Shown here one piece after another: positions 1-64,000 of a stretch of DNA of 64,000 nucleotides. The stretch spans positions 80,230,001 through 80,294,000 of the forward strand of contig NW_024704742.1 in assembly GCF_018977255.1 (NCBI RefSeq), read 5' to 3'. Source of the DNA: Callorhinchus milii (taxonomy: Eukaryota). The notes under the pieces are model-generated. The model had not been told where the DNA came from. It saw only the letters and a program-made list of their open reading frames with translations, and did no database searches. Position numbers and translations under genes: made by a program. Within the stretch, counting starts at the first letter, position 1. Each line of letters opens with the position of its first letter.

Positions 1-679
1 AAAAATAGGCTGCTGTGTTTGCCTACAAAATGCAGTCACTACATTTTGCATTAAATCCTGTGAAGCACTTTGAGATGTCCTCCCAATTTGAAAGTCACTA
101 TATCAAATGCAAGGATTATTCATTATTATTTAAAAGTAAGGCAAAACAACATGCTCATTACTGATTGATAGGTTAAAATGTTTACACTGAAAGAAGAGTT
201 TCAATTTGATTAATAATAATCATCTGGAAGTACTGCAGCCCCACCAGTCATAAATTGAACTACCAAGACCACCAAAGATTGAGTCTGACCTATTGCCAAG
301 TAGGTCAACTTTTAGGCAGTTCCATTCCATGGAGAGCCGGACAGATGCTACAGCAACAATTGCAGTACTTGACACCCAGCAAGTGCAGGTTTGAGCCATT
401 AATAGGTGGATGGCAAGTACCACAAATTCCCCGTGAGCTTCCTGGTGGGCAGCACAGCTCAACTTGTAATTCATCACATCTTTGCCAACATCCTCCTGCA
501 ACTCAGACAAAATGGGTCTTCTACCAGTTGTCATTCCCAAGCCTCAGAGTTTCCCCATCAGCTATTGATGAGCCTTCATCATGGTGGGAAGATCTTTACA
601 GTTCAGCTTGTGACACTTTGATTTTTTCAAGGTCTACGTCCACTACACACTAGACTGATTTAACACCAGTTGCTGAATG

Positions 680-994
680 TAATAATAATAATCCTTGCAT
701 TTGATATAGTGCTTTTCACGTCTTCTAGACGTCTCAAAGCACTTCACAGAATAGACTGTAAAGTGAATTGACTGTATATTTGTGGACGAAATGCGGCAGC
801 CAATTGCGCACAGCAGTGTCCCATAAACAGTCGTGGATTGAAATGACCAATTTATTATTGTTTTTTTTCTTGAGGGATTATTATCAGGCATGTGGAGTAA
901 GGAAACTTACCCAAAGTTTCACCCTGCCGGGAATGAAACCCAGGTCTCTCGCTTGCAAAGTGAGTGTTCTAACCACTGAGCTACAGGACTCAAC
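680..994 (-). mobile_element. tRNA-derived SINE, family 1 (tRNA head, Deu-like core, L2-type tail, (ATT)n)
   Basis: Reverse complement of the copies at 5578 and 36513: head GAGTCCTGTAGCTCAGTGG, tail ATATCAAATGCAAGGATTATT. Confidence 0.9.
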
Positions 995-3440
995 AATGTA
1001 GGTCCTCTTGTGAGGCCCTGGATTAGCAGAAAAGAGTCAAAATTAACTGCAGCATTTGCCCACAAAACATACTGTCAGTCCAGTTTGGAATGCGCTCATG
1101 ATGTGAGAGGCGCTATACCAAAAGCAAGGATTATTACCATTACTCTGTTCCATAGTTATTGCTGGTTATAATGTAGGAGTGTTTCAATAAATGGAAACTG
1201 TTCATAATAGTTTGGGCCAATATATGGCAAAACATGTACATTTCCAATGGCCCAGACTGATCCCATAAAAATGTCTTTCTAATTTATAGCAAACTGTACC
1301 TGTTTACCTCCTCTGGTAGAAGGGTTCAATCGCTTTATCAAAATTCCAGTTTACAGCCTGAAAATGTTTATGAAATTATGCTCTTGCCAACATGCACCAA
1401 ATATTTTATTGAATTAAGCAAGCAGGATGCAACACTGCAGGAACTTACTTTGGGTAGGTAGCATGTATGTGTGGATATTATTGGATACACTTTAGCATAC
1501 TGATGTTTTTCCACGTGTCATATACTCACCGACAAAGAAAATAACATTCTCTTTTCTGGCAAGTCAGGGTATCAGTGTCTTTGGTCTACAAAAGAGCATT
1601 GATTGTGTTTGGTTATTTTCTCTTCCTCCTCCAATCCTGTGATGGACATTTGGTGATGAAAGGCTTTCTGTATTTATGTGTGCGCTGAAATGTTAGCTTG
1701 TACTGTGATGACCAGAAGCATTGCTTGTTGCTTGTGTTGTATGCGTATATGCTGGAGAAAGTGATTGATTGAAGACTGCAAATGTTACTTCACTTAGAAA
1801 ATACAGCAACCAAAAATGCCCAATAACATCTTCAAACAAGAACGGGATAGAAATCTAGCTGAAGGTTATCAGGTCAAGTACAGTCTAATATGACCAATTC
1901 ATCCAGACCACACAATACATTCTATACTTTTGGGATGTGATGGGAAAACAATTGTCCACAATGGATAGCTGGGCAGGAGCAATATGAGACATAGAGGATT
2001 TTGAGTTTGTAAAGGAACTGGAACGGGAAAGCATCTGAGCAGAGCATCTTCCGCAGGGGATTGAGTAAATACAGTGAGGTAGAGTGCAGTGTAGGGCACT
2101 TCTTGCAAGTTAAGAAGCAGACTTGATGGTCTGACTGCTTTTTAGACACAGATTGCAGTTTTGCTTTAGGGAGTGGGAGGTTAGAGAAGGCTTGTCAAAT
2201 GAATCATGGAATCACTCAACGATGTACAAATCTGGAAGGTCAAACACAATGTGTCACAGCTTTGAAGTCTGAAGATGTTAATCAGCAATTTTTATGGAAC
2301 AATAAAATCCATTCAAATGCAGCTCCCCACCCCCCTGCCCCACCATTCAGCTCCCAACCTCATCCCCCAGCTTAAACTCCTTACTCACTTATGTGAAGCA
2401 CTTTGAGACATGAAAGATGCTGTATAAGTGTAATTTTTGTTTGTTTCTCAAAGTTCCTTTTTTTCTTTAAAAATTTGCAGAAATATTTTTTATTCAAATA
2501 CAATATTTACAATGTGCAAACTAAAGCTATCATAATAGAGCAGTGAATTTTCATGAAAGTCCATACTATATTTCAGATCATCTGGTATTCTACTTTTAAT
2601 GCATGCATAAATTGTCAACATTAATTTTGAGTATTACACAATGATTATGAAGCTTTATTTAATAAAACATTTTGGGCTAGAATGTAAAATGTAAGTAAGT
2701 GTTCATTTTGTGTTCTGTCAGAATCCCAATGGGTTATGCAAGACTACTTAGGTAAGTTGGTAATTGGTAGCATTCTCTCCTCTGGATCAGAATGGGGTAT
2801 GGGCTTATTAAGCCCATTATCTCGAATTCACATTCTAGGCTGTTATTTTAGGCCTGGGGGATCACTTCTTTGTTGGAGATGTGGTTCTATGCTTGATTAT
2901 ATGGATTATTCATCAAACTCAGTTCCTGTGTTTTTCTGTTCATTAGATGGACATTAAAAATCTTATGTCACTATTCCAAAAGAGGTAGTTCCTCGCATAT
3001 ACTGTGTGCAGATAATGGATGCCACAAAAGCCATTGATAATAGCAATCAAGGTGATCCTTTTGTATAAGATAAGAACCTGATTCCATTGTAAATAATATG
3101 CATAATGTATGCTTGAGGGAGAAAGGAGTAAAGGGATTTGGAAGAGGGGATTCGGAGGGATGGAGCTTATATGGAGTATAAACATTGGTATCAAGGCAGT
3201 GTATGTGCACGTCCTCCTGATGTGAAACACGCTATAAAAATGTTGTTGTATGTGGAATGTGTAGACTACTCTTAATTGATTATTATTATGTATTGTGCAC
3301 TATTGTGTAATTAATGTGTAATAATCAATATCTTAATTGATTATTATTTCATAGGCAGTGCAGCAACTGCTGCCCAACATATGTTCTGACATCTCAAACC
3401 ATTACCGAACAATGGAGAACTTCTCTACGTATGTATGTAA

Positions 3441-3778
3441 ATAATAATAATAATAATATGATAATAATCCTTACATTTGATATAGTGTTTTTCATCTCTT
3501 CAAGATGTTTCAAGGAGCTTCACAGAATATAGTGTAAAGTGAATTGACTGTATATTTGTGGGCCAAACGCGGCAGCCAATTGCGCACAGAAGTGTCCCAC
3601 AAACAGCTGTGGATTGAGTAACCAAATTATTACTTTCTTTTGTGTTTTTTTTCTTGAAGGATTATTATCAGACATGTGAAGTAAGGAAACATGCCGAAGG
3701 ATTCACCCTGCCAGGAATTAAACCCAGGTATCTCGTTTGCGAGGCCGGTGCTCTAACCACTGAGCTACAGAACTCCAC
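3441..3778 (-). mobile_element. tRNA-derived SINE, family 1
   Basis: Full head-to-tail similarity to the 36513-36844 copy. Confidence 0.9.
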
Positions 3779-4283
3779 TTTATATGTTCTCTTTAATGAT
3801 CATCATTGGCAGTTCTGAATTGTTGTTAAATTAATTTGTCCCTGGCAGCCTCTGTGTATGTACAAACAACCTCAATGTCTGGTCATTACAAGCATATTTG
3901 ATGTGTAAAACCAGCCTGAACGCCATGATTATTTTAAGTTTCAAAATAGCAGGAAACAACCCTCTCTCTCTCTCTCTACATATGTATATATTATTATTTA
4001 TATTTATATTGTGCTCTTCATGTGGGTAGGATCTCAGAGTACTTAACAATGACTGAGCTTGATGCCAAGCCAGAGAAAAAAAGGAGGTGATGATAGGCAG
4101 AGTCAAAGAGGAAGTTTTCAGATGTAATCCGAAGATGGGTAAGGAGTGGCTGAGGCAATGGGATTCACGCAGAGAGTTACATAGTTTCAGGGGGCAGTGA
4201 TTCGTGGGCACCAATGGTGGAGTGAAGACGAGGAAGCACAGGAGGTCGGAGCTAGCTGTGAGAAGGCGCAGGTAGGTAGTGGG

Positions 4284-5225
4284 TTATAACAACAACAATA
4301 ACAAAATTACATTTGTAAAGCGCATTTCACATCGGGAGGACGTCCCAAGGTGCTCGACAGACAGAGTTACGGACCCGAGCTGGGGGTCGGGTAGGGTGGA
4401 GGGAGGAGGGAAGCAGGGAGATCGAAAGCACAGTGAAAGAGGAGGGTCTTGAGATGGGTCTTGAAGGAGGTGAGGGAGGGGGCGAGGAGGAGGGACTGCG
4501 GGACGGAGTTCCAGAGGGTGGGAGCAGAGTGGCAGAAGGCCTGCCCGCCAATAGCGGGGTGAGCAAGGCGGAGGATGTGAAGCAGGCTGGAGCCCGCTAA
4601 GTGGAGGGAGCGAACAGGATGGTAGGGGGTTAGGAGGTTGAAGGGGTAGGGGGGAGCAAGACTGTGGAGGGCTTTGAAGGTGGCAGGTTGGAGAGGTAGG
4701 GACAAATGGATTGATTTCCAATCAACTACGAGGATCTTGAAATTGATCCATTCTGCAATAGGGTGTCAGTAGAACATACCAAGGATTGGCTGATCAGGGT
4801 ACAGCATTTGATATGGGTGAGAATACAGGACACTGGATTTTTTGATCAGTTGCATTTTGTGGGTGGTGGAATTGGAGAAACCGACAAGTAGGGCATTGGA
4901 AAAATTGAGGCAGTAGGTATTGAATATATGAATGGGGTTTTGAGTTGCATTCACTGTGAGGTGTGGCCTGAGACATGCAATGTGGTGGCGATGGAGGGAG
5001 CAGTTCTGGTCAGGGCCTGATGTAGGGTAGGAAGGACAACTGGGGAGTGAACCGGATGCCTAGGTTGCGCACAGGTTCAGTATGTCTGAGGGATAGGTCG
5101 GGAAGGTTAAGAAGTTGTGAGCCGCATGTGAGAAAATGTTCCCAGGAGCCAAGGAGGAATGGCTTTTGTCTTGTCGACATTCAGCTGCAGAAAGTTGGTA
5201 ATCATCCATGCTTTGATGTCAAGCT
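4284..5225 (-). mobile_element. L2-clade LINE, 3' fragment
   Basis: (AAC)n tail, 3' motif GGGACGTCCTCCCGATGTGAAA, degenerate ORF2 C-terminus (GGQAFCHSAPTLWNSVP...SFKTHLKTLLF). Confidence 0.85.
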
Positions 5226-5577
5226 TCAACCCACAGATGCTCTTCCTTCCCAATATCCAATGCCTAAACAAGACTGCTTTCCTCCACCTCCATCAGACCT
5301 CCTCCAACCATACCTATAAACCGACACAGTAGTCCCTGCCTTCATTGCCTCCTGCCTCGACTCCTCCAATGAGACCACCCCCACCCCCCCCAACCATGTG
5401 AAAGAGAAGCAGGCCTCAAAGTGAAATGTATTGTAATCAAGGAAAAATAAAATTGGTTGTTCACTTCGCTTTATAGCTGCTTGTGGGACATTGTTGTGTG
5501 CAAATTGGTTGCCACGTTTGTTCACAATACAGTCACTGCATCTTTCAGTATATCCTGTGAAGCGCTTTGAGACATTT

Positions 5578-5898
5578 GTGGAGTCCTGTAGCTCAGTGGT
5601 TAGAGCATTCGCTTTGCAAGCGAGAGACCTGAGTTCAATTCCAGGCAGAGGGCGAAACCTTGGGCAAGTTTCCTTACTCCACACGCCTAATAATAATCCC
5701 TCCAAAAAACCAAAGACAATAATAAATTGGTCATTTTCAATCTACGACTGTTTGTGGGACATTGCTGTGCGCAATTAGCTGTCGCGTTCGCCCACAAATA
5801 TACAGTCAATTCACTTTACAGTGTGTTCTGTGAAGCGCTTTGGGATGTCCTCCCGACGTGAAAAGCGCTATATCAAATGCAAGGATTATTATTATTAT
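5578..5898 (+). mobile_element. tRNA-derived SINE, family 1, full length, inserted in an older SINE tail
   Basis: Pol III A box TAGCTCAGTGG, B-box-like GAGTTCAATTCC, core TGTGGGACATTGCTGTGCGCAATT, (ATT)n tail. Confidence 0.92.
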
Positions 5899-5969
5899 AT
5901 CCTCCAGACATTAAATGCACTATAGCAAGGGAGTATTATTATATACATATTTATGGAATTTATATTTTA

Positions 5970-6180
5970 GAATTCTCTACCCCAAAGGGTGCTCAGTCCT
6001 TGAACATATTCAAGACTGAGATTGATAGATTTCTTGTGGATAAAGGGATTAAGGGATATGGGGATAAGGTGGGTAGGTGGATTTAGAATAGATCAGCCGT
6101 GATCTTATCGAATGGCAGGGCAGGCTAGAGGGGTCGAATGGCCTACTCCTGCTCCTAATTCTTATGTTCTTATGTTCTTA
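5970..6180 (+). mobile_element. CR1 LINE 3' end
   Basis: IFKTEIDRFL...KGIKGYG C-terminus, 3' UTR and (TTCTTATG)n tail. Confidence 0.8.
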
Positions 6181-7049
6181 TTATTAAATTGAAATTGCAC
6201 GTTTCCCCATGGATTCCAGTGTAGGCTCTGACTAGTTGAAAATTATGTTTTAATCCAATGGTTTATAAATGAGACAAAAATGCTCTTTCTGATCTTGTTT
6301 CTGTGATCTATTGTGGAAACTGTCTATGAAAGGCATTAGATGAACAATGAAAGGATTTATTGCAATGTAGGAGGTTTTTTTGATAGATGGAAACATCAGC
6401 ATTTTTTAAAATCTTGATGCAGATCTAGATTGATAGAAGAAATAAAGTGCTCTCCTCATAAACATGTTACTGACCTGAATTTGTTTTTGTGTTTCCCCAG
6501 AGAAATATCACAGCACAATTTATTAGAAAAAAATAATATCGATGACCATATGATTTATTGGTCCTCGAGGAACTCAAGGAATCAATGAGTAATGCTGCAT
6601 AATGAGGTCTTAAACTGATTTGTATAGGTGAACAAATTACCATTTGTTTAGCTGATATATGGTGCCTATTAATCTACTTAAAATGACTTTTTTCCCTATT
6701 AAAATGTTCCAATCCAGAGTGATTTTCTAGGACAAGAGAGCAATACAATTAATTGGGAGGTGCAGGTAATAATTAAAAATCTGCAATCCTCTGATCCTCT
6801 GAATTCCTAAGAACCGATAAAGACCAGAAATCATTCTATGTATATCTGCTCTGTTGCATCTCTTTTGGCTGAATATCAATGAACATCAACTTCACATTTG
6901 TAGGTACATTCGCCTACAAAATACACAGTCACTACACTTTACCTGGGTTCAATTCCAGGCAGGGCGAAACCTTGGGTAAGTTTCCTTACTCCAAACACCT
7001 AATAATAATCCCTCCAAAAAACAAAACAATAATAAATTGGTATTATTAT

Positions 7050-7883
7050 AGACACATGGCAGATGAGTTTCAATGTGGAGAAATGCGAGGTGATGCATTT
7101 TGGTAGAAAGAATGAGGGGAGGCAATATAGGCTACGTAATACAATCTTAAGGGGGGTAAAGGAACAGAGAGACCTGGGGGGGTCAGGTAAATGAATCCTT
7201 GAAGGTGGCAGGAGAGGGAGATACAGCTGTAAAAAGGGCATATGGTATACTAGGGTTTATAAATAGGGGCATAGAGTACAAGAGTCAGGAGGTTATGATT
7301 AACCTATATAAAACATTGGTTAGGCCTCAGTTGGAATACTGCACCCAGTTTTGGGCACCACACTATAGGAAAGATGTTAAGGCATTGGAAAGGGTGCAGA
7401 GGAGATTTACGAGGATGGTACCAGGAATGAGGAACCTTGATTATAAGGAAAGGCTAGCGAGGTGGGATTATTCTCACTGGAGCAGAGAAGGTTACAAGGA
7501 GACCTAATAGAGGTCTTCAAAATCATGAGGGGATTTGATAGGTTAGAAAGGGAAAAACTGTTTCCACTGGTGGGTGTGTCGGTGACTCGAGGTCACAGAT
7601 TCAAAATAGTCTCTAAAAGAAGCAGAGGGGAGTTGAGAAGAAATTTTTTCACGCAGCGAGTTGTTCAAATCTGGAACGCATTGCCTGATAGGGTGGTCGA
7701 GGCCGATTCGATAACAACTTTTCAAAACTCGGTGGACGGGTATTTGAGGAGGACGGGTTTGCAGGGTTATGGGGAAAGGGCTGGGGAGTAGGATTGACAT
7801 TAATTGCTCTATTCAAAGAGCCGGCACAAACTCGATGGGCCGAATGGCCTCTTTTTGTGCTGTACGATTCTATGATTCTATGA
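7050..7883 (+). mobile_element. CR1 LINE, 5'-truncated 3' fragment
   Basis: LYKTLVRPQLEYCTQFWAP and FFTQRVVQIWNALP motifs; (GATTCTAT)n terminal repeats. Confidence 0.92.
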
Positions 7884-10199
7884 TTTCACCCTGCCGGGAA
7901 TCGAACCCAGGTCTCTCGCTTGCAAGGCGAGTACCCTAACCACTGAGCTACAGAATACCAAGATATAGCAACTTATCACATTGTTCAGACATCTCAAAGT
8001 GCTTCACATGATTTTACTGCAAAATATAGTGACTGTGTATTTAATGGGTGATTAGAGAAACCAATTTGTGCATTGCAATGTCCTCAAACAGCCATGAAGT
8101 GAATGTCCAATTTTATTTCAGCTATTGTTGGCCAGGACACAGAGAGAAATTCCCCTCACTTCCCGGACTGTTGCTGAAGGCTTGACTGGACTGATTGGGA
8201 AACTGATCTCTGTGAAATAACAAAGAGTGTTTGTTTTATTCAACTGTGCATAGCCAAGAGAGAAACAGAGCATAATTGAGTCAAACTACCTCTTTCAGTC
8301 TCCCTATGCTCTTTTCCAACAGATTGTCCTGGAAACCTTTTCCTTGGCCCAGCCTGTTCTGCTCCAAGATTGGCAGCAAGGAGATGCACAAGGTGCCTGG
8401 GATGATTGTCTCTCCAAACTTTACTCCCTCTCAATAGACTGGACTCACAAGCTGGACTGCACTTGTAACCTCAAGGCAGTATCCACTTATACATATCTAG
8501 GTGACCAGATTGCTAAAATGCAGAAGATTATTTTGAATTACTGACTATTTAAAGGGCATCAATTTCATTCAATGTCTTTCCAAAGCCTGTCAGATTTAAC
8601 TATGTGTCCTAATTGGCTGCAGCATGCTGATAGGGTTATATTATTCTAATATTATGAGATACCTGCTCTGTTCCTGTGTAATTCCACCACTTAGATTGTT
8701 AGTTATTATCCAAAATGATAAATTGGCACAGGAATAAGGGCGCATAATCAGTGACGAAGGACAGATGGTACTTTGCATCTTATAAACAGATAATTGACAC
8801 AATTACATATTCTTGGCGATTGAGATGGTTCGGGTACAAAAACAGGAGTTGGTTAAATCTAAAAGTATTAAACCGAGAAGCATGCCTGAAAATAAGAATA
8901 TTCCTAGCATTTAATGTAGCATCTTTCACCTTGGATGGACATCGCAAAGCACTTCAAGATTTACAGTAATATGTAGTGATTGTGTAATTTGTGGGCGAAT
9001 TTGGCAGCCTATTTGAACACTGCAATGTCCCACAAAAGAGCCACAAAGTGAATGATCAATTTTATCTGGGGATTGTTGGTTAGGTCACTGGGAGAAACTC
9101 TCTTCTTTTTTCAAAAAGCAAGTGCTTTTTACAACTCCCCCACCACCAGACAGTATCTACAAAACATAATTTATCTTGTCTGGATAGGAGCATATGTCTG
9201 ATTCATTTATCTTCAATTTGACTCAAAATGCCATGACGTGGTTTTTTAATTACATATTGATAATGTGAAAAAATTTTGTCAGCTAATTTTTCTTCAGCTA
9301 CTTGTGCTTTGATGCTTATTTGCTGCTTCAATTCTTTCCATTTATAATGTTTTCCACTTTTCAAGAATTTTATATATCAGTATACTGTACCAGTGAAGAG
9401 CAGTGTTGGTTTACTGCCTGCAGGATGTTCCTCAACAACTTTCTGGCTCATAAATGGCATTGTGTATACCTATGGTTCTAGTTTATTCTGCATATTCTCA
9501 TGGATGGTATCACTGAACAGGAATATAAACTGTAGTGAATGAGAATTTTGTAGGTCATGCTTTCATCAGATATTATTGGTTGCAAGTTTTTATGATACTT
9601 CAGGGTTTGATGGCATCAAGAGGGTAATTTTACATCTCTTCCATCCTCAAACAATGGAGCTAACAATGCTAACAGCTAACAATGAAGAAGCTGATTTTTT
9701 AATAAATGACTTGAGGTTGTTTCAGCTTGGTCTAAAAATCACAAGCTGATTCAGTATTACTGTTGTGAGGAGACTTCCCAGTGACTCAGCAGTCAATTCC
9801 ATTTGTTTACAGATTTGTATTCGTATTTGTTCTAATGATATCGTCATCATCAATATCCAACTGCAAATATGTCAATTCCACAAGTTAGAACTGAAGACCT
9901 TTTGGAGAGTGAAAAAGCTGGAAGGGCCAAATAAGCAGATTCCTTTTTGATAGTACTCTAACCAACCTATAATCTACCTTTTCATTATGTTTCTTTTCAG
10001 AAACACTAGTTTTTTCTTGAACTTATTCATGCTGCTTGCATCAAAGGCCTCCCCTGGTAATTGATCTTACACGTCTATTAGACTTTCTGTTAAATATTCT
10101 GCTTGAAGACATCCTACTTTTTAACTTGTTTGAAATCTTTGTTGTATTGTCCAACACTCCAGTGTTCGACGTAGAGCCAAAAAAGAACAGGCGGTACAG

Positions 10200-12835
10200 A
10201 AATCCCCTAAGAGTGTGGCAGTCACAAACCGGTTCTCGGTACTGGTTACCGTTGAGGATACCTCTGGCGAGAAGAGTCAAAAGATAATGGATGTTCAGGG
10301 GGACAAGGGGAAAAATGCCAATGCTGTTGTTATCGGGGATACAACAGTTAAAGGGATAGACAGGTGTTTCTGCCATAAAAGACGAGACTCGCGCATGGTA
10401 TGTTGCCTCCCTGGGGCCAGGGTGCAAGATGTCATGGAGCGGGTGCAAAATATACTACTGGGGGAAAGCGAAAATCCGGAAGTTGTGGTCCATGTTGGGA
10501 TCAATGATGTAGGTGATAAAAGGGCTGAGACCCTACAGGGAGAATATCAGAAGCTTGGGAAGAAGCTAAAGTGCAGGACCACAATGGTGGTGATCACGGG
10601 ATTACTCCCAATGCCTTATGCAAGTGAATACCAAACTAGGAGGATCAAATATATGAATGTCTGGCTGGAGAAATGGTGCAGAAAGGAGGGCTTCAGGTTT
10701 CTAAACCACTGGGACCACTTCTGGAGCAGATGGGACCTGTACACGAGGGATGGGTTACACCTGAGCAGGCTGGGACCAATGTCATTGCAACAAGGATAAC
10801 AAATGCTGTGGGGAAGCATTTAAACTGATTTCGAGGGGGGATGGGGATCAGAATGTAGCATCAGGGAGGGGAAACGAGTTACATAGTGGACATAGACAAA
10901 TAGAAATGAAACAAGGAATAGTCCAACAAAAAGTGGAAAGAGACGCGGGAGAAATGTAGAGCGGATTAAGCTGGTGTTGGATTGCATGTGTGTAAACGCA
11001 CGGAGCGTGACCAGTAAGCTTGGTGAGCTGGAGGCTCAAGTTGCCATATGGGGCTTTGATGTAGCGGCAATTATGGAGACTTGATTCAAAGAAGGACAGG
11101 AATGGGAGCTGAATATTCCTGGCTACAACCTATTCAGGAGGGATAGGGAAGGGAAAAAAGGAGGTGGGGTGGCAATACTCATTAGGGACACGGTCACGGT
11201 CCTGGAATAGGACGATGTGTTTGTTAGAGGGTCCAAAAACTGAACCTATTTGGTTAGGGTTACGGAGCAGAAAAGGAGCTGTTACTCTGTTAGGTATTTA
11301 CTAGTCCTCCAAATAGGGGGAAGGAGATAAATGAGCAAATCTGCAAGCAGATTTCAGAGATGCAAAACCAATAGAGTAGTGATAATAGGGGATTTCAATT
11401 ATCCTAACATAGACTGGGAAACACACAATGTAAAGGGCAAGGAAGGGGAGGAATTCCTGAAATGTGTGCAGGAGAACCTTCTGGATCAGCATGTTTCCAG
11501 CCCAACGAGGAAGGAAGCAGTGCTGGATTTAGTTCTGGGAAATGAAGTGGGGCAAGTGGAGCAGGTATCAGTAGGAGAGCATCTGGATAACAATGATCAC
11601 AATATCATTAGGTGTAAAATAGTTATGGAAAAGGACAACAATCAACCGAAGGTAAAGACCCTCAACTGGAAGAGGGGTAATTTCAGTGAGCTAAAAAGGG
11701 ACCTGGCCAAGATAGATTGGAAAGAAAGATTGGCAGGTAAGACAACAAACCAACAATGGGAAGCCTTCAAGGAGGAGATATTTCAGGGACAGAGCAAATA
11801 CATTCCCACAAAGGGGAAAGGTAGGACAGTTAATCCTTCCTGGATGACTGAGGAAATTGGGATTAAAATAAAACAGAAAAAGGAGGCTTATGACAAATGT
11901 CAGGTCCAAAACACACAGGACAATCAAATGGAATATAGGAAGTACAGAGGAGAAGTGAAAAGGAAAATAAGAGGGGCGAAGCGATTGTACGAGAAAAGAT
12001 TAGCAGGAAACATAAAAGGGAATCCTAAGGTATTTTATAAGCATATCAAGAGTGAAAGGTTAGTCAAAGGTAGGGTGGGTCCAATTAGGGAACCAAGTGT
12101 AAATCTTCTTGTTGAGGTAGAGGGCATGGCTGATGTACTAAATATGTGCTTTGCAACTGTCTTCACAAAAGCAGACGATGCAACCAATGCAACAATATTA
12201 CAGGCGTGTGAACAGAAATTGGATATGTTAAAAATCAACCGAGAGGAGATACTAAAAAGGCCATCAGTGCTCAACATAGATAAGTCACCTGGTCCAGACG
12301 GGATGCATCCTAGGTTATTGAGGGAAGCAAGGGTGGAAATAGCGGAGGCTCTGGCCACAATATTTCAATCCTCTTTGGACACTGGAGTGGCGCCAGAGGA
12401 CTGGAAGGTTGCAAATGTTACTCCCCTGTACAAAAAGGGGCAGAAGGATAAACCTGAGAACTACAGGCCAATCAGCCTAACATCAGTAGTAGGGAAACTT
12501 CTGGAGACTATAATCCGGGACAATATAAATTCTCACTTAGAAAAATATGGTTTAATAAAGGATAGTCAACATGGATTTGTTAAAGGCAGTAGATGTAGTT
12601 TATCTAGATTTCGAAAAGGCATTTGACTAAGTGCCACATAAGAGACATAAACAAAATAGAAGCCCACGGTATTAAAGGGACTGTGGCAACATGGATCCAG
12701 AACTGGCTGGGAGATAGAAACCAGAGAGTGGTAGTAAACGGTTGCTTTTCTGACTGGAGGGAGGTGTGTAGTGGTGTCTCTCATGGGTTGGTATTGGGAC
12801 CACTTCTCTTTCTGATCTATATTAAAGATCTGCAC
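10200..12835 (+). mobile_element. CR1 LINE: ORF1 with SGNH/GDSL esterase domain, plus disrupted ORF2 (APE endonuclease, partial RT), 3'-truncated
   Basis: ORF 10215-10799 has VVIGD, CLPGA, HVGIND and DGLHL esterase blocks. ORF 11331-12626 has GDFNYP, LDLVL, KSPGPDG, NYRPISLTS and QHGF. Stops, frameshifts and an internal RT deletion are present. Confidence 0.95.
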
Positions 12836-13007
12836 CTGCTGAAAATAATGATCAGAGTAGGTTCCCTCATCTATTGTGTCATGTGGAACTTTGTCGGCAG
12901 AAAATAATAATTGGAATTGATTTTGCCTACAAAATACACAGTTTCTATACTTTAGAGTATATTTGTGAAGAGCTTTGAAGTATCTTGAATATGTGATAAG
13001 ATGCTAT

Positions 13008-13218
13008 ATCCCTCCAAAACCAGAAACAATAATAAATTGGTCATTTTCAATCTACGACTATTTGTGGGACATTGCTGTGCGCCAACAAATATACAGTCAA
13101 TTCACTTTACAGTGTGTTCTGTGAAGCGCTTTAGGACGTCCTCCCGACGTGAAAAGCGCTATATCAAATGCAAGGATTATTATTATTATTATATCAAATG
13201 CAAAGATTATTATTATTA
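13008..13218 (+). mobile_element. SINE family 1, 3' part with duplicated tail
   Basis: Matches the 3' part of the 36513 copy; TATCAAATGCAARGATTATT occurs twice. Confidence 0.85.
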
Positions 13219-13984
13219 TTTGAAGGGTTTACTTCAAATCCAGATGGTTTGGGGTTTCATTTCCTGAGTATTGAACCATTCAAGTCTTCATATCATGGCT
13301 GGGGAAAAGATCTGTCAAGATTTTGAATGGATTGCTCATTGGAGTACTGCACTACTGACAGAGCAGCACTTTTCAGGGAATGAAAATAAGACAGTCAGTT
13401 CACCTCAGCACATACATTCCTCTATTGCTGGATTTCAGTGCAGCACTGGAGAAGCCTGCAGACTGGATCATCCCATCCTCCTTATTGAAGATGATCTGAA
13501 AGTATATAGCTTCTGCACAAATAAAAATGAACTTTACTAAATTTAACACTAAAGAGCATTCCCCTCACAATAGCGGTAGAGCCCGGATCATGGCAACATA
13601 ATAAAAGCTGACATCTGGGAAGGAAATTACATGAAAATAATGGGGTGAAAATGGTGCTTTTCTAAACTCATCCGTGCCTTACTTATTACTGGGGAGATAC
13701 ATTGCTGTTTAAAAAAGCTGTCCTTTAAACCTGCCCTTAACAACAGATCTGGGATTTAACACTCCAGGCATCTGGACAATGCTTTCTCCTGCAGCTATTT
13801 CACATTTCAAACAGAAGAATTTTTTTACTTATCTAGAGCCCAGAGACTTCAATATATAGTGATCAGTACTGTGATTTACATCTAATTTTAATTTTAAAAT
13901 GAATTTTAAGCCAGTATCTCGCAAAGCGGCAAGAGAGCAAGCATCAGGGAGGCAATCAGAAGTGGCAATTTAACATTCTTCAAT

Positions 13985-14310
13985 AATAATGATAAAGATT
14001 ATTGTGTTTGATAAGTGCCCTTCACGTCGGAAGGATGTCTCAAACCATCACTCTGGATTTGCTATAAAGTGCAATGACTGTATTTTGCAGGTGAATTCAG
14101 CAGCCAATTTTCACACAGCAAAGTCCTACAAACAGTCATGAAGTGAATGATCAATTTTATCCTGAGGATTGTCAGCCAGGACACGGGGAGAAAATCCCTT
14201 CTCCTTTTGAATAGTTTTACGGGTTATTTTACGTCCACCTGAACATGCAGACAGGTCCTTGGTTTAACTTCTCATCTGGAGGACAGCACTTCCAACAATG
14301 CAGCATCTGC
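13985..14310 (-). mobile_element. Older Deu-domain SINE, family 2 (SacSINE1-like)
   Basis: Minus-strand CTGTTCAGGTGGACGTAAA...GTGTCCTGGC-type core shared with the copies at 14430, 20370 and 47070. Confidence 0.7.
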
Positions 14311-14429
14311 CTCAATTAATGAGTAGGTGTTGAACTATATTTTTCTGAAATTGTTAGGGGTTGAGCATTGTTCACAAATTCTGTACTAACCTTTTCTGTA
14401 TTTATGTTTCTGTGTAGCACATCAAACAT

Positions 14430-14780
14430 CAACCATTGTGGGTATAAGACCAACGTTGGGATTTTGAGTTTATAGGCTAGGCTGACACTACGAAGTGCTG
14501 GGGTGTGCTGTATTGTTGAAGGTGCTGTGAAACTGAGGTCCTGTCTGTCTGTTCAGGTGAACATCAAAGATGCCCTAGCACTATTTGAAAAGAGAAGGGA
14601 CTTTGTCCCAGTGTCTGGCTAACAATCTCCCAAATACAATTGGTCACTCACTTAATTGCTGTGTGTATATTGGCTTCTGTGTTCACCTGCAAATACCCAG
14701 TCACTTCACAGCAAATTCTGTAAAGAACGATGAGATGTTTTGAAGTGCTAAAGTGCTATATTAAATTCAAGGATTATTAT
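14430..14780 (+). mobile_element. Older Deu-domain SINE, family 2
   Basis: TAGGCTGACACT...CTGTTCAGGTGAACATCAAAGAT...GCACTATTTGAAAAGAGAAGG core and AAGGATTATT tail. Confidence 0.75.
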
Positions 14781-16409
14781 CTAGTTGTTTTATGGCTGCA
14801 CAATTGCATTCCCTTGAAGCAATATTTGTTGCTGCAGTGTGGACACGCAATTACTGTACAAACCAGTTTGCAGTGATTTTTGATAGGTCAGGGGCGTATG
14901 ACAGATGTGGAGCAATAGCATAAGGCAAACGTTAAAAGGGTGCACATTTATCACAGCAAAAAGAAGTCAGAAATTGGATTTGTGGATAATGCACATTTAC
15001 TGAATCAATATTATTCGACGAGAACATCATTTAGAAAGGGATGGAAGTAGTGCAGTTTGCGGTTTTAGGAAAAGTGCTGTGTAAAGAGAAACGTCCACAT
15101 AAGAAAAAGTTTGAAAGCACCAGCACATTTTGCAGGCTGAAGGAAGTGTCGTTTAAAATGCAAGTCATTCTTTGTTCTTTTTTATTTAAATAAAAGAATA
15201 TTAAGACTCATCAAGGGAAACAGCAATCCTTTTCTGTCAGCACTTGACTTACTGATTTTTGTTTGGCTGTGAAATAGTTTCCTTTACTTAAATTCTCTCA
15301 ATTAAAGTCCAAACTTCTAATAATCAGAATAAACAGGAGCTGATTGAACATGCATTCTGTCAATATATACAATGCAATTCTACAAAGCACAACCTAAACA
15401 AAACTACTTTCTGAATGGGATTTTCAGGCAGAGTCTCCAAATATAACTTGCCATTTTGCCTTCCACCATTAACATCTAAATGAATGAAACCCACAGTTTG
15501 TTACTACGAAACATGATACAGACTCATGGCTGAACCACTGGCAAATCAGAGGCAGATGCATGACTAAACTGCTGAGATATTGAGGTACTGCATTCATCAC
15601 TGGACTGCTGAGAATGGTGATATGATAATTTAAATCATAGTTGAATATTATGAAAAATATTTTAATGATTCCAGAGAGAAAAAAGAACAAATCCAGCCTT
15701 TGTTTCTTGGGTTGGTATTTTCTCACTGTGGGACTGATCTGGATCCTCACCTGAGTAATTTCAGATGAATCAAATAACGGTGAAAAGTTTACAGTGTGTA
15801 ATTATCACCATTGATAATTGTTCTGACTGACTCATTAGCAAATAATAAATTCATCACATTTTTGATTGTGTTATTGATGTTATTGCATTTAAATAAAAAT
15901 CAATTGCTTTGAATTAATTTTTGAAACTCTATTATAGATAATTTAGCTACAGGGAAATTTCAGCAAAGCTCAATGGAAAAGATGATTCTCCGGAAATACT
16001 GAACTTTGTAAAATATGGAAACGTATTTATTCTGACAATTTTCAATTAGTTTGTAGTGATGAGATGCAAATTAAATTATAAATCAATCTGAATTACATTG
16101 AACTGATATTTTTTCAGAAAAAAATCAATACATACCTATACAAACTCAGATTTCTTTGTTACTTTTGCTTTTTAAAAAAATGTTTCAATGGGATAGCTCA
16201 TTGACTTTTCTCTGCTGGGACCTGGGCTTCAAAGCAACCCAGATGATGGGATGAAAATCTTCAGTGTTGCTAGATCTGAAGGGCTGTATGTGAAGTGAAC
16301 TTTGGTAGTCTCAACCCAGAGTACAAGATCATAAGATTAGATCAGATGAAGAAGGCCCCTTTCAGCCCAGCTGACCTCATCATTCCAGAATAACCAAACA
16401 TGTTGTCAA

Positions 16410-16715
16410 GACATCTCAAAACACTATATAAGGTATGTTGTAAAGTGATATGGCTGTGTGCATTTTGTGGATGCAGCTAAGGTATCCCACATTAACAACC
16501 ATGGAGTGAATAATCAATTTTATTTGAGGGATTGTTGGCCAATTCACCGGGAGAAACTCCCTACTCTTTTCAAATAGTATCATGGGGTCTTGAACACCAT
16601 CTGGACAGGGAGAGAGGCAGATAGAACCTCGGTTTAATGTTTGATCTGAAGGATGGAACCTCCGACAACGCAGACACCTCATGCACCACTTTGGAGCATC
16701 AAACCTAGATTATGT
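16410..16715 (-). mobile_element. Older Deu-domain SINE, family 2
   Basis: Same family 2 core on the minus strand. Confidence 0.7.
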
Positions 16716-19700
16716 CTGTACCATTAGGAGGTCCTTTTCAACTGTTTGGCCTGAAGCACATTGTTGGAGCTGAGTATTGGGTGCTTTATTTCTAATTGTG
16801 TTGTACCTGCGCTCAGTGGCAAGATCCGCCACTGTTAAGTGCTCCGAGATTCTAACCCATATACAGGGTGCTATATATAGATGCAAGTTGTTGTTGTTTT
16901 ACTTGAGGCCTGTTTGTTGGTCCTGTACGTGGAACTGTTCCATTTCCCAGCACTTGTATCCCTCTCTCTGCAAAACAGATTTTCAAAAAGAAACTTTTGA
17001 AGGCAATGGGTACACGTACTGTATCTGGGGAATGTACATTAAAGAAAAAACGTTTGTGGGGTTCAATAGATAACATGCTCTTTGTGACAAACTGAATTAT
17101 TGCTGCAAGATAAATGTGCTTGTTAAAACTTTCTTTAGTCGGTGTACTGATCTGTCGCTTGTAGGTCTCAAATAGGATAAAGTAGGTGATTCCCTCAGTA
17201 TGTACTACAAGGCCTGGGGGATGGGAAGAAATTTCTGTGTGAATGGTTTGGTTGAGTTCTCACATTATCTTTATTGTTTCACCTTGGTTCTACACAATAC
17301 TTGAGGTGCATCCCTTTTGTTTATGTACCCTTAAGGGACATTGCTGGGCACAAATTGGCCATTTGCCTACAAAATACACAGTCCTCTGAAGTGCTTTGAG
17401 AAATCTCCCAACGTGAGAAGGAGTATATCAAATATAAGGATTATTTTTATAATTACAATATGAGACAATAAATTTGTCGAGACTATAAATTACTAAGGAT
17501 TCAATTTGCATAGAATTTCCCATCACAAGGACTTTTAAGACTTCCCTTGTTTTTCTCAAACTGTTGCCAAGCTCGTCTGATTATGATTTATTCTCCTGCA
17601 TTGGTTTAGTTTCTTTCCTCCACAATCCAATAGTCCTTATTGCATGAGTTGGTCTCTATCGACTGAAAAATTCCACGGAAATATGTTTTTTTTTGTTAGT
17701 TGCTTGAACCTGCAAGATGGACATCAACATGTTTTCATTGACTCTGGGTCATTGGGGAGGGGGATTTTAATCTGAAATTAATTCTGAATATTGAAATAAT
17801 GAAAGATAATAATCCTTACATTTGATATAGTGCCTTTCAGAGTGGAGAAACGTCGCAAAGAGCTTCACAGGATTTAATATACAGCGCAGAGGTTGCATTT
17901 GCTAGGCAAACACGATAATCAATTTGTGCACAGCAATGTCCCCCAAACAGCCATGAAGTTAATGCCAAATTTTATGTATGTCATAATACATATATATCTT
18001 CTATCTTCTTCTTTTGTCTATATCTTGTTTTATATATACTAATAAAATGACAATGTCTGTGTCTACACTTCAAGAAGGATCTCAATAACTGTTTGATGAA
18101 GAGACATGATTTGTACCTCATCAGAAAGGTCTTGCAACTGGGAGTGACTTGGGCGTATTTGTTTTTGGGTATCCCCCATTGTTCATGAGTTATGACCTAA
18201 ATGTATTTCAGTTTTGCGTTTTGCGCTGCATTTACACCTGGTGGCCGCACGGGCTGACTGTGGTGCTGTGGCAACCTGCGTCACAGAGCACGCACATAAC
18301 CAAGTGGTAGCAGAAACAAAATAACACAGACAAAGCTAAGCCATGGCAACAACAGCAAGATTACATTTTTAAAGTGCCAGTGATTATAGACTTCACATTT
18401 ATATTAATCATTATAAAGATGCCAAAACGAAACTCAAATCTATTAAGGATAAGCAAAAATGCTAGACAAGAGAAGGCCCATTGAATGAAACTGAAGAACA
18501 AAGAACAGCGTGGCTGCACTTCAATGCTGACAGGATTGTAACAGAAGACCAAAATGAGTTGCCTACTGAAAAAACAGCACGGCCAAAATGAGTCCTCCCA
18601 CAGGAGTCCTCCCAGATGAGTATAGATAAGATGAAATGTCCATCTGTGTGTCTGTCTTCTCTACATATTGGATCCTTTGATTGCAAGCAAAGCTGCAATG
18701 GGTACAGCTAGTATATATATATATATATATATACATATACATATTGTATTAGTTTACCACAGTTGGAAACACTTCTGTGGTGGATTTGTGCCCCCATGTC
18801 AAGACTTCAAATTCATGGTTTAAATTAATGCTCCAATGCACTGGTGGATGAGGACTGTGTTGTTGGGCATGGTGCTTTTAGGGTGAGACCTTAAATCAAA
18901 GTCAATGGGCAGATATTATAGATCCAATAGCATCATTCAAAAAGAGAAGGATGTTGACTTACAAAATAGACCCTACACCTTTCACCAGTTACTTGTGACT
19001 AGCTTTACGGTACAATTTCTGTTGATCAATATACAATCTGTATTTATGGAGGTGTAAAGGGAACAATGTTTATAAAAAAAATTATTATAGTGCATTTCTG
19101 CTTATAAAGAATCCAATAATTTACAACATTATTACAATCTAATAAAATGGCAAGTATTTGTTTTTAAAATGAAGGCAGAAGCAATTAAAGTTTGAATATT
19201 TTGTGAGGGAGGAAAGCCTTGTGGATGGGCAACTAACTGTAGGGCATCAAATCATCTGCAAGATTAATATGAAACATGGCAAATATGTTAATGGAGATAG
19301 CAAACACAAATAAAACCGAAGACTGTGTACAAGAAAAATGGAACAGGATTGAACATTTGACAAGTTCTGCATTAAATGAACTGCAAAATGTGGTGTGAAG
19401 CCTACTAAAAGGCAGATCACAAATGTACCCATTCTATTATTTAATCACACAGTAATGAGAGATATAGTGCAAGAGTTTGCTTTAACACTAGAGATCATGC
19501 ACTCAGGATATATCAACATGGCAGTGAGTGGTTCAGCAAATGCGAGCACACCCCCCTTTGATCCACCGTAGTCCATCTAGTCACTTTGCCAATTTATTGT
19601 AGAGAGTATTTATTTGTAATTGTTTTTGTCCCCTGTCCAGCTTTTTTTTTAATCTTGCTCTGATTCTTGATGCTGTTTAAAGGTAATACTGTCAGATGCT

Positions 19701-20367
19701 CACAGCTTTATTTCTTGCTCCCTGTCTCATTTTATGATAGATAAAATTGGTCATTCACTTTGTGGCTGTTTGTGGGACAATGCTTGCAGTGTTTGCCTGG
19801 AAATATATAGTCATTATCCTTTACAGTACATCCTGTGATGCATTTTGAGATCTTTTGATGACATGATAAGGTGCTATATCAATTGCATGTATTACTATTA
19901 TTTTTCCTTATATATCGGTTTGGCTTTGATGTTCCTTCTATTGATTTATTTATCTTATTCTTGGTGAACATCTGCATATTTTCTTCCTTACAAAGTTAGA
20001 CTTGTTGTAGACTCTTGTTGTTGTTGTAGACTTGTTTTCCTCCTGGTTCTTCCTTTTACTTATTATTTTCCTTTGTCAAAATCTCTATCCTCCATCTTTT
20101 TATTCTGGTAAGTTTTCTTTTATTTGTGATGAATATTATTTACTTCTTCAATTTTCAGCTGCACCAAACGCCGCCACCATTCCACAGAGGAGTGTGTGTG
20201 TAACTTTTTCCAAGGGCAGTAGTAAGACTACTTTCTGACTAACATCTCATTTGCCCTTTGATTAATAGCTAGTATAAAATAACATCAAAATATATGAGCA
20301 CCCTATTGTTAAATTCTGTTATGTATTCATTATATCACTGCTTTATTTCCGCAAGGAATTGCACAAT

Positions 20368-20790
20368 TAATAATAATAATTTTTATATTTGATATTGCAC
20401 CTTATCATAATGTTCAGATGTCTGAAAACATTTCACAGGATGTACTGTAAAGTGGATTGACTATGTATTTTGTGGACAAAATGCAGCAGCCAGTTACAAT
20501 ATCCCACAAACATCAGCTATGGAGTGAGTGACAAATATTATTTGGGGGATTGTTGGCCAGGAAACTGGGAGAAACTCCCTTCTCTTTGTGAATAGTGCCA
20601 AGGATCTTTAATATCCACCTGAACAGGTAGACAGGACCTCGGTTTACATTTGGTTGATCCGAAGGATGGCACCTCCAACAATGCAATACACCCCAAGCAC
20701 TGCATTGGAGTGTCAGCTTAGACTATGTGATTCTAATTCCCAACGTGGAGCTTGAACCCACAACCTTCCTACCACCGCGCCAGGCTGACA
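20368..20790 (-). mobile_element. Older Deu-domain SINE, family 2, near full length
   Basis: tRNA-like head (TGTCAGCCTGG...GGTTCAAGCTCC on the minus strand), Deu core, (ATT)n tail. Confidence 0.8.
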
Positions 20791-23629
20791 CACATACATC
20801 AATAAGACTAATCCCTTCATGTTGCAGGGATTAGCTATGAAGAACCGCATAAGATAGAATTATTCAGCCTTGAAAACCAATCTCTCAGAGGAACTTGCAT
20901 TAAGGGGTGTGAGATGCTTAACTGGATTGAGGAAGTAAACCTGTGACTGTAATTTCAGATACATCACAGGAACAAGACAAACGGGCACAAATTCAGGCTT
21001 GTGCAAAGCAAATTTAGATCAAACACCAGAAGGTATTGCTTTACACAGGTTAATCACCAGGTGGGATGGATTATTAGGAATGGTGATTGAGGCCAGGACA
21101 TTGCACTCATTTATAAGCAATTTAAAGCTCTTCTGGAAAGACATGTAATGTTCAGATGAGATCAAAAGGGCATAAAGTCCTTCATGTGAAAAGCTAATGA
21201 TCTTGCTCACAGTTTGCAAAGTACATTTGTTGCATTCATTCTTGAAACTCATTTTATTCCTACTTTACTATATTTCCTACAGTAATGCATTTTCGGTAAT
21301 TTATTACTGGGGATGTACTATTGAAAGAAAGCCGTTAAAGTATTGAGCTATTCACAATGGCACCATTTGCCTTTTGAAGAATTTGCCCAGCGGAGATTAC
21401 CTAGGGTTTTAATTGTTTTTTTTAATTAAGCAATCTGGGACGTTACCTTACATCAAGGGCACTACAATAAATGCATGTTGTGGTTGTTATTGTTTTAGGT
21501 AGAGCTTGTGGAAGTAGCAGGCTTGAATACTAAAGTGTTTTTTTGTTCCATAGATATATATCTGAAAATGAGAAATGCAAATGAGGAAAGTCAGGAGAAT
21601 GACTGAAGGGATAACTCTTTAAGAGAATCAGCACAGGCACATTGGGCTTCTTCTATACTCTAAATGTCTACCATTCCATGCTATTTTTCTAGTTTACAAT
21701 TCTTTGATAGTGTTTTCCATCATCAAGAGAAAATGCCATTGCACCAGATAGAATTTTTTCCCACTTCTAGTCTGTAGACTATCTTTACAAGTCCTACAGG
21801 GACATGAATATATTACTTTTCCATCAATTTTAATCGGATGTGCAGCACCATAACCATTCAGCAAACCATTTTGTATTTACCACCTCAGCAGAGAATAAGC
21901 TCTCAAAGTCCTTTGTGCTGTTGGCTGTTTTATTTCGACTTTCATTCTCCATGATGGGGAGAAGGTGAGATTTAAAGATAGCAAGTAGGAAGATATAGAA
22001 GTAGTACACTTTTTATAACTCCTGCTTCTCAAACGTGCTCCTCACTGCTCTCCCAGTTCCACCATCCACAAGGTTCAGATAATCCCAAACTCTGCCATTT
22101 GTATCCATCACCCTTATCCTCGCCAGGTACCACAAGCACCCTGTCTCTGAATGGATCGGCTTCAAGGTCCTCACCATTACATATACATATTTTCATGCGT
22201 TAGCACCTCCCTATTTCTCTGATATGTTTAAATCCCACACTACATAACTCTATCCCTCTGCCTTGCCTACTCTCAATCTATCTTTAAATCCCACTTCAAA
22301 ATCTACCTCTTAGGACAGTGAAATGGCCATTACCCCCTGTTCTTTCCTTCTTTCTCAGTGTCCAAGCCCACCACTGTGAAGCGGACCAAGACATTATCCT
22401 GTATGACAGGCGCTGTACAAATATAAGTTTTAATTGCTTTATTTTGTTCTTTATTCCTCTCAGTTGCTGGGGAGAGGGGAGTTATAGGAACAATGTACAG
22501 AAAATTACAAAAGCAGTTGTGGAACAGCGACTGAATTCAGTAATTGTTTTGATCGGTAAGTAATTCAATGCAAGTTACAAAAATACATAAAATGTGCTTA
22601 ATGTCTATTTTTCACTGCTCAACTAAGCAAGCATTGTATAATTATATTTATCAATATTAAGCTAGAAACCAATTTTAAGTAGTTGCAGTTTAGTTGACTG
22701 GCAAGTGCCTTGTGGCTCAATCATAAAATAAGAATCTGAAACTGATCTGGAAAATGAACAAGTTGTTAGTTTATAAAGGGCAATTTATATCTTCTAATTT
22801 TTTTAAATTTATGTTAATAGTGGCTTTGTTTTTGAATAACAGTTTTAGAGGGGATGAAGGGATGGGTTATCAGACACCTTGTTGATAAACTTTTGGCAAT
22901 TATCTATTTTATACATAGAAACACTGGAGTCGCGAGGTTTCCAGTTTCTGGAGAAGAGAATAGAGATGGAGAGGAGGAGGATAATGGAGTAGAGAGGGTT
23001 GGAAAGAGGAGGATAGAGATGGGGAAGGATGATAAAAATGGAGGTGTAGTTGGGGAGGGGGAGGAGGAGGTAGAGATGAGGAGGATAGAGATGAAGGAAG
23101 GAGGAGAACAGTGTGAATAGGAAAGAGATGATATAATAATAATAATAATCCTTGCAATTGATACCTTATTACATCTTCGAGACATCTTCGAGATGTCTCA
23201 AAGCACTTCACAGAATATAATGTAAAATTAATTGACTGTATATTTTGTGGGCGAAACACGGCAGCCAATTGCACACAGCAGTGTCCCATAAATAGCCACG
23301 GATTGAGTGACCACCTTATAGTAAATCCTTTGAGACATTTTGATGACATAAGGCGCCCTATATCAAATGTAATGATTACTATTATTATTATTATTATGTT
23401 ATTACAGTTTAAATCACTCTGTAGAGGCAATTTCTAAGTGGTTTTCAATGATGGGTCAGCAAGACCAATAACATTGCTACTTTATATATGAATATGCAAA
23501 TATATATTTAAGCTTCCTAAATGGCTACTTTTGCAGGTTAATATTTTGTTGACCAGGTATTTTGTCAAGCCACCTTTGAATAGACATATTAACAGTTTCA
23601 GTTGCACCACTGACTCGGGGAACTGTGTT

Positions 23630-24005
23630 TGTTTGCCACATTCAATTTGTAGATCGATATATTTCCTGATTTTCTCCAGTTCCTGATTTTTCACATTGTA
23701 ATGACTTGGGATAGCCACATCAATAATACTACACGTACAATCCATTTGATTCTTTCTGATACTATTTGGACTGTTACAGCTGATTGTCCTGTTTCAGACA
23801 CAAGCTGTACTTGTGAATCCCAGATTATTGTGATGTTTCTCAATGTCACTTTTGCTGATGTTTATTCCAGTTGGTCTTTACATCAATATCAAAGTGTTTA
23901 CAAATTATCCAGTGAATATGTTTAGTTACATTATTATGTCTAATCAGAAATTCTGTTTGTGCCAGGGCTGGATATGACATGACAACAATATGTGGTCCAC
24001 TGTTT
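23630..24005 (-). mobile_element. Fossil RLE-type non-LTR retrotransposon C-terminus (R4/Dong-like)
   Basis: Minus strand, with frameshifts, gives VDHIV..YPALAQTEFLIRHNNVTKHIHWIICK..WNKHQ..IIWDSQVQ..CSIIDVAIPSHYNVKNQELEKIRKYIDLQIE. This is a zinc-knuckle remnant, the RHN motif and the D..EK..KY restriction-like endonuclease motifs. Confidence 0.8.
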
Positions 24006-24274
24006 TGATTTATTATTTAAATAATAATTATTATTGTTATGACAGTAATAATGTAGATTATTATATTAATACTGATAATTATTATTTAAATAGTATCAGT
24101 CCAAATAGTATCAGAAAGAATCAAATGGATTGTACATGTAGTATTATTGATGTGGCTATCCCAAGTCATTACAATGTGAAAAATCAGGAACTGGAGAAAA
24201 TCAGGAAATATATTGATAATTATTATTTAAATAATAATTAAGGTTTAACATTTCTGCATGTATAGCCTTTCAAA

Positions 24275-25098
24275 CACAGTGATCACAACATCATTAGGTT
24301 TAGAGTACTTATGGAAAGGGACAAGGAAAAATCAAAGGTGAAGATACTCAACTGGAAGAGGGCTAATTTCAGTTAAGTTAAAAGGGGACCCAGTCAAGAT
24401 TGGAAGAAATAACAGCTAACGAGCAATGGGAAGCCTTCAAGGAGGAGATAGTTTGGGGACAGAACAAATACAAAGGGGAAAGGTAGGGCATCCAAACCTC
24501 CCTGGTTGAATAAGGAAATTGAGATTAAAATAAAACAGAAAACGGAGGTTTGTGATAAATGTCAGGTCCAAAATACAGAAGATAATCAAATAGAATATGG
24601 AAAGTACAGAGGAGAACTAAAGAAGGAAATAAGAGGGGAAAAATAGATTATATGAGAAAAGATTAGTGGATAACATAAAAGGGAACCCTAAGGTATTTTA
24701 TAAGCATATAAAGAATAAAAGGTTAGTCAAAGGTAGGGTGGGTACAATAAGGGATCAAAGAATAAATATTCTTGTGGAGGCAGAGGGCATGGCTGCCGGA
24801 CTGAATGAGTACTTTGCATCTGTCTTCACAAAATAAATGGATACAGCCAATGCCATGGTATCAGAGGAGAGGGTAGAACAATTGGATAGGATAAGATTAT
24901 ACTGAGAAGAGGTACTATAAAGGTTGTCGGTGCTCAAGGTAACTAAGTCACCCGGTCCGGACGAGATGCATCCTAGGTTACTGAGGGAAGTAAAGGTGGA
25001 AATAGCGGAGGCTCTGGCCACAATCTTTCAATCCTCCTTGGATACCGGAGTGGTGCCAGAGGACTGGAGACTTGCAAATGTTACTCCCCTGTACAAAA
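24275..25098 (+). mobile_element. CR1 LINE internal ORF2 fragment
   Basis: Colinear with about 11590-12435 (KGNPKVFYKHIK, KSPGPDEMHPRLL); many stops. Confidence 0.9.
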
Positions 25099-25399
25099 CG
25101 TACATTAAAATTGGACAACCTTTGTTTATAATTAGAATATTTTCATGGGTAATATTTCTGCAGTGCACCATTTGCTAGGTCTTACAATTTATTTTACTCA
25201 GCAGAAACAGTAAAAGAATAAAGGAAGGCTATTTGTTCAAAACACCTTCGCAGTACCATCCATTATAAATATCAATTTATGAGGACATCCTAGAATAAAG
25301 CAAGAAGGCATAACTACTAGATAAACTAACCAAGTCAATGAAGATGAATACAAGTAGCCAAGAGAAGAAATGGCAAAGGATGTGGAAAGACAAAAACAA

Positions 25400-25720
25400 C
25401 AATACCTTTCATTTGTGTAGTGCCTCTCATGCAAGGTAGAGTCTTAGAGCTCTATTAGTGGCGCAGGCCAACACCGAGCCAGGGTGTGTGGGGCGGGGGA
25501 AGGGTGACTGTAAGCACATTCGAAGAGAAAGGTCTTCAGACATAACCATAAGATGGGGCAGGAGGGGTCAAGGTGGAGGGATTGAAGGAGAGTGTTCCAT
25601 AGTTTGGCAGTGTAGTGGCTGAAAATGTGGCTGATGGTGGAGCAGAGGTCACGAGGGACAAGCAGGAGGCTGGAGCCAGTCAAGCGGAAGATGCGGATAG
25701 TGGATTGGGGAGGTAGGGAG
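25400..25720 (-). mobile_element. Degenerate L2 3' fragment
   Basis: KLWNTL...LKTFLF remnant and an L2-type tail. Confidence 0.6.
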
Positions 25721-26864
25721 ATACAAGGGAATGAGAATATAAAGATAGTGAGAGAGAGAGGCCCAAGGATTTAGAAAGCTTAATGAAGAAATGATGCAGG
25801 AATGGTGATGTTCTCATGAAAATGCATAGAAATCAGAATAACTTACTGCTGTGCCTCAGATTATTCTTTGCAAAGTTCTTACATCAACAACAAAATTAGA
25901 GCTGCAAGCCAATTTTAAGAATTAAATTGTCTGCTAAAGTTGATCTTGCTAAGTGTGATTCCTTGAACCTGTTGACTGAGTCATGCAACAGGAATCCATG
26001 CTTTTATTTCCATGCAACGCAATTTACTTTTATGTAGTGGCTTTCAGAAAATGTAAAAGCAGCATTCAGTGGAAGTCTCTGTTTTTCCCTTTGACATTAC
26101 AGAAGCCTGTTTTCTAATTCAGGCACTATCTAAGCAGGCAAGTCACAATTTGTTCGCAATCAATCTACACCCACAATTCAATCAGTTCATCTCCTGACAC
26201 GGGAATCAATTTCTGCAGTCAAATTTCTCAAGAAAGAAAAGACGGAAACGCTGTGAATATATGTAATGACAAGGGAGACGGATCTGTGAAACTACCCTCT
26301 CACCACCCTATGAGCACCACAACCTCCATGGCAGGAGGTTAATTAATAAGTCTATAGCCTCATTCAGGTTACACTTACTCAAGGAACATCTTTAGAATAA
26401 ACCATCAGGCAGGCCGCAGAACATCTTGGAATGGATTCATAACTTGAAAGCAACCTTGTCAGGAGGCAGCTCATCAAATTAACTGAAGTCTGCGATCATC
26501 GGCTGATCAACAAATCCTGAAGGATGTCTTTATGCTTTCAGAGCATAAAGGGCTCAGAAGTATTCCAGGGCACTGTCGATGATAGCACAGCCAGGCTTGC
26601 TAATTTGAAAGACTTGGAATGGAACTCCAGTCACCGGGGGCAAGAACACTTCCCACTCATCTCCCAATAACCCTGCAAGCCAAATGGGTAGTGCGGTCCA
26701 GCTGAACAAGCAGCGGGAAAGCTTGCCAAGTAGAGCTCTCATTGATAAGCTACGCAGTTTTAGCTGGTTCGACTCCAGCAGTACCCCAATGCACTCTGGT
26801 GTACACAAGCCTGGCTCTTGCCGACCAGTGCCTAATGCTTTCTGGAAAAAGGTAAGCAGGATAA

Positions 26865-29447
26865 CATAACATGTAGGAGCAGGAGTAGACCATTCGGCCC
26901 TTCAAGCCTACTCCGCCATTCAATCATGGATAATCTTCCAATCTAACTCCAGCTAATAACCTGACCCTGCCTTATCCCCATATCCCTTAATCCCTTTTGC
27001 AATAAGAAATCTATCTATCTCAGTCTTGAATATGTTCAAGGACTGAGCATCAACAGCCCTTTGGGGTAGTACGTTCCATACATTCACCACCCTTTAAGTG
27101 AAGAAGTTCTTCCTCAACTCAGTGCGAAAGGGCTGGCCTCTGATTTTAGGGTTGTGACCCCTGGTTTTAGTTTCTCCAACCAGGGGAAACAATCTCCCAC
27201 TATCTACTCTATCATGCCCTTTGATGATCTTATAGGTTTCTATAAGATCCCCTCTAATTCTTCTATATTCTAGAGAATATAGGCCCAAATTGGTCAGCCT
27301 ATCCTCGTAACTCATTCCCTTCATACCTGGCACTGACTTAGTAAATCTACGCTGCACCCCCTCCAAGGCAAGTACATCCTTCCTTAAATGAGGAGACTAA
27401 AACTGGACACAGTATTCCAGGTGTGGTCTCACCAGGGCCCTGTACAGTTGCAGCAAGACTTCCCTACACTTATACTCTAATCCTTTCATAATGAATGTTA
27501 ACATACCGTTTGCCTTCCTAATCACTTGCTGCACCTACAGACTAACCTTCTGTGATTGGTGTACAAGGACACCCAAGTCCCTCTGGACACTAACACATTC
27601 CAATCTCTCCCCTTTTAAAAAATAACCCGCTCTACTGTTTTTGCTACCTGGGTGGATGACTTTGCACTTCCCTACATTATACTTCATCTGCCACCTACCT
27701 GCCCAATCACCTAACCTATCTATGTCGCGCTGCATTTTTGTAATGTCGTCCTCTGTGTTGGAACTTCCTCCTACTTTGTATCATCCGTGAATTTAGATAT
27801 ATTAGTTTCGATGTCCTCATGTAGATCGTTGATGTAGATGGTAAATAGCTGAGGCTGTTAGAAAATCCAAATAAGAGACACTCGCTCGAATGGACTCCTA
27901 ATTTCTGCGAGTACCACGGCCACCGTCCCAACTATTTACTAGTTACGGTCATACCGGACTCATAAACACGTCAACTGCCGAGTGTACTAATTCATAGTAT
28001 CCTGCCGAATCCCAAATTGTTAGAAAATAAAATCAGCCAAATCTGTAAGGAAATAAGGCTAATTCCTCTAACCAGATATCAGACTGTTTTATTATTATTC
28101 GTTCGTTATTCCCCAATATCCCGATGGGTCAGACCAAAGGCCGGTACAATCAACAGATCTTGTAACAGAATAATAGCAGCGTAGATAGCTTGAGTTCAAC
28201 ACTGTGTCTTTCCAGCACACAAGCTTGATTCTTCATGCTTTCAGTCTTCTTGCTTACAGCTTTCAATCTTCCATCTAATATCCTCAATCTTAGTGTTTCC
28301 AGCTCTCAGTCTTCCATCTCCCGTATCCTTGTCTCCGCGATGGCCCCGTACACAAAGTTATCGGAACTCTTATACCGATGTTCGTCCAATCATGGTGCGG
28401 ACATTAGATCACCTGTCGAAATCATGCCGGGTTCACGTGAACACCTCATGGGGTGTATGTGCCTCACACACATACATATTGTCCTTAAGTCCCCTGTTAT
28501 CTGATCTAATTGTCTAAGATAGAGGATTGATCAGTTTAGGGTTGTATCTGGTGCTCATTATTTTGTAGTGTGGGATCATTAGTACATTCCTTTTAAGTGA
28601 CTGGTTATTTCTTATCAGTATCCCGGGATGGTACCAAGGCCCTCTAGTTTAAGCAACTTGCTCATTAGCTGCTATTCTTGAGGGTTGCCTTCTGTCGGTT
28701 GGCCCTGTCAGAATCTAGCGACTTATTGCTCAGTCGAGATCCAGTGTCGACCGGTATCTTGGACCGTTATCTCTGTGGGCGTGTTGTCATTTACTGATAA
28801 GAGGTGACCCCCTGCCCCTGTCCGTTATTCTTTCAAAAACAGAGAAAACCAGATGAGTCCTATCCCATGACAGTCAGTCCAGTTGCCCCCCACACTTAAC
28901 TTAAAAGTTAACCCATTCACAACATCTATTATGATTCTAACATTATACAAAAAGTGTATATTCTAACAAGACCCAAGGACTTATCCTTGTGGCACTCCAC
29001 TAGTCACATCCCGCTAATCCGAAAAGGACCCGTTTATTCCTACTCTTTGTTTCCTACCCGTTAACCATTCCCCAAACCACGTTAATATGCTCCCCCCAAT
29101 TCCATGGGCCCTTATCTTTTGGACTAACCTTTTATATGGCACCTTATCGAATGCCTTCTGGAAGTCCAAACAGACCACATTCACTGATTCACCCTTATCT
29201 AGTTTACTGGAAATGTCCTCAAAAGACTCTATAAGATTTGTCAAACATGACTTCCCTTTTGTAAAGCCGTGTTGACTTGGCCTAATTATATTGTGCTCTC
29301 CTAAATACCGCACTACCACATCCTTAATCAACCATTCTAAAATTTTTCCTATCACTGATGTGAGACTAATTGGCCTATAGTTCCCCATCTTTTCCTTTCC
29401 ACCTTTTATAAATAGTGGTGTGACATTTGCGATCTTCCAATCCCCCC
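26865..29447 (-). mobile_element. CR1 LINE (RT to 3' end), interrupted by an LTR insertion at 27856-28968
   Basis: [23 protein letters not shown] (29014-29469) and MQRDIDRL..., EGVQRRFTK.... Sequence on either side of the LTR is colinear CR1. Confidence 0.92.
27856..28968 (-). mobile_element. LTR (28018-28968) plus PBS-like site and ~160 bp leader, LTR-retrotransposon/ERV remnant
   Basis: TG...CA ends with inverted termini TGTTAGAA/TTCTAACA; imperfect 4-bp TSD AGGC/AGAC; close inverted homologue of 50813-51850. Confidence 0.85.
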
Positions 29448-29814
29448 AGAGAGATAATGTGCATTCCATTCCAATAGATAGCTCTCAAATTACCATTTGG
29501 AGGTGAGATGCATAGAATTCTCAGCTTGGTTTTGGGTACTGTTAAGCATGGTGATAGGTTTCTGCATGTGTCAGATACCTGGCTGACCGAAAAAAAAACT
29601 TTCAGAACACGATGTAGAGCAAGAACAAATGAATGGATGAATTTGCATTCTTATAATAAGAAGAAGAATAATCCGTGCATTTGATATATTTCTTGAGGGA
29701 TTATTATAAGGCGTGTGGAGTAAGGAAACTCGCCCTGCTAGGAATCGAACCCAGGTTTCTCATTTGCGAGGCGAGGCGAGTGCTCTAACCACTGAGCTAC
29801 AGTGTTTCAAATGA

Positions 29815-30230
29815 ATAATCTTTGCATTTGATATAATGCCTTATCACATTGTTGACACGTCTCAAAGCTCTTCACAGAATTTTCCTGTGAATTGTAGTGA
29901 CTGTATTTATAGCTGAATGTGGCAGTCATATGCACAGCAATGGCCCACAAACAACCGTTGAAGTGAATGATCAATTTATCTGGTAGAATGTTGGCCAAAC
30001 ACTGTGAGATATTGGCCTTTCTTTTTAAAAAGTGACATAGGATCTTTAACATTCACCTGAACAGGCAGGTGTTCCCTCAATTTAGCGTCTTAAGAACAGA
30101 ACCTCCGACAATGCAGCACATCCCTGGCATTATATTGGAATATCAGCCCAGAATGAGTTCAAGGTCTTGACCATGACATGAATTCACAACCTGAATGATT
30201 CAAAAATGGGAGTGCTACCAACTGAGCCAT
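29815..30230 (-). mobile_element. Older Deu-domain SINE, family 2, adjacent to an internally deleted family 1 SINE (about 29660-29800)
   Basis: Head GGCTCAGTTGGTAGCACTC on the minus strand, core and tail present. Confidence 0.75.
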
Positions 30231-31817
30231 AATATTAAAACATCTCAAAACACTTCATAGCAATTGTTGTCGCGTGTCATGTGAGTGAGTTTCTAGAAAA
30301 CGCAGCCAATTTGCATACAGCAAACTTTTTCAAACAGCTATGAAACAAATGGTCAATTAATCTCATTGGCCAAGACACCAGGAGAAATCCTCTACTCTTT
30401 TCGAGTCGTGCTATGAGAGCCAAACAAGCTTGTGTTTTCAACATTCTATTACACAAACTGCAGGGAAGTTGAGTGTTTTTCAGCGTCACTAAAGATTGTC
30501 ATTGGTGGCCTTTACTTTGAGGGAAAAAAAACACCAGCGCAAAGGAAAGAATCCAATGTGTTTAATTGGGATTGGGAACAGAGATTGCAGGGTTATTACA
30601 CATAGTGTGTATAACCTGGGGCTAAGGTTCTGCCCTTGAGTTTGAGGGGCTTAAATCAATATAGTTAGAAACAGATCAGGATAATTAGCCTCTGCTGGTT
30701 CACACATCACTATGCATGGACCATTAAACAATTAACAACAATGTAAAGGACAGAACATTAATCATTCTAATAGTCAGGTTCAAGCAGTTGAAGCTATCTC
30801 AGTCATTCTCTGTTGTTTCCCTGCATGATCCTTGCATTTGATATTGTGCCGAATCATATCGTTGAGATGTCTCAAAGCGTTTCACAGGATATACTGTATT
30901 TTGTGGGTGCAACAGCAAATTTTGAAATGAAAATTTGAGTGCAATTGGTTAAAAGCAGTGAAAACCCTGCAGCTTTGCACAGTTACAACATGATTTGATT
31001 TGTATAAATTGTTTTATTCTTTTTAAGAAAAGGAGCTGCAGAAGCATAATGAGAAAGACAGCTGATGAGTCAAGTTCGCTTTGCCGTCTCTCTCGTTTGC
31101 AGCCCTTTGCTCGTGTTCTGTGTTACCTTAGTGAGTTGGATGTAGGCTGGGAATAGACATTTTAGGCAGTGTTTGGCTTGGAGTGATATGAGATATTAAT
31201 TTGGGATCATTAGGAATGTTTTGACATTCAGAATGTCATGGTAGGAGCAATACTGCTCACAATCCCTGTTCCCATGGCACATTCCAACTTGTCTTTTAAA
31301 GCGAACTTGAAGAAATGAAAGAGACCATTATAGGCTGAAGATTAACTTCCATTCAAGGCCAAGGCCACTCAAACAGTACAAACATTTCATGCAGTGTAGT
31401 GCTGTATGCCACATTGTCAGAGATGCCGTCCTTCAGATGAGACATTATCAAATATCAAATGCAAGGACATTAAACCAAGATCCCTTCTTTCTTTTCAAGT
31501 AAACATAAAAGATTCCATGGGCACTAGAAAAGAGAAGCGAGTTTTCTTGGCCAACAATCCTCCAAATAGAATTGATCATTCACTTAACTGCTGTTTGTAG
31601 GACATTGCTGTGTGCAGTTTGGCTGTACAAATACACAGTCACTACATTTCTCAGTAAAATCAAGTGAAACACTTTGAAATGGCTTAACAAAGAGATTTAT
31701 CAAATGCAATGATTATTATTAAGGTGGCTCGAATGGTATAAACTAATATTGTGACCCAGAGAGAGTTCAGATCAATGTCTGGAAGCTTTAGTCAGGACAG
31801 AACGCTCCCGGGGCAGA

Positions 31818-31837
31818 GTGCTGCCTCCTGGTGGCCG
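31818..31837 (-). promoter_or_regulatory. Candidate CTCF-binding site
   Basis: Minus strand reads CGGCCACCAGGAGGCAGCAC, a close match to the CTCF core motif, in apparently non-repeat sequence. Confidence 0.5.
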
Positions 31838-32329
31838 TTTAACATTAATTAAAAAACTCATCCTTCTGATACAAAACACTCAGTCACTACATTTTATACT
31901 AAATCCTGTGACGTTCTTTGGGACACTCTTTTTACGTAAAAGGGGCTGTATCAAATACAAGGATTATTATATAATGTTGAAAAATTTCAAAGTAATTCAC
32001 AGGTAATTGTTGACTGTGTATATGTAGGGAAACTCATCAGTCAAATTGCTCATCGCGAGGTCTCAGCCATGGAATGAATGAACAATTTATCTGGCGGATT
32101 GTTAACCAGGACAGCAGGAGCAACTCTCTTATTTTTGAGAAAACTGTTATGGGATCATCAACGTCAATCATTGGCAATCACAATCTGCACAATATCCAAA
32201 GAAGCTTGACTTTGGCCAATAAAGTGGAACACATTTGAAAATTATTTTGACATGCCCCATCATCTCCAGCAAAACTATTATGCTAGATAAGATGTATCAA
32301 ATGATCAATAGCAAGCCAAAATAGTGGGA

Positions 32330-32905
32330 TAATCCTGCCACTGTATAAATCATTGGTGAGACCTTACTTAGACTATTGTGTACAATTCTGTTCCCGCAGT
32401 ACAAAAAGAATAAGGGAGAAATCGAGAAGATACAGGAGGGTAACCAAAATGATTGAGGGAATGGAGCGACTGGGCTATCAGGAGCGACTAAGTACATTGG
32501 GCACGTTCACGCTGGAAAAGAGAAGATGGAGAGGTGATATGATTGCTGTCTTTAAGATTCTAAAGGAGCAAGACAATATAGATCATGACAGTCTGTTTCA
32601 ACTAGTCCAGAATAGTAAAACCAGAGGACACGGCCTGCGATTGAAGAGGGGTAAATTCGGAACAAATCTACAGGAACACTATTTCAGTGAGCAAATAGTA
32701 AACCTGTGAAACATGTTCCCTAGGAAGACGGTTGAAGCAGGAAGTGTTGATTCCTTCAAACGCAGATTTGATTGTTTTCTTTTATGAAATAACATTATGG
32801 GTTATAGTACATTGGTAGTTCAGGACATGTGCATGCAACCGCCAGGAAGATGGAAGGTGAACGAGATGGACCTTGGTCTTTTTTCATCTGGCATTCCTTA
32901 TGTTT
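32330..32905 (+). mobile_element. CR1-type LINE 3' fragment
   Basis: LVRPYLDYCVQF, LEKRRWRGDMIAVFKIL and TRGH motifs. Confidence 0.85.
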
Positions 32906-34410
32906 TTAGATATTGCTTATTAACATTTTTTATTCTTAGTTAGTGAATGATGTAGTAGGAAAGTATAAAGTAGAATTGGCTCAGTTTTATAATAATAATA
33001 TTCCTTGCATTTGATGTAGCACCTTACCACATCATTGAGACAATTCAAAGTGTTTCACAGAATATATTGTAAATTTAACTGCATATTTTGTGGGTGAAAC
33101 ACAGCAGTCAATTGCACACAGCAGTGTCCCACAAGCAGACGTGGATTGAGTGACCAAATTTTGTTTTTCTTTTGGAGAGTTTATATATTGTAACTCCACA
33201 ATATATCACCTTATAGCATATAGCATCTGTATCTCCTAAGTGCTCTGGGATGCTGCCGGGCATGGAGGGAGTTATATAAATGCAAGTTGTTGTTGTATAC
33301 TCTGCAACTAGAAAGTTAGCATTTGTTAAAATAATTTATGAAAAGTCTTGAAAAGCTAGGGCACTGTGTCTGCAATACCCCAGTTGAACATTATACATCA
33401 GACTTGAATGATTAGCAATAAATAATTATAATAACACTATTAATAATAATCTTAATTCAATTTGATATGGTGTCTTATCATGTCATGATCTCAAAGTGCT
33501 CAAAATAATGAGTTATGCAGCTTTTGTAATAGGGGTTTGCCTCATAGGGCAAGCCTGTCTCTGGAGGCAACCGCTAATGAAAATGTCTGCACGGATTCTC
33601 ACTCAGTCATGTCTCCTCGTGCCTCCTTATCAACAAGAGTTATTTAATTGACAACAGGGGAAAGAAGAAAGGGCTTGACAATGTGATGCATGAAAAAGAC
33701 AGTGATGTTGTAATCCAGATAGCAATAAGTTGATGATGATGTGACCAAGATAGCAATAAGCGGGAGGAGTTGGATTTTCTGATAAATAAATAAGCAATAA
33801 AGGGGTGATTTTGTAATCAAAGCAGATTTTCCTGACATTTAATAATTATCAAACGTATCATCAAATCTATTATAATGCAAGGCATTTTTCTATCCATCCA
33901 TTCCTACAGAGTGGTTGTGAATATGAACTGTTTCTCCCCTTCTTTCGCTTTCTCCTCAACTAACTGTGCTGTATCAAATGCAAAGATTATTATTATTGTG
34001 TACTTTGACTACCGACCACATGCTCCATAGATTCTGGTCTATTTCTTTGCTGCAAAGATTTACATTTTCTTCTGTTAAGTTCAAGCATTAGATCATATGC
34101 AGCAAGAATTGTCAACTTTATAAAATTGCAGTCATAATTGCATAAAAGATGTAAACGTGCAAATGCAGTCAGCATAGAAATCACCAGTGTTTAGGGAAGC
34201 AGATCCACTAAAACTGCCAATTGAATAAAATTACTTATTTTACTTTTGTTTAAATTGAATTGGGGAAAAAAGGTAATAAAGACTAAGCAATTGGCTTGCA
34301 TAAATGAAATTAAATGTCTCACCATTATATCTTTACACAGATGTACAGCAACTTGGCTAATGTAGATTGAGTATTCTGCCAATCTAACCATCACTCCACT
34401 CAGGTTGGAT

Positions 34411-35010
34411 ACAACAACAACAACAAGATTACATTTGTATAGCGTATTTCACGTCGGGAGGACGTCTCAAGGCGCTGGACAGAGTACAGCATTTCAGACC
34501 CAAGCTGGGGTCAGTGGGCGGAAGGGAGGGGAGGGGAAAGGGGCTGGCTAATGGCATGGTCGAAGAGGAGGGTCTTGAGGCTGGACTTGAAGGAGGCTAA
34601 GGAGGGGCCGAGGCAGAGTGATTGGGGGATGGAATTCCAGAGTATGGAATTCCAGAGGCAAAGTGGCTGAAGGCTCTCCCGCAATGGTGGAGCGGTTGAG
34701 TCGGGGGGCGTGAAGCAGGCCAGAGCCGGCTGAGTGGAGGGAACGGGTGGGTTGGTAGGGGGTTAGGAGGTCGCAGAAGTAGGTGGGGCGAGGCCATGGA
34801 GGGCTTTATATGTGAGGACCACGATCTTGAACTGGATCCTCTGAAGAATAGGAAGCCAATGGAGTCGTGCGAGAGTGGGGAAGATGGGGTCATGAAGTTA
34901 GGTGCGGGAGAGGACACGGGCTGCAGAGTTCTGGATTATCTGCAGCCTGTGGAGGGAGGAGTTGGGAAGGCCAACAAGCGGGGCATTTGCATAGTTAAGC
35001 CTGGAGGATA
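34411..35010 (-). mobile_element. L2 LINE 3' fragment
   Basis: (AAC)n tail and colinearity with 38650-39278. Confidence 0.88.
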
Positions 35011-35334
35011 GACCCACTAACAGGGATGATTATAATTGTATAACAGAGGTTTAACCTTCCCTCGCTGTTCATTTCATGTTCAAAATGAAATAGCACAGAA
35101 TCTTGACTCCATCATTGGCACGCATATGTTTGCCCAATACCCATTACACTGAATTTTGAACAAAAAATGTAATAGAATATTGGAGGGGGTGTGATAATTG
35201 TAATATCAAACATTGCATTATACAGTCACAGAGTCACTAAAATGTCAGAGCCGCAAAATATCAGAAGAATAAATAATTCCTAAAAGTTGCTGCCATAATG
35301 GTAGATAATACTTATTTCATTTAAATAATGAACA

Positions 35335-36015
35335 GTGTGTTAGCCTGGCTCAGTTGACAGCAATCTCGCCTTTGAATCCAATTCCACATTGGAATTTAGA
35401 GCTCATATAGTTTAAGGTGCTGGGGATATGCTGTATTGTCGGAGATGCTGTCTTTTGGATGAGACGTTAAACCTCTGCCTCCAGGTTGACGTAAAAAATC
35501 CCATGACATTATTCAAAAAGAGAAAGGAGTTTCTCACAATCACCCAAATAAAACTGTTAACTCACTCCATTGCTGTTTAGGGGACATTGCTGTATGCAAT
35601 TGGCTGCTGTTTTTACCCACAAAATATATCCTGTGAAGTGCTTTGAGATGTCTCAACGATGTGTTAAGGCAATATATATAATATATATAATAATCCTCGC
35701 ATTTGATAAAGTGCGTTATCGTGTCTTCAAGACGTCTCAAACCACTTCACAGAATATTAAAGTGGAGTGACTGTATATTTTGTGGGTGTATCGCGGCAAC
35801 CAATTGCCCACAAGCAGTGTCCCACAAATAATCGCGGATTGAGTGACCAAATTTTTTTAAAATTTTTGTTAAGGGATTATTACCCTCCAAAATGCAATCC
35901 ACCAGTCGACTAACAACTGGGTTCCTACTTATTGCTAGGTAACAGGCATGTGGAGTAAGGAAACATGCCTAAACTTGCGAGGCGATTGCTCTAATCACTA
36001 AGCTACAGGACTGCA
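35335..36015. mobile_element. Tail-to-tail pair: family 2 SINE (+, about 35335-35675) and long-variant family 1 SINE (-, about 35690-36015)
   Basis: Both tRNA heads and cores are recognisable, in opposite orientation. Confidence 0.75.
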
Positions 36016-36339
36016 AGAATTATTAATATATTATTAAAAAAAATTCAAAAGACATTTAGACAAATATATGTGATAGTGTTGGGAAGTCAGAAAGAGCTTG
36101 CATTTGTATCATGCCTTATGCACCATAACATCTGAAAGAGCTTTGCCAGGAGAGTATGCTTACATAATAGCCACATTGCTAGTGACATGATCCCAGTTCC
36201 TCATTCTCATATCTGCCTCTTACCAGGTGTCAATGGGGAAATCTGAATTATATAGATCCTGTCACTACTGCAATGCTGACTTCATATTCAGCATGATACA
36301 ATCTAACTGTCGGAATTTTTTTTAAGCTAATTTGATGCG

Positions 36340-37515
36340 CTGAATGAGTACTTTGCATCTGTCTTCACAAAAGAAGTAGATGCACCAAATGCCGCAGTAT
36401 CGGAGGAGAGGGTAGAGGAAATGGATAGGATAAGTATAAACAAAGAGGAAGTACTGAAAAGGTTGACTGCGCTGAAGGTAGATAAGTCGCCCGGTCCGGA
36501 TGGGATGCAAATGTGGAGTCCTGTAGCTCAGTGGTTAGAGCACTCGCTTTGCAAGTGAGAGACCCGAGTTCAATTCCAGGCAGAGGGCGAAACCTTGGGC
36601 AAGTTTCCTTACTCCACACAGAGCCTAATAATAATCCCTCCAAAACCAAAAAAAAACCAGTAATAAATTGGTCATTTTCAATCTACGACTGTTTGTGGGA
36701 CATTGCTGTGCGCAATTGGCTGCCGCGTTCGCCCACAAATATACAGTCAATTCACTTTACAGTGTGTTCTGTGAAGCGCTTTGGGACGTCCTCCCGACGT
36801 GAAAAGCGCTATATCAAATGCAAGGATTATTATTATTATTACTATGGGAGGCACGGGTACAAATAGTGGATGCTTTGGCTACAGTTTTCAATCTTCGTTG
36901 GACACAGGAGTGGTGCCAGAGGACAGGAGAGTGGTCAATGTGACTCCCCTGTACAAAAAGGGACAGAAGGATAAACCTGGGAACTACAGGCCAGTCAGCC
37001 TAACATCAGTAGTGGGGAAACTCCTGGAGACTATAATCCGGGACAGAATAAATCTTCACTTAGAAGAATATGGGTTAATTAGGGGCAGCCAACATGGATT
37101 TGTTAAAAGCAGATTTTGTCTAACAAATCTATTAGAATTTTTCAATGAGGTAACGGAGAGGGTGGATAAAGGTAGTGGAGTTGATGTAGTTTATATGGAC
37201 TTTCAAAAGGCATTTGACAAAGTGCCACATGAAAGACTTGTAAGAAAGATAGAACACCATGGTATAAAAGGGACAGTGGCAGCGTGGATCCAGAACTGGC
37301 TGGGAGACAGAAAGCAGAGAGTTGTGGTGAATGGCTGCTTTTCTGACTGGAGGGAAGAGTACAGTGGAGTCCCCCAGGGATCGGTATTAGGACCACTGCT
37401 TTTAATATACATAAATGATCTGGACTTGGGTATAGCAAGCACCATTTCCAAGGTAGTGGATGACACAAAGTTAGATAGGGTGGTAAACAGTGAGAAGGAT
37501 AGAAGTCAACTGCAG
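36340..37515 (+). mobile_element. CR1 LINE RT fragment interrupted by a SINE
   Basis: KSPGPDGM before the [38 protein letters not shown] and VDDTKL after it. Confidence 0.92.
36513..36844 (+). mobile_element. tRNA-derived SINE, family 1, full length and young-looking
   Basis: Intact head, core, tail GGGACGTCCTCCCGACGTGAAAAGCGCTATATCAAATGCAAGG(ATT)n; CpGs preserved. Confidence 0.95.
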
Positions 37516-37519
37516 AAAA

Positions 37520-38030
37520 AACAACAACAACAAGATTCCATTTATAGAGCGCCTTTCAGGTCGGGAGGACGTCCCAAGGCTCTGGACAGTTGAGTCACGA
37601 CCCAAGCAGGGTGGAAATGGTTAGGGTGAGGGAAGGGAAGGGAGGGAGCGAGGAGGGGGTAGAGAGTCGAGAGGGGAGCTGAAGGCACGGTTGAAGAGAA
37701 AAGTCTTGAGACCGACCTTGAAGGAGGAAAGGGAGGAGGCGGTGAAGGCACTGGGGGATAGAGAGTTCCAGAGCCTCGGGGCTGAGAGGTTGAAGGCCCG
37801 GCCACCGATGGTAGGGCGGTTGGGGCGGGGGATGTGGAGCAGACTGGAGCCAGAGGAACGGAGGGTACGGGCAGGTAAATAGGGGATAGTAGGTCGGAGA
37901 GGTAGGAGGGAGCAAGGCCATGAATGACCTTGTAGGTGTGGATGAGGATCTTAAATTCGATCCTCTGGGGGATGGGGAGCCAGTGGAGGCGAGCGAGGGT
38001 GGGAGTGATGTGGTCGCAAAGCCTGGTGCG
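37520..38030 (-). mobile_element. L2 LINE 3' end (left arm of the head-to-head structure)
   Basis: [23 protein letters not shown] on the minus strand; (AAC)n tail at 37520. Confidence 0.92.
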
Positions 38031-39278
38031 GTCGACCATGCTATCCTCCTCCACCGCTTGTCCTCCCACCTAAACCTTCAAGGCCCTGTCCTTGAGTGGT
38101 TTAGGTCGTACCTCTCTCACCGTCTTCACTTTGTCTCCACAAATGGCTTTTCCTCCAGTCCCCGCACTGTCTCGTGCGGTGTCCCTCAAGGCTCTGTCCT
38201 CGGTCCCCTCCTTTTCACCCTCTATATGCTCCCCCTTGGTGACATCATCCGCAGACATGGGGTTAACTTCCACATGTATGCGGATGACACCCAACTCTAC
38301 CTTTCCTCCTCTACCCTCAACTCCACGACCACCGATGTCCTGACAGCCTGCCTGTCCGACATCGAGTCCTGGACGAGAGACAACTTTCTTCAGCTCAACG
38401 TGCGCAAAACTGAGGCCCTCCTGATTGGCTCACGTCAGCGCCTCCGCACCTCAGGCGCTGACAGCATCAGCATCCAAGGCTGCACTCTCCACCTCTCAAA
38501 GCCAGTCAGGAACCTCGGGTTCTGTTCGACCCTGAGCTGTCCTTTCTCCCCCATATCCGCGCCACAACTGGCACCGCCTTCCATCACCTCCGGAATGTCG
38601 CCAGACTACGGCACTACCTCACCCCTCACGCTGCTGAAACTCTGGTCCACGCCTTTATCACCTCAAGGCTGGACTATGGGAACTCTCTCCTCGCCGGCCT
38701 TCCCGCCACCTCCCTCCACAAGCTGCAGGTCATTCAGAACTCTGCAGCTCGTGTACTGTCCCGCACCAGGCTTCGGGACCACATCACTCCCACCCTCGCT
38801 CGCCTCCACTGGCTCCCCATCCCCCAGAGGATCGAATTCAAGATCCTCACCCTCACCTACAAGGCCATTCACGGCCTCGCTCCCTCCTACCTCTCTGACC
38901 TACTATCCCCCTACCTACCTGCCCGTACCCTCCGTTCCTCTGGCTCCGGTCTGCTCCACATCCCCCGCCCCAACCGCCCTACTATCGGTGGCCGGGCCTT
39001 CAGCCTCTCAGCCCCGAGGCTCTGGAACTCTATCCCCCAGTGCCTTCGCCGCCTCCTCCCTTTCCTCCTTCAAGGCCGGTCTCAAGACCTTTCTCTTTGA
39101 CCGAGCCTTTAGCTCCCCTCTCGACTCTCTACCCCCTCCTCGCTCCCTCCCTTCCCTCCCCTCACCCTGACCATTTCCCCCCTTCTCGGGTCCTGACCCA
39201 ACTGTACAGCGCCTTGGGACGTCCTCCCGACGTGAAAGGCGCTCAATAAATGGAATCTTGTTGTTGTTGTTGTTGTTG
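38029..39278 (+). mobile_element. L2 LINE, RT to 3' end (right arm)
   Basis: [27 protein letters not shown]; frameshift near 38520; (TTG)n tail. Confidence 0.95.
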
Positions 39279-41295
39279 CCTGGCATGGCATAGGGAGTGG
39301 TCCAGCATGTCTGTTTATATCTAAATATGTATTTATTTCTAAATGCCTCCTTACTAAAGTGTAAACCATGGTTTTCTAGGCACTATAAATCAGACAATGT
39401 GTATAAATAAATCAACCTGAGTAAAAAGTACAAAGCTAAAACTAAGAGAGAAATCTGGGAGCTACAGCTTAGTGTTCAAAAATATGTAATTTTAATATTA
39501 ACAGTGGAAGGTAGCACTATATTCGTCAATGTCATAAAACGATTGGCAACTGTTGAGCTGAAAATCTGCATGTTGCTGATTATCACTCCTGTTTCGTGTT
39601 CTAGACCAAAATATCGTTACCTCCATCCAACAACTGGTAAATTGTATTTTGTCATGTGTTATGAGATCCCAGATAACTCCTATATATACCTATTCTTGTT
39701 GGATAACATAATAATCATGTGTCGGGCTGTTTTTTTTCAATACGCAAAGTGCAAGAGTGCATAAAAGTGCATAAAGGTCATTTCTGTAACATGTGCGCTC
39801 AAGATAAAGAATTTGCTCTTTTTACATTCATGAAAGATGAAAGTTACCTGAAATATTGCTGCTTCAAATTAAGACGAGAAAGTGGGATGACGGGAAATAA
39901 TTTAAAAAGATTTGGAAAACAGTAAAAAGGAAATGTGGATCAGATGTCAACATATTTTAATATACCTAGAGTGATGAATTCTTGGCATAATCTGCTGAGC
40001 AAGGCAACAGAGGCATTAACTTCAGGGTAACTCAATTAGGTGGCGTGATGGGAGAGTCAATGTAGCAGAGAGATAAGGTTCGGTGGTCTGTATCACTTAT
40101 TTTCATGCATGAATTTTCATGTTCTTATGATAATAATGACATTTCCAGACTGTGTGGTGAGGTAGGTAATAATCTTACTGAAGGCCAATGTACTATCAAA
40201 CTCTCCCACTCTATCTCTGTTCTTTTTCTTCCCTCCACCCACACAAACACATACACACACCATCTCAAAATTCTGATAATTAGTTAAACAGAAATACAGA
40301 CACAGAAATACAGTTGTGCAGAACTGTGCTTCCCCCAGTGTGGTTTAATTGTTGAGATGGTGGAGAAAATAGAAATAGCAGAGAGAGAGAGTAGTCTTCT
40401 GAGTTGTGTCTGACTGACTCTGCAGGTCCCTGGATGTGTCTGGCTGAGCCTCTGTGGGTCCCCAACTATGTCTGTCTGGTGCTGATCAGCCAGGCACCAG
40501 GAGTTTTGTTTGGCTGCAATTCAATATCATGGAAATGTAAGCTGAGATCAGCGCCAGTGTAGAGTTTTCGAGGGTAAGCTTGAGGCACATGGTGGATTCT
40601 GCAGGATTTACAATTTATATTCCTTTTGCTAATCTTGCAAATTAAACCCCACTGTGACTTAATTTTAAAACCGGCATGAGGAGAGACCCTTTTACATTAA
40701 TTCATTTTATGATCTCATTTCTGATCTGAAACAACTGCAATAATAAGAAACTAGGCTGTGCGGTGTGTACACGAAACCATCCATAATTTAGAATAGATCA
40801 GAGGTCAACTGAATGACGAACATAGCAAATTCTTTGAGATCTGAACCTGGAAAATATGGGGAAATATGACAGCATAGACATTGCCCAATATATCGGTCAC
40901 TATCAACACAAGTGCTTTTTGTGTTATTTACCAAGTTGCAAATGACATACATAACACAATTATAATAACATTACTGGCCGAGCAAATCCCAAATCCTACC
41001 CAGTCACTATAACACCCAATTAGACACAAACACAATTAGCATAGTGATAGTCTAAATATCATTATGCACATTATCATTGTAAGACTATGTTAAGATATGC
41101 CAACAGCAAGCATTAATAACCAGATTGGCTACGAGCAGTCAATTAAAATGCCGGAACTTCAATCGCAATCTGTTTCTTGTCTGAAAGTCGGGTTCTGTGA
41201 ATCTGAATCTGTACTACAAGTCCAAGCAGAGAAACAGCTGTTAGACGTTTACCAGAGACCCAGATGCATACTTGATGGCAAGTCCAATTTGTAAT

Positions 41296-41579
41296 ATAAT
41301 AATAATAATCCTTGCATTTGATATAGCGCTTTTCACGTCTTCTAAACGTCTCAAAGTGCTTCACAGACTATACTGTAAAGTGAATTGACTGTATATTTGT
41401 GGGTGAAATGCGGCAGCCAAATTACGCACAACAATTTAATAGTGTTTTTTTTTCTTGAGGGATTATTAATAGGTGTGTGGAGTAAGGAAACTTGCCCAAG
41501 GTTTCGCCCTGCCGGGAATCAAACCCAGGTCTCTCGCTTGATAGGTGAGTGCTCTAACCACTGAGCTACAGGACTCCAC
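41296..41579 (-). mobile_element. tRNA-derived SINE, family 1
   Basis: Head and tail intact, internal deletion. Confidence 0.9.
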
Positions 41580-43197
41580 AATATTTCTTACCACAGCATT
41601 TATTTTCCTCACAGAGATGAAGTTGGCTGTTGAGTGGTTTCATCAGTGTTTAGTGACAGGTTCTGAATGTTCATCATTTATTTCTCTTTTATATTGTGCT
41701 TACGATAGCACAAAAGGTGGTTGTTTGAATCTTGAGCCTCTGTATTTTCTTGGGAACTTGTGGAAAAATAACATTCATGTGCGTGTGAAAGTCTGACGTC
41801 AATAGGTAACAACAACTTATAACAATAATAATAATCTTTGCATTTAGTATGGCACTTTATCATGTCATTGAGAGATCTCAAAGCGCTTCACAGAATATAC
41901 TGTAAAGTGAATTGACTGTGTATTTTGTGAGCGAATCTTATACAGTGCAATTCACATTGGCTAACGTCTTGCAGTGCTTTACAAGGATAGATACATAGCA
42001 ACAGGAGTAAGCCATTCGGCCCCTCAAGGTTGTTCCGTCATTCTATAAGATCATGGCTGATCTGTACCTTTCATAGTCCAATTACCCGCCCTTGATCCCT
42101 TAATACCCTGACCTAACAAATAGTTACCTCTCAGTCTTGAAGATGTAAATGGATCAAGATGGGATTGGAAACTGCATAAAGGATAGAGGGGAGGGGAGGT
42201 GCGAATACGCTTGATGCAGGACTTAATCAGAGAGGGGGAGCATGATGGAGTAGTAGAAAGAGGGAGTTCCAGAAATTACGTGCTGAAGTATTAGAAATGT
42301 ATATTTGCTATATACTCTCCCCAAATAATGGTAGTGGATGATTTACTGCAAAGTGTAGTGACTGTGTATTTCGTAGGCAAACAATATATCATTTGTATGT
42401 TGTATGCTTTTAATATAAAACAATATCGGTTGTTCTAGCTATTTGGATGGTAACCCCATTAACTGCTGCTGTCACCATATTGGTAGAGATAACTATTTTT
42501 TGCAGTAACGGAAAAATGGTGATGTGACCATCACATTTACTCTCAATATGACTGAAATCCAAGGGAAACATTGAAGCTTTTACGGCTTCACTGTTCCAAT
42601 AAGAAAAGAAATGTGGCTATTGTTACAGCTCTTTTTTTTGTCAGTGTTTAAGAGCTGGTTGAACTGCACAGTAATGTTGGTCTGTGTGGTTGGTGTAATA
42701 CCCCAATCAATCTCTAATCTGCATTATGCATAATGCATAAACATTTGCAGTTAATATTCTGTCAAAGTGTGAGTTCTGAAAGAATTAGAATCCTTTGTGA
42801 GAAATAAAACGGCTTGAGAGAAATACAATAGAAGCAGTATATAGTATAAACAATTCAATAAGAAAATTCCCCCAAGTTGATGCATATTTTCATGAGTTCC
42901 AATTTGTACTTTGTGTTGTAAAGTAACTGCAGAACCAGTCATTTTTAAAGTCTGCTTTCAATAATTGTATTTGTGTATGCCCAGCATATTGTGTATAATG
43001 GAAATCCACAGAATGTGTTTTCCTCAGAGCAAGCCTTCAGTCCAAACACTTTATTCTCAAATATTCTCAACTGTTAATAACTGAATATGTCAAAACATTC
43101 TTCATGTGTCATAGATCTCTGCAGTAACCTTAGGGAGCTTCTGATAGTTTGTTACCACGTATTAAGGCACTTAAGGTGCGCAGATAATACTGTGAAA

Positions 43198-44010
43198 GTG
43201 TGCCAGCCTGGTTCAGTTGGTTGGATCAATTGTCTCTGATCAGCAGATTGTGGGTTCCATGTCAGGACTTTTAACTCATGAAATTTAGGCTGACATTCCA
43301 GTGCACTGCTGGGGAGTGCTATATTACAATAGAATACATTAGAATATACAGCACAGAAACAGGCAATTCGCCCCAACTGGTCTATGCCGGTGTTTATGCT
43401 GCACATTCGCCTCCTCCTGCCCTTCCTCAACTAAGCCTTCAAGCATAACCTTCTATTCCTTTCCCTCATGTACCTATCTAGCTTCCCCTTAAATACATCT
43501 ATGCTATTTGCCTCAACAACTCCTTGTGTTAGCATGTTCCACATTCCCACTACGCTCTGTGTGAAGAAATTTCTTCTAACTTCCCTATTTGATCTATTTG
43601 TGACTATTTTATATTAATGGCCCTGGTTTTGGTTTCCCCCACAAGTGCAAAAATCTTCCCTATGTCTACCCTATTAAAACCTTTCATAAATTTAAAGATC
43701 TCTATCAGGTCACCCATTACCCTCCTCTTTTCAAGAGAAAGTAATCCAAGTATGTTCAGCCTTTCCTGATAGGTATACCCCCTCAGTTCTGGGATCATCT
43801 GGGATATTGTTGTAGATGCCGTCCTTCACTTGAATTACTAAACTGAAGTCCTGTCTGTGTCTTTTCAGATCATTGTTAAAAATTCCATGACACTATTCAA
43901 AAAGAGAAGCGAGTTTCTCCCAGTGTCCTAGCAAAGATACCCCCAAAATATTGGTCATTCACTATATGTGGGATATTGCTGTGAGCAAATTAAATGCCAT
44001 ATTCACACAC
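43198..44010 (+). mobile_element. Family 2 SINE split by an antisense CR1 3' fragment (about 43330-43800)
   Basis: SINE head at 43198-43330 resumes at about 43800. The insert reads MIPELRGYTYQERL..LEKRR on the minus strand. Confidence 0.75.
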
Positions 44011-44779
44011 AAAATACCTATTGCATTTTCTAGCATGTCATCCCACTAACGGACAGTCAAATAGCAACAGTCAGCTTTGAACCCTGCCATTGTGATAGAC
44101 TGGGGAGGGAGCAGTCCCATTCACAGCTTTATCAACAAGCCTGGTTGACTGTATTTATCAACACGGTGATAATTTTCACTTTACTCATCATAATTTTCAC
44201 CATCATAAGTTTCACCCAAATTGCTCTTCATTTGCAATTCCTTTCACTCTTGCTTACATTCTGAATGGTGAGTTAAGATGTTAGGCTTCATTACATGATA
44301 AAGGGACTATTATACACTTATCATTACTAAGGAAACTTAGGACAAGCAATCTTTCACTTCATGTTTAGAACAGATTTCTTATTATGGACCACACATAAAG
44401 TAGATTATCAATTAGTGTAGAGGGAACCACTAAACATGCACACTCGGCCTGTTTCGAAGGACTCTGTGTTGATAATGATGACTTAGGAACCTGAATCTAC
44501 AGTGAAATTTGAAATCAACCTACTTGTTAAAGATGAAAGGCATTATTATACAAGGTAATATGACATGTTTCACAAGCATTTGGTAACATCTGGATGGCTG
44601 GAGAGAGAATGCAATGGAGATTAGAGAAATGACAATAAAAATAGTAATCCTTGCATTTGATATCAACGACAACAATAACTTGCAATTATATGGCAGCCCT
44701 CATGCAGGGTGGTGTTCCCGGGCATGTGACAGTGGTGAAGTATTATGCCAAGCTGATAATATATATGATATAGTGATCC

Positions 44780-45165
44780 TGCTTGCTCAGGAGGAAATCC
44801 TAAAGTGCTTTACAGGACTTCCTGTGAAGTAGAGTGACTGTGTATTTCTGTACTAATGCTGCAGCCCAATTGAGCACAGAAAAGACCCACAAAACAGCTT
44901 GGAAACAAATTACTAATTTTATTTTGGAGGTTTGTGCCAGGTGAATCTCACTTCTCTTTTTGAATAGTGCCACAGGATCTTTAAAGTCCAAATGAACAGG
45001 CAGATAGGACCTTGGTTTAACACTTTATTCAAAGGTTGGCATCTTTGACAAAGCATTCCCACCACTAGCATTGGAATGTCAGCTTAGACAATGTGAGTTC
45101 AAGTTTAGCGGTGGAGCTTGTTAACCATTTGACTCAGAGGCGAGAGTGTTACCAACTGAGCCAGT
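44780..45165 (-). mobile_element. Older Deu-domain SINE, family 2
   Basis: Head CTGGCTCAGTTGGTAACACTCTCGCCTCTGAGTC on the minus strand, plus core. Confidence 0.75.
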
Positions 45166-45894
45166 TTGAAAGACAGAAAAAGGGAGTGTGCAAAGCTCAA
45201 CAATAAATGGATGAAGAAATGCCTACCTGAGCCATTCTATCAAAATGGTAACACTTTCAAAGTTGGTTTCCCCTTCGATGGAGCTTTTACCAAAGACAAT
45301 TGTTGTGATAGTAGAAAGCAGTTCTCCATAACAATATTAAAAACAAATATCTTTCATTTTAAATTGAACCTGTCACATCAAACTTTTCAAAACACTTTTC
45401 ACAGGCAATTGCAGTCAAGTTTAGTAACTTAATTTGTATGTGCAAGCAAAAGCAAGGACCCTCATGCAGTCATGAACAAGAACCCCCATAAAGTCATTGA
45501 TTTATCTGGCAGATTGGTGGCCAATAAGAGCCTCCTTTCTCTTTCTGTAGTGTCATGGGATTTTTAACATCCACCAAAGCAAGCATACAAGCCTTGTTTT
45601 TTTTAATCAGGGGAGCACATCTAATAATGCAACACTCACTCAGCATTGCACTGGACTGGCACCTTAGATTGTTAGATCAAGTCCCAGTATAAGACTTGAA
45701 CCCACAGATCACAAGGTCACACAATAGAAAGATCACAAAATGGAAATAAGGGAGTGAGGATATTCTGTAAGGATTAGATCATATGGTCTATAGTGCCTTC
45801 TTTATCTGAGCTAGTCTTTAGTTAATAAATTAGCTAACAGAAATCTGTGTGAGCAGCAATAGAGTTCTAATTGAATTTTTATGAACTACTCATC

Positions 45895-46410
45895 ATAAGA
45901 TCGTAAGATTGGTCTGGAGGAAGAAGACTCATCGGCCTATCTTATCCCAGTCCTCCAGAACACACACCCTACCATCACCAGTTACAGCATCAAGCTGCTT
46001 ATTAAAAGGTCCTATGTCCTGGTCTTAGCCATGCTTCCTGGCAACCTATTCCAGTCATTAATTACCATCTGGGTAAAGAAAAACATCCCAAAAATTGTCC
46101 TTCACAACTCTAAACCTGTGTTCTCTTGTTCTACTCTATTGTTGCATCCTAAATTATTGTTCTTTTTTTTATTACTATTTATAATTGCATACACTCCTAT
46201 GATTGTATAAACTCCCCTATCAGTTCTCTTTCTCAAGATTGAAGAACGCCAGCTTGATTAATTATTGTTCATAGGTGACTCTTTTAACCCTGGGATCATC
46301 CTCTCTACTCTCCTCTCCACTGCATCCATCTAATGGTGTGGGCAACCCGCTGATGCCTTGGTGACCAGAACTGTACGTAGTCCTTTAGGTGTGGTCTGAT
46401 CAAAGCACTA
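45895..46410 (-). mobile_element. Degenerate CR1-type 3' fragment
   Basis: ALIRPHLKDYVQFWSP motif on the minus strand. Confidence 0.7.
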
Positions 46411-47069
46411 TCTTCAAAAATATTAAAAAAATAATAATAATAAATTGTTCTCTCAATCCACGACTGTTTGTTGGACACTGTTGTGCGCAATTGGCTGCTG
46501 CATTTCACCCACAAATATACAGCCAATTAAATTTACAGTATATTCTGTGAAGTGCTTTGAAACGTCTAGATGTGATAATGCACTATATCAAATGCAAGGA
46601 TTATTATTACTATTATATAGCCTGAGTATGATGTCTATGGATCCAAACTCAACTGATTTAACAATATAGCTCAGCATGCTGTTTGTCTTCTTACATTTCT
46701 TCCCAGGATTTGAGAGGCTCCATGACACCCAAAGGTGACTCTGTACCCTTCAGATATGCCGACTACTATCACTAGAGGAAGTTACTGCCACTATCTGAGG
46801 AGGGTCTGCATTCCCACTCCGTAGGCAACAGCCACCAGCACAGCTGCAACTAGGGTGAGCTGCCAATCAACTGTGACTGGGCAGCAATAGGTTCATGTTT
46901 CCCACTTCAACCTTCTTTGATGATTGGGAATGTTTTTGGGAACCAGTTCTATTTAAAACAACTGTGAAGTAGACAGTAAATTAAATGCAGAATTTATCTC
47001 ACTTGCTTGATGCCTTCCTTATTATCTAGCATTGGCTCATCTCAAGTGGACCCATGAAATATAATAAAC

Positions 47070-47465
47070 ACTTGAATTTCATATTACACCTTATTACATA
47101 GTCGAGAAATTTTAATTGCATCACAGGATACACTGTGAAGTGGATTGTCTGTGCTTTTTGTGGTTGAAATACATTAGCCAGTTTGCAAACAGCAATGTCC
47201 CACAAATAGCCGCGGAGTGAGCGACCAATTTTATTTGGGGGATTTTTGGGCCAGGACACTGTGAGAGACACTCTTTCTTTTCAAATAGTGCCATGGGATC
47301 TTTAACGTCCACCTGAACAGGTAGATGGGACCTCGGTTTAATGGCTAATCCAAATGACAGCACCTCTGATCCAACTTAAACACTGTGATTCCAAGAGCTG
47401 ACGTGGGGCTTCAAACCCCAACTTTCTAACTCAGAGTCGAGTGTTAGCCTGGTTACCAATGAGTT
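47070..47465 (-). mobile_element. Older Deu-domain SINE, family 2
   Basis: Core TTAAACCGAGGTCCCATCTACCTGTTCAGGTGGACGTTAAAGATCCCATGGCACTATTTG on the minus strand. Confidence 0.8.
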
Positions 47466-48087
47466 AGAATTATAATGACAGCAGTCTCATTCCAGCAACA
47501 CCCTATTCCCAAAGATCTGAATGAATATGTCATTACCATCTTGAAATGTTCTTTGTTAAAAACCCTTTATCCTGTTTCTAAGTCACTGCTGAAGGGTTAC
47601 AATGAATATTCTATTGAATTTTTTAACATTTAAAATATTAAAATATTAAAGGCTAAACGCTAAAATATTAATACCAGCACTGAGGTTTTATTCAACTGTA
47701 TAAATGTATAATTGCAAGGATGAAAAATGTGCAAATATTTCATCTTTTGACCAATTATTGGACAACCACAGTAACTTTGTCTATAACTACTGTTTTGATA
47801 GGAATTAATGAACAACGTGTAAGATGAAGTCTTTTATTCCTCAATTTGCACTAAACTGCCTTTATTTTATATTTTTGCAATAAATATATTCCCACAATAA
47901 AGATCAGTCTTATGGCAGATTTAAGGCTTGCCATTTTCACAAAGGAGTAAGAAGACTGAAAACTGTTCAGATACATTTAACTATCTGTGTTGGATATCTG
48001 CAGGTGACTCTGCTTATTAATATTGGTATCTATGACTTAATGCCAAAGGGGCAGACAGAGTAACTGGTGAAATTTAGTTGATTTTCT

Positions 48088-48455
48088 GATAATAACAACA
48101 ATAATAATAATAATAATCCTTGCATTTGATATAGCACCTTATCACACCTTTGAGATATCACAAAGCACTTCACTGAATATACTGTAAAGCGAATTGACTG
48201 TATATTTTTGAGGCAAAACAAAGCAGCTAATTGTGTGCAGCAGTGTCCCACAAAGTCGTGGATTAAAGTGATCAATTTCTTTTAAGGAATTATTGCCCCC
48301 GGAAAAGCGATCCGCCAATCGACCAACAACCGGGTTCCCACTTAATGGTAGGTAAATAGATGTGTGTGCAGCAAGGAAACTTGCCCAACGTCTTTCCCTT
48401 TCCAGGTCTCTCAATTGCAAGGCGAAAGCTCTAACCACTGAGCCTCAGCACTCCA
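48088..48455 (-). mobile_element. SINE family 1, long variant
   Basis: Head, tail and the extra internal GGAACCCGGTTGTTGGTCGA segment. Confidence 0.85.
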
Positions 48456-48534
48456 CTCAACTGATGCATCTTATGGGGTCTTTTATGCTTACATCTGATC
48501 CGTCCCTGGCATTTGAGCACAAAAAAGATAACCA

Positions 48535-49062
48535 AACACAAAATACTGCAGATGCTGAAAATCTGAAAACAAAAACAGAACACTCAGCAGATCAGGCTAT
48601 GGAGAAAGGAAAGTGAGTCAACATTTCGGGTCCACAACCCTTCATCAGAAATGGGGCATGTTGGGACGGAGAAGCTGTTAAGGGCTAACAGAGAGGGGGG
48701 AGGCAGGACAAGGAAGACAAAGGAGAAAATAGGGTAGAGGACAGGGGATGATGGGTTAAAGCGGTGTTAAGGATGCAAAACAAAGGGGGGGATTGCAACA
48801 AAACAGGGGAATAGAGGTGGTAATACCTCGGGGAAAAAAGAGTGGGAGGAAAAGAACTTGCAACAAAACAGGCAGATCAGGGAGAGAAAAGGTGTGTCTG
48901 GGACCCAAATGATGTGATAATGGTCACAGAAGAGCAGGATGGGGAAGGTGAGCTGCTATGGTCTGAAATTGTTGAAATCAATATTGAGGCCAGAGGGCTG
49001 TAAAGTCCCTAACAGATAAATTAGGTGCTGTTCCTTGAGCTTGCGCTGTGGTTCATTGGAGT
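48535..49062 (-). mobile_element. Penelope-like element, GIY-YIG C-terminus and 3' region
   Basis: Minus strand of 48960-49060 reads SNEPQRKLKEQHLIYLLGTLQPSGLNIDFNNFR. Confidence 0.8.
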
Positions 49063-49142
49063 GAGGTCCTGTAGCTTGGGACGTCCTCCTGACGTGAAAG
49101 GCGCTTTATAAATGGAATCTCGTTGTTGTTGTTGTAGCTCGT

Positions 49143-49354
49143 AATCCCTCCAAAACCAAAAACAATAATAAATTGGTCATTTTCAATCTACGACTGTTTG
49201 TGGGACATTGCTGTGCGCAATTGGCTGCCGCGTTCACCCACAAATATACAGTCAATTCACTCTACAGTGTGTTCTGTGAAGTGCATTGGGATGTCCTCCC
49301 GATGTGAAAAGCGCTATATCAAATGCAAGGATTATTATTATTATTATTATTATT
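49143..49354 (+). mobile_element. SINE family 1, 3' two-thirds
   Basis: Near-identical to 36630-36844; its (ATT)n tail abuts an antisense L2 tail. Confidence 0.9.
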
Positions 49355-52300
49355 ACATTTATAGAGCGCCATTCACATCGGGAGGACGTCCCAAAGCGCT
49401 GAACAGTCAGATGTCAGGGTCCGAGCATGGGGGAGGGGTTGTGTAGGGGTGAGGGAAGGCAGAGAGGTGGGAGGGTGACCAAAGGCACGATTGAAGAGAA
49501 GGGTCTTGAGCCAGGACTTCAAGGAGGCAAGGGAGGAAGCGAGGCGAAGGGACCGTGGGATGGAGTTCCAGAGTGTGGGGGCAGAGAGGCTGAAAGCCTG
49601 GCCACCGATGGTAGGACGGGTCGGAGGGAGACATGGAGCAGGCCGGAGCCCGCTGAATGGAGGGAGTGGGCAGGTTGGTAGGGAATCAGCAGGTTAGAGA
49701 GGTAGGAGTGGGCAAGACCATGGATGGCCTTAAGGGTGAGGACGAGGATCTTGAACTCGATCCTCTGGGGGATGGGGAGCCAGTAGAGTCGGGCGAGGGG
49801 TGGGAGTGATGGGATCATGGAGGCTGGTGCATGAAAGTACACGAGCTGCAGAGTTTTGAATGGTCTGCAGCTTGTGAGGGGAAGACTTGGGAAGGCCAAT
49901 GAGGAGGGAATTCCCTTGATGTGACGAATGTATGGGTGAAGGTTTCGGCAGCCTGAGGGGTGAGGGAGTGGCGGAGTCTGGCAATGTTGTGGAGGTGGCG
50001 CGGATGTGGGGGAGAAAGGACAGTTGAGGGTCAAACAAGGCACCCAGGTCCCTGACTGGTTTAGTGAGGTTGAATGTGCAGTCGTGGAGGCTGATGCTGC
50101 CAGCGCCCGGGGTGCGGAAGCACTGGTGTGAGCCAATCAGGAGGGCCTCGGTCTTGCTGACATTGAGTTGGAGAAAGTTGTCCCTCGTCCAGGACTTGAT
50201 GTCAGACTGGAAGTCGGTCAGGACGCCAGTAGTCCTGGAGTTCAAGGTGGAGGCAGAGAGGTAGAGTTGGGTGTCATCTGCATACATGTGGAAATTTACC
50301 CCATGTTTGCAGATGATGGCACCAAGGAGGACCATGTGGGGGGTGAAGAGGAGGGGACCAAGGACAGAGCCCTGAGGAACACCGCACAAGATGGTGCGGG
50401 CTGAAGGAGAAGCTGTTTGCCGCGATGAAGTGGAGGCGGTGTGAAAGGCAGGACCTGAACCAGTCAACGACAGAAGCTTGAAGATTGAGGCGGGAGGAAA
50501 GGAGGAAGATTGAGTGGTCCACGGCGTCAAAGACGGTGGAGAGGTCGAGGAGGACGAGGAGGCAGAGGGAGCCCTGGTCATAGATGGTCAGGATGTTGTT
50601 TGTGACCTTGACCAGAGCAGTTTCCGTGCTGTGGGCAGCATGGAAACCTGATTGGAGGGGATCATGGAGGGAGTGAGAGAAGAGGGAAGAGCGAAGCTGG
50701 GAGGCAACGGTTCTCTCAAGGAACTTGGATAGGAAAGGGAGATTTGAGATGGATCGGTAGTAGATAGCCGTGATGGGTCAAGGGAAGGTTTCTTCAAGGT
50801 GAGGGTGATAATTGTTAGAATATACACTTTTTGTATACTGCTAGAATCATAATAGATGTTGTGAATGGGTTAACTTTTAAGTTAAGTGTGGGGGGCAACT
50901 GGACTGACTGTCATGGGATAGGACTCATCTGGTTTTCTCTGTTTTTGAAAGAATAACGGACAGGGGCAGGGGGTCACCTCTTATCAGTAAATGACAACAC
51001 GCCCACAGAGGTAACGGTCCAATATACCGGTCGACACAGGATCTCGACTGAGCAATAAGTCGCTAGATTCTGACAGGGCCAACCGACAGAAGGCAACCCT
51101 CAAGAATAGCAACTAATGAGCAGGTTGCTTGAACTAGAGGGCCTTGGTACCATCCCGGGATACTGATAAGAAATAACCAATAAAAGGAATGTACTAATGA
51201 TCCCACACCACAAAATAATGAGCATCAGATACAACCCTAAACTGATCAATCCTCTATCTTAGACAATTAGATCAGATAACAGGGGTCTTAAGGACAATGT
51301 GTATGTGTGTGAGGCACATACACCCCATGAGGTGTTCACGTGAACCCGGCATGATTTCGACAGGTGATCTAATGTCCGCACCATGATTGGATGAACATTG
51401 GTATAAGAGTTCCGATAACTTTGTGTACGGGGCCGTCCCGGGTCGTGGAGACAAGGATACGGGAGATGGGGCCATCCCGGGCTGTGGAGACAAGGATACG
51501 GGAGATGGGGCCATCCCGGGCTGTGGAGATAAGGGTACGGAGATGGAAGACTGAGAGCTGGAAACACTAAGACTGAGGATATCAGATGGAAGATTGAAAG
51601 CTGTAAGCAAGAAGACTGAAAGCATGAAGAATCAAGCTTGTGTGCTGGAAAGACACAGTGTTGAACTCTTGAACTCGAGATATCTATAGTGGTGTTATTC
51701 TGTTATAAGATCTATTGGTTGTACCGGCCTTTGGTCTGACCCATCGGGGTATTGGAGAATAACGAACGAATAATAATAAAATAGTCTGATATCTGGTTAG
51801 AGGAATTAGCGTTATTTCCTTACAGATTTGGCTGATTTTATTTTCTAACATAATGGCTGTTTTCAGGGAGGAAAGGACAGTGCCAGATGACAGGGAGAGG
51901 TTAATGATTTTGGCTAGTATTGGGGCAAGGAGGTGGAGCTGGGATTTAAGGAGAGGAGTTGGGATGGGGTCAAGGGAGCAGGTGGTGGGCTTCATGGAGT
52001 TATGGTGGTGAAGACAGAGGAGGAGTTGACAGGTTCAAAGGTGTGGAAGGAGGGGTGGATAATTGTCAGATGCATAATTGTGTAGGTTGGGGGTAGGGAG
52101 GCGGTGGAAGTTGGAGGGGCAGTGGCAGCTATGCGGATTCCCTCAATTTTGGACTTGAGGAAGTCCAGCATTTTCTCTCAGTGAGAGTTGGAGGAAAGAA
52201 TCTACAAGGCATGACGAGGAGGGTGGAGGAGCCAGTTGGTGGTGGAGAACAGGAGCCTGGGGTTGCCCTTTGCCTCCAGGATTAACCTGGAATAGAAGGA

Positions 52301-53820
52301 TGATTTGGCCGAGGCAAGAGTAGAGCGGTAGGTCTTGATGAGGTCCAGCCAGATGTGAACCGTTAGGCCAGATTTGAGCCAAGTGCATTTAGCAGACCGC
52401 ACCTGGCCCATAAGCGAGCAGAGGTGGCTGGTGAACCAGGGTGAGGATTGGGAATAGGAAGCAGTTTGGGAGGTGAGGGGGTCAAGGACGTCGAGTGTGG
52501 TGGAGAGGGGGCCGTGGAGAAGAGTAAGCTCAGCAATTGGGTTGGTGCGAGAGGTGGGCCAGAGGGGAGGAGTTCAGAGGACTCCATGGCAGCGGAGAGG
52601 CACTGCGGGGAGATCTTCTTCCACGGGCAGTAGAAGATGAAGGTACGTTTGGAGGCAGTGGGGAGAGGGATATAGGAGTTGAGGGAAATGAAATGGTGGT
52701 CAGAGATGGCCTTGTCAGTGATGGTGACATCCGAGATGCTGAGGCCCCGGGTGATCACAAGGTCAAGCGGGTGACTGTGGGTGTGGGTAGCAGAGTGGAT
52801 GTGGAGGGAGAGGTTGAGAGAGGAGAGGAGAGAGGAGGAGTCTGAGGAGATGGAGCAGGAGCTGGTGAAGTGGAGATTGAAGTCACCTACGATGATGAGG
52901 TGGTCAGAGCAGAGGCAGAGAGAAGCAAAGTGGGTGGAGATGTCAGAGATGAAGGTGGGGGAGGATTTTTGGGGGCGATAAAGTAAGAGGATCTTTAGAG
53001 AGAGATGGGAGGGATGGCAGAGGGTAAGGCGTTCGAAAGAAGGGAACGAGCCGGTGGAGTAGGGGGATAGGGCAAGTGATGCCCTGGAGGGCCACACCAC
53101 CGCCACAATGGCTGGTGTGTGGGGCATGGTGTTAGGTATAGCCACGTGGTGTGGCCTCAGTGAGGGCGAAGGTGTCACGTGGGTGATCCAGGTTTCTGTG
53201 AGGGCCATAATATCAAAATTCTCACCACTGCCAGGGTCCTATTGGAGATCAAGTGCACATTTTGAAGGCCAATGTGGAGTGGACAGATGGCAGGGGGATG
53301 TGTGGGATGGGAGGAGGTAGTGGATTGGTTGGCAGGGAGGGTGGGGATGCAGATGAGGGAGGAGAGGTTAGACCTCGGGGTCTGGGTCCGGGGTGGCTTG
53401 CGGCGGTAGTGGGGAATGGGACAGTCGATGTGGCTGCTGCTGGACAACCAACGCTGAGTGCCATGATGAGCCCGGCGGAGGATTCCCAGGCTGGAGCAGA
53501 GTGAGGCAGTGGTGGGGGGGGGGGGGGGGGTCAAGCAGAGATAGGAGGTGGGGAGGGCGGAGAGAGAGAGCAGGACAGAGCGGGAAAGTTGCAGGCAGGG
53601 GGGCATTTTGAGGGAGGGCCAGTTTGGGTCAGGGGCGGCAGCCAAGATGCGCACTCTGGGACGAGAGTCGATGGGTTTAGTGGGACATTGTCAGCCTGCA
53701 GGAGGCTGTGGCGCAGAGTGGGGAGGGCGCTCATTGTGGTTAGCAACGAGCAGCCTGCAGGGGAAGGAAGGGGAGGGAGACAGACTGAGGATGGGAGGGA
53801 GGGAGACACTGGTATAAGCT
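49355..53820 (-). mobile_element. Near full-length, decayed L2 LINE (APE + RT, no evident ORF1), interrupted by a solo LTR
   Basis: MALTETW, IIVGDFN, HPLDLVIT, ISDHH (APE); [28 protein letters not shown] (RT); 3' motif at 49355-49400. Confidence 0.92.
50813..51850 (+). mobile_element. Solo LTR, 1038 bp
   Basis: TGTTAGAA...TTCTAACA termini; perfect 4-bp TSD TAAT (50809-50812 and 51851-51854); TATA-like TATAAGA near 51403; AATAAA near 51775; the flanking L2 rejoins seamlessly. Confidence 0.92.
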
Positions 53821-53859
53821 ATACTGTACTGTACCCACTATCAGATTCAAACCTGGTGG

Positions 53860-53915
53860 GCGGAAGTGACGTCACCCAGAATGGTGGGAAAATCTGGAAG
53901 TCCAAAATGGTGGCT
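53860..53915 (+). promoter_or_regulatory. ETS-CRE composite plus YY1-like motif cluster
   Basis: GCGGAAGTGACGTCAC, a second GGAAGT and CAAAATGGTGGC within about 55 bp. Confidence 0.4.
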
Positions 53916-54099
53916 CCCCGGCCAGGTAATGGCTGCCGCTCGATCTCCGAGACCCCGGCATCAGACATTCGCCCCACCTCAAGGTCCATGAGACCCTCGG
54001 CCCAACCTGCAACTACCGGGCCCTGCCTTTGGCTAACACTGGTCCCGATCCACGGGAGACCAGCCCTGTGACTCCCTGCTGCTGCCTGACTTACCTTTC

Positions 54100-54280
54100 G
54101 TGTTGAAACAGTGCAGGAGACTGTGGATGGAGAGGTCAGAGTGTGAGTGGGAGGGAGAGTTCAAATGCAAGAAACCGGAAGCTCAGAGTTGTGTTTGCGG
54201 ACAGAACGGAGGTGTTCGGCAAATCGGTCACCCAATCTGAGTTTCACCTCTCCAATGTAGAGAAGACCACATCATGAGCT
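54100..54280 (-). mobile_element. Penelope-like element, GIY-YIG endonuclease fragment
   Basis: Minus strand reads CGLLYIGEVKLRLGDRFAEHLRSVRK...LLHCFN. Confidence 0.85.
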
Positions 54281-54393
54281 AGCTAGGAGAGGGATTACTT
54301 AGCTTACGGTGGGACACACACATGTGCAGGTGTGAGTGATGTGTTAGTGAGTATGAGTCTCTTTCTGTTCGTGTGAGCCAGGCTGAGGAGCAT

Positions 54394-54448
54394 ATGGAGG
54401 GTATGATGTTGCTGTGTGTGAGTTTGTCCATCATCATCTGTCTAACAG
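54394..54448 (+). CDS. F11R: JAM-A/F11R-like gene, candidate first coding exon copy A (signal peptide)
   Basis: ATG..ACAG|gttagt encodes MEGMMLLCVSLSIIICLT plus 1 nt (phase 1). Joins in frame to the exon at 62911 to give ...CLT-VHPALG-YEV, a hydrophobic signal peptide with an A-x-G cleavage motif. Confidence 0.7.
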
Positions 54449-54542
54449 GTTAGTGTGTGTTATATAGTGTACTGATATACTGTGTATATTCCTCTCTCAC
54501 ACACACTGCGTGAGAGAGACTGTACTGATATCCTGTATATTA

Positions 54543-55640
54543 TGGAGTCCTGTAGCTCAGTGGTTGGAGCATTCACCTAGCAAGCGAGAGGACCTAAGTC
54601 CGATTCCCGGGAATGGTGAAACGGTAAGCAACAATAACTTGCACTTTTATAGCGCCCTCCATACAGGATAGCGTCTCAGAGTGCTTTCCTTAGGCAAGTT
54701 TCCTTACTCCACATGCATCGGTTTACCTAGCAGTAAATAGGAACCCGGTTGTTAGTCGATGTAATAATCCTTTCAGATAAAATAAAATAAATAACAATAA
54801 TAATTTGCTTACTCTTTCTATAACTGTTTGTGGGCATTGCTGTGTGCAATTGGCTCCACCTTACTAAGCCAGTCGAGAACCTTGGCATCTTGTTTGACCC
54901 TCAACTATGCTTTCTACTCCACATCTGTGCCATGACCCACTCTGCCTTCACTCACCTCCGCAACATCACCCAAATCCACCACTGCCTCTCTCCGCGAGCC
55001 GTCAAAACACTCATCCACACATTTATTACATTTAGGCTCGACTATGCCAACTCCCTGCTTGTCGGCCATCTGAAATCTTCCCTCCACAAGCTGCAGATCA
55101 TTCAGAACTTTACAGCTCATGTCCTCTTCCGCACCAGGCTCCGTGACCCCATCACCCCCACCCTCGCCTGGTTCCACAGAGGACAGAGTCTTTGTGTGTG
55201 TCTTTCTCTCGGTTTTTGTGGGTGTCTCTCTCAGTCTCTCTCATCCGCACCTTCAAAGCCCTCCATGGCCTTGCTCCTTCCTACTTGTGACCTGTTAACT
55301 CCATATCAATCTGTCCGCTCTCTCTGCTCAGCAGGCTCCAGCCCGTTCGGGGGCCTTCAACCTCTCTACCCCGACCCTTTGGAAATCCATCCCACAGTCC
55401 TTTTGCCTCGCAACATCCCTTGCCTCTTTCAAGGTACACATCAAGAACCTATTCTCTGATCTCACCTTCATCCACCTTCCTGCCCTCCACCCCTCCTGAT
55501 CCCAATCCTCTGCCCAGGTCCAAATCCCTGACTGTCCAGGGCTTTGGGACGTCCTCCCGGGGTGAAACCCACCATACAAACACCATACATTTGTTGTTGT
55601 TGATAAGACTATATCAAATGCAAGGATTATTATTATTATT
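54543..55640 (+). mobile_element. Long-variant family 1 SINE carrying a nested L2 3' fragment (about 54855-55600) and a short antisense L2-type tail (about 54628-54690)
   Basis: SINE head at 54543, core to 54855, L2 ORF2 C-terminus (RLDYANSLL, KLQIIQN), (TTG)n, then the SINE tail resumes at 55601. Confidence 0.8.
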
Positions 55641-56621
55641 ATATTCCCCTCTCACACACTCACAGCCCTGTCAGAGCGAGACTGAGATACATACTGTATA
55701 CTGGGTATACTTCCTTAGTCTGTGTATACTGTATACAAAAACCGAGAGAAAGACATACACAAAGACTGAGAGAAAGAGAGAGAGAGACTACAAGACAGTT
55801 TAATGTTCATTAACGTAAAATATTATTAGGGGTTTTGTTAGAGACAGAGACACAGACTAAGGAAGTGAGTGCGACTAAGGAAGAGTATACAGTATATACT
55901 CCCCTCTGACATCCAAACAGCCTGAGAGAGACTGATATACCAATTTTATTCCCCTCTCACACACACAACCTGAGAGATTGAGAGAGAAACTGAGAGAGTG
56001 AGAGACAGATGAACTCCCTTCTCTTTTCGAAGCCAAAAGAGAGAGAAATGGAGCGAGAGAGAGGAGAGAAACTCGCTTCTCATTTTCAAAAGAGAAAGAG
56101 CATGGGAGAGAGGGATACTCCCTCTTTTTTTTCGAGAGAATTCACCTTTGCACTCACTTCCTTAGTCAGTCTCTCTGTCTCTAAGAAAACCCCTAATAAT
56201 ATTTTCCGTTAATGAACATTAAAGTGTCTTGCAGTCTCTCTCTCTCTTTCTCTCAGTCTTTGTGTGTGTCTTTCTCTCGGTTTTTGTGGGTGTCCCTCTC
56301 AGTCTCTCTCTCACACTCTCTGTCTCTATCTACTCTGTCTCTCTCTCTCAGTCCCACACTCTCTCTCAGTCTCTCTGTCCGTCACTCTGAGATGGAGCGA
56401 GAGATGGAATGTGAGAGTTTCATTTGAGTATTAATGTAAAATATTATTTTGAAGTTTTGTCAAGAGAGAAAGAGAAAACATGGGAGGTTATCTGAGAGAA
56501 GGTGGGGTTGTCTGGGAGAGGGAGGGGCTAGCTTGCGGAGGGATACATACCTGTGCAGGTGTGAGTGAGTGTGTTAGTGAGTGTGAGTCTCTATTTTAGA
56601 GTGAGCCGGACTGAGGAGGAT

Positions 56622-56673
56622 ATGGAGGGTGTGAAGTTACTGTGTGTGAGCTTGTCCATCATCTGTCTAACAG
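56622..56673 (+). CDS. F11R: JAM-A/F11R-like gene, candidate first coding exon copy B (signal peptide)
   Basis: ATG..ACAG|gttagt encodes MEGVKLLCVSLSIICLT plus 1 nt (phase 1). Paralogous to 54394-54448 and in frame with the exon at 62911. Confidence 0.75.
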
Positions 56674-56711
56674 GTTAGTGTATGTTATATATACTGATGT
56701 ACTCCCCTCTG

Positions 56712-57720
56712 ATACACACATACAGACTGAGAGACACACACACATACAGATTGAGAGACACACACACATACAGACTGAGAGACACGCACATACAGACTGA
56801 GAGACACACACATACAGACTGAGAGACACACACATACAGACTGAGAGACACACACATACAGACTGAGAGACACACACATACAGACTGAGAGACACACACA
56901 TACAGACTGAGAGTCACACACACACATACAGACTGAGAGACACACATACAGACTGAGAGACACACACATACAGACTGAGAGTCACACACACACATACAGA
57001 CTGAGAGACACACATACAGAGACACACACACATACAGACTGAGACACACACATACAGACTGAGACACACACATACAGAGACACACACACATACAGACTGA
57101 GAGACACACATACAGACTGAGAGACACACATACAGACTGAGAGACACACACACACAGACTGAGACACAAACACACACAGACTGAGACACACACACACACA
57201 CAGACTGAGACACACACACACACACAGACTGAGAGACACACACAGACAGACTGAGAGACACACACACAGACTGAGAGACACACACAGACAGACTGAGAGA
57301 GACACGCACACAGACTGAGACATACACACACAGACTGGGAGAGACACACACACAGACTGGGACACATACACAGACAGACTGAGAGAGACACACACACAGA
57401 CTGAGACATACACACACAGACTGGGAGAGACACACACACACAGACTGGGACACATACACAGACAGACTGAGAGAGACACACACACACAGACTGAGATACA
57501 CACAGACTGAGAGACACGCACACACAGACTTGGACACACACACACAGACTGAGAGAGACACACACATACAGACTGAGAGAGAGATACACACACACACACA
57601 CAGACTGAGAGAGACACACACATACAGACTGAGAGAGACACACACACACACAGACTGAGAGAGAGAGAGACACACACACACACACACAGACTGAGACACA
57701 CATATAAACAGAGAGAGAGT
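56712..57720 (+). repeat. CA/GA-rich minisatellite, unit about GACTGAGAGACACACACATACA
   Basis: About 1 kb of ~20-26 bp units with variable (CA)n length. Confidence 0.95.
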
Positions 57721-58429
57721 TTAATTTGCATTAACCTAACTCTGTCTGTCCAGGGCCTTGGGATGTCCTCTTGTCGTGAAAGGTCTTATACAAATGTAAT
57801 TTTGTTGTTGTTGACACATACACACACACAGAGACTGAGACACACACACAGACTGAGAGAGAGCTTAATTTGCATTAACCTAAAATATTATTTTGAGGTT
57901 TTCTCAGAGAGACAGACAGAAATTAAGGAAGTAAGTGCAAAGCGGGCAAAGGTGACCTCTAACTCTCTCTAAAAGAGAAGAGGATTTCTCTCTCTTGGAA
58001 GACATGGGAGTTTCTCTTTCTGTCTTTCTTCGTTGCTTTCTTTCTGTCTGTTTTTCTCTCTTGCTCTCTCTGTCTCTCTCACTTTCGAAAACGCAAGGGA
58101 GTTTCTTTCTTTGTCGCTCTACTTCATTCTGTTTTTCTCTCTCGCTCTCTCGCTTTCGAAAAGAGAAGGCAGTTTCTCTCCTGGTTTCGAAAAAATAAAG
58201 GGAGTTTCTCTCTCCATGTTGTGGTTTCACTTCTCCATAAATAGTTTCGGGGCGGAGGGAGAAAGAGAGGGGGAGGAAGGCAGAGAGAGGAAGGGAGGGA
58301 GAGAGAGAGACAAAGAAAGTGAGAGACAGGAAGAGAGAGGGGAAAAGAAATAGAGGGAGAGGCAGAATGAGAGAGAGAGAGAGAGTCTGGTTAAACCAGT
58401 TTTTCACAAGTTAATCAGTAACTAATCAC

Positions 58430-59738
58430 CCAGTCCACGCCTTAATCTCTGCCTTGTTTGTGTCAAAGCTTACACTCATTCTCTCTATTTCTCTCTCGCT
58501 TCCCTCGTTGTGTAACCACCACCCAACACACACAGTCTCCCGTAGCTCGCAGTCTGATGCTGCCTCGCTGATCGCTCGCTCCCAGTCTCTGTGTGCGTGT
58601 TTTGGCTGCCGCTCCAACCCGAGCCGCTCCCCCTGAAAATGTTCCTGCTCCCATCCCCGCATTCCGCTACTCCCGCTCTGTCCTTCTCTCCCACCGCCCT
58701 CCTTCTTCTCTCCTGGACCCCACCATTACCTCGCTCTGCTCCAGCCTGAGCATCCTCCGCCAGGCACATTGTGGCTCCCGGTGTTGGTTGTCCAAGAGCA
58801 GCCGCCCCAACTGTCCCATCGCTCACTCTCTCCACAGCAACCGCCTTCAAAAGGCAAACACCCCTTCCCCCTCCCCTATCCATACCCTCTCCAATTCTCC
58901 CCATCCTCGAACTCCATGGTCACTTCTGCCCCATCGCGTCAAATCCTCTCTATACTACTCCCTCCATCACCCACCCCCACCAGCAAAACTATCTGCATTT
59001 CCCTCCAAAATGTCCGCTCCCTCTCTAACAAAGCCCTTACTATCCATGACCTCATTCTGGATGAGCACATTGATATTCTTGGGCTTACAGAAACCTGACT
59101 CTTTCCCCCAGTGATCCTATCAACTTCGTTGCAGCCTCCCCTCCTGGCTACACTTTTCCCCACACCCTCTGCCTCAACTAACATGGTGGCGGGGTGGCCC
59201 TCAACTTCCAAGCTTCCCTTGGTCTATCCCACTATTCCTCTAGCTGTTTCTCCTTCTTTGAGCACCTCACCCTCTACCATCCCTCCTCTCTCTCCCTCAA
59301 AATCTTCCTAGTTTACTGCCACCCCTCCCTCAAACCTCCTGGCTCCTTCCTCACTGATATCTCCTCTCATCCCGATCCCTCTGACCTAAACACATGCTCA
59401 TAATGGGTGATTTTGATCTCCACCTAAACTCCCCTTGCACCACCTCCTCAGATTTCACTGACCTCCTCTCCTCCTTAAACCTCACCCTCCACATCAAGTC
59501 GCCGGCCCACAACCATGGCCATTCCCTCGACCCAGTTATCACAAATGGCCTTGACATTTCCAACCTGTCTATCATGGACAAGGCCATCTCAGACCACTTT
59601 GTCATCTCCCTCTCCTCCCGCAGACCCCTCCCCTCTTCCAAGCCCTCCAACATTATTTTCCACCTCTGGAAAAAGCTTCCACCTGAGCCCCTCATAAATT
59701 CCCTCTCTTCCTTGGACATCCACTCCCTCTGGCCCTCC
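58430..59738 (+). mobile_element. L2 LINE 5' half (leader and APE endonuclease)
   Basis: [33 protein letters not shown] and ISDHF motifs. Confidence 0.88.
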
Positions 59739-60925
59739 AAGGGGGAGCATATAGAGGGTGAGGAGGAGGGGACCGAGGACAGAGCCCTGAGGGACACCAC
59801 ACAAGACAGTGCGGGGGCTGGAGGAAAAGCCGTTAGTGGAAACAAAATGGAGACGGTGGGAGAGGTACGACCTTGAAGATTGAGGTGGGAGGACAAGTGG
59901 TGGAGGAGGATAGTGTGGTCGACCGTATCGAATGCGGCCGATAGGTCGAGGAGGACGAGGAGGCAGAGGGAGCCCAGGTCGCAGATGGTCAAGATGTCAT
60001 TAGTGACCTTGATCAGGGCGGTTTCTGTGCTATGGGCAGCACGGAAACCCAACTGGAGGGGTTCAAATAGTGAATGGGTGGAGAGGAAAGAGCGCAGCTG
60101 GGAGGCGACGACTCTTTCGCGAATCTTGGACAGGAAGGGAAGGTTGGAGATGGGCCGGTAGCTTGGTAGCTGCGGTGCATCAAGGGAGGGTTTTTTCAAT
60201 ATGGGAGTGATGGTGGCAGTTTTGAGGGGAATGGGAACAGAGCCAGAGGAGAGGGACAGGTTAATGGTGTCTGTCAGAAGTGGGGCAAGGAGGTGGAGCT
60301 GGGAGATAAGGAATGGAGTGGGGATGGGGTCCAGGGAGCAAGTGGTGGGTTTCAAGGACAGGATGAGGTTGGTGACAGAGGGTGGGGAAACGGGTTTGAA
60401 GGTGTGTGGGGGGGATGGGTAGGAGTCGGAGTTTGGGAGGGAAGGGGTGCGGGGGTGGATGGAAGTTGGAGGGGCAGTGACTGCCGAGCAGATTCCCTTG
60501 ATTTGCGATTCAAGGAAATCCAGCATCTCCTCACTGTGAAGGTTGGAGGAGATGACCTGTGCGGATTATCCTGCAGTAGAAGGACGACTTGGCCGAGGCT
60601 AGAGTGGAGCAGTAAGTTTTGAGGAGGTCCAGCCAGATTTGCCGGTGGACCATTGGGCCAGATTTGAGGCAGGTGCATTCACCGGCCCGCACCTGGGTCT
60701 TCAGTGAGCGGAGGTGGGTGGTGAACCAGGGAGAGGAGTGAGAGTAAGAGACAGTACGGGAGATGATGGGGGCAAGAGTGTCGAGTGTGGAGGAGAGGGC
60801 GTTGTGGAGGAGGGTGAGAGCAGAAGAGGGGTCAGTGAGGGATGAAGGCCAGAGGGAGAGGAGTTCAGAGGACTCCAACGTAGCGGTTAGAGAGTTCGAA
60901 GAAGTGCTCGATTTTTTCACCTGAA
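59739..60925 (-). mobile_element. L2 LINE central (RT) fragment, antisense
   Basis: [51 protein letters not shown]. Confidence 0.92.
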
Positions 60926-60929
60926 AAAT

Positions 60930-61980
60930 TGAAAACATCTACTTGGCTGCATTGTACTCTTCCTCCCACCCCACCCAGACCATCCACGCCGCCTTTTCCC
61001 TCTGCCATGGCTCCTGCCACTACCCCCTCCTTACACTCATTTGCCACCATTTCTCCCTCCTCCCTCTCAACCACAATCACCTGGGTGAAGTTCACTACCT
61101 GCTACTTTGAGCCCCTCCCCACCCAGCTGGTGGTCACTCAACTCCCCCTCCTCTTCCCCCTGCTGACTGACACGTTCAACCAGTCTCTCTCCTCAGTCTC
61201 TGTTCCACTCTCGCTGAAAACCGCTGTCATCAAACCCCTCCTCAAAAAACCCAACCTCGATCCCTCTAATCTCTCACACCACCATCCCATCTCCAACCTA
61301 ACTTTTCTTGCCAAAGTTCTGGAACGCATTGTTGCAGGTCAACTTCTGTCACACCTCTCCCTCCTCGAGCCCTTGCAGTCTGGTTTTCACGCTGCCCACA
61401 GCACAGACAATGTTTGTCAAAGTCACAAATGACATTCTCTCTATCTGTGACCAGGGCTCCCTCTGCCTCCTGGGTCTCTCTGCCGCGTTTGACATAGACA
61501 ACCACACCATCCTCCTCCTCTTCCGTCTCTCCTCCCTCATCTACTTTAGTGGGACTCGCATGGTTCGAGTCCTATTTAACCAACCTCCTCCATTTCATCT
61601 CAGCAAATGGTTTCTCCTCCTGCCCCTGACCGGTCACCTGCGGGGTATCTGAGGGCTCCATCCTCGGCCCTCTTCTTTTCCTCATCTATATGCTCCATCT
61701 AGATGATATCATCCGCAGACACGAGGTAAGCTTCCACATGTATGTGGGTGACACGCAAATCTACTTTGCCTCCTCCAGCATTGACTCCAGGTCCGCTGAT
61801 GTTCTATCAGCTTGTCTGGCAGACATCAAGGCCTGGATGAGTGCAAACTTCCTGCAGCTTAATGTTGACAAGACGGAAGCCATACTCCTTGGCTCCCATC
61901 AATGTCTTCACTCCTTTGAATCTAAACTCCTGAACCTCCCTGGACTCTCCTTCAGACTCACTGAACCAGTGCGCAACCTA
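60930..61980 (+). mobile_element. Older L2 LINE RT fragment
   Basis: LLKKPNLDP, QSGF, LSAAFD, YVGDTQIY, WMSANFLQLN. Confidence 0.88.
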
Positions 61981-62011
61981 CGCTCCGGTTCGAGCGCCAC
62001 TGTTTAGCTCT

Positions 62012-62310
62012 GTGGAGTCCTGTAGCTCAGTGGTAAGAGCACTTGTTTTGCAAGCGAGAGACCTGGGTTCGATTCCCGGCAGGTTGAAACCTTGGGCAAG
62101 TTTCCTTACTCCACACACCTGATAATAATCCCTCAAGAAAACAAAACAATATTCAATTGGTCATTTCAATCCACGACTCTTTGTGGGACACTGCTGTGTG
62201 CAATTGGCTGCCGCGTTCCCTCCACAATTCACTTTACAGTCTATTCTGTGAAGCGCTTTGAGACGTCGAGAAGACATGAAAAGTGCTATATCAAATGCAA
62301 GGATTATTAT
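62012..62310 (+). mobile_element. tRNA-derived SINE, family 1
   Basis: A box and B box (GGTTCGATTCC), core and tail. Confidence 0.9.
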
Positions 62311-62910
62311 AATAATGCATAATTATTATGCTACCCTGCACGGAGGGCACTATACAAGTGCAAGTTGTTGTTGTTTGCTATGCAGGTGCTTGCTCCCCCC
62401 ACATTGTTACTCTCTTCTCTAACCCCATTGCCCGCCCTCTCTCTGTCCCTCTTAGTCTGTCTGTCTCTCTCTCACACACACTATCTCACAAACAACTCTC
62501 TGTTCCAACTATTGTGTGTTTGCTGTTGCTAGCTTGCCCCACACTGCTGCTCTCTACTCTAACCCCATTCCCCCACTCTCCCCCTCGGCCTCCCCCTCGC
62601 CCCACCCCCCTCAGCCTCGCCCCGCCGCCCTCGGCCTCTCCCACTCCCCGTCTCGCACTCGCGCGCTTGGCCTCTGTTCAGGATGTAGGTTAGAGATCTG
62701 TCATGGTGGGGTTAGAGAAGGGAGATTCTCTTTCTCTCCCAGTGTCCTGGCTGACAGATAAAACAACATTAAACACACAGTCACTACACTTTACATTGAA
62801 ACATGGATTTAGTGTGAGATGGATAGAGACTTGAGTAAGTCCGTGGATGGATTAAGGTGTGAGAGAGAGATGGATAGAAACATAAGTAATAATTCTTGTT
62901 ATATCTACAG

Positions 62911-62976
62911 TTCATCCTGCGTTGGGATATGAAGTTTCGACAGCTAATTCAGTGGTTCGCTCCCAACCAGGAAAAT
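62911..62976 (+). CDS. F11R: JAM-A/F11R-like exon 2 (end of signal peptide, start of Ig V domain)
   Basis: ctacag|TTCATC...GAAAAT|gtgagt, 66 nt, phase 1-1. Reads (V)HPALGYEVSTANSVVRSQPGK(S) and splices in frame into the next exon. Confidence 0.85.
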
Positions 62977-62989
62977 GTGAGTAACAAAC

Positions 62990-63755
62990 CCATCTCCCTC
63001 TCCTCATCTATCTCTCATACTTTCTCTATCTGTCTCTCATACTTTCTCTTCTCTCTCTCGCTCTCTGCCCTCTCATTTCTTTGTCTCTCTTCTCGCTCTG
63101 AGTCTCTCTCACACACTCTATCTCTCTCTCAGCCTTACAGTCTCTCTCTGTCTCTCTCTCTCTCTCTCTCTGTCTCACACTTGTTCTCTTTTAGTCTCTC
63201 TCTCCCTCACTCACGCACACTCTCTCTCGTCCCAGCGCTGGAGCTAAGCTGCACATACACGGCTGATTTCGATTCTCCGAGGATCGAGTGGAAAAGAAGC
63301 GATTTGCAAGGATCAACAACATTGATATATTATGAAAAACAAGTAACAGGTGAGTCTCTCTCTCTCTCTCTCAAACACTCTCTCCGTTTCTCGCACTCAC
63401 ACATTCTCTCTCACCATCTCCAGCACTCTCACACTCTCTGTCTATCGCTCTCACACATAATCTCTCTCCCGTCTCTTGCTCACACACTCTCTCTGTCTCT
63501 CTTTATCTCCAGCTCTCTCACACTCTGTCGCTCTCAGACTCTCTTTCTGTCTCTCTCTCTCACTCAGTCTCCCTCTCTGTCTGAAACATTTTCTCTCCAT
63601 ATCTTGCTTTCACACTCTGACACACACACACACACACACTCTCCCTCTTTCACTGTTTCTTGCTCTCACCCACTGTCTTTCATTCTCATACTTTTTCCCC
63701 GTCTCACTTCTCAATCAGTCTCACATTCTTCCTTCTCTCTCACACTTTATCTCTC
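62990..63755 (+). repeat. CT/CA-rich low-complexity introns 2 and 3 of the JAM-A-like gene
   Basis: Degenerate (CT)n and (CA)n tracts filling both introns. Confidence 0.85.
63236..63349 (+). CDS. F11R: JAM-A/F11R-like exon 3 (Ig V domain, first half)
   Basis: cccag|CGCTG...AACAG|gtgagt, 114 nt. Reads LELSCTYTADFDSPRIEWKRSDLQGSTTLIYYEKQVT, with the B-strand Cys, C-strand Trp and the JAM-family R(V/I/L)E dimerisation motif (PRIEWK). The CxYTxDF...DLxGSxTL pattern resembles fish JAM-A. Confidence 0.9.
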
Positions 63756-63760
63756 CACAG

Positions 63761-63907
63761 AGAAATTCAGAGAAAGATTCGAAGTTTACGACAAAGGAAT
63801 GCGTATAACTAATGCTGAACCCAGTGATAGCGGAGATTATATGTGTGAGGTCACAGCGGCCACTGGAAATGGATTTAATTCCGTTACCATTAAAGTGATT
63901 ATTGAAG
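63761..63907 (+). CDS. F11R: JAM-A/F11R-like exon 4 (Ig V domain, second half); gene continues beyond the window
   Basis: Polypyrimidine tract, ccacag|AGAAAT...GAAG|gtata, 147 nt. Reads EKFRERFEVYDKGMRITNAEPSDSGDYMCEVTAATGNGFNSVTIKVIIE, with the V-set DxGxYxC motif. Confidence 0.9.
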
Positions 63908-64000
63908 GTATATTTATTCACCTCCGTTTGTGGGGCACTGCTTTGCTAAATTGACCGCAGCGTTTCGCTCACAAAACATGCAGTCACTACACTTTACGGT

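Follow-up and report, generated by a model that had tools for sequence, protein, structure and literature searches.

A duplicated first exon in the elephant shark JAM-A gene: splicing joins the downstream copy to exon 2, and the upstream copy is probably a relic

The gene for JAM-A, short for junctional adhesion molecule A, of the elephant shark (Callorhinchus milii) carries two tandem copies of its first exon, named copy A (upstream) and copy B (downstream), within the 64,000-nucleotide stretch of contig NW_024704742.1 analyzed here (the window). Copy B is the working exon 1, which supplies the signal peptide and is spliced to exon 2. Copy A is probably a decaying relic, or a spare, left by an old local duplication. 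The features of the locus are listed in Table 1.

Table 1 Features of the JAM-A first-exon locus, in window positions.
Feature	Position	Strand	Remarks
Likely remainder of the Penelope-like element adjoining A, displaced by nested insertion	48530..49062	-	Frame continues where the fragment adjoining A stops
Nested repeat block upstream of A	49063..54104		Presumed LINE, SINE and LTR-like pieces; matches other repeats in the window
Exact 16-base ETS-CRE composite motif	53860..53875	+	Likely 5' end of a minus-strand LINE
Penelope-like GIY-YIG fragment adjoining A	54105..54283	-	GIY-YIG-like translation; an X1 contig spans the junction
Copy A block (5' flank, exon 1A, intron start)	54283..54481	+	83% to copy B
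Three upstream ATGs of A (54322, 54339, 54353)	54322..54376	+	Open for 5, 2 and 7 codons; B lacks ATGs at the corresponding sites
CAGGTG E-box of A	54327..54332	+	B counterpart at 56556-56561
Exon 1A, coding part, 55 nt	54394..54448	+	Phase-1 donor next; ATG with C at -3; n-region lacks Lys
Intronic SINE and LINE pieces downstream of A	54536..55640		Absent after B
Intron block after A	55753..55872	+	76% to 57816-57938 after B
Inverted copy of intron-1 sequence	56012..56287	-	Matches 57822-57942 and 58140-58214; 95% inverted repeat with 55735-55872
Additional partial intron-block copy, immediately upstream of B	56413..56473	+	82% to 57859-57916
Copy B block	56512..56703	+	G-rich boxes at 56501 and 56520 unmatched in A
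Exon 1B, coding part, 52 nt, the used first exon	56622..56673	+	Junction in an X5 contig; start of P0001 and P0002
22-base minisatellite	56714..57716	+	Expanded after B
Intron-1 sequence of unit B, also in unit A	57816..58214	+	
Exon 2 (signal peptide end, V-type Ig start)	62911..62976	+	
Exon 3 (V-type Ig, R-I-E dimer motif)	63236..63349	+	
Exon 4 (V-type Ig domain end)	63761..63907	+	

The gene is elephant shark JAM-A. Exon 4 is a 100% match to one database protein, junctional adhesion molecule A of Callorhinchus milii, and the window exons match residues 1-126 of the database protein P0001. Like vertebrate JAM-A (F11R), P0001 has one membrane span and two extracellular Ig domains, a V-type followed by a C2-like domain (Pfam V-set at 30-118 and Ig_3 at 132-213). 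Its closest solved structures are those of JAM-A (mouse-type 1f97, 1nbq, and 6gsi), and the R-I-E sequence of its first domain aligns with the R-V/I-E cis-dimer motif of 1f97 and 1nbq, the motif being taken as described in passages of PMC8755661. The C-terminus, encoded by an exon beyond the window, ends in FVV as in the named JAM-A matches and is of the type II PDZ-binding kind. In a midpoint-rooted JAM tree of 24 rows, taken from 121 matches, the query groups with 14 named JAM-A rows against nine JAM-B/C rows with a support of 100/99. The JAM-A identity, the exon structure and the common mature protein proposed in the initial annotation hold. Neither the JAM-A of another chimaera nor an A-type start was found among 38 matches in the 50% representatives, none of which exceeded 59% identity. 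The next matches of the full-length protein reached at most 52% among the 120 listed, and a search of shorter proteins for an A-type start had one candidate, which did not score.

The two copies align with 83.0% identity over 200 columns (E 4e-53), and no third copy of the block is present in the 64-kb window. Each copy contains a signal-peptide-like open frame followed by the same GTTAGT donor in phase 1, and both frames stay open across exons 2, 3, and 4, all of which are in phase 1. Alignment and frames thus bear out an earlier description of a block seen twice, with an ATG, a signal-peptide-like frame and one and the same phase-1 donor fitting exon 2 at 62911. The two copies of about 190 bp also lie where they had been placed, but the duplicated unit is longer and takes in blocks of intron 1. 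The single-codon coding indel reported between the copies is present as well; it sits in a CAT repeat with three units in one copy and two in the other, where slippage yields multiples of three, and its reading as a mark of selection was rejected on that ground. Divergence between A and B is 17% in the 5' flank (19 mismatches in 109 paired bases), 8% in the coding part (4 in 52) and 7% in the first intron bases (2 in 30), with 13 mismatches in 73 for the duplicated intron block. The statement that the non-coding flanks are the more changed is therefore right for the 5' flank, but the intron start is as conserved as the coding part. These are differences between A and B, and at each site either copy may be the one that changed. 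The final 17 bases of exon 1 do not differ between A and B. Identical runs of 17 and 25 bases were considered as special and rejected, for at 85% identity runs of these lengths turn up in 0.89 and 0.39 of trials, respectively.

Assembly error is excluded as the source of the second copy, both copies being present in a public run. In the run search, 4 of the 12 listed runs, of a kind not on record, hold copy A, with four runs from four samples of one study holding 0.82 of its 17 sampled words. No 26-base word is common to A and B, so that 31-base words distinguish the copies. None of the listed runs holding A is recorded as RNA, and eight runs guessed to be RNA hold next to none of the 17 words, a result not counted as evidence. 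Contigs of 4 of the 12 runs were mapped onto the stretch 54150-56700, which stops short of exon 2 and in which junctions show only as loose contig ends. In run X1, possibly related to the assembled sample, copy A is covered by contigs at 54220-54389 (one other letter) and 54377-54562 (no other letters), and copy B by a contig over 56298-56700 with no other letters. The first of these contigs bridges the junction of copy A with the Penelope-like fragment upstream. That two haplotypes were set in tandem by the assembly is extremely unlikely, even with A and B never found together on a single contig: the sequences are 17% apart with different flanks and so are not alleles, X1 carries both copies, each with its own flanks, and the words of A, distinct from those of B, recur in four samples. 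The candidate of a haplotype artefact was rejected on these grounds.

Splicing of copy B is directly observed. In run X5, a contig of depth 801 follows the window over 56615-56673, and its next 30 letters are those of 62911-62940, the start of exon 2. The kinds of the runs are guessed, but a join across a GT-AG intron marks a spliced product, and the junction from 56673 to 62911 that the initial annotation had proposed as a check is thus found. A 345-letter contig of run X8 matches 56582-56673 and runs on. In addition, the two proteins of the 90% cluster (P0001 and P0002) both begin with the B peptide, and the NCBI member of this cluster bears no isoform suffix. Two G-rich boxes upstream of B, at 56501 and 56520, which we take to be Sp/KLF-like, are missing from A or changed there. 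By hydropathy and alignment, the predicted cleavage site of the signal peptide follows residue 23 in B and residue 24 in A, at small residues where the solved JAM-A chains start aligning. This position lies inside exon 2, and the same mature protein would therefore arise from A or B.

The duplicated unit consists of exon 1 and part of intron 1, whose blocks are 76-82% alike. A second copy of exons 2-4 was not found in the window, including the interval from A to B, by protein (five queries) and DNA search. With intron-1 blocks duplicated and exons 2-4 single in the window, the event is a partial duplication, confined to exon 1 and the beginning of intron 1, that was later rearranged. That A is all that is left of a complete second JAM-A gene, its other exons deleted, is very unlikely indeed. 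Tandem copies of the F11R gene do occur, as teleost matches named 'F11 receptor, tandem duplicate 1' indicate, but second copies of exons 2-4 are untraceable in the A-B interval and in the rest of the window, and the sequence common to both units ends inside intron 1. A whole-gene duplication was rejected for the same reasons, no remains of downstream exons being found with the second copy in the window. The intron also shows local structures. The window stretch 55735-56287 holds a 138-base inverted repeat (95%) with 277 bases between its arms, and a LINE piece near 55187-55242 contains a portion of one arm as well. A short LINE 3' end at 57740-57813 lies between the two copies of a 71-base direct duplication (90%) that spans 57669-57883.

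The upstream context of copy A differs from that of copy B. Repeat-derived sequence occupies about 5.75 kb immediately upstream of A, a transposon block standing where upstream DNA like that of B would be. The fragment adjoining A, ending near 54283, has a GIY-YIG-like minus-strand translation, and its Atlas features match, at 0.90-0.91, clusters in which 17-20% of the members carry GIY-YIG. We take its family to be Penelope, and we likewise judge from Penelope motifs that it was once continuous with the piece at the far end of the block; Pfam returned 0 families on the Penelope-like pieces. The boundary proposed earlier for A is present. Over 48530-54283, one Penelope-like element is seemingly split by about 5 kb of nested insertions, presumably of LINE, SINE, and LTR-like kind.

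Several features of copy A suggest decay. Three upstream ATGs precede its coding part, one of them in the span that the X8 contig shows in the RNA of B. Position -3 of the ATG is C in A and G in B, a weaker context in A, and Lys is absent among the first six residues of A. An acceptor-like AG with a pyrimidine stretch occurs at 54381, 13 bases before the ATG of A, and is absent at the matching place of B. The CAGGTG E-box highlighted by the initial annotation is present once in each copy, yet the two represent one ancestral event, and the window contains 34 occurrences of CAGGTG or its reverse, which gives about a 6% chance per 110-base stretch. According to the part of PMC12617759 concerned with F11R, ZEB1 binds E-boxes of the human F11R promoter. 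Control by ZEB/Snail would be reasonable here, but a single CAGGTG is not evidence for such control.

The history that we favor runs as follows. An old local duplication would have copied exon 1 and part of intron 1 of JAM-A; a Penelope-like element would then have landed about 110 bases before the ATG of A, and A would have lost its working promoter and drifted since. Later SINE and LINE insertions, an inversion and the minisatellite may have reshaped both introns. Of the two readings offered in the initial annotation, the relic is the likelier, but as the product of a partial duplication, no second exons 2-4 being present in the window, and not of a whole-gene duplication; for two working promoters, the junction is seen for B only. 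The relic reading is an inference that rests on regulatory decay; A has no disabling lesion. Counted against it are the freedom from lesions, the identical donor, the good hydrophobic core, the ETS-CRE motif described below, and a trace contig of run X5. This contig (55830-56092, depth 3.8) lies in unique sequence between A and B and may be pre-mRNA, which could have begun upstream, an upstream transcript or DNA carry-over. As a relic, copy A would be an ordinary example of first-exon birth and death.

How far the intactness of A speaks for its use was assessed against neutral decay. Copy A is free of the disabling lesions that mark a pseudo-exon (stop, frameshift, lost ATG, lost donor), its nine-base donor is identical to that of B, and the 12-residue mean of its hydrophobic core is 3.02 against 2.62 in B. 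The difference between coding and non-coding divergence gives p = 0.23 and 0.12, and the coding changes comprise two replacement and two silent ones (p = 0.22). In simulations of neutral decay with eight settings (0.07-0.20 substitutions per site), the ATG, frame and GT survive in 0.20-0.50 of runs, and the probability of an intact exon with an identical nine-base donor is 0.05-0.31. For an intact exon with at most four substitutions, the probability is 0.18-0.39 at 0.07-0.10 changes per site, and 0.01-0.06 if A alone changed at 0.15-0.20 changes per site. The neutral expectation is not clearly exceeded, and no strong case for use of A follows from its intactness; A looks intact mainly because it is short. 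Given the low survival with an identical donor or at most four substitutions at the higher rates, past or present constraint on A, or gene conversion, is possible.

Copy A might instead be a minor alternative first exon, restricted to a tissue or stage, with its own start within the duplicated 110 bases, which would yield the same mature JAM-A under different control. We regard this as unlikely, though clearly the strongest of the alternatives. The open frame, the shared donor and the hydrophobic core would fit such a use, as would the conserved E-box region and a coding divergence of 8%, the 5' flank and intron block standing at 17-20%, but this conservation is not significant (p 0.12-0.23), the three upstream ATGs and weaker start context burden A, and both database proteins begin with B. 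Among the contig ends listed for four runs, the splice junction to exon 2 was observed for B only. Copy A has no contig cover at 54322-54493 in X5, X8, and X9, and X9 also has none at 56644-56700 in copy B; contigs drop rare forms, and the gap in A is not counted. Human F11R is said to have two promoters (one sentence of PMC3142510, citing another paper). If A is used, the duplication would alter only where and how much of the junction protein is made, since the differing part is cleaved off.

The closest precedent for such use is PEP1 of Arabis alpina, in which both copies, PEP1a and PEP1b, are used according to the 5' RACE and cDNA results given in PMC3527215. As there, a partial tandem duplication in the JAM-A locus takes in exon 1, its proximal promoter and some of intron 1, together with diverged upstream sequence and one shared exon 2; unlike there, the junction is seen for the downstream copy only. 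Tandem homologous first exons in the same phase ahead of shared exons are also the arrangement of UGT1, where each first exon carries a signal peptide and is spliced to constant exons. The variable first-exon arrays of UGT1, GCNT2, and PCDH evolve by birth and death with pseudo-exons and relics, as outlined in PMC1885805. These large arrays vary whole diversified domains, whereas JAM-A has two copies that code only for signal peptide and leave the mature protein unvaried. Among human tandem duplicated exon substitutions, 40 of 236 swap N-terminal segments, regions that include signal peptides, by the account in PMC9741552. Those are annotated and mostly ancient isoforms, unlike JAM-A, for which no A isoform is on record. 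The architecture is thus already known from Arabis PEP1 and UGT1. Among the papers listed in a literature search by title and abstract beginning, mostly outside subscription journals, none dealt with this locus.

A further source of expression for A could be the repeat block itself. The ETS-CRE composite motif was matched once, where 0.01 matches are expected by chance even with two mismatches, and lies 520 bases upstream of the ATG of A and about 410 before the A block. The LINE-like alignment extends to 53857, which makes the motif a likely part of the 5' end of a LINE oriented away from A. A site at 53904 is presumably YY1-like. No stretch similar to the ETS-CRE region was found elsewhere in the window. 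A consensus minus-strand donor near 54093 is likely part of the LINE 5' end.

A promoter carried by the LINE at this motif, firing away from the element, would produce a chimeric transcript reaching exon A, possibly spliced from a donor-like site at 53924 to the AG at 54381, which is preceded by 14 pyrimidines in 20 bases, and thereby skipping the three upstream ATGs of A. As described in PMC3464117 and PMC4555227, human proximal promoters are where this motif localises, and GABP and CREB bind it. Even so, this explanation is very unlikely: the motif is farther from the A block than the -120 to 0 range that PMC3464117 states for proximal motifs, the LINE is directed away from A, 11 ATGs lie between the motif and the ATG of A, and the motif was noticed post hoc. 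There is equally slim prospect that A, deprived of its own promoter by a transposon, has come under a GABP/CREB-type promoter from the nested LINE as a second, differently controlled route to the same mature JAM-A. If a transposon-borne promoter were true, two known routes to new promoters would be combined at one cartilaginous-fish locus.

In the remainder of the window, no neighboring gene was identified at 1-48500, where 67 open frames of at least 90 codons appear by eye to be repeat-derived or non-coding and short exons would escape. An LTR-like repeat is present in two copies of opposite orientation at 28018-28969 and 50812-51850 with 92-96% identity. The 3' region of a young LINE at 37517-39274 contains a 516-base inverted duplication of 93% identity.
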